Assembly (NCBI GenBank): GCA_964462055.1
Contig: CAYWWJ010000004.1
Span: 22,008-86,007, forward strand
Length of the DNA: 64,000 nt
DNA from: an uncultured Neisseria sp.
GTDB taxonomy: Bacteria > Pseudomonadota > Gammaproteobacteria > Burkholderiales > UBA11063
Reading direction: 5' to 3'
Part shown: piece by piece, positions 1 to 64,000 of the stretch
Position numbering within the stretch: the stretch's first letter is position 1
How the letters are laid out: each line of letters begins with the position of its first letter
Translations under genes and position numbers: made by a program
The notes under the pieces: model-generated
The model's input: the letters and a program-made list of their open reading frames with translations, nothing else
The model's database searches: none
Told to the model about the DNA's origin: nothing

Positions 1-1125
1 AGGCGCCATGTTAAATTCTTCCATTGTAGCAATGTATTTCGCACTAGTGCCAAACACCGTAATGCCAATCGCTTCACTTATTTGCCATAGAATATTCTTA
101 TTCGGGGCAAAAGGCGAACCATCGTATAAAACAATTGTACAACCACAATATAACCCTGAAACCAGCCAATTCCACATCATCCACCCAGTTGTAGTGAAGT
201 AAAATAGCACATCTTCACGTGTAATATTAGTATGTAAGCGATGCTCTTTCACGTGAGTTAGAAATACGCCGCCACAACGATGGACGATAGTTTTCGGCTT
301 GCCGGTAGTACCCGATGAATACAGAATAAACCCAGGGTGATCAAATGGTAATTTCTTAAAACTAAGCGGACGATAGTTATCATTTTGCATAATTATGTCG
401 TGATTAATCGCAATATCAATTGCCAGCAGACTCGCTGAATTACCAATATAATCAATCACGATCAAATGTTCTAGGCTTGGCATTTGCTTGCAAATATTAA
501 TTACTTTATCGACAATTGAAATCGTCTTTTGATTATACCAATATCCGTCGACAGTGATTAAAATTCTCGGGGCAATTTGACCAAATCGATCAATAACCCC
601 TTGTTCACCAAAATCTGGCGACGTTGAGCTCCATATTGCGCCAATTGAAATTGTAGCGAGCATCCAAATAATTGCTTCAGGCATATTCGGTAAATATCCA
701 GCAACTCGATCTCCCTCAATAATTCCGCGCTTATGTAAGAAATCCGCGGCTTTGGCAACACGTTCATGCAGCGAATTATAGCTTATTTTTTGCTGAATTC
801 CCCACTCATTAGCAAATATTATTGCCGTGGAATCGTCTTTATAGCGAAGTAGATTTTCCGCTATATTGAATTTAATCTCGGGAAACCATTTTGTTTCACT
901 GATGTGCTTGCCTTCAACTAATGCTTGCGTGGGAACATTTTCAAAAATAATGTCATTAAATTTCCAGAAGCTTAGCCAGAAATCATTTAAATTGTCGATT
1001 GACCATTTGTATAATTCATGGTAATCAGATAAGCTGAGCTTGTATTTATCGTTCACAAAATGGCGATATTGACTCATTTGTGATGTTTCAATCGCATCGG
1101 GAGTTGGTTGCCAAAGTATACTCAT
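1..1125 (-). CDS. acetoacetyl-CoA synthetase (acetoacetate-CoA ligase), N-terminal 375 codons; 3' end lies outside the window
   Basis: Absent from the supplied ORF track because there is no stop inside the window. My own minus-strand translation from ATG 1125-1123 is open to position 1: MSILWQPTPDAIETSQMSQYRHFVNDKY...WFPEIKFNIAENLL...ILYSSGTTGKPKTIVH (AMP-binding signature)...WMMWNWLVSGL. The N-terminus is typical of acetoacetyl-CoA synthetases. Confidence 0.85.
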   Translation of the reverse strand, partial: MSILWQPTPDAIETSQMSQYRHFVNDKYKLSLSDYHELYKWSIDNLNDFWLSFWKFNDIIFENVPTQALVEGKHISETKWFPEIKFNIAENLLRYKDDSTAIIFANEWGIQQKISYNSLHERVAKAADFLHKRGIIEGDRVAGYLPNMPEAIIWMLATISIGAIWSSTSPDFGEQGVIDRFGQIAPRILITVDGYWYNQKTISIVDKVINICKQMPSLEHLIVIDYIGNSASLLAIDIAINHDIIMQNDNYRPLSFKKLPFDHPGFILYSSGTTGKPKTIVHRCGGVFLTHVKEHRLHTNITREDVLFYFTTTGWMMWNWLVSGLYCGCTIVLYDGSPFAPNKNILWQISEAIGITVFGTSAKYIATMEEFNMAP

Positions 1126-1138
1126 AATTGTAACCTCA

Positions 1139-2038
1139 TTAATAATTAGGTTTGCTCTGGAGCCGTGTAATAATTTGTTGCAATAATGCCAGTCGATTTT
1201 TGTCGACAAGCCCATTCTTCGCGGCTTCTAATATCGCACAATTCGGCTCATTTTGATGCAGACAATTACGAAAACGGCATTTACCCACATAGTTGCGCAA
1301 CTCGGGGAAATATTCGGCGACGCAGTCAATATCCAAATGATACAAACCAAATTCCTGCAACCCAGGGCAGTCAATTAAATCAGACTGCTCATCAATATGA
1401 TACAGCTGTGCATTGGTCGTTGTATGTGACCCGCTGGTTTCAGCCTTTGTAATAGACGCTACTCGAGCTTTGGCATCAATAATTATCTGATTAGTTATTG
1501 TTGATTTGCCGACGCCAGATTGTCCAATAAGCAAGCTTGATTGGCGCATCAATAACGGACGCAATTCTTCGCAACTATTATTCGCAGAAATAGCTACAAC
1601 TTTATAGCCAAGCTCATCGTGATATAATTGCGTAATTTTCTGTAGAAACTCGGTTGTTTCAGGTAAATCAATTTTGTTAACAACAATTATGGGCGCAATA
1701 TTCTCAGCTTCGGCGGCAACTAGACAACTATTTAGAAAATTCAAATTAAAGCTCGGCTTAATAGCAATTACAATCAAAATTTGGCTTATATTGCTGGCAA
1801 TAATCTTGCTACGATTATGATCTGAGCGATAAATTAAATTCCCACGCTCTTGCAACTGCATAATCTGCGCCTGCTTGTCGTTGATAATCTGTGCCAATAC
1901 TTTGTCGCCAACAACAAATTCCGTCTTTTTACCCAACGTCACAGCTTCGTAATGTCGTCCATCAATTTCAACGATAAATAAACGTCCGTAACTCGTCGTA
2001 ATTAAACCTAATTCTAACGCCAATTTTGGTTTAGACAT
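1139..2038 (-). CDS. rsgA: ribosome small-subunit-dependent GTPase A
   Basis: 299 aa. Circularly permuted GTPase motifs NKIDL, GQSGVGKST and DCPGLQEFGL, plus a C-terminal Cys/His zinc cluster CRFRNCLHQNEPNCA. Confidence 0.9.
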   Translation of the reverse strand: MSKPKLALELGLITTSYGRLFIVEIDGRHYEAVTLGKKTEFVVGDKVLAQIINDKQAQIMQLQERGNLIYRSDHNRSKIIASNISQILIVIAIKPSFNLNFLNSCLVAAEAENIAPIIVVNKIDLPETTEFLQKITQLYHDELGYKVVAISANNSCEELRPLLMRQSSLLIGQSGVGKSTITNQIIIDAKARVASITKAETSGSHTTTNAQLYHIDEQSDLIDCPGLQEFGLYHLDIDCVAEYFPELRNYVGKCRFRNCLHQNEPNCAILEAAKNGLVDKNRLALLQQIITRLQSKPNY

Positions 2039-3280
2039 TTAGGAATGATCCGATTTCTCTAGATTAGCAATTCGCACGCTTGCTGGTGGATGCGAGTAAT
2101 AAAATTTCACATATAATTCATCTGGCGTTAATGTGCTTGCATTGTCGCGATACATTTTCACCAAACCGCTGATTAGCCACTCTTTATTGCTGTGTTGTTT
2201 GGCAAAATCATCGGCTTCAAATTCATTTTTGCGTGAAAAAAAGCTACTTAGCGGTGAAAATGGAAAGCTAATTAATGAAATTACGGTGAAAAATAGCAAC
2301 AATGCATTGGCATTATTAATACTCGTTACGCCAAGTGCATTATAAAACCATGGCGAATGTAGCAATAAACTTAGAATGTACAACGTGATTAATGTGATGG
2401 TAAATGAAACAACCATTTGTTTTACAATATGTTTATGCTTGAAATGACCTAATTCATGCGCAAGAACCGCCTCGATTTCGTCATGATTTAGCTGCTTAAT
2501 TAATGTATCAAAAAATACAATGCGCTTGCTTTTGCCCAATCCAGTAAAGTAAGCGTTGCCGTGCGCTGAACGTTTCGAACCATCCATAATAAATACGCCC
2601 TGTGTTTGAAACCCACATTTTTTGAGTAATGTTTCGATGCGAGTTTTTAACGCTACATCTTCCAGCAAAGTGAATTTATTAAATAGTGGCGCAATTATCG
2701 TTGGATACAAAATCAACATAAGCATATTAAATCCAACTAACACAGCAAATACCCACAGCCACCAAAAATCACCCATGTTGTTCATTAACCACAATACAAC
2801 ATAAAGCAAAGGAATACCGATTACACACCCGAGAACCAGCCCTTTAATGAGATCAATAACAAACAAACCTGTCGTTATTTTATTGAAGCCAAATTGCTGC
2901 TCAATGTGAAATGTTTTGTACCAACTAAATGGCAAATCCAGTATTGTATTTATCGCAAAATATATTCCAATAATTAATACACCTTGGCTTAATGGAGAAT
3001 CTATCATTCCGCCTAGAAGATCATTAATATATTGTATCCCGCCACCTAAGGTGAACACCAATAAAATTATTGCGCCAGTTATATTTTCGATATTGCTTAA
3101 TCCTAATTTTTTTAGATTGTAGTTCGCCGCTTTTTGATGTTCGGCAAGATCAATTTGTGTGGCAAATGCCGCTGGAACTTGGTAAATATTGCGTTTAATT
3201 GCATTTATCTGTCGGAAATTTAAATAAATACGCAATCCCGTAACATAAATTAAGATCAGTAAAAATAAATAGCTTAACAT
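2039..3280 (-). CDS. M48 family (Ste24/HtpX-like) membrane zinc metallopeptidase
   Basis: 413 aa, several predicted TM helices, HELGH zinc motif (AHELGHFKHKH) and a downstream NEFEAD motif. Confidence 0.85.
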   Translation of the reverse strand: MLSYLFLLILIYVTGLRIYLNFRQINAIKRNIYQVPAAFATQIDLAEHQKAANYNLKKLGLSNIENITGAIILLVFTLGGGIQYINDLLGGMIDSPLSQGVLIIGIYFAINTILDLPFSWYKTFHIEQQFGFNKITTGLFVIDLIKGLVLGCVIGIPLLYVVLWLMNNMGDFWWLWVFAVLVGFNMLMLILYPTIIAPLFNKFTLLEDVALKTRIETLLKKCGFQTQGVFIMDGSKRSAHGNAYFTGLGKSKRIVFFDTLIKQLNHDEIEAVLAHELGHFKHKHIVKQMVVSFTITLITLYILSLLLHSPWFYNALGVTSINNANALLLFFTVISLISFPFSPLSSFFSRKNEFEADDFAKQHSNKEWLISGLVKMYRDNASTLTPDELYVKFYYSHPPASVRIANLEKSDHS

Positions 3281-3305
3281 GTATATTCCTTATTTGGTGT
3301 AAAAT

Positions 3306-3851
3306 TTAAAGATTTTTCTCATGGATTGCTTGCGCTGCAATGCTTTTATTTATTAAGCAATCAATAATAGCAATAACAATAGCTGAACCCAAAAATGTTA
3401 CGTGTAAAATTACTTGCCACGCGATTTCCATATTGCTAAATTTGGAAATATTCAGAAACGTTTGTAACAATTCAATCGAAGAAATAGTAATTATAGTCAG
3501 CGATATTTTCAGTTTTAACATTGATGTACTAACGTGATTTAGCCATTCGGGCTGATCAGGATGACTATCAATGCGCATACGATTTACAAAGATTTCATAG
3601 CCACCAAAAATCACCACAATAATCAGGTTTGCAACCATCGCGATGTCAATTAATTCTAGCACCGCAATCATCATTTTTCTTTCATCAAGGCTACTAAAAC
3701 TTTCTAAAACATGCCATAACGTAAATGAAAATTTGACACTATATAATGCAACCATTGCAATCAAGCCTATGTAAATTGGCAATAAAATCCATCGGCTAAA
3801 AAATAATAAAAAGCCAATTTTTTGTTTGATATTTTCGCTAGTTCTATTCAT
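3306..3851 (-). CDS. UPF0114/YqhA family inner-membrane protein
   Basis: 181 aa. The N-terminus (FLLFFSRWILLPIYIGL) and the 4-TM layout are typical of the TIGR00645/YqhA family. Confidence 0.7.
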   Translation of the reverse strand: MNRTSENIKQKIGFLLFFSRWILLPIYIGLIAMVALYSVKFSFTLWHVLESFSSLDERKMMIAVLELIDIAMVANLIIVVIFGGYEIFVNRMRIDSHPDQPEWLNHVSTSMLKLKISLTIITISSIELLQTFLNISKFSNMEIAWQVILHVTFLGSAIVIAIIDCLINKSIAAQAIHEKNL

Positions 3852-4020
3852 ATTGTGAATGCCTTTGTTTAATTAATAATTCATGACATTATTATACATC
3901 AACTGGCTTCGTAAAATCATTTATTCATGGGTTTTAAGTATTTTAGTCGTTTTGGCTTAATATTGAATTATTATTTATGCTACAATTTCCTACTAATCTT
4001 ATTTATAATGGGCATGTAAA

Positions 4021-5406
4021 ATGTATAAAAATAGTTTAAAATTAATCTTTTGTTTAATGACAATAATCTTCTCATTACAAGTGAATGCTGAGCAACTCAC
4101 TACATTCAATAAAGACACAGACAGCTGTTACATAAATACAACAACAGAACCACAATATTCGGTAAGTTTTATTTTACCTAAAACACGACAACCATTAACA
4201 GTGTCCTCTACCCCAGATAATAAAGATTTAATTATGGGAAGCACTGATTTAGTACTACGGTTTTATCAAGCTTATGGTGATGGTAGCTCAACTGGCTGGC
4301 AAACTTCTGTTAAAACACCAACTGTAACTTTAAATGGTGAACCCCTCAGTCTATATAATGCATTTTCTTATGGAAATCAAGAGGCTTTTCAATTTGGAGC
4401 TCTTTCATTAGGTTATGATGAATATGCCCAATACTTAGTAGTAACAATTCCTTCTGTCATTAATAACCATTATAATAGGTTAACAATTACTGGTAGTTTT
4501 GAACAGATTGCATATATGAGTGCTACGGTTTATCATTATGGTAGTGTTGATTGGCAATTAGAAAAATTCGATAACACTGATTTTACAGTGTTAAATAATG
4601 CATGTAATCCATATATAACAAAAAATCCAAGTGTGTTTTATTATACTAATTCAATAACTAATATGCCACCAGATAGCTCATCAGATATTAAAATACATCC
4701 ACAAGGTGATTTGCCGAAAATTTCTGCAGATGAAAGTAATAATGGCAAGCTTGGTGTTTACCGATTAGATAAATTTGACTCAAAACAGATGGTGGCAGAC
4801 GATATTATAGATGATGGTTGTACGCAATCTTATTTATTCGCAGAAAAGTCATCAACCAAACAAGAGGTTCTGATTCTACGAATTAAGTTGCCAACTACGT
4901 TTATTGATGATGATACACCAAATAAAATATTCGGAGATTATCAAACACGTTATTTTAGTGTATCAGCAAATGTGGATCCTACTCAGCATTCGTCCAATCC
5001 ACTTGGTTTTTGGACGGTAAATGCACGCATGTTAAAACAATATGCAGATAAAGACGGGTATGTATATGTATTTTTTGCCCCAAATGATTACGCTCAGCGC
5101 ATTGCCTTAGAACAAGGCACTCCAGCAACTCAACCACCAGTAATGACGTGGGGTAAATACAAGGGATTTCTATTGGGTAATCCAGATTATGCTATTATTA
5201 TGCGTTATAAAAATCCAAATTCAGCATGGATTGGCAGTCCAGCTAATGCAATTTGCTATAATTCACCAGATCAACTAGAACCATTAAGTTACAATGAATT
5301 AGGTGCATACACACCAGAAATTTATGCAGATACTTTATATAATTTTATGCACGGCAATATAGGCGCCGTTAATATGAATAATATGTGGCCAGCATCCAAT
5401 TTTTAA
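4021..5406 (+). CDS. hypothetical exported protein
   Basis: 461 aa. Signal-peptide-like N-terminus (LIFCLMTIIFSLQVNA/EQ). I recognise no catalytic motif. Confidence 0.6.
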   Translation: MYKNSLKLIFCLMTIIFSLQVNAEQLTTFNKDTDSCYINTTTEPQYSVSFILPKTRQPLTVSSTPDNKDLIMGSTDLVLRFYQAYGDGSSTGWQTSVKTPTVTLNGEPLSLYNAFSYGNQEAFQFGALSLGYDEYAQYLVVTIPSVINNHYNRLTITGSFEQIAYMSATVYHYGSVDWQLEKFDNTDFTVLNNACNPYITKNPSVFYYTNSITNMPPDSSSDIKIHPQGDLPKISADESNNGKLGVYRLDKFDSKQMVADDIIDDGCTQSYLFAEKSSTKQEVLILRIKLPTTFIDDDTPNKIFGDYQTRYFSVSANVDPTQHSSNPLGFWTVNARMLKQYADKDGYVYVFFAPNDYAQRIALEQGTPATQPPVMTWGKYKGFLLGNPDYAIIMRYKNPNSAWIGSPANAICYNSPDQLEPLSYNELGAYTPEIYADTLYNFMHGNIGAVNMNNMWPASNF

Positions 5407-5496
5407 ATTAGTTAATAATACATGTTATAATATTCACTGCTGATGCAAATTCCGCATGAATTTATGCATTAATGAACTAAAATTACCCGCAAGGAA

Positions 5497-6330
5497 ATGA
5501 TTATGCCATTGGGAACATTAGAATACTTCGCGCAAAAAACGAAAAATGGTCAGGTTGGATATGTTACATGTGGCAAAGGTAAGCCATTGATTTTGATTGT
5601 TGGATATTCTGGGACGCTATTTCATTGGAACGCAAAATTTATTGAGCATTTGGCGGAATATTATACACTGTATTTGATCGACAATCGCAAAATCGGCTTA
5701 TCTGAATCGTCAAACTCGCAAGATATTCAAGGGTTTGCCACAGATGTGGTTGATTTTATTGTAGCAAAAAATTTGGACAAACCTCTTATATTTGGCTGGT
5801 CTATGGGTGGCGTAATTACGCAAGAATTAGCTAAATCACACGCAGATATTATCGCTGGCATTGTGCTATTTGCCACGATTCCGCAACTAAATTACGTTAA
5901 ATTTGATTTTATCTCATTATTGACAAAATCAACCGAATTATCTGAAGAAGAATTCAAAATACGCTTATACGGTTTCTTTTTTTCGGAAAAACCACGTTTG
6001 TCACTAAAAGATTATGTGACAAATCATGTACTTAATTTTGCAAATTACAATTACAGATTTAGTGATGAGGCACGTGATTTGCAACATTTGGCGATCGCAT
6101 CTTGGGGTGGAATGGACGAACAGATGCTACAATCAATTAATCTCCCTGTGCTAATTTTAAAAGCACGCGATGATATGGTTGTGAAGGATGAATCAGGAGA
6201 ATTTCTGCTGAATAATTTGCCGAATTCCAAATTAATTATTTACCCACGCGGTGGACATTTTCTTGTGCATTCCGCACCGCAAGAAATATCGAATGATATT
6301 CATAATTTTTTTAATTCACTAGAAGGTTGA
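5497..6330 (+). CDS. alpha/beta-fold hydrolase
   Basis: 277 aa. Nucleophile elbow GWSMGG, a late Asp (ARDD) and His (GGHF) arranged as in the alpha/beta hydrolase fold. Confidence 0.8.
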   Translation: MIMPLGTLEYFAQKTKNGQVGYVTCGKGKPLILIVGYSGTLFHWNAKFIEHLAEYYTLYLIDNRKIGLSESSNSQDIQGFATDVVDFIVAKNLDKPLIFGWSMGGVITQELAKSHADIIAGIVLFATIPQLNYVKFDFISLLTKSTELSEEEFKIRLYGFFFSEKPRLSLKDYVTNHVLNFANYNYRFSDEARDLQHLAIASWGGMDEQMLQSINLPVLILKARDDMVVKDESGEFLLNNLPNSKLIIYPRGGHFLVHSAPQEISNDIHNFFNSLEG

Positions 6331-7598
6331 TCATCTACACCCAAATATCCATCAATCTGATACTCATAAATACTCTTACCCAAATAGCTTGCTATCCACG
6401 TTGCCACAAAGCTTGCGACAATTATTGGTAATGCAAAAGTTTGCGAAGTAGTAATTTCCATCACCATAACAATAGCAGTAACGGGAGCTTTTGTCAATGC
6501 CGCCAAAAATGCAACCATTCCTAATAAATAATACTGCTGAATAGGCGCAACCGCAAAAATATGGTGAAATAAACTGCCAATACCATTACCAATTGCCATT
6601 GAAGTAGCAAAATATCCACCAGGAACTCCAGATGCGGTGGAAAATAATGAGCCCAGTATTTTATACAAAAAATAAAACGCGGGTAATTTTTCCGCGCCAC
6701 TTAATGCTGCGCGGCTCTCTGTATAACCGTTACCAAAAGATAAACCAGCAGAAATTACGCCAACGATTGCAATAAGTAAACCACAGATAATTGCAGTCCA
6801 ATACGGGTGAGATTTCCTAAAAATATTTACCCTATTTGTTTTATCTACCGTAAAACAATAGACAGCTTTACAAAATAAATAACAAAGTAGCGCAGAACTT
6901 ATGCCAATTAATACGGCAACAATAAATATTCGCCAATCGTAATTAAGTAATGTATAACTAACATGTCCATAATATGAATAATTGCCCATCAGCCCAACTG
7001 ATACCATTCCAGATATAGCTATCCCGCTGATTTTAATCAGATTTTTGCGTAATGGTGCCCCCTTAGATAACTCTTCTAACGCAAAAACTATGCCACCAAG
7101 TGGTGTATTAAACGCAGAAGCCAACCCTGACGCAGCACCAACTACATAGAGAAATTTTTGCTTTACTTTAGACAGATTATGCTTACCCAAACTCATAATC
7201 GTCGCACCAATTTGTACTGTCGGACCTTCGCGCCCAATTGTCGCACCAAAAAACGTACCCAAAACCACAAATACAAATTTACTAAATATTGCGCGTGGCA
7301 TAAAAAACCTGCTTAATTTACTCGGATCATTCGTATGATTCAAACCTAGAACCTGTGGAATACCACTACCTTCTGCCTCAGGGAAATAATTACGAATTAA
7401 ATAAGCTATAATCAAAAACCCAGGTGGAATGACAAAAATAATCTTCCACCCCAAAGCATGAAACATCAATTGAAAATAACGCAGCGCAAATTCACAGCTT
7501 ACTGCAAACATCGCAGAAATAATGCCAATGGTAATCGACATTAAGAAAAAATGCCCATATTCAACCACAAATTTGTGATGCCTCAACCGTCTAAACAT
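6300..7598 (-). CDS. ClC family voltage-gated chloride channel/antiporter
   Basis: 432 aa polytopic membrane protein with ClC selectivity motifs GSGIPQ and GREGPTVQIG. Confidence 0.85.
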   Translation of the reverse strand: MFRRLRHHKFVVEYGHFFLMSITIGIISAMFAVSCEFALRYFQLMFHALGWKIIFVIPPGFLIIAYLIRNYFPEAEGSGIPQVLGLNHTNDPSKLSRFFMPRAIFSKFVFVVLGTFFGATIGREGPTVQIGATIMSLGKHNLSKVKQKFLYVVGAASGLASAFNTPLGGIVFALEELSKGAPLRKNLIKISGIAISGMVSVGLMGNYSYYGHVSYTLLNYDWRIFIVAVLIGISSALLCYLFCKAVYCFTVDKTNRVNIFRKSHPYWTAIICGLLIAIVGVISAGLSFGNGYTESRAALSGAEKLPAFYFLYKILGSLFSTASGVPGGYFATSMAIGNGIGSLFHHIFAVAPIQQYYLLGMVAFLAALTKAPVTAIVMVMEITTSQTFALPIIVASFVATWIASYLGKSIYEYQIDGYLGVDDQPSSELKKL

Positions 7599-7837
7599 TA
7601 TAACTCACTCAATATTCTTAATAACAGAGATTTCTACAATTTCTAGCCAAACACATGTCTTGGTTAGACGATTCGATTTAATTTTATTTGACTTATTCAT
7701 ACAGGCTATATTATACTATTGAGCTTATGAAAAAGCAACTAATTTGTATGTGTTTACTTCAAATGCATCTTCGCGATATAAACTAAAGATCATCTATAAT
7801 AACCAACCTTGAAAACATATAAAATAAGGGAAATATT

Positions 7838-9235
7838 ATGAATACTACAGATTTTAGAATTGAAACCGATAGTATGGGGCAAGTTAACGTGCCTAATTCA
7901 AAATTATGGGGTGCGCAAACACAACGCTCGCTAGAACATTTTTCTATAGGTCAAGAATTAATTCCAATTGAAGTAATCCATGCTTTAGCAATTATCAAAA
8001 AAGCGGCGGCAATCACCAATAATCAACTAGGACATCTTGATGATGCAAAAAAACAATTAATTGTAGATGCAAGCGATGCTGTATTATCGGGTCAATATGA
8101 TGAGGAATTCCCTCTACATGTGTGGATGACTGGCAGTGGAACCCAGTCAAATATGAATGTAAATGAAGTTATTTCCAATATCGCAAATAAAGTTGCAGGA
8201 ACTGAATTAGGGAGTAAATCACCAATTCACCCAAATGACCATGTAAATATGTCGCAGTCCTCTAACGATACCTTCCCTACCGCAATGCATATCGCAACTG
8301 CTACGACTATAAAATCAAAGTTGTTACCAGCAATTGAGTATCTTCATGATGAGTTGTTAAAAAAAGTAGCTGATTGGGCCAATATAGTAAAAATCGGCCG
8401 TACACATATGCAAGATGCGGTGCCTATAACTCTAGGTCAAGAGTTCTCTGGATATACTGTAATGATTGAACAATGTATGAATTTTTTGAATAATACTCTT
8501 TCAGGAGTATACGAATTAGCAGCGGGTGGCACTGCTGTTGGCACTGGACTAAATGCTCCAGAAGGATATGCCAATGGAGTTGCACAAAATATTGCTAAGT
8601 TAACTAATCTACCTTTTGTTTCAGCTAAAAACAAATTTGCCCTACAAGGTTCACATGATGCATTAGTCAATGTAAGTGGAGCTTTAAAAACACTTGCTTC
8701 AGCATTATTTAAAATTGCTAATGACGTAAGACTTCTAAGTTGTGGACCACGTGCTGGATTTCATGAATTAATAATTCCAGAAAATGAGCCAGGTTCATCA
8801 ATTATGCCAGGTAAAGTAAACCCCACCCAGTGTGAAGCCTTAACTATGGTAGCGATTCAAGTAATTGCAAATGATGTAGCTGTTACTATGGGAAACTCTA
8901 GTGGCATGTTAGAAATGAATATTTATAAACCTTTGATAATTCATAATATTCTTCAATCCACACGAATTTTAACTGATTCAATTACTAATTTTACTAAATT
9001 CTTATTAATTGACACTAAACCTAATACGACACAAATTGATAAATTCTTAAATGAATCACTAATGCTAGTAACCGCATTAAGTCCTGTGATTGGTTATGAT
9101 AAAGCATCGAAATTAGCTCATTATGCCGATGATAATAACTGCACCTTAAAAGAAGCAAATAACGTACTAAAATTTACGACTGAAACCGAATTTAATCAAA
9201 TAATTAATCCATATAAAATGACTAATCAAGGCTAA
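7838..9235 (+). CDS. fumC: class II fumarate hydratase
   Basis: 465 aa with the fumarate lyase signature [15 protein letters not shown] and a WGAQTQRS N-terminal region. Confidence 0.95.
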
Positions 9236-10515
9236 TTATAAGGGTGAAAACAAAGCATATCTTGGAAAACTGAAAAATAACTAGGAAATGTTTTGTTAAC
9301 ACACTGTGGGTTATTGATTATTACATCGACCCCAGCAACAGCCAACAAAGAAAAACACATTGCCATACGATGATCGTCGTAGGTGTTTATTGCAATATTT
9401 GGTGAAATTTTGTCGGGAGGTGTGATCGTAATACTATCATCGGTGTAATTCACTTTAGCACCAAGTTTAGTCAGCTCATTATACATCGCCAAAATTCGAT
9501 CGGTTTCTTTTAATTTCCAGCTGGCAATCCCGCTAATATGCGTTATCCCTTCCGCAAATAATGCAGTAATCGCTAGTGTCATTGCTACATCAGGCATATT
9601 TTGCATATTAAAACTACCGCCACGCAACTTGCCTTTAGTAACACGAATTTTGTCATCGTTGTACTCTACTATTGCGCCCATAGATTCCAGTATCTCAGCG
9701 TATTTTACATCTCCCTGAATACTATTCCGACCAAGATTAGCAATTGTAATATCGCCACCAATAGCACCAAGCGATAAAAAATAACTCGCACTACTGGCAT
9801 CAGGCTCTATCGTGTATTCACAAGCATTTTTAAATTCTTGCAGTAGCGCAATTGTCATATCTACATATGGCGCAGAAATAAGCTCACTCACAATTTTGAT
9901 TTGTGGCGGATTTTTTAGAATCGATAAACTAAGCAAAATACTAGAAACAAACTGACTTGAAACATTCCCTTTTATGTTCAGGAATTTTGGGCATTGAGTA
10001 TCAAGTGATTTTTCGCGCGCAGTAATATGTAATGGCGGATAGCCCACATTACCCATATAGCTGATATTACAATTAATTTGCCGTAATGCATCAATCAAAT
10101 CACCAATCGGTCGTTCATGCATTCGCTCAATTCCAAGTAGCGTATAATTAGCATTTTCTTGCAAAGCCAACGCCGCAGTCAAAAAACGTAACGTTGTGCC
10201 AGAATTACCACAAAATATTTCACCATGTTGCCGAGGAAAAACACCATTACAGCCATAAATACGATAACTCGCCACATCTTGGCTCGCCCGTGGCAGAATT
10301 AACTCCAATTGTACACCAAGCTGTTTCAATGCGTTTATCATTAGCGCGACATCATCGGCATTATCTGGCACATTATGCAATGAGCTAACCCCATTTGCCA
10401 ACGCTGCCAACAACAAAGCACGATTGGTAATACTTTTAGAACCAGGGATTTGTACCATAGCAGTTATATATTTATTATTTGCTTTTAACTTTAGCTGTTG
10501 ATTATCATTCGTCAT
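9232..10515 (-). CDS. aroA: 3-phosphoshikimate 1-carboxyvinyltransferase (EPSP synthase)
   Basis: 427 aa. [17 protein letters not shown] near the N-terminus and DHRMAM near the C-terminus. Confidence 0.95.
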
Positions 10516-10547
10516 TATTTTTTCTATTCTTTAAATTTACGTAACTT

Positions 10548-10792
10548 ACCTAAGCCATCACTTTTTTATTGAATGTTTAAATAGATAGGACAAATTATAA
10601 TTTTTTAGTGAATGATGGAGAAATATAGAGTTTGTTAATGAAGAAAGCGTAATTTGGCAAGCTGTTTGAGCGCTAGCGAGTTTTTGCCAAATAGCTTTCG
10701 AATTAATACAAACTCATATTTTGTAATCTTTGAACGTAAAAATTATAATTTATCCTATAAAAAGAGTAAATTAAAAAAGTGAGAGCTGGGGC
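10548..10792. mobile_element. family-A foldback MITE-like repeat, long form (copy 1)
   Basis: Non-coding, about 245 bp and palindromic over its whole length. The core matches the copies at 41841, 48305 and 56204. Termini: CCTAAGCCATCACTTTTTT ... AAAAAAGTGAGAGCTGGGGC. Confidence 0.85.
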
Positions 10793-10806
10793 TCTATTCT
10801 TTAAAT

Positions 10807-11601
10807 TTACACCGCAACTGGCGCTTTTATTGCTGGATACGATTCGTAATTTTCCAGGGTAAAATCATCATATTTAAAAGCAAAAATATCGCTTACTTGT
10901 GGATTAATTTTCATTTGAGGAAGCGCCAATGGCGTTCTGGATAATTGCAACTCAACCTGTTCTAAGTGATTGCTATAAATATGTACATCACCAAAGCTAT
11001 GAATAAAATCACCAAGTTCTAAATTACAAACTTGTGCAATCATCATTGTCAATAATGCGTAGCTGGCAATATTAAACGGCACACCCAAAAATACATCCGC
11101 TGAACGCTGATATAATTGGCACGAAAGTCTGTTTTCCGCAACATAAAACTGGAAAAAGCTATGACATGGCATTAATGCCATTTGGTCTAATTCACCTACA
11201 TTCCACGCTGACACAATCAATCGCCGTGAATCAGGATTTGTCTTAATTTGCCGAATTACATCGCTAATCTGGTCAATTACAAGCCCATCAGCACACGACC
11301 AACTACGCCATTGTTTACCATAAACAGGACCTAACTCTCCATCTGAATTCGCCCATTCATCCCAAATTTTAACCCCATTTTCATTGAGATACCTCGTATT
11401 CGTATCACCTTGTAAAAACCAAAGTAATTCATGAATAATTGATTTCAAATGTACTTTTTTCGTCGTCACAAGCGGAAACCCATGCGCCAAATTAAAACGC
11501 ATTTGATACCCAAAACAAGAGATTGTCCCAGTTCCAGTACGGTCAGATTTCTTAACGCCAGTAGCTAAAATATGCCGTAGTAAATCTTGATATTGTTGCA
11601 T
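10807..11601 (-). CDS. thyA: thymidylate synthase
   Basis: 264 aa. [21 protein letters not shown] and the active-site region [13 protein letters not shown]. Confidence 0.95.
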
Positions 11602-11619
11602 TTTTATCCCTTAAAAATT

Positions 11620-11635
11620 TGTTTCACGTGAAACA
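11620..11635. promoter_or_regulatory. perfect 16-bp palindrome TGTTTCACGTGAAACA, 18 nt upstream of the thyA start
   Basis: Read directly from the sequence. A second copy, extended to 18 bp, lies at 49368-49385. Confidence 0.5.
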
Positions 11636-11649
11636 TTGATTATTTATAC

Positions 11650-12510
11650 TCATTTGTTAAATTTTTTTTGGTAGCTGTGACAATATGGTTGCTTTTGCGT
11701 TTTAGTATAATAATCTTGATGATAATCTTCCGCTGTCCAAAATACATTAACTGGAATTAGCTTCGTTGCCACTTGATAATTCAGCTTAATTAATTCTTGC
11801 ATAACCAATTGTGCCGTCATATATTGAGTATCATTATAATAAAAAATCGCGCTAAGGTATTGATTACCAATATCTGGACCTTGTCCATTCGTTTGACTAA
11901 AATCATGAATCTCAAAAAAATATTTTAAAAGTTTTTCATAACTAAGCACATGTGGATTATAAATTACTCGAATCGCCTCCAAATGTTGCGTTGTATGACT
12001 GCAAACATCTTTATATGTAGGATTTTCGGTATTACCACCGCTATAGCCAACTTCAGTTTTTAAAACTCCAGCTAATTTCTGTAGGTAATATTCAACACCC
12101 CAAAAACATCCTGCTGCCAAAATTGCTTCTTCAGTATCCACAACATCAATGTCAGCAACGAAATCAAGCGCTAATGAATTTACACAATGTCTAGTATTAC
12201 GCAATGTCATTCCTTCACCACGAAATACGTGACCCAAATGCGCATTACAAGATTTACATAATATTTCAATTCGTCTACCATCACTGTCAGGTTGTTCTAA
12301 AATAGTCCCAACAATTGCATTATCAAAACTTGGCCAACCGCATCCCGAATGAAATTTATGTTGCGCCCTAAACAAAGCAATGCCACAATTACGGCACAAA
12401 TATGAGCCAGCACCTTCAAAATCGGTATATAATCCAGTATTAGGATATTCAGTGTGTTTGTCGCAAATAATGCTTTTCATTTCTGGAGTCAAACTCGCTG
12501 TTTTTAGCAT
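11650..12510 (-). CDS. msrBA: bifunctional methionine sulfoxide reductase B/A (MsrB-MsrA fusion)
   Basis: 286 aa. The N-terminal half has MsrB motifs (CxxC ... GCGWPSF ... RHCVNS). The C-terminal half has the MsrA motif AGCFWGVEYY. Confidence 0.9.
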   Translation of the reverse strand: MLKTASLTPEMKSIICDKHTEYPNTGLYTDFEGAGSYLCRNCGIALFRAQHKFHSGCGWPSFDNAIVGTILEQPDSDGRRIEILCKSCNAHLGHVFRGEGMTLRNTRHCVNSLALDFVADIDVVDTEEAILAAGCFWGVEYYLQKLAGVLKTEVGYSGGNTENPTYKDVCSHTTQHLEAIRVIYNPHVLSYEKLLKYFFEIHDFSQTNGQGPDIGNQYLSAIFYYNDTQYMTAQLVMQELIKLNYQVATKLIPVNVFWTAEDYHQDYYTKTQKQPYCHSYQKKFNK

Positions 12511-12556
12511 TTTATTTCCTCATCTGTAAAAATTAATTCAACGTATAAGTTGCCTA

Positions 12557-12766
12557 CTATGCACCATTTTCAAAACGCAATAAATCGCCTGGCTGACAAT
12601 CCAAAATTAAACAAATTTTATCTAGCGTTTCTAATCTAATCGCTTTAGCTTTACTATTTTTTAAAATTGATAAATTCGTTGCCGTTATACCAACTTGCTC
12701 CGCCAAATCTTGTAATTTCATTTTACGTTTAGCCAACATGACGTCTAATTCTATTATAATTGACAT
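12557..12766 (-). CDS. XRE-family helix-turn-helix transcriptional regulator (YozG-like)
   Basis: 69 aa. KLQDLAEQVGITATNLSILKN is a typical HTH_26/Cro-C1 segment. The gene is paired with the upstream DUF2975-like membrane gene. Confidence 0.8.
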   Translation of the reverse strand: MSIIIELDVMLAKRKMKLQDLAEQVGITATNLSILKNSKAKAIRLETLDKICLILDCQPGDLLRFENGA

Positions 12767-12775
12767 AATTATCCC

Positions 12776-13354
12776 CTATATTGTTAGCTCTTGTTCTTCG
12801 TTAATTTTTTGCCCCAATTTCATTACTTGACCAATAATAATTAACACAATCGCAAAAAATATAGCAGTTAAATTATCAATACCCAATGTAAAAGCTATAG
12901 TTCGTTGACCTACAGGGTTATTAAACGTAACACACAAATGGAAAAACATTTGATAAATTGGCTGTAAAAATAATCCACTAACTAAAGAAATAATTCCTAG
13001 TTGTCTATATGACTTTGCATTATCCAGATTAAATACTTTTCCATTAGCATAATTTTTAGATAATTTAAGCATTATGATCGTGCCAAGTAATAATGGAAGC
13101 ACTGTAAAAAATGAACCAATAAAGCCAAAAATACGACTTATTAATCTCAGAGACAACATAAACTCATCTATATTTTTATGATGTACATTCATAATTGCAG
13201 AAAACCCCTGCAAACTTAACATAAATTTACTAATCTCCAAAGTTGGAAATACCCATGGAATAATTACCATTAAAATAAATAAGACAAACAAAATACGTAA
13301 AATTACAAGAATTGTTTTGCTGGTTGAAATAAGTTTTTGATTATTCATAATCAT
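12776..13354 (-). CDS. DUF2975-like small membrane protein
   Basis: 192 aa with 4-5 hydrophobic segments. The pairing of a membrane protein with a short XRE regulator is a commonly seen arrangement. Assigned by context. Confidence 0.55.
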   Translation of the reverse strand: MIMNNQKLISTSKTILVILRILFVLFILMVIIPWVFPTLEISKFMLSLQGFSAIMNVHHKNIDEFMLSLRLISRIFGFIGSFFTVLPLLLGTIIMLKLSKNYANGKVFNLDNAKSYRQLGIISLVSGLFLQPIYQMFFHLCVTFNNPVGQRTIAFTLGIDNLTAIFFAIVLIIIGQVMKLGQKINEEQELTI

Positions 13355-13473
13355 GCTCCTAAATGTGTTATATTATACTACTCAAAATAATTGAATCCCG
13401 AAAAATCCAATAACGAATTATAACATATTTTTAATGATATATAAATAAATTTTATCGTAATTCGATGATTTAT

Positions 13474-15198
13474 TTACATCTTATCTACGGTATTTATACC
13501 TAATACATCGAAACCAGTTTTCAACGTAAATGCAGTTAGATTCGCCAAATGTAATCTGCTAGCGATTAATTCGTCACTTTCCGCATTTAATATTGGACAC
13601 GCTTCATAAAATCGCATAAATAATCCTGCCAAATTATACAAATACAAACACAAATAATGCGGATAACATTCGTTACTACTCAACACTAAATGATCGCTAA
13701 ATTTGGCAATCATTACCGCCAAATTATGTTCGTCTTTGTTGGTAATTATAATCTCCGCTGTATTAAATTCCACTTCGCCAGTATATTTCCGCAGAATACT
13801 TTGTATCCGCGTATATGCATACAGCAAATACGGCGCAGTATTACCGTCAAACGCCAGCATTTTATCAAAACTAAATATGTAATCGCTAACTCTGTTTTTT
13901 GCTAAATCAGCGTATTTTACAGACGCTATAGCCATTGTTGTAGCTAGTTCTTGCTTGGCGTCTTCACTCCATTCGCTTTCGCGCTCATTTATTATTGTAT
14001 ACGCACGATTAATTGCCTCATCCAATAAATTAATCAGCTTAATTGTATCACCACTTCGCGTCTTAAATGGTCTTCCATCTTCGCCCATCATAGTACCAAA
14101 AGCGACATGCTCCAGCTTAGTATCCGGTTTCACCAAATGAGCTTTTTTACTCGTGGCGAATAATTGCTTCATGTGTAATGATTGTCTAGCATCGATAACA
14201 TAAACCAAACGATTGGCGCCCAATTTATTCACCCGATCATCAATTGCTGCTAAATCGGTGGTTGCATATAAATATCCGCCATCGCTTTTTTGTACAATAA
14301 ACGGGGTTTCTTCTTTAGTATTGATTTCACCATCAGCAAAAAATACACATTTGGCTCCATTACTTTCAACGATAATATTTTGCTTCGTCAAATTTGCAAC
14401 CATAGGCGCCAATGCATCATTATACGAACTTTCACCTACAGCATCTTCTCGGGTTAATTTGACACCCAATTTTGCGTATATAATTTCACAATGTTTTAAT
14501 GAAATATCGACAAATTTACGCCATATCGCTAGAATTTCTGGATCGCCACCTTGCAATTTCACCACGTAATCCCGCGATTTATTGGCGAATATCTCATCTT
14601 CATCAAAACGAACTTTGGCTTTACGATAGAAACTCTCTAAGTCACCGAGAACTAATTCCTCAGCGCTTTGCTTATTTTCTACTAAACACGCAGTTAACAT
14701 GCCAAATTGCGTACCCCAATCACCCACGTGGTTGCGACGAATAACTTTATTCCCCAAATACTCAAACATACGCACCAACGCATCACCAATAATCGTGCTA
14801 CGTAAATGACCAACATGCATTTCTTTTGCCAAATTTGGGGCGGAATAGTCAACCACAATCAAATCATTTTGCGAGTTTTTGCACGCTGGATTCGCGCCAT
14901 TTTGCATTAAATAACTCGACAAATAAGCATCATTCAAATGTAAATTGATAAACCCAGGTCCAGCAACCTCGATTTTACTCAGCATATTGCCACAATCAAC
15001 AGCGCCAATCACCTTATTGGCAAGCTCGCGTGGATTGCATTTTTGTGATTTGGCAGCAGCCATAATTCCATTCACCTGATAATCACCGTATTCACTACGC
15101 GATGCGTCTTGCAACAAAACTGGAATTGATTCACTTATTCCAAGCGCAGTAAATGCACCACGAAATTTTTTCTCTAACTCATTTGCGATTGTGTACAT
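13474..15198 (-). CDS. argS: arginine--tRNA ligase
   Basis: 574 aa with class I motifs: HIGH-type (ANLAKEMHVGHLRS) and a C-terminal DALR anticodon-binding-like region. Confidence 0.95.
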   Translation of the reverse strand: MYTIANELEKKFRGAFTALGISESIPVLLQDASRSEYGDYQVNGIMAAAKSQKCNPRELANKVIGAVDCGNMLSKIEVAGPGFINLHLNDAYLSSYLMQNGANPACKNSQNDLIVVDYSAPNLAKEMHVGHLRSTIIGDALVRMFEYLGNKVIRRNHVGDWGTQFGMLTACLVENKQSAEELVLGDLESFYRKAKVRFDEDEIFANKSRDYVVKLQGGDPEILAIWRKFVDISLKHCEIIYAKLGVKLTREDAVGESSYNDALAPMVANLTKQNIIVESNGAKCVFFADGEINTKEETPFIVQKSDGGYLYATTDLAAIDDRVNKLGANRLVYVIDARQSLHMKQLFATSKKAHLVKPDTKLEHVAFGTMMGEDGRPFKTRSGDTIKLINLLDEAINRAYTIINERESEWSEDAKQELATTMAIASVKYADLAKNRVSDYIFSFDKMLAFDGNTAPYLLYAYTRIQSILRKYTGEVEFNTAEIIITNKDEHNLAVMIAKFSDHLVLSSNECYPHYLCLYLYNLAGLFMRFYEACPILNAESDELIASRLHLANLTAFTLKTGFDVLGINTVDKM

Positions 15199-15275
15199 AT
15201 TTCTTTAACTTCCTTTAATTCTTTAACTATATAATTTATTTTAAAAATATCTTATCTTCCAATTTAATTTCTATT

Positions 15276-15827
15276 TTAATGATGTAACATCTTCCATCTA
15301 TCTTTCGTCAAGCGATATAAAACATGTAAGCTCAATGGATTCTCTCTAAGTAATTTAGGGTGATAAAAATCTTCGTTTTCATTATTTATCATACCAAGTT
15401 TTTGCATTACCCGCTCTGATTTTTTATTGATTTTTGCGGTTAATGCTATAATCTCATTTAAATTGAATTCATTAAAACCAATTTCTAAGCATTTCTGTGC
15501 TGCTTCAACAGCAAATCCTTGACTCCAATATTCTTTGGCAATTCACCAAGCAATTTCAATATTTGGGGTAACAGGTAAACTACTATCACAATGAATTAAT
15601 CCAACAACGCCAATAAATTGATACGTCTCTTTTAATTCACATGCATACATACTATATCCATATTGAAGAAGGTGTTGCTTTGACTTATCAATAAGTGCAA
15701 ATGATTCTTCCCTAGTTCTTACATTTGGGAAAAATTCCATTACTTCTGGATCTTGATTTAATACAACAAATGGTTCAATATCGCTATCAATCCAATCTCG
15801 CAAAATCAATCTTTCTGTTTCATACAT
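15276..15827 (-). pseudogene. GNAT (RimJ/RimL-type) N-acetyltransferase interrupted by one in-frame TGA
   Basis: The listed ORF 15543-15827 ends ...NIEIAW then TGA (15545-15543). The same frame continues without further stops: IAKEYWSQGFAVEAAQKCLEIGFNEFNLNEIIALTAKINKKSERVMQKLGM...HH, ending at TAA 15278-15276. Together the two parts give a full-length GNAT fold of about 183 aa. Confidence 0.8.
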
Positions 15828-15934
15828 ACGTAATTTTTTTAATATATTCTATTGTGCTAAATTGTTTTACGGTTAATGATGTCATTATTTGCAAATCCTC
15901 TCAGGTAAATCATATACCATTATTTTATCACATA

Positions 15935-16005
15935 ACCTGAGTCCTCACTTTTTAAAGATCCCACAAAAATGATGAGTTTGTAATTTTAGAATATGAATTC
16001 GCTCC
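15935..16005. repeat. family-A MITE fragment (one terminus plus part of the core)
   Basis: ACCTGAGTCCTCACTTTTTA followed by AAAATGATGAGTTTGTAATT, which resembles the core segment AAAATATGAGTTTGTATTAATT. Confidence 0.5.
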
Positions 16006-16063
16006 AGCATGTTATATGGTTTGCAAACATATTTCAAGCCACCAGCTTCAGCTAGATGGCGGA

Positions 16064-16880
16064 TTAATTAGCAAAGCCTACGTTACCTGAGCTTTGGTCA
16101 AATAGCACTTGGTAACTATTAAATAAGTTATTGCCAGCATTTACTTTATTTTTATCACTTTCGGTGGCAACAATTTTTTCTGCTAGTGGTAAGTCTAGTA
16201 AGCCTTGTTGTGTTGGAATTTGTGCGCTGATAATATTTTTTACCTTTCCGTCTGGGTCAAATTTAATCCAGGTTGGTAATGGAGAAAACTCAAAATTAGT
16301 TTTGTCGGATCCGCTATCAAAGATAGTATCATAAGTATCTTGTCCACTATCACTAACATCGGCATCAGTGTGGTAATAAATAACTGGTATTTGCCTATCG
16401 TTCTAACATGGAGTGGTAATAGTGGCATAAACATTACTATTAGAGCAAATATTTGATTGATTCAGTTGAGTAAGTGCAAAATTAACTATTTGTGCTGAAG
16501 ATAGTTGACCAAAAGTTAAAGTAGATTGGGCTACATTAATAAGCAACATTTGGTTATATGGATATGGTAGTTATAATTTAGCACTTACTTGATTATCCAT
16601 CTCTAGGCCTAATATTGCCTGCACATGATTACCTGGGACTAACTCTGCTGTTGTTAATATTACTGGGGTTTGGGTTTAAGAATTTAAGGTGTTACCCATG
16701 GTGGTTGGAAAACTGACACTGGCATAAGCTAATATTCCAGTGACACTGTGTGAACCACCATCATAATTAACTATTACTTCTTGAGTTGTTTTTTGTAAGT
16801 TGGGTCCAACATATGATTCGTATGTTTGAGCCAACATTACTTTCTGCTCGCCAGTAGGGTAAAACCTTTCAATACAGCAC
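16064..16880 (-). pseudogene. decayed gene, aspartic-peptidase-like (pepsin-type) C-terminal half
   Basis: My own minus-strand translation gives YPTGEQKVMLAQTYESYVGP, then a frameshift at the T6 run 16789-16794. It then runs ..EVIVNYDGGSHSVTGILAYASVSF.. with in-frame stops at 16676-16678 (TAA), 16571-16573 (TAA) and 16403-16405 (TAG). The end reads ...DTYDTIFDSGSDKTNFEF...YQVLFDQSSGNVGFAN then TAA (16066-16064). The DSGS and FD...VGFA motifs resemble the second lobe of A1-type peptidases. Confidence 0.6.
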
Positions 16881-17127
16881 TACAAGTAAATATTCTACCT
16901 TAAATTTGAGGTTAACGCAAATTTTTTATGACCTTCAGAAAATGCACTTTTTAATTAGCAATATTCTTTATAATTGCTTTGCTAGTCAATTCAGTAAATT
17001 TATTTTCTATACCTTTATTAGTTAATGTATAATTACTTCTTGGTGTACAATTGCTATGAGCAGATTGTTGCGTAACAAAACTTTGCAATAAAACCAATTT
17101 TGCTATTTTATAGAGGGTTTTAAAGAA

Positions 17128-18912
17128 ATGAAGTCTACTCTCCAAAGTTGGTACTTAATTTGTTTATTTTTGTTAAATATGTTAATCATTGCTGGATGCA
17201 TCAATAGTGGACAAGCAAGTGACCCTAATAATACAGCAACTTTGGCGATAAAATTAAATCCACCGGCAATTCTAATCAATGATACCGCTACTGTTACAGT
17301 TTCTTTAGAAAGCAGTTCTGACATTACCCAAGCGGTAAAAGTTACCATAAAATCTGATAGTAAGGCGACAATATTACCAGATTATAGTTGCCAATTAACT
17401 ACTGAAAGCCCAAACTGTACTGCAATTGTTCAATCTGGATCTAACCCAGGTTCTGCAACTATTGAAGCTAGCTCAATAGGATGTGGCCCTGTGTATTCTA
17501 CTCTTAAGATATTTTTAGAGTCCCAGCCAGGAACCTTATCAATAAATGTTTCCCCTAACTTAGCTTTATTTAATGAAAGCTTGACTACTACAGTAACTTT
17601 AAATGATAGTGTAGGAATTAAAACACCATTACCAGTTATGCTTAATGGTGGCAATGATGTTATAATACCCCCCAATTATGACTGTAAATTATCTAGCTAT
17701 AGTACAGTTTGTGATGTTCCAATAAAATCCAGTACTATTTCAGGAAATTATATAATTAGTGCCAGTGCAACTGGTTATGAAAGTGCCATAACTACTTTGG
17801 ATGTAACCAACTTTAAGGTGTTATATATGCTAGAGAGTGATAATTTTATTGGTGCGTCAATTCAACCTAGCTTGTTAAAAGGTGATAGTAATACCCTTTA
17901 TGGCACCACTTATACAGGAGGAAAGTATAATTTGGGCTCAATATTCCAAATAACTACTGCAGGCGATTTTACTATTTTATATTCTTTTTATAGCAATGGT
18001 GCTGGCCCATCTTCATCTTTAATACAGGATGATCAAGGTAACCTTTTAGGTGTTACTTGCTTAGGCGGAAAATATAATGGTGGAATTATTTTTAAGTTTA
18101 TGGCGGCAACAAGTCAATTAACTAATTTAGCGTCATTTAAACCAGGCGAAACTGGTAATTGTCCACAGGGAAATTTAGTAAACTATAATGGTTCTTTGTA
18201 TGGCGTTACACTTGATGGGAATGGTACAATATTTCAATTTTCATTTAATACGCAATTATTAAGAAATTTATATAGTTTTACAGATAGTAGCGATGGTATC
18301 TATCCAGTAGGTGGGTTAACGCTCGGACAAGATGGATATCTTTATGGCATAACTGAATCTGAGGGAATTTATGATTACGGGACGATTTTTAAATTTGGTA
18401 CTGAGAGTGGTGATTTTCAGACTCTATTTTCATTTGACAATACGCATTCTAGCGGAGCAAATCCTGTGGGAGCTTTAATTTTTGGTAATGATAATATTTT
18501 TTATGGTACAACATTATTAAGTCCAAATGACACAGGTACTGTATTTTCTTTTGCTGAGAGTGGAGAAGCAATAAATTTAACTTCAACTCAGCTAGACGGT
18601 AATAATGGAGCTTGGCCTCATGCAGGACTGGTCCAAACTAATGATGGGAATTTATATGGTACAGCATTAGGCGGTGGGCAGGATTTTTACGGGGCTATTT
18701 TTAAGTTCACTCCATCTTCCGAGAGCCAGTTGTCTGGACAAATAAATTTATTATACTCATTTAATAGTGAAAATGGTGTATGTGCGCCTAGAACAAGCTT
18801 GACTGAGGATGATAATGGAAACTTGTTTGGTATAACAGGTTATTGTCTTGGACATAACAACAATCCGATAACACCGAAAATATTTGGGTTTTCTCCACCA
18901 AGTAGTAATTAA
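17128..18912 (+). CDS. surface lipoprotein: two Ig-like N-terminal repeats plus 7 tandem GloVer-type (LYGTT..GG..G.IFKF) propeller repeats
   Basis: 594 aa with a lipobox (LIIAGC). Two repeats of about 95 aa (ATVTVSLESS.../LTTTVTLNDS...) are followed by LYGTTYTGGKYNLGSIFQI, LLGVTCLGGKYNGGIIFKF, LYGVTLDGNGTIFQF, LYGITESEGIYDYGTIFKF, FYGTTLLSPNDTGTVFSF, LYGTALGGGQDFYGAIFKF and LFGITGY...KIFGF. Confidence 0.75.
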   Translation: MKSTLQSWYLICLFLLNMLIIAGCINSGQASDPNNTATLAIKLNPPAILINDTATVTVSLESSSDITQAVKVTIKSDSKATILPDYSCQLTTESPNCTAIVQSGSNPGSATIEASSIGCGPVYSTLKIFLESQPGTLSINVSPNLALFNESLTTTVTLNDSVGIKTPLPVMLNGGNDVIIPPNYDCKLSSYSTVCDVPIKSSTISGNYIISASATGYESAITTLDVTNFKVLYMLESDNFIGASIQPSLLKGDSNTLYGTTYTGGKYNLGSIFQITTAGDFTILYSFYSNGAGPSSSLIQDDQGNLLGVTCLGGKYNGGIIFKFMAATSQLTNLASFKPGETGNCPQGNLVNYNGSLYGVTLDGNGTIFQFSFNTQLLRNLYSFTDSSDGIYPVGGLTLGQDGYLYGITESEGIYDYGTIFKFGTESGDFQTLFSFDNTHSSGANPVGALIFGNDNIFYGTTLLSPNDTGTVFSFAESGEAINLTSTQLDGNNGAWPHAGLVQTNDGNLYGTALGGGQDFYGAIFKFTPSSESQLSGQINLLYSFNSENGVCAPRTSLTEDDNGNLFGITGYCLGHNNNPITPKIFGFSPPSSN

Positions 18913-19107
18913 ATTTAATTCACATAGACATTAGATATACTGGATGTACTACTCTATGGTCAAATACATGGACATCTTCTGGCCTTAGTCAATATCCAGT
19001 ATTTGTTACATCAGTGACTACATATAACTATATAAGGTAACTCTTATTTTCTGGCATGCCGTGGAATTACCCCAATTAAAAGCATGAAAATTTATAATTG
19101 TCTTTAA

Positions 19108-20220
19108 TCATGAATTACCTAACTTTGGTCGCAATCTAGATTTATTAAAAATATTTTGCCCTTTGATAATTCCTTTGCGATGCATTTTTTGCTCCTCTGC
19201 TGGTAAATGAATTTCTTCGCGACATTCGTTGCTGCAACATCCTTCGTATTTGGCATTGCATTCTGCGCATTGTATAAATAATAAATGACAACCGCTGTTT
19301 GCGCAATTCACATGTGTGTCAGATTTTGCGCCACATTGATGACAAACCGAAATTGTTTCTGCGCCAATTTGTTCGCCCAAACGATTATCAAATACGAAAT
19401 TTTTACCGAGAAATTTATTCTCCAAACCTTTAGCTTTTACGTTATTGGCGTAATGAATTATTCCGCCTTCTAGATGATAAACGTTTTTGAAGCCATTATG
19501 CAACATCCAGCTACTAGCCTTCTCACAGCGAATTCCACCAGTACAATACATGATTATATTCTTGTCTTTATTATCCTTCATCATATCAACCGCCATTGGC
19601 AATTGTTCGCGAAATGTATCGCTCGGAATTTCTATTGCATTTTTAAAATGTCCAACTTCGTATTCATAATGGTTGCGCATATCAATCAATATCGTTTCAG
19701 GGTCGTTGGTCAGCTGATTAAATTCTTCTGCCGACAAGTATTTACCAATCGCAGACATACTAAACGCTTGGTCGTTAATTCCATCGGCAACAATCTTTGC
19801 ACGCGCTTTTACTTTTAACACCCAAAAAGATTTGCCGTCGTCATCGACAGCAACATTTATTCTCAAACCTTCTAAGCCATTAATCGAATACAAATAAGCC
19901 TTAAATGCATCAAATTTACTTGCAGGAACACTTGCCTGCGCATTTATTCCTTCGTGCGCGACATAAATTCGTCCAAATACATTTAATTGTTCAAGATTAA
20001 TGTATAATTCATCACGAAAACTCTGCGGATTTTCAATCGCAAAATACTTGTAAAATGAAATAGTTACGCGAGGCTCAGTCTCTTGGTACAATTTTGCCTT
20101 CAGATCTTTTGGATTGCACCGATTGTACAATATTTTTGATTTTTTCTTAGGAATTGAATTATCCTTATGTTCTGTAGCATTATCTACAGCATCATTTATT
20201 TGCGAATTATTTTCTAACAT
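19108..20220 (-). CDS. trhO: rhodanese-domain tRNA uridine(34) hydroxylase (UPF0176/YceA family)
   Basis: 370 aa. ISFYKYF at the start of the domain, a rhodanese active-site loop [11 protein letters not shown], and a Cys-rich C-terminal tail. Confidence 0.8.
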
Positions 20221-20268
20221 AATATCCTCTCAATATGTGAAATTTATTGTCATTATAATCAAGCAGTC

Positions 20269-21462
20269 TTACATTCCCTGATCATCTGATTTAATCATCA
20301 TATGAATAGCGCTTAACATGCTTTGCCCAAGTAAATACGAGCGATAACCGCTCCAACCATGTACCGAATCAGGCAAATTATCATTATCTTTAAACGGCAT
20401 TTCCAGCGTAAAAGACAGGCAATCAAATTTATCGCCAACCCAATTCGTTGCAACAGTTGCCATTTCTGTTGAAAAATGACCTTTTTCGTAGCCATGTACC
20501 GTCTGATAGTCTGGGTTAATCATTTCAAAATATCGCTTGAATTGCGCGTCTAATCTACGTTGTTTGTCACTAAAACTCGGATTATCGTCACATCCAGCAG
20601 TAAATACATACGGAATAGCCTCATCGCCATGAATATCAAAAAACATATCACAGCCAACTTCCATCATTTTCTCGCGAACATAAAATACTTCTGGAGATTT
20701 GTCTATACTTGGCGTCAACCACTCGCGATTTAGATTGCTACCACTAGTGTTTACACGCAAATTGCCATTCGCAGCTCCATCTGGATTCATATTCGGCACC
20801 AAATAAAATACACAATCTTGTAGCAATGTATTACTCACCGAATCAGCTTCATCAATCAGGCGGTGAATTAACCCCTCCATAAACCATTCCGCCATAGTTT
20901 CACCAGGATGTTGGCGTGCGATAATCCAAATCTTATGTACCGCATGTTCGGCGTCGCCAAGCGTTATCAAATCAATATTCCGACCTTGTTTCGTTTGTCC
21001 TAAAACCGTGTGCGAGGCTATTGATGCTTCATTGCATAAGCCGATTAATTCCAGATGTTGCTGATACGAATACGGCTCAAAATACGCAAAATACACCGAA
21101 TCAGCTTCCGAACAAAGCTCAAAGTTCATGATATTCACGTCAAGCTGCGTTGGTACACGAAACCACGATTTATTGTCATAACTAACACAAATCGCATAAT
21201 CCTTCCAGCCATCAGGATATGCAGTTTTATCTATATCCAAAAAGCTTAATTTTAATGGAGTATTTGCAACATTACTTAGCTGGAAATAAAACCATTGTGC
21301 AAAATGCGAATTAGTGTCCGCTCTAATTTTAAATTGCAGATCAGCTGGATTCTCCAGACTTACTACTTCAATGCTTCCTGCATCAAAAGCTGTATTTAAC
21401 ATAATTTTTTGCGCCATCATTTGTTTTTCCTCCATACCATAAAACCCAAAATTTAAAGACAA
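20269..21462 (-). CDS. M14 family zinc carboxypeptidase (cytosolic carboxypeptidase-like)
   Basis: 397 aa. Zinc/catalytic motifs HPGET..E and DIHGDE, plus an N-terminal beta-sandwich region (FDAGSIEVV...FKIR.D). The exact start codon is uncertain. Confidence 0.8.
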   Translation of the reverse strand: MSLNFGFYGMEEKQMMAQKIMLNTAFDAGSIEVVSLENPADLQFKIRADTNSHFAQWFYFQLSNVANTPLKLSFLDIDKTAYPDGWKDYAICVSYDNKSWFRVPTQLDVNIMNFELCSEADSVYFAYFEPYSYQQHLELIGLCNEASIASHTVLGQTKQGRNIDLITLGDAEHAVHKIWIIARQHPGETMAEWFMEGLIHRLIDEADSVSNTLLQDCVFYLVPNMNPDGAANGNLRVNTSGSNLNREWLTPSIDKSPEVFYVREKMMEVGCDMFFDIHGDEAIPYVFTAGCDDNPSFSDKQRRLDAQFKRYFEMINPDYQTVHGYEKGHFSTEMATVATNWVGDKFDCLSFTLEMPFKDNDNLPDSVHGWSGYRSYLLGQSMLSAIHMMIKSDDQGM

Positions 21463-21468
21463 ACGTAT

Positions 21469-22191
21469 TTAAGCATCTTGTCTTGTATCTGCGATAACTA
21501 TTTCGCGAATACATACATTTTGTGGCTGATTATATGCAAATACTATTGATCTTGCAATATCATCTGGATTTAAGCCTTTTTCAATAGTACTAGCTTTCCA
21601 ATTTTTATAGCCATCAACAATAGCCTTATCTGTAGTATGTGACAACAATTCAGTTTCAACAACACCAGGTGCAATAATTGTCATTCTAACGTTAGAACCA
21701 GCTATTTCTGAACGAATATTTTCTGACAAAGCATGTACGGCGAATTTAGTTGCGCAATAAGCAGCATGATCAGGGAATGTCTTACGCCCAGCAATAGAAG
21801 AAATATTAACGATCGTTCCGCTATTGCGACTAATCATGCCCGCTAGGACAGTTTTTATCCCATTTAACACGCCCATAACATTGACATTCATCATATCTTG
21901 CCATTCTACTGGACCTTGACTCACAATATTACCCAAAAGCATTATGCCAGCGTTATTTACAATCAAATCAACCTTACCAAATTTTTCTTCTGCCAAATTA
22001 ACAGCATTCTGAAAATCTACTAAATTGGTAACATCAACTTTAACACAAAGTGTATTAGGTAATTTGAGCGCCTCCAACTTATCAATTCTCCGAGCCAACA
22101 ATAATAATGGATGACCAGCATTAGATAACTGCATCGCTGTAGCGCGACCAATACCAGAACTAGCGCCTGTAATAACTACTAATTTTTTCAT
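21469..22191 (-). CDS. short-chain dehydrogenase/reductase (SDR)
   Basis: 240 aa. TGASSGIG cofactor motif, NNAG, and the catalytic YCATK. Confidence 0.85.
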   Translation of the reverse strand: MKKLVVITGASSGIGRATAMQLSNAGHPLLLLARRIDKLEALKLPNTLCVKVDVTNLVDFQNAVNLAEEKFGKVDLIVNNAGIMLLGNIVSQGPVEWQDMMNVNVMGVLNGIKTVLAGMISRNSGTIVNISSIAGRKTFPDHAAYCATKFAVHALSENIRSEIAGSNVRMTIIAPGVVETELLSHTTDKAIVDGYKNWKASTIEKGLNPDDIARSIVFAYNQPQNVCIREIVIADTRQDA

Positions 22192-22450
22192 TTTGATAGC
22201 CCTTTAAAAATTTATAATTGAAGATAACCATAATGTAGAATTTTTTTGGATAAATTAATCGTCCCAACAACAAATATTATAACACAAAATGACGAATTAA
22301 TAAGCTGTTTTAATACATGTCGATAAAATTATACATTTAGTAAAAATAGCTACATTTAATATCAACTGTAATAGTTTATTTTATTAAAGGGTCACCACTA
22401 AAAATGGTATAATTACGCATATTATAGTTTCACACACAGGAGAAATATAG

Positions 22451-23920
22451 ATGCTTCGTAATTTTATACACAAGAAAAAAAGCCTATTTGTCGCAATCGC
22501 ACTTAGTTTGAGTGCGATTACTTATTCTGCTGCAGCTAGTGCCACAGAAGCTAACATGACAACCACAAATATCACAGCACCGAGTAATCCAGATTTTTCA
22601 AACATTTATGACAATGTCGGCAAATCGGTGGTAAATATCAGTGTCACCCAAACTGTAAAACCAACACAGACAATGGAAAGCACAGGCGACCCGCTATTTG
22701 ATTACTTCCTAAAACGTATGCCACAGCAACAGCAACGCCAATATAAAGCGCGTAGCCTTGGGTCTGGTTTCGTATTATCCAGCGATGGCTACATTATGAC
22801 AAATGCTCACGTAGTTGCCAATGCGGAGACAATCACAGTAAAATTCAGCGATAACAAAGAATTCAAAGCCAAAATAATTGGTGCAGATACCGATACAGAC
22901 GTTGCTGTAATTAAAATCGATGGCAAAGATTTACCAACGGTAAAAATTGGTAATCCAAATAAATTAAAACCAGGCAATTGGGTTGTAGCAATTGGCTCAC
23001 CATTTGGTCTGGAAAACACCATTACACAAGGAATTATTTCTGCATTATCACGCAATTTACCTGATGATAATTATATTCCATTTATTCAAACTGATGTACC
23101 GATAAATCCAGGTAATTCAGGTGGTCCATTAATCAATCTAGACGGCGAAGTAATCGGTATTAATTCGCAAATCTACAGCAAAACTGGCGGATACATGGGA
23201 ATCTCATTTGCCATTCCGATTGATTACGCCATAAAAGTTTCCGATCAACTAAAAGCCACAGGAAAAGTATCACGCGGACGCCTTGGAGTTGCAATTCAGT
23301 CTGTCACACCAGAACTAGCTGGATCGTTTGGTTTAAAAACTGCAATTGGCGCACTTGTAAATAGCGTTGAAGCCGATTCTGCTGCGGAAAAATCTGGAAT
23401 CCAAGTTGGCGATATTGTGCTATATGCAAATGGTCAAGAAATTACCAATAGTAGTCTATTACCAAGGATAGTCGGACAATTGGGTCCAAACCAAAAAGTT
23501 ACATTAGTAGTTTGGCGCAATAACAAACAGGTAACAATTAATGCCACAACAATGGCAACTACAGAAAACGCAACTGATGTTGCACAAAATGTAGACGCTG
23601 AAGGTAAAATTAAAAGAATTCCGCGCATTGGCGTCGCGGTTACGAGCCTAACAAAAGAACAGCTCAGGCACGCTGGCATCAAATATGGAATATTAATTCA
23701 TGGTACAGATGATGATGCACAGTTAGCTGGACTATTGCCTAATGATATAATCATTGGTGTTGGTAATACGCCAGTTACAAGTCTGAATCAATTCATTGCA
23801 ATAGTGGCAAAGGCAAAGCAAAATGATAATTTGGCATTAAAAATTTGTCGTAGTAGTGGAAATCAAAAATTCACACTATTTATTCCCGTAACCGTTGGTG
23901 CAGATAAAAAATTAAAGTAA
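22451..23920 (+). CDS. htrA: periplasmic serine endoprotease DegP/DegQ (HtrA family), two PDZ domains
   Basis: 489 aa with a signal peptide, catalytic triad context (TNAHV, DVAVIK, GNSGGPL) and two PDZ-like segments. Confidence 0.9.
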   Translation: MLRNFIHKKKSLFVAIALSLSAITYSAAASATEANMTTTNITAPSNPDFSNIYDNVGKSVVNISVTQTVKPTQTMESTGDPLFDYFLKRMPQQQQRQYKARSLGSGFVLSSDGYIMTNAHVVANAETITVKFSDNKEFKAKIIGADTDTDVAVIKIDGKDLPTVKIGNPNKLKPGNWVVAIGSPFGLENTITQGIISALSRNLPDDNYIPFIQTDVPINPGNSGGPLINLDGEVIGINSQIYSKTGGYMGISFAIPIDYAIKVSDQLKATGKVSRGRLGVAIQSVTPELAGSFGLKTAIGALVNSVEADSAAEKSGIQVGDIVLYANGQEITNSSLLPRIVGQLGPNQKVTLVVWRNNKQVTINATTMATTENATDVAQNVDAEGKIKRIPRIGVAVTSLTKEQLRHAGIKYGILIHGTDDDAQLAGLLPNDIIIGVGNTPVTSLNQFIAIVAKAKQNDNLALKICRSSGNQKFTLFIPVTVGADKKLK

Positions 23921-23946
23921 ATAAAACCAGCATTTTAGGCTAAAAC

Positions 23947-25737
23947 ATGCAAAATATTAGAAATTTCTCGATAATTGCCCATATTGATCACGGTAAATCA
24001 ACTCTTGCTGACCGTTTAATTGAATTCTGCGGAGGTCTAGACAAGCGTGAAATGGCCTCTCAAGTTCTTGACTCAATGGATATTGAAAAAGAGCGTGGCA
24101 TAACAATTAAAGCTCAAACGGCAGCCTTGCAATACAAAGCACTGAATGGACAAATATACAATCTAAACCTGATTGACACACCAGGTCACGTTGATTTTTC
24201 CTATGAAGTGTCACGTTCTTTGTCCGCATGTGAAGGGGCGCTTCTTGTAGTTGATGCATCGCAAGGCGTCGAGGCGCAAACTGTGGCAAATTGTTACACC
24301 GCAATCGAGCTTGGCGTGGAAGTATTACCCGTTTTAAATAAAATCGACCTCCCGTCTGCAGAACCAGATCGCGTTGCCGAAGAAATCGAAGATATTATTG
24401 GAATTGAAGCACTTGAGGCAACACTTTGTTCAGCTAAAACTGGGCTTGGCATTCAAGATGTACTGGAATTAGTCATTAACAAAGTACCGCCACCAAAAGG
24501 TGATATTAATAAGCCACTAAAAGCATTAATTGTTGACTCATGGTTTGACAATTACGTTGGTGTCGTAATGTTAGTGCGCATAGTTGATGGTGAATTAAAA
24601 CCCAAAGATAAAATTCGTTTCATGAGTAACAAAGCAACATATTACTGCGAACATGTTGGCGTATTTACACCAAAATCAGTAAATAAACCATCATTATCCG
24701 CAGGAGAAGTTGGTTTTGTTATCGCTGGAATCAAAGAGCTACAGTACGCAAAGGTTGGCGACACTATTACCCTAGAAAATAATCAAGCAAGCGAAAGTTT
24801 ACCTGGATTTAAAGAAATACAACCCAAAGTTTTTGCGGGACTTTACCCGGTTGAATCGCATGATTATGAAGCACTTCGCGATTCACTTGAAAAATTAAAA
24901 CTCAACGATGCATCTTTGCATTACGAACCAGAAGTATCACAAGCATTGGGATTTGGCTTTCGTTGCGGATTCTTGGGTTTATTGCATATGGAGATTGTGC
25001 AAGAACGCTTGGAACGCGAATTTGATATGGATTTAATTACAACAGCACCAACCGTTGTGTATCAAATTGTCGAAAAAGGTGGCAATGTTATTGAAATTGA
25101 AAATCCATCGCGCTTACCTGATCCGAGCAAAATAGAGGAAATTCGTGAGCCAATTATTATCGCTAACATATTGGTACCAAATGATTATCTTGGTAATGTA
25201 ATTACGCTTTGCACCGAAAAACGTGGCATACAAATAAACATGCAATACATGGGGCGCCAAGTAATGCTAAACTACGAAATGCCAATGAATGAAGTGGTTT
25301 TAGACTTCTTCGATAAATTAAAATCAGTATCGCGTGGTTATGCATCTTTTGACTACGAATTCAAAGAATTCCGCACGTCTGACTTAGTTAAATTAGACAT
25401 ATTGGTAAATGGAGAAAAAGTAGATGCATTATCATTAATTGTTCATCGCGCTAACTCAATATATAAAGCACGCGAATTAGCCGCCAAATTGCGACAATTA
25501 ATCCCTCGGCAAATGTTTGATATCGCTGTACAAGCTGCAATTGGCGCAAATATTATAGCACGTGAAACTATCAAAGCAATGCGGAAAAATGTACTCGCAA
25601 AATGCTATGGTGGCGATATTAGCCGTAAGAAAAAACTGCTTGAAAAGCAAAAAGCTGGTAAAAAGCGTATGAAGCAAGTTGGTAATGTTGAGATTCCACA
25701 ATCTGCATTCTTGGCTATATTGCAAGTTGATAACTAA
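23947..25737 (+). CDS. lepA: elongation factor 4
   Basis: 596 aa. [33 protein letters not shown], and the conserved LepA C-terminal domain. Confidence 0.95.
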
Positions 25738-25763
25738 AGAAATACACGAATTGTAAAGTAAAG

Positions 25764-25887
25764 ATAACTACTTAGCAACATTAAGCGTATACACGAACAA
25801 ATTAATTTTTCCCTCATGAGTTATCACAAAATCGGTAAAAATCAATTTGTTCGTGTATAATTATAACCATCATTGCTGAGTAGTTAT
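25764..25887. repeat. family-C palindromic intergenic element (about 124 bp)
   Basis: Two nested arm pairs. ATAACTACTTAGCAA pairs with TTGCTGAGTAGTTAT, and TATACACGAACAAATT pairs with AATTTGTTCGTGTATA. A related element flanks the MITE at 48269-48583. Confidence 0.7.
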
Positions 25888-25930
25888 AAGTGAAGTGCGA
25901 AAAACCATAACAATATCAAAGGAGATTAAA

Positions 25931-27355
25931 ATGAAAAAATGCCCATTTACTAAAGCAAATGGCGCACCAGTTACTGAAGACCAAAACAGTATAAGTGCTG
26001 GCAGCCAAGGTTCATTAACTTTTGATAATTTTTACCTATTTGAAAAATTAGCTCATTTTAATCGAGAACGAATTCCTGAACGAGTTGTACATGCCAGAGG
26101 CAATGGCGCATATGGAACATTTACTCTTACTAAAGACATGTCCGAATATACTATCGCTGATTTCCTAACTGGTGTTGATAAAAAAACTCCCTTATTAATT
26201 CGTTTTTCAACTGTCGGCGGCGGGCAAGATTCTAATGATTATGCACGCGATCCACGTGGATTTGCGGTTAAATTTTACACACAACAAGGAAATTGGGATA
26301 TGGTGGGAAATAATACCCCGGTATTTTTCCTACGCGATCCAATTAAATTCCCTGACTTCATTCATTCACAAAAAAAAGATCCACAAACTAATTTACCAGA
26401 TCCAGCTCATGCATTTGAATTTTGGGCAAATTCCCCACAATCATTACACCAAATGACAATATTAATGTCAGATCGTGGTATTCCCGCAACATTACGCCAC
26501 ATGCATGGATTTAGTTCACATACATTAAGTTTTTACAATAATAAAAACGAACGATATTGGGTAAAATGGCATTTTAAAACAAAACAAGGCATTAAAAATC
26601 TTACAAATGAAGAAGCTGCTAAAATGCCGAGTTTTGGCGCACAAAAAGACCTAGTTGATTCCATAAATCGTGGTGATTTTCCAAAATGGGCGGTCAAAGT
26701 ACAAATTATGACAACCGAACAAGCAAAAAATTACCATATTAATCCATTTGATCTAACTAAAATATGGCCACATAAAGATTTTCCATTAATTGAAATTGGC
26801 GAATTAGAATTAAACAAAAATGTGGAAAATTACTTTCTTGAAGTTGAACAAGCCGCATTTAGCCCAAGCAATTTTGTTCCAGGAGTCGGGGCATCACCAG
26901 ATAAAATGTTACAAGCCCGTTTATTGGCTTATCCAGATGCGCACCGTTATCGATTAGGCACAAATTTCACGCATTTGGACGTAAATAAACCACTTTGTCC
27001 AGTAAATAATTATCAACGAGATGGAAATATGGCAAGCAAATCCTCCATAGCATCACAAACAAATTATTATCCAAACTTAAATAATAATGCTCCACAAATA
27101 TCCACGGAATACACCGAACCACCCATACCAATTTTGGAAGATGCATGGATAAAAGCCTATGACACGCAGAATGAAGATAATTTCAAACAAGCTGGGGATC
27201 TGTATCGCCTTATGACTGAAGAACAAAAAAATATTTTAGTAGAAAATATCACTAATGGGCTAAGTCGGGCAACTAAAGAAGTTCAAGAAATTATGTTAAA
27301 GCAATTTTATGCTGCCGACCAAGACTACGGAAATAGAGTCCAGAAGGGATTATAA
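25931..27355 (+). CDS. katA: monofunctional haem catalase (small-subunit type)
   Basis: The track ORF starts at GTG 25895. ATG 25931 is preceded by GGAGA and gives MKKCPFT.... Catalase motifs are present: FNRERIPERVVHARG, RFSTVGG, and the proximal Tyr region RLLAYPDAHRYRLG. Confidence 0.9.
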   Translation: MKKCPFTKANGAPVTEDQNSISAGSQGSLTFDNFYLFEKLAHFNRERIPERVVHARGNGAYGTFTLTKDMSEYTIADFLTGVDKKTPLLIRFSTVGGGQDSNDYARDPRGFAVKFYTQQGNWDMVGNNTPVFFLRDPIKFPDFIHSQKKDPQTNLPDPAHAFEFWANSPQSLHQMTILMSDRGIPATLRHMHGFSSHTLSFYNNKNERYWVKWHFKTKQGIKNLTNEEAAKMPSFGAQKDLVDSINRGDFPKWAVKVQIMTTEQAKNYHINPFDLTKIWPHKDFPLIEIGELELNKNVENYFLEVEQAAFSPSNFVPGVGASPDKMLQARLLAYPDAHRYRLGTNFTHLDVNKPLCPVNNYQRDGNMASKSSIASQTNYYPNLNNNAPQISTEYTEPPIPILEDAWIKAYDTQNEDNFKQAGDLYRLMTEEQKNILVENITNGLSRATKEVQEIMLKQFYAADQDYGNRVQKGL

Positions 27356-27898
27356 TAACGAATGAATTACGCGTGGTAAAATTTTATGCTCAAGATTTAA
27401 TACTCGTTCAGTTAATGATTGCAACGTTTCATTTTCTTTAATTTCCAAGGCTTCTTGAGCTAAAATTGGTCCACAGTCCAATTTATCGGTTACAATATGA
27501 ACTGTTACTCCTGTGACTTTAGCGCCGTAGTCAAAAGCTTGTTTTACCGCATCAACGCCAATAAAAGCGGGTAATAACGATGGGTGAATATTAATAATCT
27601 GATTAGGAAATTGTTGCACAAATGAACTAGTCAAAATACGCATGAATCCAGCCAACACAATTAATTTTGGCTGGATTTTGTTTATTTCATTCGCTAGAAC
27701 TGCATCAAACGCTTCTCGATTCGGATACTGCTTATTTTCTATTATAAGAGTATTAATTCCCTTGGATTTGGCAAATTCTATTCCTGCTGCATCTGCCTTA
27801 TTACTAATTACACATTTTATTTGTAAGCCTAAGCCTGCCTCATAAATTGCTTTTAAATTAGAGCCACGTCCAGAAATTAATACCACAATTCCATTCAT
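27350..27898 (-). CDS. purN: phosphoribosylglycinamide formyltransferase
   Basis: 182 aa. VLISGRGSNL, NIHPSLLP, and the VTVHIV..LD.GPI motif. Confidence 0.9.
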   Translation of the reverse strand: MNGIVVLISGRGSNLKAIYEAGLGLQIKCVISNKADAAGIEFAKSKGINTLIIENKQYPNREAFDAVLANEINKIQPKLIVLAGFMRILTSSFVQQFPNQIINIHPSLLPAFIGVDAVKQAFDYGAKVTGVTVHIVTDKLDCGPILAQEALEIKENETLQSLTERVLNLEHKILPRVIHSLL

Positions 27899-28614
27899 AT
27901 TTTAACCCAATCAATGGAATTTTTACCATGTCCAACTAGATATTGATTTGCTTTTGAAAAATGTCCACACCCGATAAACCCCATATGCGCAGAAAGTGGT
28001 GACGGATGACTACTTTCTAGGATTAAATGCTTTTCTTTACTGATAAATAATCGCTTTTGCTTAGCAAAATTTCCCCACAACATAAACACTATATCGTTGT
28101 AATTTAGACTTATATATTTGATAATTGCATCGGTAACATGAGACCAGCCAATATGAGCCAATGAATTCGCTTGATTTTGTAGCACAGTTAAACTTGAATT
28201 CAGCAGTAAAACTCCTTGCTTTGCCCAGTGAATTAACAATTCGCCATTGGCATTACTTAAATCGGCTTCCTTATATTCCAAAGATAATTCTTTGTAAATG
28301 TTGCGTAATGACGGTGGCAATTTTATTCCTGCATTTACAGCAAATGCCAAACCATTGGCTTCATATTCGCCGTGGTATGGATCTTGTCCTAAAATCACAA
28401 CTTTAATTTCGCTAGGTTTCACATATGCCAACGCATTGAAAATTAACTCACATGGTGGATAAATTTCGTTGCTAGCACTCAACTTTTGTAATTTTTGATC
28501 AATATCAATCAATTGAGAGCTACATGTTGTGAATAATATTGATCGCCATGTTTCATCAATATTGTTTATTGCAGGCGTTAAATATGTTAATTGCTCCAAT
28601 ATGGGACTTTTCAT
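27895..28614 (-). CDS. ung: uracil-DNA glycosylase
   Basis: 239 aa. Family-1 UDG motifs GQDPYH and HPSPLS. Confidence 0.9.
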   Translation of the reverse strand: MKSPILEQLTYLTPAINNIDETWRSILFTTCSSQLIDIDQKLQKLSASNEIYPPCELIFNALAYVKPSEIKVVILGQDPYHGEYEANGLAFAVNAGIKLPPSLRNIYKELSLEYKEADLSNANGELLIHWAKQGVLLLNSSLTVLQNQANSLAHIGWSHVTDAIIKYISLNYNDIVFMLWGNFAKQKRLFISKEKHLILESSHPSPLSAHMGFIGCGHFSKANQYLVGHGKNSIDWVKI

Positions 28615-28619
28615 AGGGT

Positions 28620-29441
28620 CTATTTGTATTCTACCACATTAGTCATTGGCGCCACTTTTGGCTTTGGATTTAATTTATTAAAATCAATTTGCGTAGTTAA
28701 ATTATCCATCACATCTGACGCTAAACTGTCCGAAGCGTCCTTAATCAGCTTTGGAACATTATAATTTACCTGCTGATCAGGATCATTTAAAAGCTTAACT
28801 TCACCACCATGACCAGCAGCAGTAAATGCAGCAATAATCTGCTTAGTTTTGGTATTCACTAATTTATAATCAACACTTAGATCTATATTGTATATTGCAG
28901 ATGTTTTGTTAGTACCCATAATCGGATTACGATTTTCATAGGCACTAACATTATTTAGATAACCAATTAATATGTAATCTGGTTGATTATCATTCGCATT
29001 ATTGGTTGTAACTGCGCTTTCAGGTGCTGATTCTGCATTCTTTATTGCTACAGAAGATTCTTTAGGAATATTAACTGGCGGCACACTTGCCACATCCATA
29101 GCTTGAATTACAGATAAAATATCCTTTTTATTGCTTTGCCATGTCTTAATAGTTGGTGCAGCATCTACAACAGTAAATTGCCGGCTTTTAATTAATGCGC
29201 CTTTTACAGCAGCGGAAAACATCTTCATATTTTTTTCCACTCGACTTACTACCTGAGTATCAATACTAGAACTTTGAGATGAATATCCATATCCAGATTC
29301 AGAAGAGCTATGACTACTTTGTGTGTATTTTATTGGAGTTTTCACCTCCGTTGTATAAATTAAGTCCGCAACACCAACGCTTGGCACAGCAAAAACGCTG
29401 GCGCTCAATGCTATTAGTAACGTAAATACAACTTTTTTCAT
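28620..29441 (-). CDS. exported protein, possibly with a CsgG/LpoB-like fold
   Basis: 273 aa with a signal peptide, a Ser-rich linker, and a C-terminal DYILIGYLNNVS...YNIDLSVDYKLVN pattern reminiscent of CsgG/LpoB-type periplasmic proteins. The assignment is weak. Confidence 0.45.
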   Translation of the reverse strand: MKKVVFTLLIALSASVFAVPSVGVADLIYTTEVKTPIKYTQSSHSSSESGYGYSSQSSSIDTQVVSRVEKNMKMFSAAVKGALIKSRQFTVVDAAPTIKTWQSNKKDILSVIQAMDVASVPPVNIPKESSVAIKNAESAPESAVTTNNANDNQPDYILIGYLNNVSAYENRNPIMGTNKTSAIYNIDLSVDYKLVNTKTKQIIAAFTAAGHGGEVKLLNDPDQQVNYNVPKLIKDASDSLASDVMDNLTTQIDFNKLNPKPKVAPMTNVVEYK

Positions 29442-29458
29442 AATAACTCTTTCTTTTA

Positions 29459-29619
29459 ATCCCAGTCCTCACTTTTAATTTTATCTTATATTTATATAGG
29501 ATAACTTACTAATTTTTATGTTCAAAGATTACAAACTCTATATTTCTCCATCATTCACTAAAAAATTAGTAAGTTATCCTATCATATTAAAACATTCAGT
29601 AAAAAGTGAACATTGGGTT
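29459..29619. mobile_element. family-A MITE, short form (central ~90 bp missing)
   Basis: Both termini and both arms are present (ATAGGATAACTTACTAATTTTT / AAAAAATTAGTAAGTTATCCTAT). The internal junction is ...GATTACAAA|CTCTATATTTC.... Confidence 0.8.
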
Positions 29620-30207
29620 TTATTTTACCATATCTTTACGGATTTGTTTTTGACCCGTCCAAACTTGTGCGCCTTGCTCAATATTAATTAGCTTCAGATT
29701 AAATATATAAAACACATCTTTAATATTTGCATCGGATTTGGAAATATTGCTTACAAATCCATCTAATTGACATTGCGCACCTTTCATTTTACCGATTTGC
29801 GCTTTGCTACCATATAACCCTGTTTGATTTTGTCTATCTAATTCGTCAACCTGATTTTGCATTTCTTGAGTTGAAATAACGTATGTACTAGTAACTTGTG
29901 GAGAATTTGACAATTGATCCACTATAGTTTGAGTAATATTTTCTGTATCAATGTATTGATCAGTTTTATTTCTTACTTTGGTTACAGTATACGTTTTACA
30001 TTGATTGATTTTACCTGAACGAATTAATTGCGTTGCCATTTGAGTTGCAACCATATTCAAATCAGTTGAACCAAAGTCTGTATTTACTGTTTCTACCGCA
30101 TTGCTATCGCCGTAACTTACTTTACCACTACCAACAACAGGTGCATTTACCGCACACGAAGCCAACAATCCAAATGCTGCACTAGCAATGATGATTTTTT
30201 TTAACAT
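29620..30207 (-). CDS. LpoB/YcfM-like outer-membrane lipoprotein (penicillin-binding protein activator family)
   Basis: 195 aa with a lipobox (LLASCA). FGSTDLNMVATQMATQLI...V.KVRNKTDQYIDTENIT..IVDQL resembles the COG3417/LpoB family. Confidence 0.6.
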   Translation of the reverse strand: MLKKIIIASAAFGLLASCAVNAPVVGSGKVSYGDSNAVETVNTDFGSTDLNMVATQMATQLIRSGKINQCKTYTVTKVRNKTDQYIDTENITQTIVDQLSNSPQVTSTYVISTQEMQNQVDELDRQNQTGLYGSKAQIGKMKGAQCQLDGFVSNISKSDANIKDVFYIFNLKLINIEQGAQVWTGQKQIRKDMVK

Positions 30208-30257
30208 TATTTAAAACTCCTAAAAATTTACTATACTCGAAATATTTGAGTCAAAGA

Positions 30258-31340
30258 CTAAGAGTATATATTAAGTTTGCGGCTTATGGTGTGTACCGCG
30301 TCAATCAGGTGCATCACATTATCAATTTTAGCACTCGGTAATATACCATGTCCAAGGTTAAAGATATGACCATGCAATGAACCATTATTTGCTTTGGCGT
30401 AATTAGTCAAAATACGTTCAACTTCATGCCAAATCACGTCTTTGTTACCAACCGAAAGGATTACTGGGTCCATATTCCCTTGTAATACAACATCTGAACC
30501 AACAACATTTCTTGCTTGTGCCAAATCAATTGTCCAGTCCAAACCAATTGCGGTTGGATGAATATTTTTTATCTGCGGTAGCCAAATCCCACCACCTTTT
30601 GTAAATACTATACTAGGTATAGATTTACCATTGTGTTCCTTAATTAAACCATTGAGAATTTTTTGCAAATAAAATAAAGAGAATTCTTGATAGGCGGATT
30701 CACTTAAAACACCACCCCAACTATCAAAAATCATTACCACATCAACGCCAGATAAAATTTGCGCATTAAGATAATTAATTACTGCAGTGGTTAATTTATT
30801 TAACAATTTATGCAAATATGTAGGATTTTGGTACAACCAATGCTTAATTTTTAGATAATTGTCGCTTTTCCCACCCTCCAACATGTAACATGCTAAAGTA
30901 AATGGTGAACCACTAAACCCGATAAGAGGGATTTTACCGCTTAACGCTGTTTTAATATTGCCAATTGTATCCATTACATACGATAAATCTGTATTTACAT
31001 CAATTTCAGCTAAGTTATCGATATCTTTTTCGGTTTCTAATGGGTGCGTAAATTTAGGACCTTCGCCCTCTGCAAAATACAACCCCAAACCCATTGCATC
31101 AGGGACTACAAGTATATCGCTAAACATAATTGCGGCATCTAAATTAAAGCGCTCAATTGGTTGCAAAGTTACTTCACATGCAAATTCTGGGTTTTTGCAT
31201 AAATTCAAAAAGCTACCAGCACTTTCACGAATTTTTCTGTATTCTGGTAAATAACGCCCCGCTTGACGCATCATCCACAAAGGTGTATATTCAGTTTTTT
31301 TACCAGATAATGTATCTAATAGTGTGTTGTTATGGAGCAT
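30258..31340 (-). CDS. hemE: uroporphyrinogen decarboxylase
   Basis: 360 aa. PLWMMRQAGRYLPEY signature at the N-terminus. Confidence 0.95.
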   Translation of the reverse strand: MLHNNTLLDTLSGKKTEYTPLWMMRQAGRYLPEYRKIRESAGSFLNLCKNPEFACEVTLQPIERFNLDAAIMFSDILVVPDAMGLGLYFAEGEGPKFTHPLETEKDIDNLAEIDVNTDLSYVMDTIGNIKTALSGKIPLIGFSGSPFTLACYMLEGGKSDNYLKIKHWLYQNPTYLHKLLNKLTTAVINYLNAQILSGVDVVMIFDSWGGVLSESAYQEFSLFYLQKILNGLIKEHNGKSIPSIVFTKGGGIWLPQIKNIHPTAIGLDWTIDLAQARNVVGSDVVLQGNMDPVILSVGNKDVIWHEVERILTNYAKANNGSLHGHIFNLGHGILPSAKIDNVMHLIDAVHTISRKLNIYS

Positions 31341-31819
31341 TACTTCATTCCCAAATGTGGTGCTAATTCGTTAAGTGCTTTGGTGTATACATCTTGTTTA
31401 AAATTTACCACCAATTCTTTTGGTTCCCAATAGTTTATCCAACACCAAGCGTCAAATTCTTGTACTTCAGATGCTCTAAGATTTATATGATAATCTTGTC
31501 CAATAAATTTTAATAAAAACCAAATTTGTTTCTGTCCACGATAATGACCTTTACCATTAAGATTATATCTTCCTGGGACATCGTAATACAGCCAATTTTG
31601 TGTTTGCGCAACTATGCTAACATGGCTTTTTAGTAAGCCAAGCTCTTCATTTAATTCACGAAAAAGTGCTTCTTCCAAAGTTTCTTGTGGCGCAACACCA
31701 CCTTGCGGAAATTGCCAAGAATCTTCGCCTTTACGTCGCCCCCAGAACACTTGATTTTTTGAATTAACTAAAATCATGCCAACATTTGGTCTGTATCCAT
31801 CTTGATCTAACATTAGCAA
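31340..31819 (-). CDS. rppH: RNA pyrophosphohydrolase (Nudix)
   Basis: 159 aa. GYRPNVG N-terminus and Nudix box GGVAPQETLEEALFRELNEELGL. Confidence 0.9.
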   Translation of the reverse strand: MLMLDQDGYRPNVGMILVNSKNQVFWGRRKGEDSWQFPQGGVAPQETLEEALFRELNEELGLLKSHVSIVAQTQNWLYYDVPGRYNLNGKGHYRGQKQIWFLLKFIGQDYHINLRASEVQEFDAWCWINYWEPKELVVNFKQDVYTKALNELAPHLGMK

Positions 31820-32133
31820 ACCTCTTTTGTATGTTTTAAATGCGTGTGATTTGATGTAACCACTGTATTTTATGACAATAGCAAACTCATAAATTTATTG
31901 ACACATTACGTTATTTTATCATAGCTTAGCTTTAGATGGTGTTCAAAAATTTATTCCCTTAGAAGATTTTAAAATAATTACAATCACATAACACATCTAA
32001 TTGAAAATTATGTTATAATACTTCCTTATGCTTATTTTTGTAGCGTAATTCAGGCGATGATACTCAATCACCGTCAGGATATTTATATAAATAAGTAAAT
32101 TAAATATTTATTAAAACATTAGGAGTTTTATTG

Positions 32134-32445
32134 ATGTATGCGGTAATAAAAACCGGTGGCAAACAATACCAAGTTGCTGTCGGCGAAAAATTAAAAATAG
32201 AATCGATACCAGCAGAAGTCGGAAGTCAAATCACCTTTACAGAAGTATTGATGATTACCAACGGTGAAAATGTGGTTATCGGGAATCCGGTAGTTGAAGG
32301 CGGTAACGTGACTGCGTCAGTGGTTAGTATAGGTCGTCATGATAAGATACGTATTTTCAAAATGCGTCGTCGTAAACATTATCAAAAACGTCAAGGACAT
32401 CGTCAGAATTATACTGAGATCCAAATTGACGCGATTAATAATTAA
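32134..32445 (+). CDS. rplU: 50S ribosomal protein L21
   Basis: [14 protein letters not shown].... The track starts one codon earlier at TTG 32131; ATG 32134 is the likely start. Confidence 0.95.
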
Positions 32446-32459
32446 GAAGGAAGACTAAG

Positions 32460-32720
32460 ATGGCACAAAAAAAAGCTGGTGGTAGTTCGCGTAACGGACG
32501 TGACTCAAATCCTAAAATGCTTGGTGTGAAAGCATCTGGTGGAGAATTATTATCCGCAGGTAGCATTATTGTACGCCAACGTGGCACGCAATTTCACCCA
32601 GGTGAAAATGTAGGCATTGGTAAAGATCATACACTATTTGCAAAAGCGGACGGACATGTACAATTTTCTATTGGCGGTAAATTTAATCGTCGTATAGTAA
32701 GTATTGTTCCTGCTGAATAA
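32460..32720 (+). CDS. rpmA: 50S ribosomal protein L27
   Basis: [23 protein letters not shown]...[10 protein letters not shown]. Confidence 0.95.
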
Positions 32721-32750
32721 ATACTTTGAGTATTACTGATCGCATATTAT

Positions 32751-32778
32751 GCCCTACTTTATTGAAGTGGGGCTTTTT
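32751..32778 (+). terminator. Rho-independent terminator after rpmA
   Basis: GCCCTACTT / AAGTGGGGC stem (one G-T pair), 5-nt loop, followed by TTTTT. Confidence 0.7.
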
Positions 32779-32780
32779 AA

Positions 32781-32888
32781 TATACTTAAACAAGTTCAAA
32801 ATAATTGAATTAAACAAGCGACGACACCTATTAATAATAGGTTAGGAGCGCAGTAGAATTCAAGTATGAAGAAATTGTTTAGTATATA
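32781..32888. mobile_element. family-B MITE-like repeat (~108 bp), copy 1, upstream of smc
   Basis: Matches the reverse complement of 57860-57967 over about 105 bp. Terminal inverted repeat TATACT(T/C)AAACAA, and a central hairpin ACCTATT-AAT-AATAGGT. Confidence 0.8.
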
Positions 32889-32921
32889 CTCTTCTTTGTC
32901 TTTGAATCTAGGTCTAATAAA

Positions 32922-35900
32922 ATGAAGCTACGCAATATCAAATTATCAGGGTTTAAATCTTTTGCCACTGCAACTAATATTGAGGTACGTGGTCAATTAG
33001 TTGGCGTTGTTGGACCAAATGGATGTGGTAAATCAAATGTGATCGACGCCGTGCGCTGGGTACTTGGCGAAAGCTCGGCGAAACAATTGCGTGGTGAATC
33101 AATGCAAGACGTTATTTTCAATGGTTCATTAAACCGCACACCTGTATCACGTGCGCATGTTGAATTGATTTTCGACAATAACGCAAAGCTCGCAAATGGA
33201 CTGTGGAATAGCTACGATGAGATTTCAATTAAGCGAATGTTAACTCGCCAAGGTGAATCAATTTATTACATAAATAATCAAACAGTGCGTAGAAAAGATA
33301 TTACAGATTTATTTCTGGGTACAGGCGTTGGCAATAAAGGATACGCCGTAATTGAGCAAGGAATGATTTCGCGGATAATTGAGTCTCGTCCTGAAGAATT
33401 ACGTATGTATTTAGAAGAAGCATCAGGCGTGTCCAAATATCGCGAGCGACGCAAAGAAACGCTTACACGATTAAACGATGCAAAAGAAAATTTAATTCGC
33501 CTTGAAGATATAAATAGTGAATTAATTAAGCAAGTTGAAAGCCTTGAAGAACAAGCCAAAACTGCTAAAAAATATCAAGAATTACAAGGTATCTTGGAGC
33601 ATAAAAAAGTTATTTCTATTGCTATTAAAGCAAATGAAGCAAATGAATTACTTAATTTAGCTAAGCAAAATATACAAGAATTCGAAGCCGAATTAAGTCT
33701 GCTTGGCGATCAATTAGCTGAGACAAATCATATTTTAGACGAAGCAAATCAAGATAAACAACAAAAAGAGCAAGAATTGCACAATACGATGATGCAATTT
33801 AATACATTACGCACAAATTTGGCGCGCGTCGAAGAACGTAATCGGCATTATAGCGATTTACTCAAGCGTTTTGCCAGCGAATCACATAATTTAACTGTCG
33901 AAGAACAAGAATTAAGCCAGCAACTCGAGTCAATAAATGAAGAAATTAGCATTTTAGATGAACAAATCGAAGAAATTAGCTACAAACATGAAGAAAAAGC
34001 TTTGCTAAAAGAAGAAAAAACATTAATATTACTTACATCAGAAGAATCTCATGTTAAATCTAGTGCGAATGTACAGGGAATTAGTAGCCAATATTCACAA
34101 TTCAAGCACGAATTAGATTTATTAAAAAATAACGTTCAGCATAAAAAACAGCAAGCAAGCAATTTAGGTATTCGTTTGCAGCGGCTAGAACAAGAAACGC
34201 AGGGCTTAGATTTTAATCAAGATTATTTTTCTTTGCAACATGATATTGATGAGATAAATAAATTTCTTATAACAACAACTGCGACAATACAGACTTCAAA
34301 ACACAGTATTCATGAAACGCAAAATGAGAAAGATATTATTTATACACAAATTAATAATACCAAGTCAGATATTGCAAGCCTTGCTGGGCAAATAAGCACA
34401 TTGGAGAATATATTAAACCAACAGCAAACGGCAGATTTTGATGTAAGTAAATTATTAAACAATGCAGAAATTGAGACTAGATTATGGCAGGCTATAACTG
34501 TGGAAAATGGCTATGAATTGGCGTGTGAGGTAGCGTTGGGCAATATTCTAATGGCTTATGGAGTGGAAAAATTTGGCGATTATACCACAATTCCAGATAG
34601 TAAATTAGCTTTGTGGACTTGTAAAAATAGTCTAAATACGAATGAAGTTGCAAATAAAAATACGGCAAAATTGTCGTCTAAAATACAGATTAGTAATAAA
34701 TTATTTCATAATATTTATGATTTATTGGATCAATATTATATTGTTGATGATTATAAAAAAGCATTACAGATGCTACCGAAATTAACCACGAATGAGAAAA
34801 TTATTACCAAAGAGGGACATTTGTTAAGTAATGATTACGTAATTTTTAATGCTGCACATAAACAAGATAATATTTTGGAGCACAAAAATAAGCTAGAAGC
34901 TTTGAAGCTAGAACAAGAGAATGTAGAGCTTAAGTTAAGTGATTTATCGCAAAATTTGGCGGGAATAAATTCCGCGTTGAGTGAAAATCAAGGCAAATTA
35001 GCGGTGTTGGAGGCGGAGCTAAATACGCAACAACAGAAATTATATTCCACGCAATTGGAATTTTCCACGCAAGAACAAATTTACTTGCAAAATAAGCGCC
35101 ACCAAGACAAATTAACTCAAGAGATAACGTTGTTGCGCCAAGAAATAAGCTATATTGATGATGAGATTGCTAGCTTGGAGGTGCAGGTTGAAGATCGGGT
35201 GTTTAAATTAGATGATGTAGAAAATATGCAACAAGATTTGGAGCTGAAGCAATTAGATAGTTTAACTGCGTTTAATTTGGCTAAGTCCAGTGTGGCGGGA
35301 ATTGATGCTGAGATTAATCAGATTATTATAGATGGGCAGTTGCTAAGACAAAAACGGCAAAATCTAAATAATTTTATTCAAGATAAGCAGCAACAAATCG
35401 CCCAAGCCAAGCAAAAATTAGTTGCATTAAGCGCAGAAAAAAATGCATTAAACAATAATGATGCTGCCAATGAAATAGAGGTACTACAGCAAGATGTAGC
35501 AACTCATGCAACAAAAATGCAAGATATTCAGGAGCTATTGAACAAGCTGAATAATAAAATCGCTACAATAAGAAATAAAGCTACAACGTTTAATACAACA
35601 TATCATAAATTACAAGAGAAAATTAATCAAGCTAAGTTTAAAGAGCAAGAACAGCTGATTTTATTAAAAACACATAATGAAAATTTGCTGGAACATAAAT
35701 TAGAACCTGCGCAATTAAATGAATTATTGGCGGAAAATAAATTTACCGTGGCGGAATTACAAGATCAAATTTGGAATATCAATAAACAGATTGAGGTTCT
35801 TGGATTAGTAAATTTAAAAGCAATTGAGGATTTGGAGATTGCAAGTAGCAAGTATAAGGAATTATTGGATCAAGTTACTGATTTGACGCAAGCAATTGCT

Positions 35901-36404
35901 TCTTTGGAGTCTGCGATTGTCCATATTGATGAACAAACGCGAACGCTAATGCAAGATACTTTTGATAAGCTAAACCTGTCGATTGACGTTTATTTCAAAA
36001 CTTTATTTGCTGGTGGAAGTGCTAATTTGGCATTAACCGATGCGGATATTCTGGTTGCTGGACTGCAAATATTTGCCCAACCACCAGGTAAAAAAAATAG
36101 CTCAATTCATTTATTATCTGGCGGTGAAAAGGCGCTGACCGCAATGAGTTTGGTATTTGCATTGTTTAATTTGAATCCAGCGCCATTTTGTTTACTTGAT
36201 GAAGTTGATGCGCCACTTGATGACGCAAATACCTCTCGATTTTGTAATCTAGTCAAAGAATTGTCAGATAAAACACAGTTTATGTATATTTCACATAATC
36301 GGCTTGCAATGGAAATGGCAGATCAATTAGTCGGAGTTACCATGCAAGAAAAAGGGGTTTCAACTATGGTTAGCGTGAGTTTGAGCTCAATAGTTAATAT
36401 ATAA
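32922..36404 (+). CDS. smc: chromosome segregation protein SMC
   Basis: 1160 aa. N-terminal Walker A GPNGCGKSN, a long coiled coil with a hinge, the C-terminal signature LSGGEKALTA and Walker B LLDEVDAPLD. Confidence 0.95.
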   Translation: MKLRNIKLSGFKSFATATNIEVRGQLVGVVGPNGCGKSNVIDAVRWVLGESSAKQLRGESMQDVIFNGSLNRTPVSRAHVELIFDNNAKLANGLWNSYDEISIKRMLTRQGESIYYINNQTVRRKDITDLFLGTGVGNKGYAVIEQGMISRIIESRPEELRMYLEEASGVSKYRERRKETLTRLNDAKENLIRLEDINSELIKQVESLEEQAKTAKKYQELQGILEHKKVISIAIKANEANELLNLAKQNIQEFEAELSLLGDQLAETNHILDEANQDKQQKEQELHNTMMQFNTLRTNLARVEERNRHYSDLLKRFASESHNLTVEEQELSQQLESINEEISILDEQIEEISYKHEEKALLKEEKTLILLTSEESHVKSSANVQGISSQYSQFKHELDLLKNNVQHKKQQASNLGIRLQRLEQETQGLDFNQDYFSLQHDIDEINKFLITTTATIQTSKHSIHETQNEKDIIYTQINNTKSDIASLAGQISTLENILNQQQTADFDVSKLLNNAEIETRLWQAITVENGYELACEVALGNILMAYGVEKFGDYTTIPDSKLALWTCKNSLNTNEVANKNTAKLSSKIQISNKLFHNIYDLLDQYYIVDDYKKALQMLPKLTTNEKIITKEGHLLSNDYVIFNAAHKQDNILEHKNKLEALKLEQENVELKLSDLSQNLAGINSALSENQGKLAVLEAELNTQQQKLYSTQLEFSTQEQIYLQNKRHQDKLTQEITLLRQEISYIDDEIASLEVQVEDRVFKLDDVENMQQDLELKQLDSLTAFNLAKSSVAGIDAEINQIIIDGQLLRQKRQNLNNFIQDKQQQIAQAKQKLVALSAEKNALNNNDAANEIEVLQQDVATHATKMQDIQELLNKLNNKIATIRNKATTFNTTYHKLQEKINQAKFKEQEQLILLKTHNENLLEHKLEPAQLNELLAENKFTVAELQDQIWNINKQIEVLGLVNLKAIEDLEIASSKYKELLDQVTDLTQAIASLESAIVHIDEQTRTLMQDTFDKLNLSIDVYFKTLFAGGSANLALTDADILVAGLQIFAQPPGKKNSSIHLLSGGEKALTAMSLVFALFNLNPAPFCLLDEVDAPLDDANTSRFCNLVKELSDKTQFMYISHNRLAMEMADQLVGVTMQEKGVSTMVSVSLSSIVNI

Positions 36405-36438
36405 GCTTAACTCAAACTTATAAAAGTGTAGCCTCAGA

Positions 36439-37089
36439 TTATAATATGTTATTATCTAAAGTATCAATACTACTTAATGAATTAGATCTATTTTTAGCAG
36501 ACTTATTTGAATCAGTATCAGATGTATCTAAAACTACTAAACGTCTTTTTGTAGGTCTATCATCACTATTATATCTCCTATTATTAGGAGTATCATCATT
36601 TGTCGGTAATGCATCTAAGAGAGATTGAGTATTAAATGCGGTTACATCTTCATCTAAAAATTGATTTACTTGCCCTAACAATGCTGAATAATTAATCTTG
36701 TTTTCTTCACTGGATTCTGGCAATGTTTCATTAACCGCTCGTAGGAAATCCTCTAGCAAGTCATCACAATAAGAATTATCAACCTTTATATCTAAACCGT
36801 TTTCATATGTAAATTCTAATAACTCAGGTAAATCTGGAATACCACCTGTTTCCACATAATGTGCTAAAATAATCCCACATACTTGCTTCCCAGTTGTTAT
36901 TATTGCTTTATCTTCTGCTGTCCATACGCTATTATCGCTATTTAATTTGGCAATAGCATCTGATAATGACCTGCCATCCATGATATTATCAATAAATTCA
37001 GATAGCTTATTTTGAATAGTAGTCAGCTCATCGCGATTACCTGCGACACAGGTTGTTGGAATATAATAATTAGAAATTCTCGGGCTCAT
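36439..37089 (-). CDS. hypothetical acidic protein with a basic patch and a Ser/Thr/Asn-rich tail
   Basis: 216 aa, no recognised domain. The C-terminus reads ...DRPTKRRLVVLDTSDTDSNKSAKNRSNSLSSIDTLDNNIL. Confidence 0.55.
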   Translation of the reverse strand: MSPRISNYYIPTTCVAGNRDELTTIQNKLSEFIDNIMDGRSLSDAIAKLNSDNSVWTAEDKAIITTGKQVCGIILAHYVETGGIPDLPELLEFTYENGLDIKVDNSYCDDLLEDFLRAVNETLPESSEENKINYSALLGQVNQFLDEDVTAFNTQSLLDALPTNDDTPNNRRYNSDDRPTKRRLVVLDTSDTDSNKSAKNRSNSLSSIDTLDNNIL

Positions 37090-37448
37090 AATGAATACTT
37101 TTTAAAAATGTTATTGTTAAATGTTTACTATGTCAATCGTCATAAATCCTTGATAATGTTATGGTTTTAACGATTATTTTATCAAAAAAATTGTTGACGG
37201 GATTTTTTATTTGTACCTATTCATCAAAACCAAAAACTGAATTATTTTTTACTGCGTCTCTTCTTGTATCAATACATAGCATGAACCAATCAAAGGCTTC
37301 GACTATTATTATTTAGTCCAATTTTTAATTACAAGTTGCGTATTATATAGGATTCAGAGGTGATTGTCTATAACATTTTTGTGTGGTATCAACCTGATTT
37401 AAAAATATACAGAAACGCTGGAGAGCCAATTTAAAGGCTAACCCAGCC

Positions 37449-38891
37449 TTAACCTACAATCACAATCCTCAAAGATCGTACCGAAATTAATTTACGTATA
37501 TCCCCGTTGAATCCTGTGCCCACTTGTTGCCAATTTATACCATCCCAACGGGCAACATATTGTTGATTATTATTGGTGAAATCACCTGCAACATATACAT
37601 TGTTACCCGATATAGATGTTGTGTTTATGATATCATTGAATCCCGCGCCCAATTGTTGCCAATTTATACCATTCCAACGGGCGACATATCGTTGATTGTT
37701 ATTATTGATAAAATTCCCCGCTGCATATATGTTATTGCCCGCTATAGATATTGTGTTTATCATAGCATTAAGCCCTGCTCCCAATTGTTGCCAATTTAAA
37801 CCATTCCAACGAGCAACATATTGTTGATTGTTATTATTTGTAAAATCCCCCGCGGCATATATATTATTGCCTGCTATAGTTATTGTGGTTATCAGATCAT
37901 TAAATCCTGCACCCAATTGTTGCCAATTTATACCATCCCAACGGGCAACATATTGTTGATTGTTATTATTTGTAAAATTCCCTGCAACATATATATTATT
38001 GCCCGCTATGGCTATGCTGTTTACCCCATCATTGAATCCTGTACCCAATTGTTGCCAATTTAGACCATCCCAACGAGCAACATATGGTTGATTGTTATTA
38101 TTTGTAAAATCCCCCGCTGCATATATGTTATTGCCTGCTATGGTTATTGTTTCTATCCAATCGTTAAATCCCGCGCCCAATTGTTGCCAATTTATACCAT
38201 CCCAACGAGCTACATAGTGCTGATTGTTATTATTTGTAAAATCCCCCGCCGCATATAATTCACTGGTATCACGCACCAATAGCCGAAGAGCTTGAGCTTT
38301 AGTAATGACCACATTTGTGTTTTTCTTATTTTGCTGTAGTTTATTTTTTTTAATTCCCTTAACAAGCAACGTGATGGTCACATGTTTATCGCCCACAGTA
38401 CCGGTTTTATTTTTTGTATCAATTAAGCCTTTTGAAACCATTCGTATACTACATTGGGTATTATACACAGATAGTGCTATTCCATCAATACATTCTTTAT
38501 CCACATCCTTCGATGACACCTTTACTCCAAGCTTCGCAAAGCTTGATATAATATCAGGCATCATTACTTCTTCTACATCCTTATTGCTTGGATTAAATGT
38601 AAAAGTTAGTATTGAACCATGAACCTGTGTATCATTAATTGTTATTTTTAAAACTTTAGAACATTCATTCTCATCATAAACTTCATATTCATGTGTTATT
38701 ATTCCAGATAGATCATGATGTAAACTATCTGTGTAGTTCTTGTTATCCATATACATTTCTTTGATACATTTTTTATTGTATTCAGTAGAAGTTAATGGCG
38801 GAATATCGTATCCATCTGCTAAAGCAAAATCAATACTATTTAACGTTATCAGCAATATAAAAATTCGAAGGAATTTGCGACTGTATTTCAT
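37449..38891 (-). CDS. exported protein with six tandem 43-44-aa propeller-type repeats
   Basis: 480 aa with a signal peptide. The N-terminal ~200 aa are unique, followed by 6 copies of AGDFTNNNNQxYVARW(D/N)G(I/L)NWQQLGxGFNDxIxTIxIAGNNIY. Confidence 0.75.
   Translation of the reverse strand: MKYSRKFLRIFILLITLNSIDFALADGYDIPPLTSTEYNKKCIKEMYMDNKNYTDSLHHDLSGIITHEYEVYDENECSKVLKITINDTQVHGSILTFTFNPSNKDVEEVMMPDIISSFAKLGVKVSSKDVDKECIDGIALSVYNTQCSIRMVSKGLIDTKNKTGTVGDKHVTITLLVKGIKKNKLQQNKKNTNVVITKAQALRLLVRDTSELYAAGDFTNNNNQHYVARWDGINWQQLGAGFNDWIETITIAGNNIYAAGDFTNNNNQPYVARWDGLNWQQLGTGFNDGVNSIAIAGNNIYVAGNFTNNNNQQYVARWDGINWQQLGAGFNDLITTITIAGNNIYAAGDFTNNNNQQYVARWNGLNWQQLGAGLNAMINTISIAGNNIYAAGNFINNNNQRYVARWNGINWQQLGAGFNDIINTTSISGNNVYVAGDFTNNNQQYVARWDGINWQQVGTGFNGDIRKLISVRSLRIVIVG
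37500..38290. repeat. tandem 129-132-bp DNA repeats (coding, inside the 480-aa gene)
   Basis: The anchor CA(A/C)TTGTTGCCAATTTA recurs at 37521, 37650, 37782, 37914, 38046 and 38178. The units are highly similar at the nucleotide level. Confidence 0.85.
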
Positions 38892-38959
38892 TATGGTTTC
38901 CTATTAGTACATGAGAAGAAAATCTTCTTGTGTTATTACTACTTATTTCATACTGTTAT

Positions 38960-38991
38960 AAAAATGCTTGGAATTGAACCAAGCATTTTTT
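38960..38991. terminator. bidirectional hairpin terminator between the 356-aa and 480-aa genes
   Basis: AAAAATGCTTGG-AATTGAA-CCAAGCATTTTT: a perfect 12-bp stem flanked by A and T runs, 11 nt downstream of the stop at 39002. Confidence 0.75.
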
Positions 38992-39001
38992 ACCAAAAGT
39001 T

Positions 39002-40072
39002 TTATTGGGGAACAGTTGCAAGGTAAGGCACGACCACCGATCCTAAGTTTAGAAGATAAACTCCAAGTATGTTATTCAAATAAACTGTATTCGCTGATGT
39101 TGTAATCGCCGATGGATAGCTTACATCGACCCATATAGCGTCACCAAATGTACCATCAGAATTACGCGGTATATTCACAAATGAAGCCACTTCATTATTT
39201 GATGTGCCAAAATTAAGTGAAAATGAGTCTGCCGCGACATTGTAGCCATTTGTGGTTGCTGCAGTAATACCTTCAAAATGGGTAATTATGCCAGTGCTTG
39301 ATGCAATATTATGATAAATAAATGATTTCCAGTTGGATGTAGTATGGGTGCTAGAATCATAATCAACAATATATCCCATATCCAGACCACCTTCATTTAC
39401 TAAACTATAACCACCAACTATAGTATAACTAGTACCGCCATTCCACCAAATACCATAGGCTGTCATACTCATCGCACCTGGGTAGGTAAGGATTTCATAG
39501 CTATTTGATTCAATATCATAAATAAAAGCTTTACCAGTTGGTAAATGTATATCATAATTACCTACCACTAAATTACCCATCACACTATGGGCAATGGTAT
39601 ATAAAACACTTTCTGTTGATAGAGATTGTGGTGTTATTGATACCCAACTTTCTGTTGCTTTGGTAAATAATAAGCCATGACTGTAGCTTTCGTTATTTAA
39701 CGTATAGCTACCTACAACTCTAAATCCTGAGGATTCCCAATTGTCTGGCCCGTAAAATGAAGTGTCTGAAGCGCCAGGATAGGCGTACGATTCACAGATT
39801 CCCACACTCTCACCGTCATATAGCGGTCCAGTATATATTAATCCTATATTACCAGATTCTGTCGTAGCAAAGCCACTAATATAAACATTACTTGAATTGC
39901 CACTTACCCCACGAATACCAGTTATTGGCGTAGCCACACTCAATCCAGCAGAGTTGCATGTATTAGTAATTGACAAAGCTTGATAATTAATTGATGATGA
40001 TGATCCAGAACTGGACCCGCCATTACAAGCAATAAATAAGAAACAAATTAGGTACAAACAAAAAATTTTCAC
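39002..40072 (-). CDS. lipoprotein with propeller-like repeats
   Basis: 356 aa with a lipobox (LFIACNGG) followed by a Ser-rich linker. Recurrent motifs: GFRVVGSY / GNLVVGNY / YTIVGGY blades. Confidence 0.65.
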   Translation of the reverse strand: MKIFCLYLICFLFIACNGGSSSGSSSSINYQALSITNTCNSAGLSVATPITGIRGVSGNSSNVYISGFATTESGNIGLIYTGPLYDGESVGICESYAYPGASDTSFYGPDNWESSGFRVVGSYTLNNESYSHGLLFTKATESWVSITPQSLSTESVLYTIAHSVMGNLVVGNYDIHLPTGKAFIYDIESNSYEILTYPGAMSMTAYGIWWNGGTSYTIVGGYSLVNEGGLDMGYIVDYDSSTHTTSNWKSFIYHNIASSTGIITHFEGITAATTNGYNVAADSFSLNFGTSNNEVASFVNIPRNSDGTFGDAIWVDVSYPSAITTSANTVYLNNILGVYLLNLGSVVVPYLATVPQ

Positions 40073-40358
40073 GAAGCTCTCCTTTATTTATATATGATAA
40101 AACGTATTGGAAATTATATGAAAACATGAGCTGTAGATTTAGTAATAATTAGATGGCTCTCAGGTGCAACTTACTAGGATGGTATTGTACCACTGTTTAA
40201 GCACATGTAGTTAAAATAAAACAATCTCCTTCTCAAATTTCATGTTAAGATTACGACTTTAAAAATATTTAAATATATTTAGAAGTAAGTCAAAATTACA
40301 TTATTTAAATCTTAAAATTAATTAAAACACATAGATAATTTACAACAGGTGCAATGGA

Positions 40359-41837
40359 ATGAGGGATCGTGGCTTTGGGTTAGTTGAGGTTTTAATTGCG
40401 TTATTGATTATTGGTATTGCGATAGTTGGATTTTCGCGGCTAATGTTGGCAAATATTCGAAGCGTTAGTTATGACAACACACAACAGCTGACTAGCAATG
40501 CTACACAATATATTGTAGATAAAATTAATGCGAATTTGCAATTAAACGATCAAAATGCAAGCGCACAAAATTATGTAGAAGCTAATTACAATGACGATGC
40601 AACTGTAGCAAGCGCATTATGCAATAGTGGCGTATATTGTACGTCATTACAACAAGCGCGGTCGGATTTATATCAATGGAAACAATATCTAAGCACATTG
40701 CATATTCCACAGCTACAAGCAATTGTGTGTAATGATACGCCGGATAATTATGGTATTCCTACATTATCCAGCCCGAATTGTAGCGGTGATGGCGATGTCG
40801 TTGTAAAATTAGTGTGGAGTTATTTACCATCCGCTAGCGAAAGCACATTAACCTCGAATACACGTTATATAATGATAAAAATCCCTGATGCAAAACGCTC
40901 TAATATACGCACAATGGTGGGGGATTTACGAAAAATTGATGATAGCAATATCACCAATGGCTCCAACCTCACAATTATTGACGGTCGAATGTTGTATATT
41001 GTATCAGCTAATTCCGCCACATCAGCCATGTATTCATGTGATTTATCCAGCCAGTGCACAAATTCACCACTGACAATTCATTCGGCGGTTAATCAATTAT
41101 TCACCTACAATAACAATCCAATATATACTAATGTTGGTAGTAACGTGGTTTATCAATGCAAAAATGCCAATTGTAGCACTTTATTAAGTAGCAATCTGAC
41201 TGGAAATAATTATATTTCTGCCGTATATTCTGTTGCCAACAGTGCATATGTCGTGACCGATAAAAATGTTGTTTACGTCAATAATAAATTAAACGCGGAT
41301 AACGGCACCTACGTTTCTTATGTTGATTATAACGCAAATTCATTTCAAACTGGCGCCAATTTTTTGCCAACCGCCATGACCAATATTAGTTCGCTGGTGA
41401 AAATTCCTGCATCTACAACAGATGATTCATTAAATGCTGGGACTTTGTATCTGGGGTTTAGTAATGGCAACGTATATTTGGATAAGTTGAGTGGCTCTTG
41501 TATTGACGGCGATAATTGTAGCAATGTTGTGCATACTATTACCAATACAAATTCAACATCATTAATGCAAAATGTCGTGGATCTAACCACCTACACCAAC
41601 GATACAAGCATATATCTAATCGCGGCGAATCAAAATAACATCGACACAACTATTGCGGGGCTTTATTATTTGGATACTAATAATATTGAGTCTGGTTGGC
41701 ATATTTTATGCAATGGGCTAGCGAATGGTAATGTGAATTCTGTTGCAGTAAGTGGCGCAGATGCATATTTAATGGTAGCCGGATCATCCTCTGGTGCTGG
41801 ATTATACAAATGTGGATTATCTGGAATTGGTGAGTAG
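40359..41837 (+). CDS. pilV: type IV minor pilin PilV-like with a ~315-aa C-terminal extension
   Basis: Class III signal MRDRG/FGLVEVLIALLIIGIAIVG with Glu at +5. The first ~175 aa are the size of a normal PilV. The rest contains 6-7 blade-like units (LYIVSANS..MYSCDL, VVYQCKN, AYVVTDKNVVYV, LYLGFSNGNVYL, IYLIAAN..GLYYLD, AYLMVAG..GLYKCG). Confidence 0.75.
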   Translation: MRDRGFGLVEVLIALLIIGIAIVGFSRLMLANIRSVSYDNTQQLTSNATQYIVDKINANLQLNDQNASAQNYVEANYNDDATVASALCNSGVYCTSLQQARSDLYQWKQYLSTLHIPQLQAIVCNDTPDNYGIPTLSSPNCSGDGDVVVKLVWSYLPSASESTLTSNTRYIMIKIPDAKRSNIRTMVGDLRKIDDSNITNGSNLTIIDGRMLYIVSANSATSAMYSCDLSSQCTNSPLTIHSAVNQLFTYNNNPIYTNVGSNVVYQCKNANCSTLLSSNLTGNNYISAVYSVANSAYVVTDKNVVYVNNKLNADNGTYVSYVDYNANSFQTGANFLPTAMTNISSLVKIPASTTDDSLNAGTLYLGFSNGNVYLDKLSGSCIDGDNCSNVVHTITNTNSTSLMQNVVDLTTYTNDTSIYLIAANQNNIDTTIAGLYYLDTNNIESGWHILCNGLANGNVNSVAVSGADAYLMVAGSSSGAGLYKCGLSGIGE

Positions 41838-41840
41838 AAG

Positions 41841-42085
41841 ACCACAGTTCTAACTTTTTAATTTAACTCTTTTATAGGATAATTTACTAATTTTTGCGTT
41901 CAAAGATTGCAAAATATGAGTTTTTATTAATTCGAAAGCTATTTAGCAAAAAACTCGCTAACGCTCAAACAGTTTGCCAAATTACGCTTTCTTCATTAAC
42001 AGACTCTATATTTTTCCATAATTCACTAAAAATTAGTAAGTTATCCTATTTATTTAAACATTCAATAAAAAGTGAGTGATAGCGT
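41841..42085. mobile_element. family-A foldback MITE, long form (inverted relative to copy 1), filling the pilV-pilW gap
   Basis: ACCACAGTTCTAACTTTTTA ... AAAAAGTGAGTGATAGCGT. The core matches the reverse complement of 10548-10792. It starts 3 nt after the pilV stop and ends at the base before the pilW ATG. Confidence 0.85.
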
Positions 42086-43090
42086 ATGAATATAATCAGT
42101 TTAATGGTATCAATTCTCTTAGGCGGTTTAATCGCAATGGGATTATCATCAATGTATGCTGATTTGGTGCGCTCCAAATTATTTGGCGCCGATAAACAAT
42201 TAATGACATTGCGCTATGGGACGGCGCTTAATCAACTCACTATGGATATTATGCAAAGCGGGAATTTTGGTTGCTTTAGTTCACGAATGCTTGGTAATAG
42301 TCGCTATGCACAGATTCATACTTTTGCAACTGATAGCATATTAAAATACAATACTGAGTATGCTGGGTTATATGCATTTACTTCAAATAATATTCCCAAT
42401 ATTGATAGCAATGTGTTTAATGGAGTAAATCTCCTTGCTGATTCAGATATTGTGAAATTGCAGTATGGTAGTGGACAAGCCATCGTGCCAGAATTTACCA
42501 TCAATGGTAGCAATTTCAATACACTAAGTTTTCAAATGCCACGTTATACCAATGTAACTACGAGTAATATAATTAATTCATATACTTCTGATGTATATCG
42601 CCAAGCCATTATTACCAGCACAAATATTGATGCGCCATATGTATTATCCAGTTGTAGCCGATTAGATCAAATCCAAGGCGCAACCAACAATAATAATGAG
42701 ATTTCTATTGCTAGTTATAACATTCCTGCATCGGGAAATTACGCACACGATCTGTCTAGCTTGATGCTAATGAATTTTGTCACTAAATATTATTATGTCG
42801 CCACGGAAAATGGCATTACTGGATTATATACAAAAAATCTACAGCCAGATGGAAGCCTAAGTTCTAGCACATTATTATCGGTTGGCGTAACTAATATTTC
42901 GTATAATTTTGAAGTGGAAAGTGGGATGAATCGGCAAATTAAAGCTACCTCAGCGATGATTGACCAAACTGATTGGGCAAATATTAGCAATGTAGTGGTT
43001 AATTTGACGATTCAAACAAGCGAAAGTGTCGGTTTGGCAAATGCTCCAGCGGTGCAAAATCTACAGCAATCAGTAAAAGTAAGACCTTAG
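42086..43090 (+). CDS. pilW: type IV minor pilin PilW-like, lacking a prepilin leader
   Basis: 334 aa. The N-terminus MNIISLMVSILLGGLIAMG aligns with the hydrophobic helix of PilW proteins, but there is no leader, no Gly-1/Phe+1 and no Glu+5. In-frame TGA and TAG lie immediately upstream, inside the MITE. Confidence 0.65.
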   Translation: MNIISLMVSILLGGLIAMGLSSMYADLVRSKLFGADKQLMTLRYGTALNQLTMDIMQSGNFGCFSSRMLGNSRYAQIHTFATDSILKYNTEYAGLYAFTSNNIPNIDSNVFNGVNLLADSDIVKLQYGSGQAIVPEFTINGSNFNTLSFQMPRYTNVTTSNIINSYTSDVYRQAIITSTNIDAPYVLSSCSRLDQIQGATNNNNEISIASYNIPASGNYAHDLSSLMLMNFVTKYYYVATENGITGLYTKNLQPDGSLSSSTLLSVGVTNISYNFEVESGMNRQIKATSAMIDQTDWANISNVVVNLTIQTSESVGLANAPAVQNLQQSVKVRP

Positions 43091-43091
43091 T

Positions 43092-43844
43092 ATGCATAAA
43101 CAACAAGGGTTTATTTTATCGTTTGTTTTATTGCTTCTGATTTTTATCGCCATTGTGTTATACGGTTTGGCGCAATTAGCGCTGGTATCGCAGTCAGACG
43201 TTGGCGGGAAAAAAGATTTATTACTCGCAAGACAATATGCTCAAGTTACGATATTTGATGGCGTTAATGGTGCTGTTGGTAAAATTCTTGCATTTGAATC
43301 TGTTGATTTTCGCGCATCGATTGGTGTTAATAGCGGTACAACATTAGAGACATTATCTTTGACCGATCGGATAAAAGTAAAAAATGCATATTTTACCAAT
43401 AGCTGTTTGAATGCAGTTGGCGGTAGTATGTTTTCAAAGGGATTATGTACAAATGTGGAAAATCTTGACGCGACAAATTACTACAGCCACGCGTGGTTAC
43501 GTGCTAGTTCTGCGGTTACTAAACCTTGTACAACATATTCTAAAACAAGCGTTGCAAGTAATGCGGATGATTTGCCATTATTAGACGATGCTAACAGTAG
43601 ATATTCATTTTTAGATACAGTAAGTAATATGCATTTATGTACGCAACCACGGTTTATTATTGAAATGCTAAATCCAAGCTTCTCTATTCCGTCAGTCGTG
43701 GATAATGCTAGATTATATCGTGTAACTAGTCGTGCTTTTGGCGTAAATGGCAATAGCATTGCAACCACACAGGCATATTTTTATGTGCGATGTTTATCTA
43801 GCACTTGCTATATTTCATTGTTTAGTAATAATATTTTGTATTAA
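43092..43844 (+). CDS. pilX: type IV minor pilin PilX-like
   Basis: 250 aa. MHKQQG/FILSFVLLLLIFIAIVLYG is typical of PilX_N-type pseudopilins, and the gene sits directly after pilW. Confidence 0.65.
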   Translation: MHKQQGFILSFVLLLLIFIAIVLYGLAQLALVSQSDVGGKKDLLLARQYAQVTIFDGVNGAVGKILAFESVDFRASIGVNSGTTLETLSLTDRIKVKNAYFTNSCLNAVGGSMFSKGLCTNVENLDATNYYSHAWLRASSAVTKPCTTYSKTSVASNADDLPLLDDANSRYSFLDTVSNMHLCTQPRFIIEMLNPSFSIPSVVDNARLYRVTSRAFGVNGNSIATTQAYFYVRCLSSTCYISLFSNNILY

Positions 43845-43865
43845 AATACTAGTTTTGGAGAATTT

Positions 43866-44297
43866 ATGGAAAAAGAAGGTTTCTCATTAATCGAATTACT
43901 AATTGCCATCGCAATTGTAGCAATTATAGCCGCAATTACCGTGCCGTCTTATCAAAGCTATATCAAGCAAGCAAATCGTCAAGCAGCTGAGCAATTAATG
44001 CTACAAGACATTCAATACATGGAGCGCTGGTATAGCGAAAATGGCACGTATATTAACCATAATGCATGGCCAGTTCTGCCATTTACCGTGGCACCAGAAA
44101 CTGGGGACGCTACATATACAATTAGTTTTTCTAGCATTTCTCCTAATGCTACATCGTATAATTTAATTGCACAACCAAAATGCAATACCGTACAAGCGAA
44201 TGATGGTTGCATATGTATTGATAAAGACACCAATATTACCGAGTCAGCGCCAATTGATTGCAGCAATAGTGGCATACAATGTGAGTGTATTCCGTAA
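43866..44297 (+). CDS. pilE: type IV pilin PilE-like (minor pilin)
   Basis: 143 aa. MEKEG/FSLIELLIAIAIVAIIAAITVPSYQSY is a canonical N-methylation/prepilin motif with Glu+5, and there are C-terminal Cys pairs. Confidence 0.85.
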   Translation: MEKEGFSLIELLIAIAIVAIIAAITVPSYQSYIKQANRQAAEQLMLQDIQYMERWYSENGTYINHNAWPVLPFTVAPETGDATYTISFSSISPNATSYNLIAQPKCNTVQANDGCICIDKDTNITESAPIDCSNSGIQCECIP

Positions 44298-44378
44298 AAA
44301 TCATAAATTCTGAATCTTTTTATATACATGATAATTATGGTATAATTGTTGCTGAATTAATTTTTATTGGAGCGACTC

Positions 44379-45125
44379 ATGAAAATTGAAGATATAAAAA
44401 AACATGCATTTGCAATGCCTTTTTCATCACCAAGCTACCCTAAAAGTGAATTTAAATTTGTAAATAGAGAGTTCTTGGTTATTACTTATGAAACAGATTT
44501 AGATGCATTGCGTGCTATTGTCCCCGAACCACTAAAAGTAATTAACCCAATTGTAAAATATGAATTTATTCGTATGCCTGATTCTTCTGGATTCGGCGAT
44601 TATACTGAGTCTGGACAAGTTATTCCCGTTGAATTCAATGGCAAAGCTGGATCATATGTGCATTCCATGTATTTAGATGATTTAGCGCCAATTGTTGCTG
44701 GTCGTGAGATCTGGGGGTTTCCAAAGAAATTTGCAAATCCTAGTTTGTCAGTTGCAAAAGATACTGTACTTGGTGTATTAAAATATGGTACAGTCCCAGT
44801 TGCTGTTGGAACTATGACTTACAAATTCAAAGAAGAAGACACCAAAATTCTAGCGCAAAAAATGAGTGAAGAAGCAAGTTTCTTACTCAAAATTATTCCT
44901 CACGCAAATGGTCATGATCTTAGCGTATGCCAATTAGTTCGTTATTTCTTGAAAAATGTTGTAGTTAAAGGTGCATGGAGTGGCGATGCGCAATTACAGT
45001 TATTTCAACATGCATTAGCACCAGTTGCGCAACTTCCCGTCAAACGAGTTATATCTGGATTACACGTGATTAGTGATTTAAGCCTTGGGTTTGGCGAAGT
45101 TGTCCACGATTATTTACTTGACTAA
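44379..45125 (+). CDS. adc: acetoacetate decarboxylase
   Basis: Collinear similarity to clostridial ADC as I remember it: SPSYPKSEFKFVNREFLVITYETDLDALRAIVPEPL, YTESGQVIPV, GREIWGFPKK (catalytic Lys region), LKIIPH. The track start TTG 44367 is less likely than ATG 44379, which follows GGAG. Confidence 0.9.
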   Translation: MKIEDIKKHAFAMPFSSPSYPKSEFKFVNREFLVITYETDLDALRAIVPEPLKVINPIVKYEFIRMPDSSGFGDYTESGQVIPVEFNGKAGSYVHSMYLDDLAPIVAGREIWGFPKKFANPSLSVAKDTVLGVLKYGTVPVAVGTMTYKFKEEDTKILAQKMSEEASFLLKIIPHANGHDLSVCQLVRYFLKNVVVKGAWSGDAQLQLFQHALAPVAQLPVKRVISGLHVISDLSLGFGEVVHDYLLD

Positions 45126-45143
45126 ACTTTAGGAACGGTTGAA

Positions 45144-46139
45144 ATGAAGAAATTATTCATACTATTTATGTTATTTATTTGTATTAATGTATTTGCAAAG
45201 TCACCAGAGATTTTCTTATTTTTGGGTGGTGATTCCGATTGGATTTTAAAGCATCAGAAAGTTTTATCGGATAACAAAAATATTACAGGCGTGCAAATCA
45301 TTTATAATTGGAAACGACTAGAACCACAAAAAGGTGTATATAATTTTACGCCAATTGAATCTGATTTACAAATATTAACCAAGCTAAATAAAAAATTAGT
45401 AATTCAAATTCAAGACAGATCATTTCAACCACAAGATAAATGGGTGCCAACATATATGTTAACAGATAAGTTATATGCTGGCGGTATTGTTAAACAGCTT
45501 GACAATCCAGGTGAAGGAATCGCGCCAGAATATGGCTGGGTGGCAATGCAATGGAATTCAGCTGTGCGAATGCAATTCCAAGCGATGCTGGGAGCATTAG
45601 CGAAACAATTTGATGGACGAATATACGCGGTGAATTTAACAGAAACATCTGTTGATATAAGTACCAAGAAGCCACCGCAAGGTTTTAGTTGTGATAATTA
45701 TTTTAATGCAACGCTAGATAACATCAAGTATTTACGTGGAGCATTCAAACAAAGTGGCGTTATTCAATATGTGAACTTTTTTCCTTGTGAATGGGATAAT
45801 GACCACAACTATATGGGACGATTATTTAAATTTGCTAAAGCAAATAACGTTGGCTTAGGCAATCCCGATACAGTGCCTTACAAAAAAGGGCAAATGAAAA
45901 ATAGTTATCCATTTTTTAACAAGTACAAAGATCAATTAGCAATGGTTGCAATTGCAATTCAAGAACCTGATTACACATACACCAACCCAAAGACAAAGAA
46001 AAAATTTACTACAAGTGAATTGGCAACATTTGCCAATAACTATCTGGGTGCAACAATGGTGTTCTGGAACGTTGAGGAACCACGCTTTTCTAAGTCAGTA
46101 TTACCACAAATTAAAAATAATAATTTATTTGTGAAATGA
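45144..46139 (+). CDS. secreted protein, glycoside-hydrolase-like TIM-barrel candidate
   Basis: 331 aa with a signal peptide. NWKRLEPQKGVYNFTPIESDLQIL resembles the beta-strand-3 region of clan GH-A hydrolases. The family is not identified. Confidence 0.5.
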   Translation: MKKLFILFMLFICINVFAKSPEIFLFLGGDSDWILKHQKVLSDNKNITGVQIIYNWKRLEPQKGVYNFTPIESDLQILTKLNKKLVIQIQDRSFQPQDKWVPTYMLTDKLYAGGIVKQLDNPGEGIAPEYGWVAMQWNSAVRMQFQAMLGALAKQFDGRIYAVNLTETSVDISTKKPPQGFSCDNYFNATLDNIKYLRGAFKQSGVIQYVNFFPCEWDNDHNYMGRLFKFAKANNVGLGNPDTVPYKKGQMKNSYPFFNKYKDQLAMVAIAIQEPDYTYTNPKTKKKFTTSELATFANNYLGATMVFWNVEEPRFSKSVLPQIKNNNLFVK

Positions 46140-46146
46140 GGATGTA

Positions 46147-47306
46147 ATGAAAAATAAAAATGTCAATGCACCAAAAGCAGATCGAGAAATTATCTACGTA
46201 TTTCAGGGTGGTGGTGCGCTGGGCACGTATCAAGTCGGCGCATATGAAGCATTAAGTGAACATGGATATTTGCCAACAATGATTACCGGGATTTCTATTG
46301 GGTCAATAAATGCTGCAATAATTGCCGGCAATAAACCAGAAATGAGATTCAAACGCTTGTTGCAATTTTGGGATAAAATTAGCACGAAAATTCCATTCCC
46401 CATGCTTAGCGAATATGGGCTGTCGAAATTTCATCATTTTTGTAGTGCACAAAGCGCATTATTTTTTGGACAACCTGGATTCTTTACGCCGAAATCTATT
46501 AACCCATGGCTTCTACCATCAGGCACGCCCGATGAATTTAGTTTTTATAATACAGCGCCATTACGTGAAACATTGCTTGAATTAATTGATTTTAAATATC
46601 TGAATGAAAAGCATGTACGTTTATGTTTAGGCGCGGTAGATCTAGAATCTGGTGATTTTGTATTCTTTGATAGCAAAAAAGAAGAAATTACCGTTGACCA
46701 TGTTTTAGCTTCTTCAGCATTACCACCAGGGTTTCCACCAGTCTTATTAAACGGACGTTATTATGTTGATGGCGGTGTTTATTCCAATACCCCGATGAGT
46801 ATGGTGCTTGATGAGTTTGCTGATAGTGAAAGTCAAATTAAAAATGTACTGTGTTTTATGGTAGATTTATTTGCCGCAACAGGCGTATTACCACACAGCA
46901 TGGATGGCGTAATGGAACGCGTCAAAGACATACAATATTCCTCCATTCCAAAAGAACCAGCGCATTATATGCCACAACACAAAATTTATCTCATGCAATA
47001 AGATTTTTGAGTAACAAATTAACCGACAAACAAAAGCAAGAACCGCAAATAGCCGAAATAATAAAGCTTGGTTTAGCTAATAGATTGGATATTATTCGTG
47101 TAGTATATAAATCTGAACGAGGAACTGAACTTAGTAGCAAAGATTATGAATTTAGCGTAGAAAGCGCCAATAAGCACTGCGCATTGGGATATGCAAATGT
47201 GAAGCAAATGATAGCAGAAAAAGAATCGGAATGGATGGAAAAACATAGATCTGGCGTTACGGTATACAATGTGGAAGAAGAAAAGATTATGTCTTTTACT
47301 TTGTAA
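46147..47306 (+). pseudogene. patatin-like phospholipase (PatD-like, with DUF3734-type C-terminus) carrying a 1-nt frameshift
   Basis: ORF 46147-47001 has the patatin motifs FQGGGALG, GISIGS and VDGG, and reads ...ERVKDIQYSS before going out of frame. The expected continuation (..SKRTSALYATTQNLSHAIRFLSNKL...) is in ORF 46851-47306, in a different frame. The frame switch maps to about 46940-46950. Confidence 0.8.
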
Positions 47307-47308
47307 TA

Positions 47309-47433
47309 ACCACAGTCCTCACTTTTTTAATTTTACTTTATAGGATAACTTACTAATTTTTACGTTCAAAGATTACAAAACTACTTAGTTATCCTATTTA
47401 TTTAAACATTCAGGAAAAAGTGAAGACTAGCGT
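47309..47433. mobile_element. family-A MITE, short form
   Basis: ACCACAGTCCTCACTTTTTTAATTTTACTTTATAGGATAACTTACTAATTTTTACGTTCAAAGATTACAAA|ACTACTTAGTTATCCTATTTATTTAAACATTCAGGAAAAAGTGAAGACTAGCGT. It starts 3 nt after the patatin stop. Confidence 0.8.
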
Positions 47434-47469
47434 AAAATTATTTTAATATATTTTTAATTGGAGAATATC

Positions 47470-48261
47470 ATGTTAGGAAATATAAAAGGTAAAGTTAGCA
47501 TAATTACTGGTAGCGCTAGTGGTATTGGCAAAGAAATGGCATACAAATTTGCTGAGGCTGGAGGTCATGTTGTAATAGCTGATCTAAATTTGGAGGCAGC
47601 AACTATCGTGGCAAATGATATTGCTACTAAATATAATGTTAGCACATTGGCGTTAGTTATGGATGTTACCAATGAGCAGCAGGTAAATGATGGCGTTGCT
47701 GCGGTTGTTGCTAAATTTGGTAATGTTGATTGCTTGATTAGCAATGCAGGAATTCAGACAATATCACCAATTGTGGATTTCGATTACGATAAATGGAAAC
47801 GCTTATTTGAAATACATGTACATGGCGCTTTTTTGACCACGAAAGCCTGTATGAAAGCCATGATTGCAAGTAAAAAAGGTGGAAGAATCATTGTAACTGG
47901 TTCGGTACATTCATTTGAAGCGTCAAAGAATAAAGCCGCATATGTTGCAGCAAAACATGGATTACTCGGTCTAGTTCGCTCTATAGCTAAAGAAGGTGCG
48001 GAACATAACATTAGTTCAAATCTGATTGGCCCTGGATTTGTGCGCACACCTTTAGTTGAAAAGCAGATTCCAGAGCAGGCAAAAGCGCTTGGAATTACCG
48101 AAGCAGAAGTAATCAAAAACGTTATGCTTGGTGAAACTGTTGATGGTGAATTCACAACTGTCGATGATATTGCCAATGTAGCATTATTTTTGGCTGGTTT
48201 TGAAACCAATGCATTAACTGGACAGTCAATTATTGTCTCTCATGGTTGGCATATTCAGTAA
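47470..48261 (+). CDS. bdhA: 3-hydroxybutyrate dehydrogenase (SDR)
   Basis: MLGNIKGKVSIITGSASGIGK, NAG, the catalytic YVAAKHG, and a C-terminal ...VSHGWHIQ as in BdhA enzymes. ATG 47470 is preferred over the track TTG 47458. Confidence 0.85.
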   Translation: MLGNIKGKVSIITGSASGIGKEMAYKFAEAGGHVVIADLNLEAATIVANDIATKYNVSTLALVMDVTNEQQVNDGVAAVVAKFGNVDCLISNAGIQTISPIVDFDYDKWKRLFEIHVHGAFLTTKACMKAMIASKKGGRIIVTGSVHSFEASKNKAAYVAAKHGLLGLVRSIAKEGAEHNISSNLIGPGFVRTPLVEKQIPEQAKALGITEAEVIKNVMLGETVDGEFTTVDDIANVALFLAGFETNALTGQSIIVSHGWHIQ

Positions 48262-48268
48262 CAAAATT

Positions 48269-48583
48269 GTAACTACTTAATAATATTTACAATATACAGG
48301 ATAAACCTAAGTCCTCACTTTTTATTGAATGTTTAAATAAATAGGGTAAATTACTAATTTTTTAGTGAATGATAGAAAAATATAGAGTTTGTTAATGAAG
48401 AAAGCGTAATTTGGCAAACTGTTTGAGCGTAGCGAGTTTTTGCCAAATAGCTTGCAAATTAATACAAACTCATATTTTGTAATCTTTGAACATAAAAATT
48501 AGTAATTTACCCTATTAATAGAGTTAAGTTAAAAAAGTGAAGAATTTTATTCTGTATATGTGAGCGATGTTGCTGGGTAGTTA
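48269..48583. repeat. composite: family-C palindrome split by a family-A MITE
   Basis: Left half GTAACTACTTAATAATATTTACAATATACAGGATAA (48269-48304). Right half TCTGTATATGTGAGCGATGTTGCTGGGTAGTTAC (48551-48583). They pair with each other and resemble the two arms of 25764-25887. Confidence 0.65.
48305..48550. mobile_element. family-A foldback MITE, long form (same orientation as copy 1)
   Basis: ACCTAAGTCCTCACTTTTTATTGAATGTTTAAATAAATAGGGTAAATTACTAATTTTTT, then the core, then AAAAATTAGTAATTTACCCTATTAATAGAGTTAAGTTAAAAAAGTGAAGAATTTTAT. Confidence 0.85.
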
Positions 48584-48618
48584 CGTAAATTTTACACTTA
48601 ATTTAAAAGGTTTTTACA

Positions 48619-49296
48619 TTGAATAAAATTATTGAACAAGTTGTAGAGTACGTTAAACAACATCACGCAGAGGAATATTCTGGACACGATTTTGAACATG
48701 TAAAACGCGTATGGAGCTTAGCCAAGAAAATTGCTGCAAGCGAACAAAATGTTGATCTATTTACAGTTGAATTAGCCGCGTTATTGCATGATGTTGATGA
48801 CTATAAATTAGGACATGTCGGAACACATCACGCGGCCGATTTAATGCGCAAATTAGGCGTTGATGAAAATATACTACAAAATGTTTTGTATATAATTGAT
48901 AGCATTGGTTTTAGCAAATCTGGATACACGCCAAATATAACGAGCATTGAGGCAAAGATCGTCTATGATGCCGATAAATTAGATGGAATTGGTGCTATTG
49001 GTATTGCGCGAGCATTTGCTTATGGCGGCAATAAAAACCGAATAATGTTTAACCCAAATCAATTCCCAACAGAGTTTGATTTGTCGAGTTACAAGCACAA
49101 TTCTCTATTTGGAGGCGATCATAGCGTGAATCATTTTTTCGATAAATTACTAAAACTCTCAAAATTAATGCAAACAAAAATGGGGCGTGAATTAGCGCAA
49201 CAACGACAACAAACTATGCTGATGTTTCTAAAAGATTTCTTTAATGAACAAGAATTATCTGATTGGCAAAATTTATTAAACTCACAGACAGCATAA
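48619..49296 (+). CDS. HD-domain metal-dependent phosphohydrolase
   Basis: 225 aa. H..H..RV then LLHDVDD, then the DADKLD motif. The start is TTG, so the exact start is uncertain. Confidence 0.75.
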   Translation: MNKIIEQVVEYVKQHHAEEYSGHDFEHVKRVWSLAKKIAASEQNVDLFTVELAALLHDVDDYKLGHVGTHHAADLMRKLGVDENILQNVLYIIDSIGFSKSGYTPNITSIEAKIVYDADKLDGIGAIGIARAFAYGGNKNRIMFNPNQFPTEFDLSSYKHNSLFGGDHSVNHFFDKLLKLSKLMQTKMGRELAQQRQQTMLMFLKDFFNEQELSDWQNLLNSQTA

Positions 49297-49367
49297 TTAT
49301 ACACTCAAAGTCTTTGATTCGTTATCAATAAGACAAATTCCAAGATTTAAAGATAAAGAGTCTTGTG

Positions 49368-49385
49368 ATGTTTCACGTGAAACAT
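49368..49385. promoter_or_regulatory. perfect 18-bp palindrome ATGTTTCACGTGAAACAT, 21 nt upstream of the FAH-family gene start
   Basis: Read directly from the sequence. It shares the 16-bp core with 11620-11635. Confidence 0.5.
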
Positions 49386-49406
49386 TATTTATAAGGTTAG
49401 GTTATT

Positions 49407-50033
49407 ATGGACAAAATTATTTGTTTTGGCAAAAATTATACAGAACACATGTATGAATTAGGTGACGCACCAGTTGATCGGCCCGTGATATTCTTAAAAC
49501 CCTCCAGCGTACTCAAACAATGCGCAAATTGGGGTGACAGTGTTAATGCAGTTTTAGTCAACGATTATGAAACGCATTACGAATGTGAGATCGTGATAAA
49601 GCTTGCGCGCGGGGGCTATAATATGACGCAAGATGACGCAATTAAATCAATTGACAGCTACACAATTGGTTTGGATATGACATTGCGTGATTTGCAAGCA
49701 AAATTAAAGGCTGCAGGTCATCCATGGACCATCGGTAAGGTATTTCCTGATGCGGCAATTATTGGACCATGGGTAAATACAAATAATTTAGACTTCTTGG
49801 ACTATAATTTTAGCTTTGTCTTAGATGGTGTTACGAAACAACAAAGCACTGGTAGAAGTATGATATATTCACCGATTGAATTAATAATGCAGGCGAGCAA
49901 TCATTTTCCATTATGCGCGGGAGATATTATTTTCACAGGAACGCCTGTTGGTGTTGGCGCAATTAAGAATGATTCAGTCGCAAAATTAAATATTGACAAA
50001 TATAATTACAACGTAATCTGGAATCAAAAATAA
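49407..50033 (+). CDS. fumarylacetoacetate hydrolase (FAH) family protein (YcgM-like)
   Basis: 208 aa. KIICFGKNY..H, E.E.V, GLDMTLRD, and the GD.IFTGTP.GVG motif. Confidence 0.8.
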   Translation: MDKIICFGKNYTEHMYELGDAPVDRPVIFLKPSSVLKQCANWGDSVNAVLVNDYETHYECEIVIKLARGGYNMTQDDAIKSIDSYTIGLDMTLRDLQAKLKAAGHPWTIGKVFPDAAIIGPWVNTNNLDFLDYNFSFVLDGVTKQQSTGRSMIYSPIELIMQASNHFPLCAGDIIFTGTPVGVGAIKNDSVAKLNIDKYNYNVIWNQK

Positions 50034-50689
50034 ATGACAAAACTATCGTCACAAAATTACATTAAATGCATTAAGAACCTATTTATCTGATACAAACTTT
50101 ATGGCATCAAAGTTGGCAAAATCTCTGCAATTTCTGCTGGAGTATGACCTAAATTAGCTAAGCACAATGATTGATCATAGATAAATACTCATCGCGTTAA
50201 TTACCCAATTGCTCAATGATTGCTTGACTTCCCCAGGTTGGCCAATGGTGCTGTACAAACATATGCGCCATCCTAGTTTTGAAGCTTTCTCTCTATACAG
50301 CGCTTTCTATTGTTTCCTCATCCTTTCGAAGTATTGGATAAGTTAGGTTACTTGGGTATCTCTTTCTAAATATCACCCCCCAAGTTTCTGGGAATATTAT
50401 TGTAACTATCGCGGCGCACTTCGAGTTAAATATATATCAATAACACTTGATAATTAATAAACAGTGAATATCACAATCGATACAATACCATATATTAACT
50501 ATTTTAAAAGTCGATTTATTCGGTGTTTATTAATCTATAATGTACTAATAAGCTGAGTTCATCAATTTGTAAATAATATTATAATTAAGGGATAAATGGG
50601 CGACATGTTCTTAAATTTGGTAAATATTTTTGTTTTAGCTTTGATAAAATGCAGAAGTGATTCATATGTGATGAAATCATAAAATAAAT

Positions 50690-50850
50690 TTGTCACATGT
50701 ATATTTTGTAAAACAGTGTCAGACTTCTATTTTGTGGTTTTACTGGACTGCTTGAGAAAATGGACAGTGCCCATCCGAGATTGGGGAGTGACTTTGAATC
50801 AATTTATAATAAAATTTGATTTAGACATTTTTAAAATCAATAGGAAATAA
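50690..50850 (+). mobile_element. remnant of the 3' end of an IS256-family transposase gene
   Basis: My own translation gives ..CKTVSDFYFVVLLDCLRKWTVPIRDWGVTLNQFIIKFDLDIFKINRK then stop. The KWT.PI.(D/N)W...LNQF.I.F block is the conserved C-terminal tail of IS256-type transposases. There is no upstream ORF. Confidence 0.5.
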
Positions 50851-50856
50851 CAAAAA

Positions 50857-52071
50857 ATGATTTACACAAAACTTCTACAAACCCTAGATAATATGAAAAA
50901 ATTAATTCTTTCTTCTTTTTTAATCTCTGGAGCTGCAATTGGTTCAGGTGTTTTAGCATTGCCGATTATAGCCGCAGGACCTGGGCTAGTTAATACTCTA
51001 ATTTTTATTACTATTACTTTTGTTATATCTTATTGTATTGCCATAATTAGTATTGATGTTTATTCCAGATATGATGATCATAATGTAAATGCCTCAACAG
51101 TCGCTTTTACTTTTTTTGGACGTAACGGTTATTGGTTTTCTAATATTTGCAATCTTTTTGGGATGGGCGCTTGTGTCGCGGCCTATATTAATGTTGGTGG
51201 CGATCTATTTAATAAAATTTTATTGCCATTAATTGGTATAAGTTCTTCAACACAACTTGGGGTTGCGATATTCTGTTTTTTATTCTTGCCTACATTTATT
51301 GTTGGTTTAGGTTTAATAAGTCGATTAAATTTTATTATTTTTTTCATTAAATTTGCGTGTCTTGGTCTAGTAATTATTTTAGGTATGAAGTTTATTGATT
51401 ATAAAATTTTTGAGGTGATACCATCCGCTTATAAATATCTGGGAGCTGGTGCTACTACGATGTTTTGTATTTGGAGTATGCATATGGTACTACCACTAGT
51501 ACTTAAAATAACCGACTGGAATACAAAAAAAGCTAAGCGTGCAGTTCAAATTGGAATGCTACTTCCAATGTTTGTATATGTTGGATGGTTATTTTTAATT
51601 TTTTCATTAGCTAGCCGTAATGATTTTCTTCAAATACACACAGTGAGCGATCTACTACAATTTACCATTCTAAAACCAAGCGTACCAGCTATAATTAGCA
51701 GCATTATCAATGTTTTTGCGAGTATAACTGTTCTAACCGCATTTTTTTCTATTGGATTTTCACTAGTTGCATTCATTATTGATGCACTAAAATGGCACAA
51801 TACAGCAAAAAGTAGACTATACGCAACATTTTTAGGGTTTATTATTCCTATACTTATTGCTGTTTCTTTTCCTAAAGCATTTATTACAATCTATCAGAAC
51901 GCAAATGTATTTATAATTGCAGCAGCATTAATCCCTGTTGCTGCAGCTTACTCTTATAATAAACGTTACAAATTAACTACGACTACTCATTCCATTCTTA
52001 TAACACTTGGCATTTTAATAATTATAGCACAAATTTTAAATGATTTTGAATTTTTACCAATTTTTACCTAA
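50857..52071 (+). CDS. aromatic amino acid permease (HAAAP / Trp-Tyr permease family)
   Basis: 404 aa with about 11 TM segments. The N-terminal SGAAIGSGVLALPI motif is typical of TyrP/Mtr/TnaB-type transporters. Confidence 0.75.
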   Translation: MIYTKLLQTLDNMKKLILSSFLISGAAIGSGVLALPIIAAGPGLVNTLIFITITFVISYCIAIISIDVYSRYDDHNVNASTVAFTFFGRNGYWFSNICNLFGMGACVAAYINVGGDLFNKILLPLIGISSSTQLGVAIFCFLFLPTFIVGLGLISRLNFIIFFIKFACLGLVIILGMKFIDYKIFEVIPSAYKYLGAGATTMFCIWSMHMVLPLVLKITDWNTKKAKRAVQIGMLLPMFVYVGWLFLIFSLASRNDFLQIHTVSDLLQFTILKPSVPAIISSIINVFASITVLTAFFSIGFSLVAFIIDALKWHNTAKSRLYATFLGFIIPILIAVSFPKAFITIYQNANVFIIAAALIPVAAAYSYNKRYKLTTTTHSILITLGILIIIAQILNDFEFLPIFT

Positions 52072-52174
52072 TGTTGCAAAGAACTATTTCTATCAATACA
52101 GCTGCGTAAAATAACTTTTACTGTTTCACACCAAGCCATAAATCCCTAAGTTTTATTCTTTCAATTTCCTAGTT

Positions 52175-53491
52175 TTATATAACTATTTTGGCGATTAAAT
52201 CATAATCTTTGTTGCTAATTATTTCTGCATTGACAACATCTCCAACATTCACATGATCATAGCTACCGTTATTTTTAATATATACTAATCCATCAATATC
52301 TGGAGCGTCGTATTTGGTTCTACCAATTAAAAATTTGCGGTTTATTTCATCAATAACTACTGACATAGTTTTGCCAATTTTTTGCTGTAATTTTGCTTGG
52401 CTAATTGCTTGCTGATGTTGCATAAATCTATGGAATCGCTCTTCTTTTACCGCTTCAGAAACATGATCTGGCAAGTCATTTGAATGTGCTCCATCCACTT
52501 CTGAGTATTTAAAACAACCAACCTTTTCAAGTTGTGCTACACTTAAAAAATCTAACAAAATTTGGAAATCTTCTTCAGTTTCACCAGGGAATCCAACAAT
52601 AAATGTACTACGAATCGCCAGATCTGGACAAATTTCACGCCATTTTTGTATGCGTAAAAGAACATTTTCAACATTGCCAGGACGTTTCATTGCTTTAAGT
52701 ATGCGTGGACTTGCATGCTGGAATGGAATATCCAAATATGGGAGTATTTTACCTTTGGCCATAAGTGGAATAATATCATCAACATGTGGATAAGGATATA
52801 CATAATGCAACCGCACCCAAACTCCCATTTTACCCAGTTCTTGGCATAAATCAAGCATTTTCGTTTTAACTGGTTTGCCATTAAAAAACCCAGTGCGATA
52901 TTTTATATCAACGCCATAAGCGCTAGTATCTTGCGAAATAATTAGCAACTCTTTGCAACCAGCCTCGACTAATTTTTGGGCTTGGTTAAGCACATCACCA
53001 ATAGGATATGAATCTAATTTACCACGCAGATGTGGAATTATACAAAATGTACATGAATTATTGCAACCTTCGGCAATTTTCAAATACGCATAATGTTTCG
53101 GCGTGAGCTTCACTCCTTGTTTTGGCACCAAATCAATAAATGGATCATGTGGTTTTTCAACTGTTTGATGTACCAAATCCATTACTTCTTGTGTTGCATG
53201 TGGGCCTGTTATGCCCAATACATTCGGGTATTTACTTTGCACAATACCATCTTTAGCCCCCAGACATCCAGTTACTATTACCTTACCATTCTCATTTAAT
53301 GCTTCACCAATTGCACCAAGAGATTCTTCGATCGCTGAATCAATAAATCCACAAGTATTTACAATTACTACATCAGCAGATTCGTAACTATTAACCACAT
53401 CATAACCTTCGGCTTTTAATTGCGTTAATATATTTTCCGAATCAACAAGTGCTTTAGGACATCCTAATGAAATGAAACCAACTTTTGCCAT
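52175..53491 (-). CDS. rimO: ribosomal protein S12 methylthiotransferase
   Basis: 438 aa. An N-terminal UPF0004 domain ([12 protein letters not shown]), a radical-SAM CNNSCTFC motif and a C-terminal TRAM domain. Confidence 0.9.
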
Positions 53492-53493
53492 GT

Positions 53494-54054
53494 TTATTTA
53501 TCGCCTTTTTGTATAAATGGAAACTGAATGTAATTAAACATTTGCTCAGTTTGTTTTTGAATTTGCTCTTGCATTTGCAAGAAATTATTTGTATTGCTTT
53601 GTACATAAGTACGAATATTTTCTTGAATTAATGGCCCTTGTTGTTCCATAAATTCTTTCCACAACCCAGTTCCAAGTTGAGTTTTTTCTTTACCATACGT
53701 ATCTTTTACTTGAGTATAGAAGTTCTTTTGCATTTTATGAAATAAATTAATTCCCTGCTCCAAAAATGGACTAACCGCTGGCTGAAAAGACTTACCATAA
53801 AAACGAATAATTTGGAATAAAAATTCATTTGAAAGCATTGCATCTTTATTATTCTCTTCATCCATGATAATTTGCAGTAATACATTTCGCGTTATATCCT
53901 CTTCCGTTTTAATATCAACGACTTTCACTGGTTCACCAGCTAAAATAAGCTGTTTTATGTCATCTAGTGCCATGTATGTGCTAGTTGCTACATCATACAT
54001 CCGTCGATTTGCGTATTTTCTTATTATTCGTGTGGATAATTTTTTCTTTTTCAT
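53494..54054 (-). CDS. phaR: polyhydroxyalkanoate synthesis repressor PhaR
   Basis: 186 aa. [27 protein letters not shown] is the PHB_acc_N/PhaR DNA-binding signature. Confidence 0.85.
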
Positions 54055-54335
54055 TATTTATTAGCTCTTTCCAAACGTCTTTGATTTGGGGTTTTTGATA
54101 ATGGTCGATAAATTTCAATTCGATCTGCTTCACGCAAAATGTAGCTATTCTCAACCTTCTTACCAAATATTCCAAACGGCATATTTAACATGTCAAAATT
54201 AGGAAACTCAACTGCTATACCAGACAAGGTAATTGCATTCACAATTGTGCTATTTATTGGCACAGCAATGCGAATAATTACTTGCTTCTCATTAGTTGCA
54301 AATGCAACCTCTACATTAATCATGCTATTTACCAT
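54054..54335 (-). CDS. rnfH: RnfH family ubiquitin-like protein (UPF0125)
   Basis: 93 aa. V.V.FA........I.V. ..GIFGK......L.E.DRIEIYRPL. Confidence 0.8.
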   Translation of the reverse strand: MVNSMINVEVAFATNEKQVIIRIAVPINSTIVNAITLSGIAVEFPNFDMLNMPFGIFGKKVENSYILREADRIEIYRPLSKTPNQRRLERANK

Positions 54336-54753
54336 ATTGTTTTTTAGCTTGTTTCACAAAACAATCAACTATATTTTTACTCACATACTCAAAAACTGGA
54401 CCAATCAATTTTTCTAACACAATATTGGAAAATTTATATTGCAAACTAAAATCAATCTTACAACCATCATCCCCAAGAGGAGTAAATAACCATGTACCAA
54501 CAAGCTCTTTAAATGGACCATCAACTAAATACATATTAATACTTTTATTTAACATATACACATTTTGCGTGGTGAAATGAGTTTTAATTTTTAGATATTC
54601 AATATACACACTCGCCACAACATTCGTTTCTGTTTGGTCTTTGATAACGGTTTTAGGGCACCACGGTAAATAATCTGGATAATGCGCAATATTACTGACC
54701 AACGAATACATTTGCGCAGGAGTATATGGGACAATAATGCTTTTTGTAACCAT
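54325..54753 (-). CDS. ratA: SRPBCC/START-fold protein (RatA/PasT, Coq10-like)
   Basis: About 142 aa from MVTKSIIVPYTPAQMYSLVSNI..YP.YLPWC. The track start at 54780 would overlap ubiG, so the internal ATG 54753 is more likely. Confidence 0.8.
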   Translation of the reverse strand: MVTKSIIVPYTPAQMYSLVSNIAHYPDYLPWCPKTVIKDQTETNVVASVYIEYLKIKTHFTTQNVYMLNKSINMYLVDGPFKELVGTWLFTPLGDDGCKIDFSLQYKFSNIVLEKLIGPVFEYVSKNIVDCFVKQAKKQYGK

Positions 54754-54757
54754 AGCC

Positions 54758-55471
54758 TTAAATCTTCCGATAAGCCACAAGATAGTTGATTTCTGTATTG
54801 TCGCTCAAACCATAATAATGCGAAAATGGATTATAGCGGATCCCATTAATACCAAGCAAACTAAGCCCGTGCTTTACCGCTAATTGATTAAGCTCAGCTG
54901 GTTTAATAAATTTCTGATACTCGTGTGTTCCTTTAGGAATAATTTTTAACAAATATTCTGCGGCTAATACTCCGAATAAATAGCTTTTTGGTGTACGATT
55001 CAGCGTAGAAAAAAATGCAATTCCGCCTGATTTTAATAGTTTTGCACACTGCTGAATTATGTATTCAGGATTAGGCACATGTTCTAACATTTCCATACAA
55101 GCAAGTAAGTCAAATTCACCAGACATCTGTTCCGCTTTTACGCCAAGTTCTACGCATTCATAATTCACCGTAAGCAAGCTCTCATAAAGATGAAGTTTTG
55201 CAACTTCAATCGATTGCGGGGCAAGATCAATCCCCGTTGTATTAGCGCCAGAGGCAGCAATTGCTTCAGTTAAAATCCCGCCACCACAGCCAACATCTAT
55301 AGCATTTATTGAGTTGTCTAACGTAATATATTTATTGATAAACTCCATCCGCACTGGATTAATATGATGCAAAGTCTTAAATTTACCGTCAATATTCCAC
55401 CATTCATGCGCAAGATTATTGAATTTATCAACTTCACCTTGATCATGCATTGCCACATTTACCACACTCAT
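54758..55471 (-). CDS. ubiG: bifunctional 3-demethylubiquinol / 2-polyprenyl-6-hydroxyphenol O-methyltransferase
   Basis: 237 aa. FNNLAHEWWN..G.FK.LH..NP.R and the SAM motif IDVGCGGGILTE. Confidence 0.9.
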   Translation of the reverse strand: MSVVNVAMHDQGEVDKFNNLAHEWWNIDGKFKTLHHINPVRMEFINKYITLDNSINAIDVGCGGGILTEAIAASGANTTGIDLAPQSIEVAKLHLYESLLTVNYECVELGVKAEQMSGEFDLLACMEMLEHVPNPEYIIQQCAKLLKSGGIAFFSTLNRTPKSYLFGVLAAEYLLKIIPKGTHEYQKFIKPAELNQLAVKHGLSLLGINGIRYNPFSHYYGLSDNTEINYLVAYRKI

Positions 55472-56166
55472 TATATTTCTTCTTTGTTGGCATTATTTGA
55501 CGATAATCGACGATTAATTAGATTTAAAAAATCATCGCCAAATTTATTCATACTATTGGTTAAATGATTAACATCAGCCGAAAATTTATTGTAAAAAATA
55601 TAAGCAGGAATCGCAACAAATAAACCAACCGCTGTTGCAATAAGTGCCTCAGCTATACCTGGCGCAACCGTTGCTAGAGTTGCCTGACCAGTGTTACCAA
55701 GCCCGATAAATGCATGCATAATTCCCCACACGGTTCCAAGTAAGCCAATATACGGACTCACCGAACCAAATGTTGCCAAAAGAGACAAACTATCTTCATA
55801 GTTATCTATTTCCGCATCCATACTTGAGGCAAGAGTTCGCTCCAAATTTTCAATGATAATTTCTTTTTGATTAATACCTTGTTTTGTCATTTTATTATAT
55901 TCATTTATACCATTAAAAAATAATGCACCAACCGCTATTTGATTGCTTTTCCCACTAAGCGCCGTATATAAACTAGCAATTGACGTACTACTCTTATACT
56001 GGCGCATAAATTCTTTAGTTTCACGTTTAGCTTTGGCTAAACTTGTCCATTTACTAAAAATAATCGCCCACGATATAACCGAGAACACCGCCAATAAAAT
56101 TAAAATCAATTGCGCAAAAAATGTGGCATTTGTCACCAATGATATGAAAGAAATTTCCTGTCCCAT
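55471..56166 (-). CDS. tolQ: MotA/TolQ/ExbB proton-channel protein, TolQ-like
   Basis: 231 aa with 3 TM segments. SPYIGLLGTVWGIM and APGIAEALIATAVGLFVAIPA. No tolR/exbD gene follows it. Confidence 0.7.
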   Translation of the reverse strand: MGQEISFISLVTNATFFAQLILILLAVFSVISWAIIFSKWTSLAKAKRETKEFMRQYKSSTSIASLYTALSGKSNQIAVGALFFNGINEYNKMTKQGINQKEIIIENLERTLASSMDAEIDNYEDSLSLLATFGSVSPYIGLLGTVWGIMHAFIGLGNTGQATLATVAPGIAEALIATAVGLFVAIPAYIFYNKFSADVNHLTNSMNKFGDDFLNLINRRLSSNNANKEEI

Positions 56167-56203
56167 TACTTTATCTCCTTTTTAATCTTTTATTCGAATC
56201 ATC

Positions 56204-56402
56204 TTTTTAGTTTAGATATAAATAATTACTCATTTTGTAGTGAATGATGAAGAAATATAGAGTTTGTTAATGAAGAAAGCGTAATTTGGCAAACTGTTTG
56301 AGCGTAGCGAGTTTTTGCCAAATAGCTTCCGAATTAATATAAACTCATATTTCGTAATCTTTGAACGTAAAAATTAGTAATTATTTATATCTAAACTAAA
56401 AA
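56204..56402. mobile_element. family-A core carried between different palindromic arms (variant copy)
   Basis: The same core as at 10.5/48.3 kb sits between the arms TTTTTAGTTTAGATATAAATAATTACT and AGTAATTATTTATATCTAAACTAAAAA. The GTCCTCAC termini are absent. Confidence 0.8.
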
Positions 56403-56421
56403 TGTAATAATCAAGAACATT

Positions 56422-57687
56422 TTAAAACCCAGTCTTATTACCAATATCTGTGCGGTATTGCATTCCAGTAAATTTAATTTTATTTACTGCCTGATATACA
56501 TTTTTCTGTGCGTCTTTAATACTGTGCCCACGAGCAACAACACATAAAGCTCTGCCACCACTTGTGAGTAATTCATCATTGCAAATACGAGTCCCAGAAT
56601 GAAATACTTTTACCTGCTCATTTAAGCTATCCAAACCAGTTATTACATTGCCAATTTGTGGTTTTTCTGGATATCCAGCAGTAGCTAGAACCACACCAAC
56701 GGCAAAATCATCACTCCATTTTGCAACAACTTTATCTAAGCGCTTTTCTATTCCAGCTTTAATCAAATCAGCAAAATCACTTTCTAAACGCATCATAATC
56801 GGCTGCGTTTCTGGGTCGCCAAAACGACAATTAAACTCCAACGTATTGATTATACCATCAGCTGAAATCATAAGCCCTGCGTACAAAAATCCAGTATATT
56901 CATGACCATCAGCCTTCATTCCGTCGATCACTGGCTGAATTATTTTTTGCAACACATATTCATGCACACAATTATCCACAATTGGTGCTGGAGAATAAGC
57001 CCCCATGCCACCAGTATTTGACCCACGATCATTATCTAACAAGCGCTTGTGATCTTGTGAACTAGCCATTGCCAAAACATTATCACCATCGATCATTACA
57101 ATAAAACTAGCCTCAACACCATCTAAAAACTCTTCAATAACAACTTTACTACCTGCATCACCAAATTTTTGTTCAGTGAAAATTGCATCAATAAATTGAA
57201 AGGCTTCATCTTGAGTTGTGGCAACCAACACACCTTTTCCAGCGGCTAATCCGTCCGCCTTTATCACTATTGGTAAACCATGTTGTGCCACATAATTCTT
57301 TGCCGTAATTGAATTATCAAATGTTTGATATTTGGCTGTTGGAATATTATACCGCTGCATAAATTGTTTTGCAAAATCTTTTGAACTTTCTAATTGCGCA
57401 CAATATTGTGTTGGACCCCAAATTTTTAAACCATGACCACGAAATTTATCTACAATTCCTAATGCCAAAGGCGCTTCAGGTCCTACAACAGTAAAATCAA
57501 TTCGCCGACTTATCGCAAAATTACACAATTCATCTAAATTAATTATCGCTACATTTTCTAATTTAGGCTCCATTTGGGTGCCTGAATTACCTGGTGCAAC
57601 AAATACTTTACTAACCATGTTTGACTGAGCCAATCTCCATGCCAAAGCATGCTCGCGACCACCACCACCTACTACGAGAATTTGCAT
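56422..57687 (-). CDS. purD: phosphoribosylamine--glycine ligase
   Basis: MQILVVGGGGREHALAW..., ATP-grasp motifs, and the C-terminal GGRAL.V. ATG 57687 is preferred over the track start 57699. Confidence 0.95.
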   Translation of the reverse strand: MQILVVGGGGREHALAWRLAQSNMVSKVFVAPGNSGTQMEPKLENVAIINLDELCNFAISRRIDFTVVGPEAPLALGIVDKFRGHGLKIWGPTQYCAQLESSKDFAKQFMQRYNIPTAKYQTFDNSITAKNYVAQHGLPIVIKADGLAAGKGVLVATTQDEAFQFIDAIFTEQKFGDAGSKVVIEEFLDGVEASFIVMIDGDNVLAMASSQDHKRLLDNDRGSNTGGMGAYSPAPIVDNCVHEYVLQKIIQPVIDGMKADGHEYTGFLYAGLMISADGIINTLEFNCRFGDPETQPIMMRLESDFADLIKAGIEKRLDKVVAKWSDDFAVGVVLATAGYPEKPQIGNVITGLDSLNEQVKVFHSGTRICNDELLTSGGRALCVVARGHSIKDAQKNVYQAVNKIKFTGMQYRTDIGNKTGF

Positions 57688-57738
57688 GTAAAACACCAAT
57701 CAATATTACCTTTAATGTGCATTATTTTACCATAGATA

Positions 57739-57817
57739 ACCACAGTCCTCACTTTTTATTGAATGTTTAAATTTATATGATAAATTATAATTTATCTAAT
57801 AAAAGTAAATTAAGAAT
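57739..57817. repeat. family-A MITE, minimal form (terminus plus arms only)
   Basis: ACCACAGTCCTCACTTTTTATTGAATGTTTAAATTTATATGATAAATTATAATTTATCTAATAAAAGTAAATTAAGAAT. The two arms are joined directly and the far terminus is degenerate. Confidence 0.6.
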
Positions 57818-57859
57818 AAATTTTTGCATGAAATATAATATTTTACTGTATAATATTCC

Positions 57860-57967
57860 TATACTCAAACAATTTCATCATACTTGAATTCTACTACGCT
57901 CCTAACATATTATTAATAGGTGTCGTCGCTTGTATAATCAAATTATTTTGAACTAGTTTGAGTATAG
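57860..57967. mobile_element. family-B MITE-like repeat, copy 2 (inverted), upstream of ssb
   Basis: Its reverse complement aligns with 32781-32888 (..CAAGCGACGACACCTATTAATAATA(G/T)GTTAGGAGCG(C/T)AGTAGAATTCAAGTATGA..). Confidence 0.8.
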
Positions 57968-58002
57968 AAAACATTTATTTTAAATTTTGTTAAGGAATAT
58001 TA

Positions 58003-58455
58003 ATGAAAAAAATCATTATCACTGGTAATGTAGGACGTGATGCTGAGTCAAGAGCTGATCAATCAGGTAATAATTTTACATCATTCTCGGTAGCGGTATC
58101 AGTTGGAACAAAATCCAACCCGAAGACTGACTGGGTTGATGTAAGCTGTAACGGTAAATTAGCCGAAATTGCGGCTTTATATGTAAAAAAAGGTACTAAG
58201 GTATTAATCGAAGGGTTTCCAACGGTAAATTCTTATATGACTAAGGACGGCAAACCTGCAGCAACATTGCGCGTATTTGCAAACAATTTAGAACTACTAA
58301 GCCGCAGAGAAGATGAACAATCTGACTATAATTCTGGCAACACACAAGCCAATTATACACCAGCTGGTGGCGACTCCATGTACGAAACATTGCCACCACT
58401 GAACTTAGCTAGTGATGGTGCTCCAATGTTAAAGTCTGATGATATTCCATTCTAA
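58003..58455 (+). CDS. ssb: single-stranded DNA-binding protein
   Basis: 150 aa. OB-fold N-terminus (IIITGNVGRDAE...F.VAV), a Gly/Asn/Gln-rich linker and the acidic tip DDIPF. Confidence 0.9.
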   Translation: MKKIIITGNVGRDAESRADQSGNNFTSFSVAVSVGTKSNPKTDWVDVSCNGKLAEIAALYVKKGTKVLIEGFPTVNSYMTKDGKPAATLRVFANNLELLSRREDEQSDYNSGNTQANYTPAGGDSMYETLPPLNLASDGAPMLKSDDIPF

Positions 58456-58723
58456 ACTCAATTACTAATAGCTAATTTATAAAGCTTTAGACTTTGTTGC
58501 ATTAATAAAAATCTTCTAATGTAGTATAATTACATTGATTTTTTATTAATGCCTCCTCATAAATTCATTCACTTCAAGTATCAATAAATCCACCTAACAC
58601 AAATTCAAAATTTTTCATATCACACAAAAATGTTATAGACACCTACACATTATATATGTAATAATCCGCACTTATACTAATCTAATCATACAGCAAAATA
58701 ATGCAATTCAAAAGGTTTTTATT

Positions 58724-61090
58724 ATGGTGTCTACAAATTCCAGTATCGTAAAATTAAACACAACGATACCATCAATGCGGAATAAAAAAACCAATACAAC
58801 CAATAAAATCGCACAAATATTAGAACCTTTAACACAATCTTTCATCACAAATGATGATGTTGCCAAAGTATACCAAGATATTTTTGCAACAAATTCCCAT
58901 TTCACTGACAGCTGTATATTAGTAAGATGTTCCCGTGAACAGCTTTATGCGGCTGTTTTAGTATATGAATTAATTCACGATTTTCGTCCAGACACATTAG
59001 ATCAATTAAGCATGCATATTAACGAATACTGCCCAGAGTTAGATTTTATTACACCAGATTTTATGCACCAATCCGACATATATTTTGACGAAATTTGCAC
59101 TGATGATATAACTCAAATAATTGATAACAATGGAAATGTGTATAATTTAGAGAATATTCGTAATAACATTAATCGAAGTAGATTCAATAATAAATTGTAC
59201 AAACTCAAGCGTCAATTAGAGAAAATAGAAATATCTCCACAAAACACCAAACATCACCTAGCTGATGCTTGTAAAGAAATTGCTATAATATCGCGAACTA
59301 CAGATTTTAACCCAATTTATTTTGAAGAATCAATTTCTCATATTATTTATCAGTGGATTGATATATTTAATCGCTACATTGTCGATACAACATTCAATGC
59401 AGAAATCATTAGCTGTATAAATGATGTGTTTTTTAGCATTAACATTTTATTAACACGTAACCTTATAAACATAGATAATAACACAATCGGTGAACTATTA
59501 AGGACAATTAGCCATAAAATTCAAGAATTTTTAACCTCATCAGATAAGATTATTATAAATACATTAAAGTATTTAACTTTATTATTGATTAACTTAAATA
59601 AAATAGTAACATTTAATAATGTAGTTAGCTTTATTTCTGATTTTGCCACTAGTATATCATTTACAAACAAAATAACTGGTCCACAAAATGAGTTCCAATT
59701 AGTTAGGCAGCAAATCAATTTATCATTATTAAATGTATTTTCTACTAGACTGTATCAAATATTTAATAATACACAAAATATTAATACCAGAATTGGATTA
59801 TGTGATCGTATTATTTATGTTCTTGAACCTTATAATGAACAATTTAATGTTCCAATTACTAATCATTTACAAGAAATGATAGAATATTTATTTCGTATTG
59901 ATGGATTTTGCAATATAAACATTATAAAATGCTCATTATTAAAGCCAAATCTTGCAAAATTTATTTCCAATGAAAGCATTATCAACGAATTCAATTTACT
60001 TGTAAATAAACAATTTGAAAATCACAAACTTTCTCAGTCCGAACAAAATGAATTATACGCCATTACACATTATGCCAAAAGCATTGATGGAATCGCTCGT
60101 AAACTAATTTTACCAATAAAATTACCCCCATTAAGAATAGCTCTTCGACAATATGAAAATAATGGAAACGCTTTTCACGTGCATAATACAATGTATCATT
60201 TAACACATTTACGAACGCTTTTACAAGAATTACTTAATCATTATCATATTCCACCTTTATTTGGTAGTATTATTGACTCTACCAAAGGAACATATGAATA
60301 TTTACTAAGATCAATAAATGATTTATACAGACCATCGAAAGCAAAAACTATTGCAATCACTCAAGCAATGAGCTTAAACCATAGCGCAGCATTAACAACA
60401 TTAAACGTAATGTACTCCAATATTAATAATCCTATTTGTAAACAGTTTTTTACTGATATAGCGTATTTTATTGCTTTTTTATCAGGGGAAAATGTACGAT
60501 GGAATGATGGTTATTCTAATCTTGAGGCCAGAATTAATATCTTACTTTTGGCGTTAGTTGATTCTGCTAATGCATATGATAATGAAAACTCAATGAGTTG
60601 TCTTACTGGCACTTATGAGCGCATATATTATGCGGCTGCTACATTAACACCTCCACTAAGTATAATGAATCAAATATCTTTTATGAACATTGATAGTCAT
60701 AATGTATATCTTAAATTACAAAGATTATTAAACAACACAAATTTTATTGAACAAGTTGCAATAAAAGTTGCAAATACTGGGCAGATAATTGATATAAACT
60801 TTATTAGGGAAATAATAATTGAAACTGTAATAGAAATTGATGAACAATCGGTTAATGATAAATTGACTGAATATACCCAAGAATATATGGAAGATGATTT
60901 ACCTCCATCTATCTTGAATACTCATGTTGTTAGTTTATGGACAGAAATTAGGTTATCATTAATAGAGAGATTACGTAAAAATATGGATGCAATGATTGAA
61001 AGCTATAACGACGACCATGAAAACCAACTGGGTATACACGCAATTACGACCAGAATTTTTGAAATTAGAGGAGAAGAAACAAAATCCTAA
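58724..61090 (+). CDS. large hypothetical protein (788 aa), Asn/Ile/Leu-rich; secreted-effector candidate
   Basis: Long uninterrupted ORF in a visibly AT-richer block, with no motif I can assign. The C-terminus is acidic (...FEIRGEETKS). Confidence 0.6.
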   Translation: MVSTNSSIVKLNTTIPSMRNKKTNTTNKIAQILEPLTQSFITNDDVAKVYQDIFATNSHFTDSCILVRCSREQLYAAVLVYELIHDFRPDTLDQLSMHINEYCPELDFITPDFMHQSDIYFDEICTDDITQIIDNNGNVYNLENIRNNINRSRFNNKLYKLKRQLEKIEISPQNTKHHLADACKEIAIISRTTDFNPIYFEESISHIIYQWIDIFNRYIVDTTFNAEIISCINDVFFSINILLTRNLINIDNNTIGELLRTISHKIQEFLTSSDKIIINTLKYLTLLLINLNKIVTFNNVVSFISDFATSISFTNKITGPQNEFQLVRQQINLSLLNVFSTRLYQIFNNTQNINTRIGLCDRIIYVLEPYNEQFNVPITNHLQEMIEYLFRIDGFCNINIIKCSLLKPNLAKFISNESIINEFNLLVNKQFENHKLSQSEQNELYAITHYAKSIDGIARKLILPIKLPPLRIALRQYENNGNAFHVHNTMYHLTHLRTLLQELLNHYHIPPLFGSIIDSTKGTYEYLLRSINDLYRPSKAKTIAITQAMSLNHSAALTTLNVMYSNINNPICKQFFTDIAYFIAFLSGENVRWNDGYSNLEARINILLLALVDSANAYDNENSMSCLTGTYERIYYAAATLTPPLSIMNQISFMNIDSHNVYLKLQRLLNNTNFIEQVAIKVANTGQIIDINFIREIIIETVIEIDEQSVNDKLTEYTQEYMEDDLPPSILNTHVVSLWTEIRLSLIERLRKNMDAMIESYNDDHENQLGIHAITTRIFEIRGEETKS

Positions 61091-61222
61091 TTGTATAACC
61101 CAAATAAAAAGTATATATTCAGACTTTAACTTTAAACATATTTTAAAGGAGAACTACTCTATAATTTAATAATTCAAAAAATAAACTAATTTAAACTAAT
61201 TTTTATTTTCAAAGGGTATTAA

Positions 61223-62839
61223 ATGAGCTCCATCGCAACAAATCTACATTCACACAAATCAATCACAGTAAGCACAAATGTTCCAACTATTGAACAAGAT
61301 TTTAATAGATTAGAAAGTATTATTCCAAGCATTAATATTGAGGATTTAAATAGTATAAAAAGTGAAAAAATCATAAGGCATATTGTCAATTTTCTAATTA
61401 GATTAAAGCCCAGCGAGGATGGACCTAAAATAAAAGATGCTGATACTTATCTAATAAAACTTCTAAAAATAATGAATAAATTAGACGAAAAAACCGATTA
61501 TTTTAACAACAATACAGCAAGATTAAATTCATATAATTTATTGGTTAAAATATGCAATCACGAATATTTACATGGACGACAAGATATTATTGACGGCATG
61601 TATTCTCTTATTGGTCGTGATATAATCTGGATGACTTATTATATTAAAGACTATAAAGCTGAATATGACAAATATATAAACATGATTTGTAATACAGCGG
61701 CGACATTTAATGCTAGTAATCACATTGACCCAACACTTGCAGAAGAAATACACTTTAACATATTGATGTCGGCAATAGAGTATGGGAATAATGAATTAAT
61801 CAATACTTATTGCGTTAATATTTTTAATTTTATAAATGATTCTAATATTCTCGAACTAATGCGGGTAATCACAATGAAAACTACTCCAGAAAATTCGGTA
61901 ATACATCTCAAGTTAATTTGTTCTATATTGGAAACAGGTAACTTATCAAATTTAACAGCAAAATTTGATATTCTGAATACTTTTATTTCATATTGCACAG
62001 AACTATTAAGTAACTACTTAAAATATGAAGATAAAGAAGTGGTAATTACATTTATACCAACAATACTAAGGCATTTAATAACAACTATTGATCAAAAAAA
62101 TACTAGTGAATCTGAAAATAATACCGAAGTTACTACTGTTATTCAACAAGAAAATGAAACCATTACTTTGTTAATACATAATATAATTGAAAAAATTTTT
62201 AACACCAATATTAATGATTTATTAAATGAGATAAACAAACCAATTAGTAAAACTTCTTTAAAAAGTAAATTAAATCAATTAATTGAGTTAGCAACAATAT
62301 TAACGAATGAGAAAATATATATTACAGGAATAACACAGCTCGTGAATGTTTTATATCAAAGATTTACATCATCTAACCCATCAGAATCTCATAAATCTTA
62401 TCTATGCAATTTATTAAGAAATATCTTGGAAAATACTGAGTCATTACCTCATCTACAATGTGATTATATAAACGAAATGCTTTCTACGCATACTTTAGAT
62501 GATTTTGTTGATATTGAGTTAGAAACTAAATTAGAACAAATGACTGCTACGCATGAAAATGAAAATACTACTCTCACGCTAAATGAAGATTGTTTAATTA
62601 TAGATACAAGCTCAATCCCAACAAATAATGAGAATAATCGAGAAGAACAATTAAACAATATTCATGTAAAATTAAACCTTTTCAATCAACAATTAAATTT
62701 AATTAATTATGCCAATAACAATAATATTGAAGAATCAAGTTACAATGGAGATGAATGTAAACAATCCAACCATATCACCCCCACTAATGGTAACGAAAAT
62801 TATTTGTATATCATACACAGGTTTATACCAAATCGTTAA
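61223..62839 (+). CDS. large hypothetical protein (538 aa), Asn/Ile/Leu-rich; secreted-effector candidate
   Basis: Long ORF preceded by AAGGG, with the same composition as the upstream gene and no recognisable domain. Confidence 0.6.
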   Translation: MSSIATNLHSHKSITVSTNVPTIEQDFNRLESIIPSINIEDLNSIKSEKIIRHIVNFLIRLKPSEDGPKIKDADTYLIKLLKIMNKLDEKTDYFNNNTARLNSYNLLVKICNHEYLHGRQDIIDGMYSLIGRDIIWMTYYIKDYKAEYDKYINMICNTAATFNASNHIDPTLAEEIHFNILMSAIEYGNNELINTYCVNIFNFINDSNILELMRVITMKTTPENSVIHLKLICSILETGNLSNLTAKFDILNTFISYCTELLSNYLKYEDKEVVITFIPTILRHLITTIDQKNTSESENNTEVTTVIQQENETITLLIHNIIEKIFNTNINDLLNEINKPISKTSLKSKLNQLIELATILTNEKIYITGITQLVNVLYQRFTSSNPSESHKSYLCNLLRNILENTESLPHLQCDYINEMLSTHTLDDFVDIELETKLEQMTATHENENTTLTLNEDCLIIDTSSIPTNNENNREEQLNNIHVKLNLFNQQLNLINYANNNNIEESSYNGDECKQSNHITPTNGNENYLYIIHRFIPNR

Positions 62840-63897
62840 TACACAAGCGGAAGGCTTACTTTTTTACCATCTCTTGCAGATAAATATATTGCAATGAGAA
62901 GCTCTAAAGATTTAAGACCTTCCCTACCATCAATTTCTGCTTCTTCTGCGCCACGCAATGTATTAATCACATTTTTATAATACAATGGGTGCCCAAATCC
63001 ATATACCGATGTTGTAGCATAGCTTGCTTCGCGAATTGATTTATCGTCAGGAGATTCATCGGCAAATTCCCAATGTTCAATTTCATTTACCGCAACTCCA
63101 CCAAGTCTAACCGTGCCTGTTTCGCCAATAATAGTGATTGAACCCTCCAAATTCTTTGGATACGTCAACATTGAAACATTCATTGTACCTAACGCTCCAC
63201 TACGCCATTTAATCGCAACTACGCCACTATCTTCAACATCAATATTTCGCGCCAGCGTAGCTGTATAGCTTTGTACAGATTCAACATGCCCAATCAGCCA
63301 TTCCAACAAATCCACATAATGCGATGCCTGATTCATAAAAGCACCACCATCAAACTCCCAAGTACCGCGCCATTTTGCTTGATCGTAGTATTCTTGTGGT
63401 CGCGTCCAAAATACATTACACGCAACGCTATAAATACGCCCAAATCTCCCACTATCAATCGCTTTCTTGAGTAATTGCACTGTTGCATTGCGCCGATTTT
63501 GTTTCACAACAAATAACCTAACTCCAGCATTATCACAAGCTCTCACCATTTCAAATCCGTCGGTCAATCTTGTTGCCATTGGCTTTTCACTAATAACATG
63601 CACTCCAGCATGTGCGCATTTCACAGTTTGCACAGAATGAATTCCGCTTGGCGTAGTTAATATAACAGCGTCAAATCCACCATCTTGCAACATATCATCT
63701 AAATTAGCGTATCCTTTTACCTTATATGTTTCAACCGCTTTAGCCAATTTTTGGTTATCTATATCACAAACAGCAACTAATTCACATTCCGCTTGATGTT
63801 CTAATAATGAATTAAAATGATTGATAGCAATACGTCCACAACCAACTAATGCAAAACGAATTTTACGTCCAATAATTAATTTATGCTGATTTAACAT
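62836..63897 (-). CDS. Gfo/Idh/MocA family NAD-dependent oxidoreductase (WbpB-like sugar-nucleotide dehydrogenase)
   Basis: 353 aa. Rossmann N-terminus IRFALVGCGRIA.NH, an EKP motif (ISEKPMA) and a C-terminal alpha/beta domain. Confidence 0.8.
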   Translation of the reverse strand: MLNQHKLIIGRKIRFALVGCGRIAINHFNSLLEHQAECELVAVCDIDNQKLAKAVETYKVKGYANLDDMLQDGGFDAVILTTPSGIHSVQTVKCAHAGVHVISEKPMATRLTDGFEMVRACDNAGVRLFVVKQNRRNATVQLLKKAIDSGRFGRIYSVACNVFWTRPQEYYDQAKWRGTWEFDGGAFMNQASHYVDLLEWLIGHVESVQSYTATLARNIDVEDSGVVAIKWRSGALGTMNVSMLTYPKNLEGSITIIGETGTVRLGGVAVNEIEHWEFADESPDDKSIREASYATTSVYGFGHPLYYKNVINTLRGAEEAEIDGREGLKSLELLIAIYLSARDGKKVSLPLVY

Positions 63898-64000
63898 TTA
63901 ATATTCCTAAAAATTTTTATGTTTAATATTCAAAGACAAAGAGTATATCATCCGTGTAATTGCCGTTTATCGCACGCCAATGCCGCTTCATGAGTAACTT

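Follow-up and report, generated by a model that had tools for sequence, protein, structure and literature searches.

The 64-kb stretch of DNA analysed here (the window) carries housekeeping genes whose spacers are repeatedly occupied by a non-coding repeat of 200-250 bp. Approximately eight copies are present, four of them long (full copies measure 199-252 bp), three shortened and one reduced to a fragment. All copies are intergenic and lie in both orientations, in settings that include the aroA/thyA spacer, the pilV operon, the spacer between a patatin-like gene and bdhA, and the exbB/purD and purD/ssb spacers. A preliminary description of this DNA had listed eight related elements as a MITE-like foldback family; all eight were found where it had placed them, and the label is a fair description. 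Open reading frames within the element do not exceed 61 aa, and their translations match no predicted protein among 5.8 billion sequences. Searching for copies hidden in spurious gene calls with the concatenated translated frames of the element as query gave no scoring match. No transposase, RAYT or Y1_Tnp domain was detected by Pfam or NCBIfam scans among 50 open reading frames of the window, including those next to copies, which bears out the earlier statement that the window holds no transposase with matching ends. Further, no candidate enzyme or partner element with the same ends was seen in the window, and tRNA genes were also absent from it.

Identity of the host LepA is 86% to the Aquella oligotrophica protein and 87-90% to the homologues in Neisseriales MAGs. 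Going by protein sequence, the host belongs to the Neisseriales and is an uncultured, Aquella-like organism. An origin in the Legionellales, suggested by gene content (bdhA, the patatin-like gene, pilins and many open reading frames lacking a Pfam match), was rejected on the basis of these LepA homologues. The genome of Aquella measures 2.82 Mb with 36.4% G+C (PMC6612550), and the G+C content of the window is ~35%.

Architecture and folding of the element

From the outside to the inside, the element consists of terminal inverted repeats, an asymmetric unpaired stretch, 21-bp arms and a 133-bp core forming an imperfect hairpin. The terminal inverted repeats follow the consensus AACC-NN-AGTCCTCACTTTTT (the end pattern can also be given as AACC-NN-AGTCCTCAC) and are found at both ends of most copies, where their decay is copy-specific and unmirrored. 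The subterminal stretches, ATTGAATGTTTAAATA on one side and AGAGTTAAATTAAAA on the other, are mutually non-complementary and the composite thus has a polarity. The arm consensus is 21 bp long (ATAGGATAAATTACTAATTTT and its complement), and the core carries fixed bulges and the tip TGTTTGAG-N4-5-GCGAGTTT. The orientation of the core with respect to the asymmetric outer parts was the same in 6/6 copies and additionally in one copy from a second species (L013a, see below). This fixed polarity indicates that the whole composite is the unit of copying.

In case of the focal copy (48305-48550, plus strand, 246 nt), the left outer terminal inverted repeat (48304-48323, AACCTAAGTCCTCACTTTTT) is followed by the left subterminal stretch (48324-48340, ATTGAATGTTTAAATAA), which stays unpaired in the fold and lacks complementarity to the right stretch, and by the left arm (48341-48361, ATAGGGTAAATTACTAATTTT). 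The core (48362-48494) has the conserved bulges and presents the tip TGTTTGAG-CGTA-GCGAGTTT at 48420-48439. It is followed by the right arm (48495-48515, AAAATTAGTAATTTACCCTAT), a perfect complement of the left arm, the likewise unpaired right subterminal stretch (48516-48530, TAATAGAGTTAAGTT) and a degenerate right terminal inverted repeat (48531-48550, AAAAAAGTGAAGAATTTTAT), all given on the plus strand. At this locus, palindromy runs on for ~40 bp into unique flanks, so that the hairpin extends over approximately 48263-48592. The left flank (48263-48303) and the right flank (48551-48592), both also on the plus strand, are locus-specific, being absent from the other copies, and are inverted repeats of each other; they pair through ACAATATACAG / CTGTATATGT and GTAACTAC / GTAGTTAC.

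As DNA, the 246 nt of the focal copy were predicted to form a single hairpin with a folding energy of -43.9 kcal/mol (z -8.4), and the RNA folds of its plus and minus strands reached -69 kcal/mol (z -7.1) and -67.1 kcal/mol (z -9.8), respectively. Every long copy is one hairpin in these predictions, with z between -7 and -10, in agreement with the earlier view of each long copy as one long palindrome. The terminus AGTCCTCACTTTTT, allowing for up to 2 mismatches, occurred 10 times in the window, at both copy ends, compared with 0.41 occurrences expected. For a 21-mer of the core 4 occurrences were counted against 0.01 expected, for a 22-mer of the 3' core 6 against 0 and for the tip motif 4 against 0. 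With counts of shared sequences this far above expectation, chance is excluded as their source.

Copies in the window

Besides the focal copy, three long copies are present. The first (10541-10792, plus strand) lies in the aroA/thyA spacer and is bordered by a perfect 18-bp direct repeat, TCTATTCTTTAAATTTAC (10523-10540 and 10793-10810). The second (41841-42085, minus strand) exactly occupies the spacer that separates the pilV stop at 41837 from the ATG of the following pilin-like gene at 42086, and shows the most private changes of all copies, 8 of them in the core. The third (56204-56402, plus strand) is without outer termini. Its core, with 6 private changes, and ~13 bp of its inner arm are as in the other copies, and its outer arms are an unrelated palindrome, which is perfect over 27 bp or 97% matched over 33 bp.

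Two shortened derivatives lie on the minus strand. At 29459-29619, ~90 bp of the inner core were deleted at an ACAAA direct repeat; the arms of this copy are perfect and its covariance model score is 43.5 bits. At 47309-47433, in the spacer between the patatin-like gene and bdhA, the core deletion is larger. In both copies short direct repeats mark the deletion that removed the inner core, and long palindromes usually end in internal deletion. The third derivative (57739-57817, plus strand) is coreless; besides an outer terminus it retains the left subterminal stretch and one arm palindrome, GATAAATTATAATTTATC, which is of the type seen in the 10.5 kb copy. The fragment at 15935-16005 (plus strand) comprises an outer terminus and the remnant of a deleted core; its GAGTTTGTAATTTTAGAA matches the deletion junction of the 29.5 kb copy, which identifies it as a real degenerate copy.

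No target-site duplication of fixed length was found for the window copies and no TA duplication occurs at their ends. Apart from the 18-bp repeat, flanking direct repeats amounted to a doubtful 8 bp in one copy and to no more than 7 bp, which is chance level, in the others. A derived outer end, ACGCTA, is common to the 41.8 and 47.3 kb copies. No two copies in the window are identical and, with cores 3-10% apart between copies, there is no sign of recent movement.

Variation of arms and core between copies

The preliminary description had quoted the arm sequences correctly and had drawn a contrast between a near-invariant core and arms in which each difference is mirrored on the partner arm. 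The core turned out to be more variable than this suggests. Over 135 core columns, copies differ by 3.0-9.6% (cores are 90-97% identical), while the arms differ by 0-19% with a mean of ~12%. Mirroring in the arms was upheld, though not for each of the differences. Mirrored arm differences number 5-6. Counted as events across five copies, 5 are mirrored (columns 5, 6 and 10 and two at column 14), one of the column-14 events being a 1-nt deletion present in both arms of the 10.5 kb copy. One-sided arm events numbered 3, rising to 5 with inclusion of the 56.2 kb copy and one gap. Pairing is nevertheless specific to the copy: arms showed 3 mismatches within copies compared with a mean of 10.6 when partners were swapped between copies, and only 2/120 permutations of arm partners were as low as observed.

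Using a five-copy alignment with the hairpin as structure, 6/25 pairs were changed on both sides in the arms compared with 1/43 in the core, and the single two-sided core pair had passed through G-U. Counted as events, the ratio of mirrored to one-sided changes was 5 : 3-5 in the arms and 0 : 12 in the core stems (Fisher p 0.004-0.01). Arms and core thus do contrast, if less absolutely than first stated. These counts are small, as 5 full arm pairs were available from the window species and 2 from the second species.

Arm types are common to several loci. The AACTTACT type is found in the 41.8, 47.3 and 29.5 kb copies, and the type with the mirrored deletion is found in the 10.5 and 57.7 kb copies. 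This argues that the mirrored changes predate the insertions and arose in replicating lineages of the element, not in place. It had been proposed earlier that the case for mirrored arms would fall if arm differences tracked a few subfamilies and unmirrored substitutions were as frequent as mirrored ones. At least two arm types do track subfamilies, while equal numbers of the two kinds of change would still be a strong signal; such a test is ill-posed because mirrored changes should be close to zero under independent mutation. Further, 5 one-sided arm changes in place compare with ~8.5 predicted from the private core rate (Poisson P ~0.15), which gives no sign of arm correction in place.

Copies in a second species

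Beyond the window, the core 21-mer had 0 matches in a one-genome-per-species set, which places the source species outside that set. A metagenome scan yielded one real copy (L004), which represents a further mirrored arm type, and two chance matches in a coding region. Two diverged copies were found in the MAG GCA_964386295.1 ('uncultured Neisseria sp.', L013), whose BdhA is 76% identical. When a covariance model of the core (R1) was applied across ~650 kb of related loci, matches were confined to the window, L004 and L013, which makes the distribution patchy. Neither the LepA-locus contigs of relatives (L006, L087-L093) nor BdhA loci (L007-L086) contained further copies except those of L013, and walking the L013 contig for another 5.7 kb gave no new copy. 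In viral contigs a pattern search gave 0 matches, and no match was obtained in plasmid and phage records. The positions of copies are not orthologous between species. Insertion sites were compared with relatives, as suggested earlier, for the patatin-like gene/bdhA spacer, which in L007 and L008 measures 17-92 bp and holds no element; this is a comparison of different species (BdhA 78% identical), not of strains.

The L013 copies have the same architecture as those in the window, with outer repeats CCGGACACTT / AAGTGTCCGG, palindromic arms and the core, and their left-type subterminal stretch is on the matching side of the core. The arms of these copies, again palindromic, show no sequence relationship to those of the window. 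One arm block differs between the two copies yet stays complementary in each (TGAGGGAGGC / GCCTCCCTCA compared with AAATGGTTAA / TTAACTTTTT). The two copies are 81% identical to each other, with 8 mirrored, 3 wobble and 0 broken pairs between them. Relative to the window copies, 9/33 core pairs are changed on both sides, as exemplified by TTTGGCAAA/TTTGCCAAA, which becomes TTTGTTGAA/TTCAACAAA. In the cross-species alignment 97.4% of cells pair, a value reached by 0/500 shuffles, and pairing falls to 31-44% when partner columns are shifted. The L013 copies thereby keep every stem by double changes, which supports selection on the hairpin, one of three causes put forward in the preliminary description.

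The tip motif, the bulge after AGCG and the GAA internal loop were constant across both species. Plain symmetrising would erase such bulges and asymmetries, and their persistence therefore argues that a specific folded shape is preserved together with the tip.

Comparison with known elements

The family is new and belongs to an already known sort of small bacterial mobile DNA; it is not a new kind of system. Like generic MITEs, the elements share terminal inverted repeats, are small and non-coding, and occur as eight intergenic copies within 64 kb. Unlike them, they lack a regular target-site duplication, and no partner insertion sequence with the same ends is present in the window.

REPINs are doublets of REP sequences that form hairpins and are moved by RAYT transposases (Bertels and Rainey 2011, PMC3116915), and compensatory changes across the hairpin have been reported as common among them (PMC3116915). 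The window family resembles them in being non-coding, intergenic and multi-copy, in having one hairpin as the entire unit, maintained through compensatory changes, in the proposed movement as folded single strands and in the absence of a target-site duplication. However, REPINs conserve their two outer REP ends around a variable, compensated inner spacer, whereas the window element does the reverse, with a conserved tip and core and a variable lower stem. REPINs are also shorter (~70-110 bp compared with 200-250 bp), and the window elements, unlike REPINs, have separate outer terminal inverted repeats and no RAYT gene in the window. With conservation at the tip instead of the ends and no RAYT in the window, the family is ruled out as a REPIN by definition.

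The bcr1 element of the Bacillus cereus group, which is ~155 bp long and MITE-like, likewise keeps its double-stranded structure by compensatory changes (PMC3184786) and its genomic distribution is non-conserved between related strains (PMC3184786). It differs in having 5-bp flanking direct repeats and in being transcribed, neither of which is shown for the window family, and it was compared by description and comes from a host of another phylum. CREE/NEMIS elements of Neisseria are closer by host, belonging to the same bacterial order, and are also small intergenic inverted-repeat elements with a conserved core (PMC2649163). They have deletion length variants, inverted-repeat variants in which symmetry matters, and no known transposase (PMC2649163). 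In contrast to the window family, they measure 104-157 bp (classes of 104-108 and 153-157), duplicate a TA target and have an interior that is not a hairpin. The four published Correia patterns (TATAG[CT]GGATTAA..., PMC2649163) had 0 matches at up to 5 substitutions. A kinship with Correia elements hinted at by TATAGG was rejected as well, the arm similarity being within the shuffled range.

Integron attC sites are recombined as folded single strands, and their structure and extrahelical bases are conserved while the stem sequence is free. The window copies differ from them in lying in both orientations between housekeeping genes without cassette arrays. By eye, only 2 copies were found to carry GTTRRRY in their right subterminal stretch, and no RYYYAAC partner was seen, so that attC-like core sites were rejected. 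A sigma-54-like TGGCA-N-TTGA in the core was also discarded, since its GG is not conserved in L013.

Origin and maintenance of the hairpin

We consider that, with a probability of roughly 55%, the family represents a non-autonomous mobile hairpin element whose composite is copied as a unit and moved in trans by an enzyme encoded outside the window. Such an enzyme would read the element as a folded single strand or as a cruciform. Its recognition of the tip and upper stem would depend on both sequence and shape, while the lower stem would need only to pair. Arm sequence could then drift within lineages of the element provided that a change in one arm is matched in the other, changes in the core would stop propagation, and the core differences between copies would be one-sided changes gained after insertion. 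Recognition of the tip and shape with free, paired arms would explain the mirrored arm differences and the one-sided core differences alike. In favour of this reading we count copies far above chance, the fold as one hairpin, the placement of all copies between housekeeping genes in both orientations with some filling operon spacers exactly, the empty patatin-like gene/bdhA spacer of L007 and L008, patchy distribution, contigs that break at copies, derivatives with internal deletions, the contrast between arms and core, the arm types common to several loci, covariation across species and the fixed polarity. REPINs (PMC3116915), for which the same logic has already been proposed, and bcr1 (PMC3184786) provide precedents. 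Mobility itself, an intermediate in the form of a single strand or a cruciform, and enzymatic recognition of the tip are inferences. Counted against it are the lack of a consistent target-site duplication, the fact that no two copies are identical, and the absence of an enzyme in the window or the L013 locus.

Hairpin-forming repeats are common in bacteria, and the recognised feature and its enzyme are known for only a minority of them. In the family described here two requirements separate cleanly: the tip and bulges are fixed across two species, and the stem only pairs and covaries. This offers a testable picture of a recognition module, and it can be written as a stem-tolerant search pattern, ATTTG-N6-TGTTTGAG-N4-5-GCGAGTTT-N5-6-AAATAGC, or as the search string ATTTGNNNNNNTGTTTGAGN{4,5}GCGAGTTTN{5,6}AAATAGC.

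Symmetry might also result from copying instead of selection, with one arm serving as template for the repair or re-synthesis of the other, be it in a folded single-strand intermediate at each transposition or through quasipalindrome template switching in place. One-sided mutations would then be erased or mirrored, and the palindrome could grow into its flanks. Template switching at quasipalindromes is an established route of mutation in bacteria (PMC7202029), which lends this explanation some weight, as do indels that are mirrored like the substitutions (the 10.5 kb copy has a 1-nt deletion in each arm), the unrelated 27-bp perfect palindrome around the 56.2 kb core with its 6 private changes, and palindromy extending ~40 bp into the unique flanks of the 48.3 kb copy. 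However, bulges, internal loops and the asymmetric subterminal stretches have stayed unsymmetrised in both species. Core stems in the window show ~12 one-sided changes and at most 1 mirrored pair although their partners lie closer together than arm partners; an in-place template switch should favour the closer inner stems, and the opposite is seen. Further, the 5 one-sided arm changes are not clearly below the ~8.5 predicted from the core rate, and no significant homology links the outer arms of the 56.2 kb copy with the standard left side (p 0.08-0.19). Taken together, we regard copying as an unlikely source of the symmetry. The preliminary description had offered hairpin-templated correction as a cause, which is possible in principle and which nothing requires; compensatory selection and repair in a folded intermediate cannot be separated with seven arm pairs. 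If arm symmetry were indeed due to copying and not to selection, the family would be a natural system for palindrome formation.

A more far-reaching version, which we think unlikely, is a self-symmetrising mobile hairpin that is neither MITE nor REPIN. At each move one arm would be rebuilt from the other in a folded single-strand intermediate, symmetry could be extended into new flanks, and the tip would serve as the landing pad for a type of enzyme not yet linked to such elements. Three observations point in this direction, namely the perfect, unrelated 27-bp arms of the 56.2 kb copy, the palindromic unique flanks of the 48.3 kb copy and the variable arm block of L013a, which marginally resembles both of its flanks (p ~0.02 each). 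Such a resemblance is absent in L013b and in all window copies.

The third cause named in the preliminary description, a module landing in palindromes, would make the core and ~13 bp of inner arm a separate small mobile element that lands at palindrome centres, the variable arms being its older targets. The 57.7 kb copy does resemble an unoccupied outer element with an intact central palindrome, but a deletion would explain it equally well, with the 12-bp AAATTATAATTT repeats on either side of the 10.5 kb-type core as end points. The 56.2 kb core lies in a different palindrome, the 48.3 kb composite sits at the centre of ATATACAG|CTGTATAT, and the L013 arms are unrelated to the window arms and still palindromic, as would be anticipated for such a module. 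Independent landings in a symmetric target would not, however, give the same core polarity in 6/6 copies and L013a. In addition, mirrored variation also occurs inside the common 13 bp (column 14), and the question of mirrored change would merely be moved to the target family. We therefore consider the module quite improbable; for the standard copies the polarity speaks against it, and it stays alive for single cases, namely the 56.2 kb copy and the palindromic sequence on both sides of the 48.3 kb copy.

Alternatively, the core could be a host-selected structured RNA, acting in cis as a stability or RNase III site or as a small RNA, in which case pairing would be kept per transcript and the outer repeats would only be the vehicle. 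Strong covariation, conserved unpaired nucleotides and a fixed tip are typical of functional RNAs, and both Correia elements (PMC2649163) and bcr1 (PMC3184786) act at the RNA level. Several copies lie inside operons and would be transcribed. On the strand shown, G-T wobble cells outnumber A-C cells by 9 to 4, which would fit an RNA but is not significant and thus identifies no strand of selection. Against an RNA, Rfam gave 0 matches at the gathering threshold in the window (the best relaxed match, rli22, scored 18.1 bits compared with a threshold of 80, E = 1.5), and promoter and terminator signals were no higher than shuffled expectation. Copies have no uniform orientation to the adjacent genes (2 sense, 4 antisense and 1 between divergent genes), positions are not orthologous across species while related spacers are empty, and copies tolerate stem-breaking changes and large core deletions. 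This makes a host-selected RNA quite improbable in our estimate.

Returning to the mobile hairpin copied as a fixed composite, simple copying of this kind does not explain the arms of the 56.2 kb copy or the palindromic flanks of the 48.3 kb copy. Together with L013a and the 10.5 kb copy, which alone has the 18-bp repeat, these two loci are compatible with insertion into older palindromes at their centres as well as with palindromes growing outward.

The copies further show how a near-palindrome of 200-250 bp is maintained and eroded in the small, AT-rich genome of a freshwater member of the Neisseriales. Short-read contigs were seen to end inside copies, and the family explains the assembly breaks of these organisms at such sites.

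The element copy at 10.5 kb (10541-10792, in the spacer between aroA and thyA) is flanked on both sides by a perfect 18-bp direct repeat, TCTATTCTTTAAATTTAC, at 10523-10540 and 10793-10810, the right-hand unit of which contains the thyA stop codon. Bracketing repeats of this type were absent from every other element copy. In case of L013a, one of two copies at a locus of a second species (GCA_964386295.1; L013 3900-4240, minus strand), the variable arm block is GC-rich (TGAGGGAGGCTTGAT) and similar to the sequences found immediately beyond both outer termini, AAGGAGGCTGATCTTAAT and TTGAGGGAGCTATCC.

Short-read contigs from the two host organisms (L001, L005, L095 and L096) terminate at or inside element copies, indicating that the element fragments the assemblies of this group. 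L005 also stops, at approximately window position 25828, within an inverted repeat located directly downstream of lepA (25788-25859; 26 bp, 92% complementary, 20-nt loop), which may therefore belong to another repeat family. A further inverted repeat (57856-57970; 39 bp, 77% complementary) adjoins the coreless copy (57739-57817) in the purD-ssb spacer.

In relatives whose LepA is ca. 90% identical, type I-F CRISPR-Cas genes adjoin the lepA locus (L087 976-7511; L088; L092 1-6300), and one such relative carries an IS605 OrfB (TnpB) gene fragment (L090 15555-15905). The hairpin element was missing from the lepA loci of all these relatives (L087, L088, L090 and L092).

An open reading frame of the window (37449-38891, minus strand) harbors six tandem 132-bp units at 37507-38255 that are 81-88% identical, and its product shows weak matches to beta-propeller repeats (DUF5122). 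Another open reading frame (17128-18912) encodes 594 residues with six tandem GloVer (Gloeo_Verruco) repeats and is preceded by a stretch of ca. 1.9 kb (15199-17127) without any open reading frame of at least 100 codons, within which the degenerate element fragment (15935-16005) is located. Upstream of bdhA, the patatin-like gene (46147-47306) is broken into a pair of reading frames, 46147-47001 and 46851-47306, that overlap. Either a frameshift or an error in the assembly accounts for this split; the gene is single and uninterrupted at the bdhA loci of two relatives (L007 and L008).
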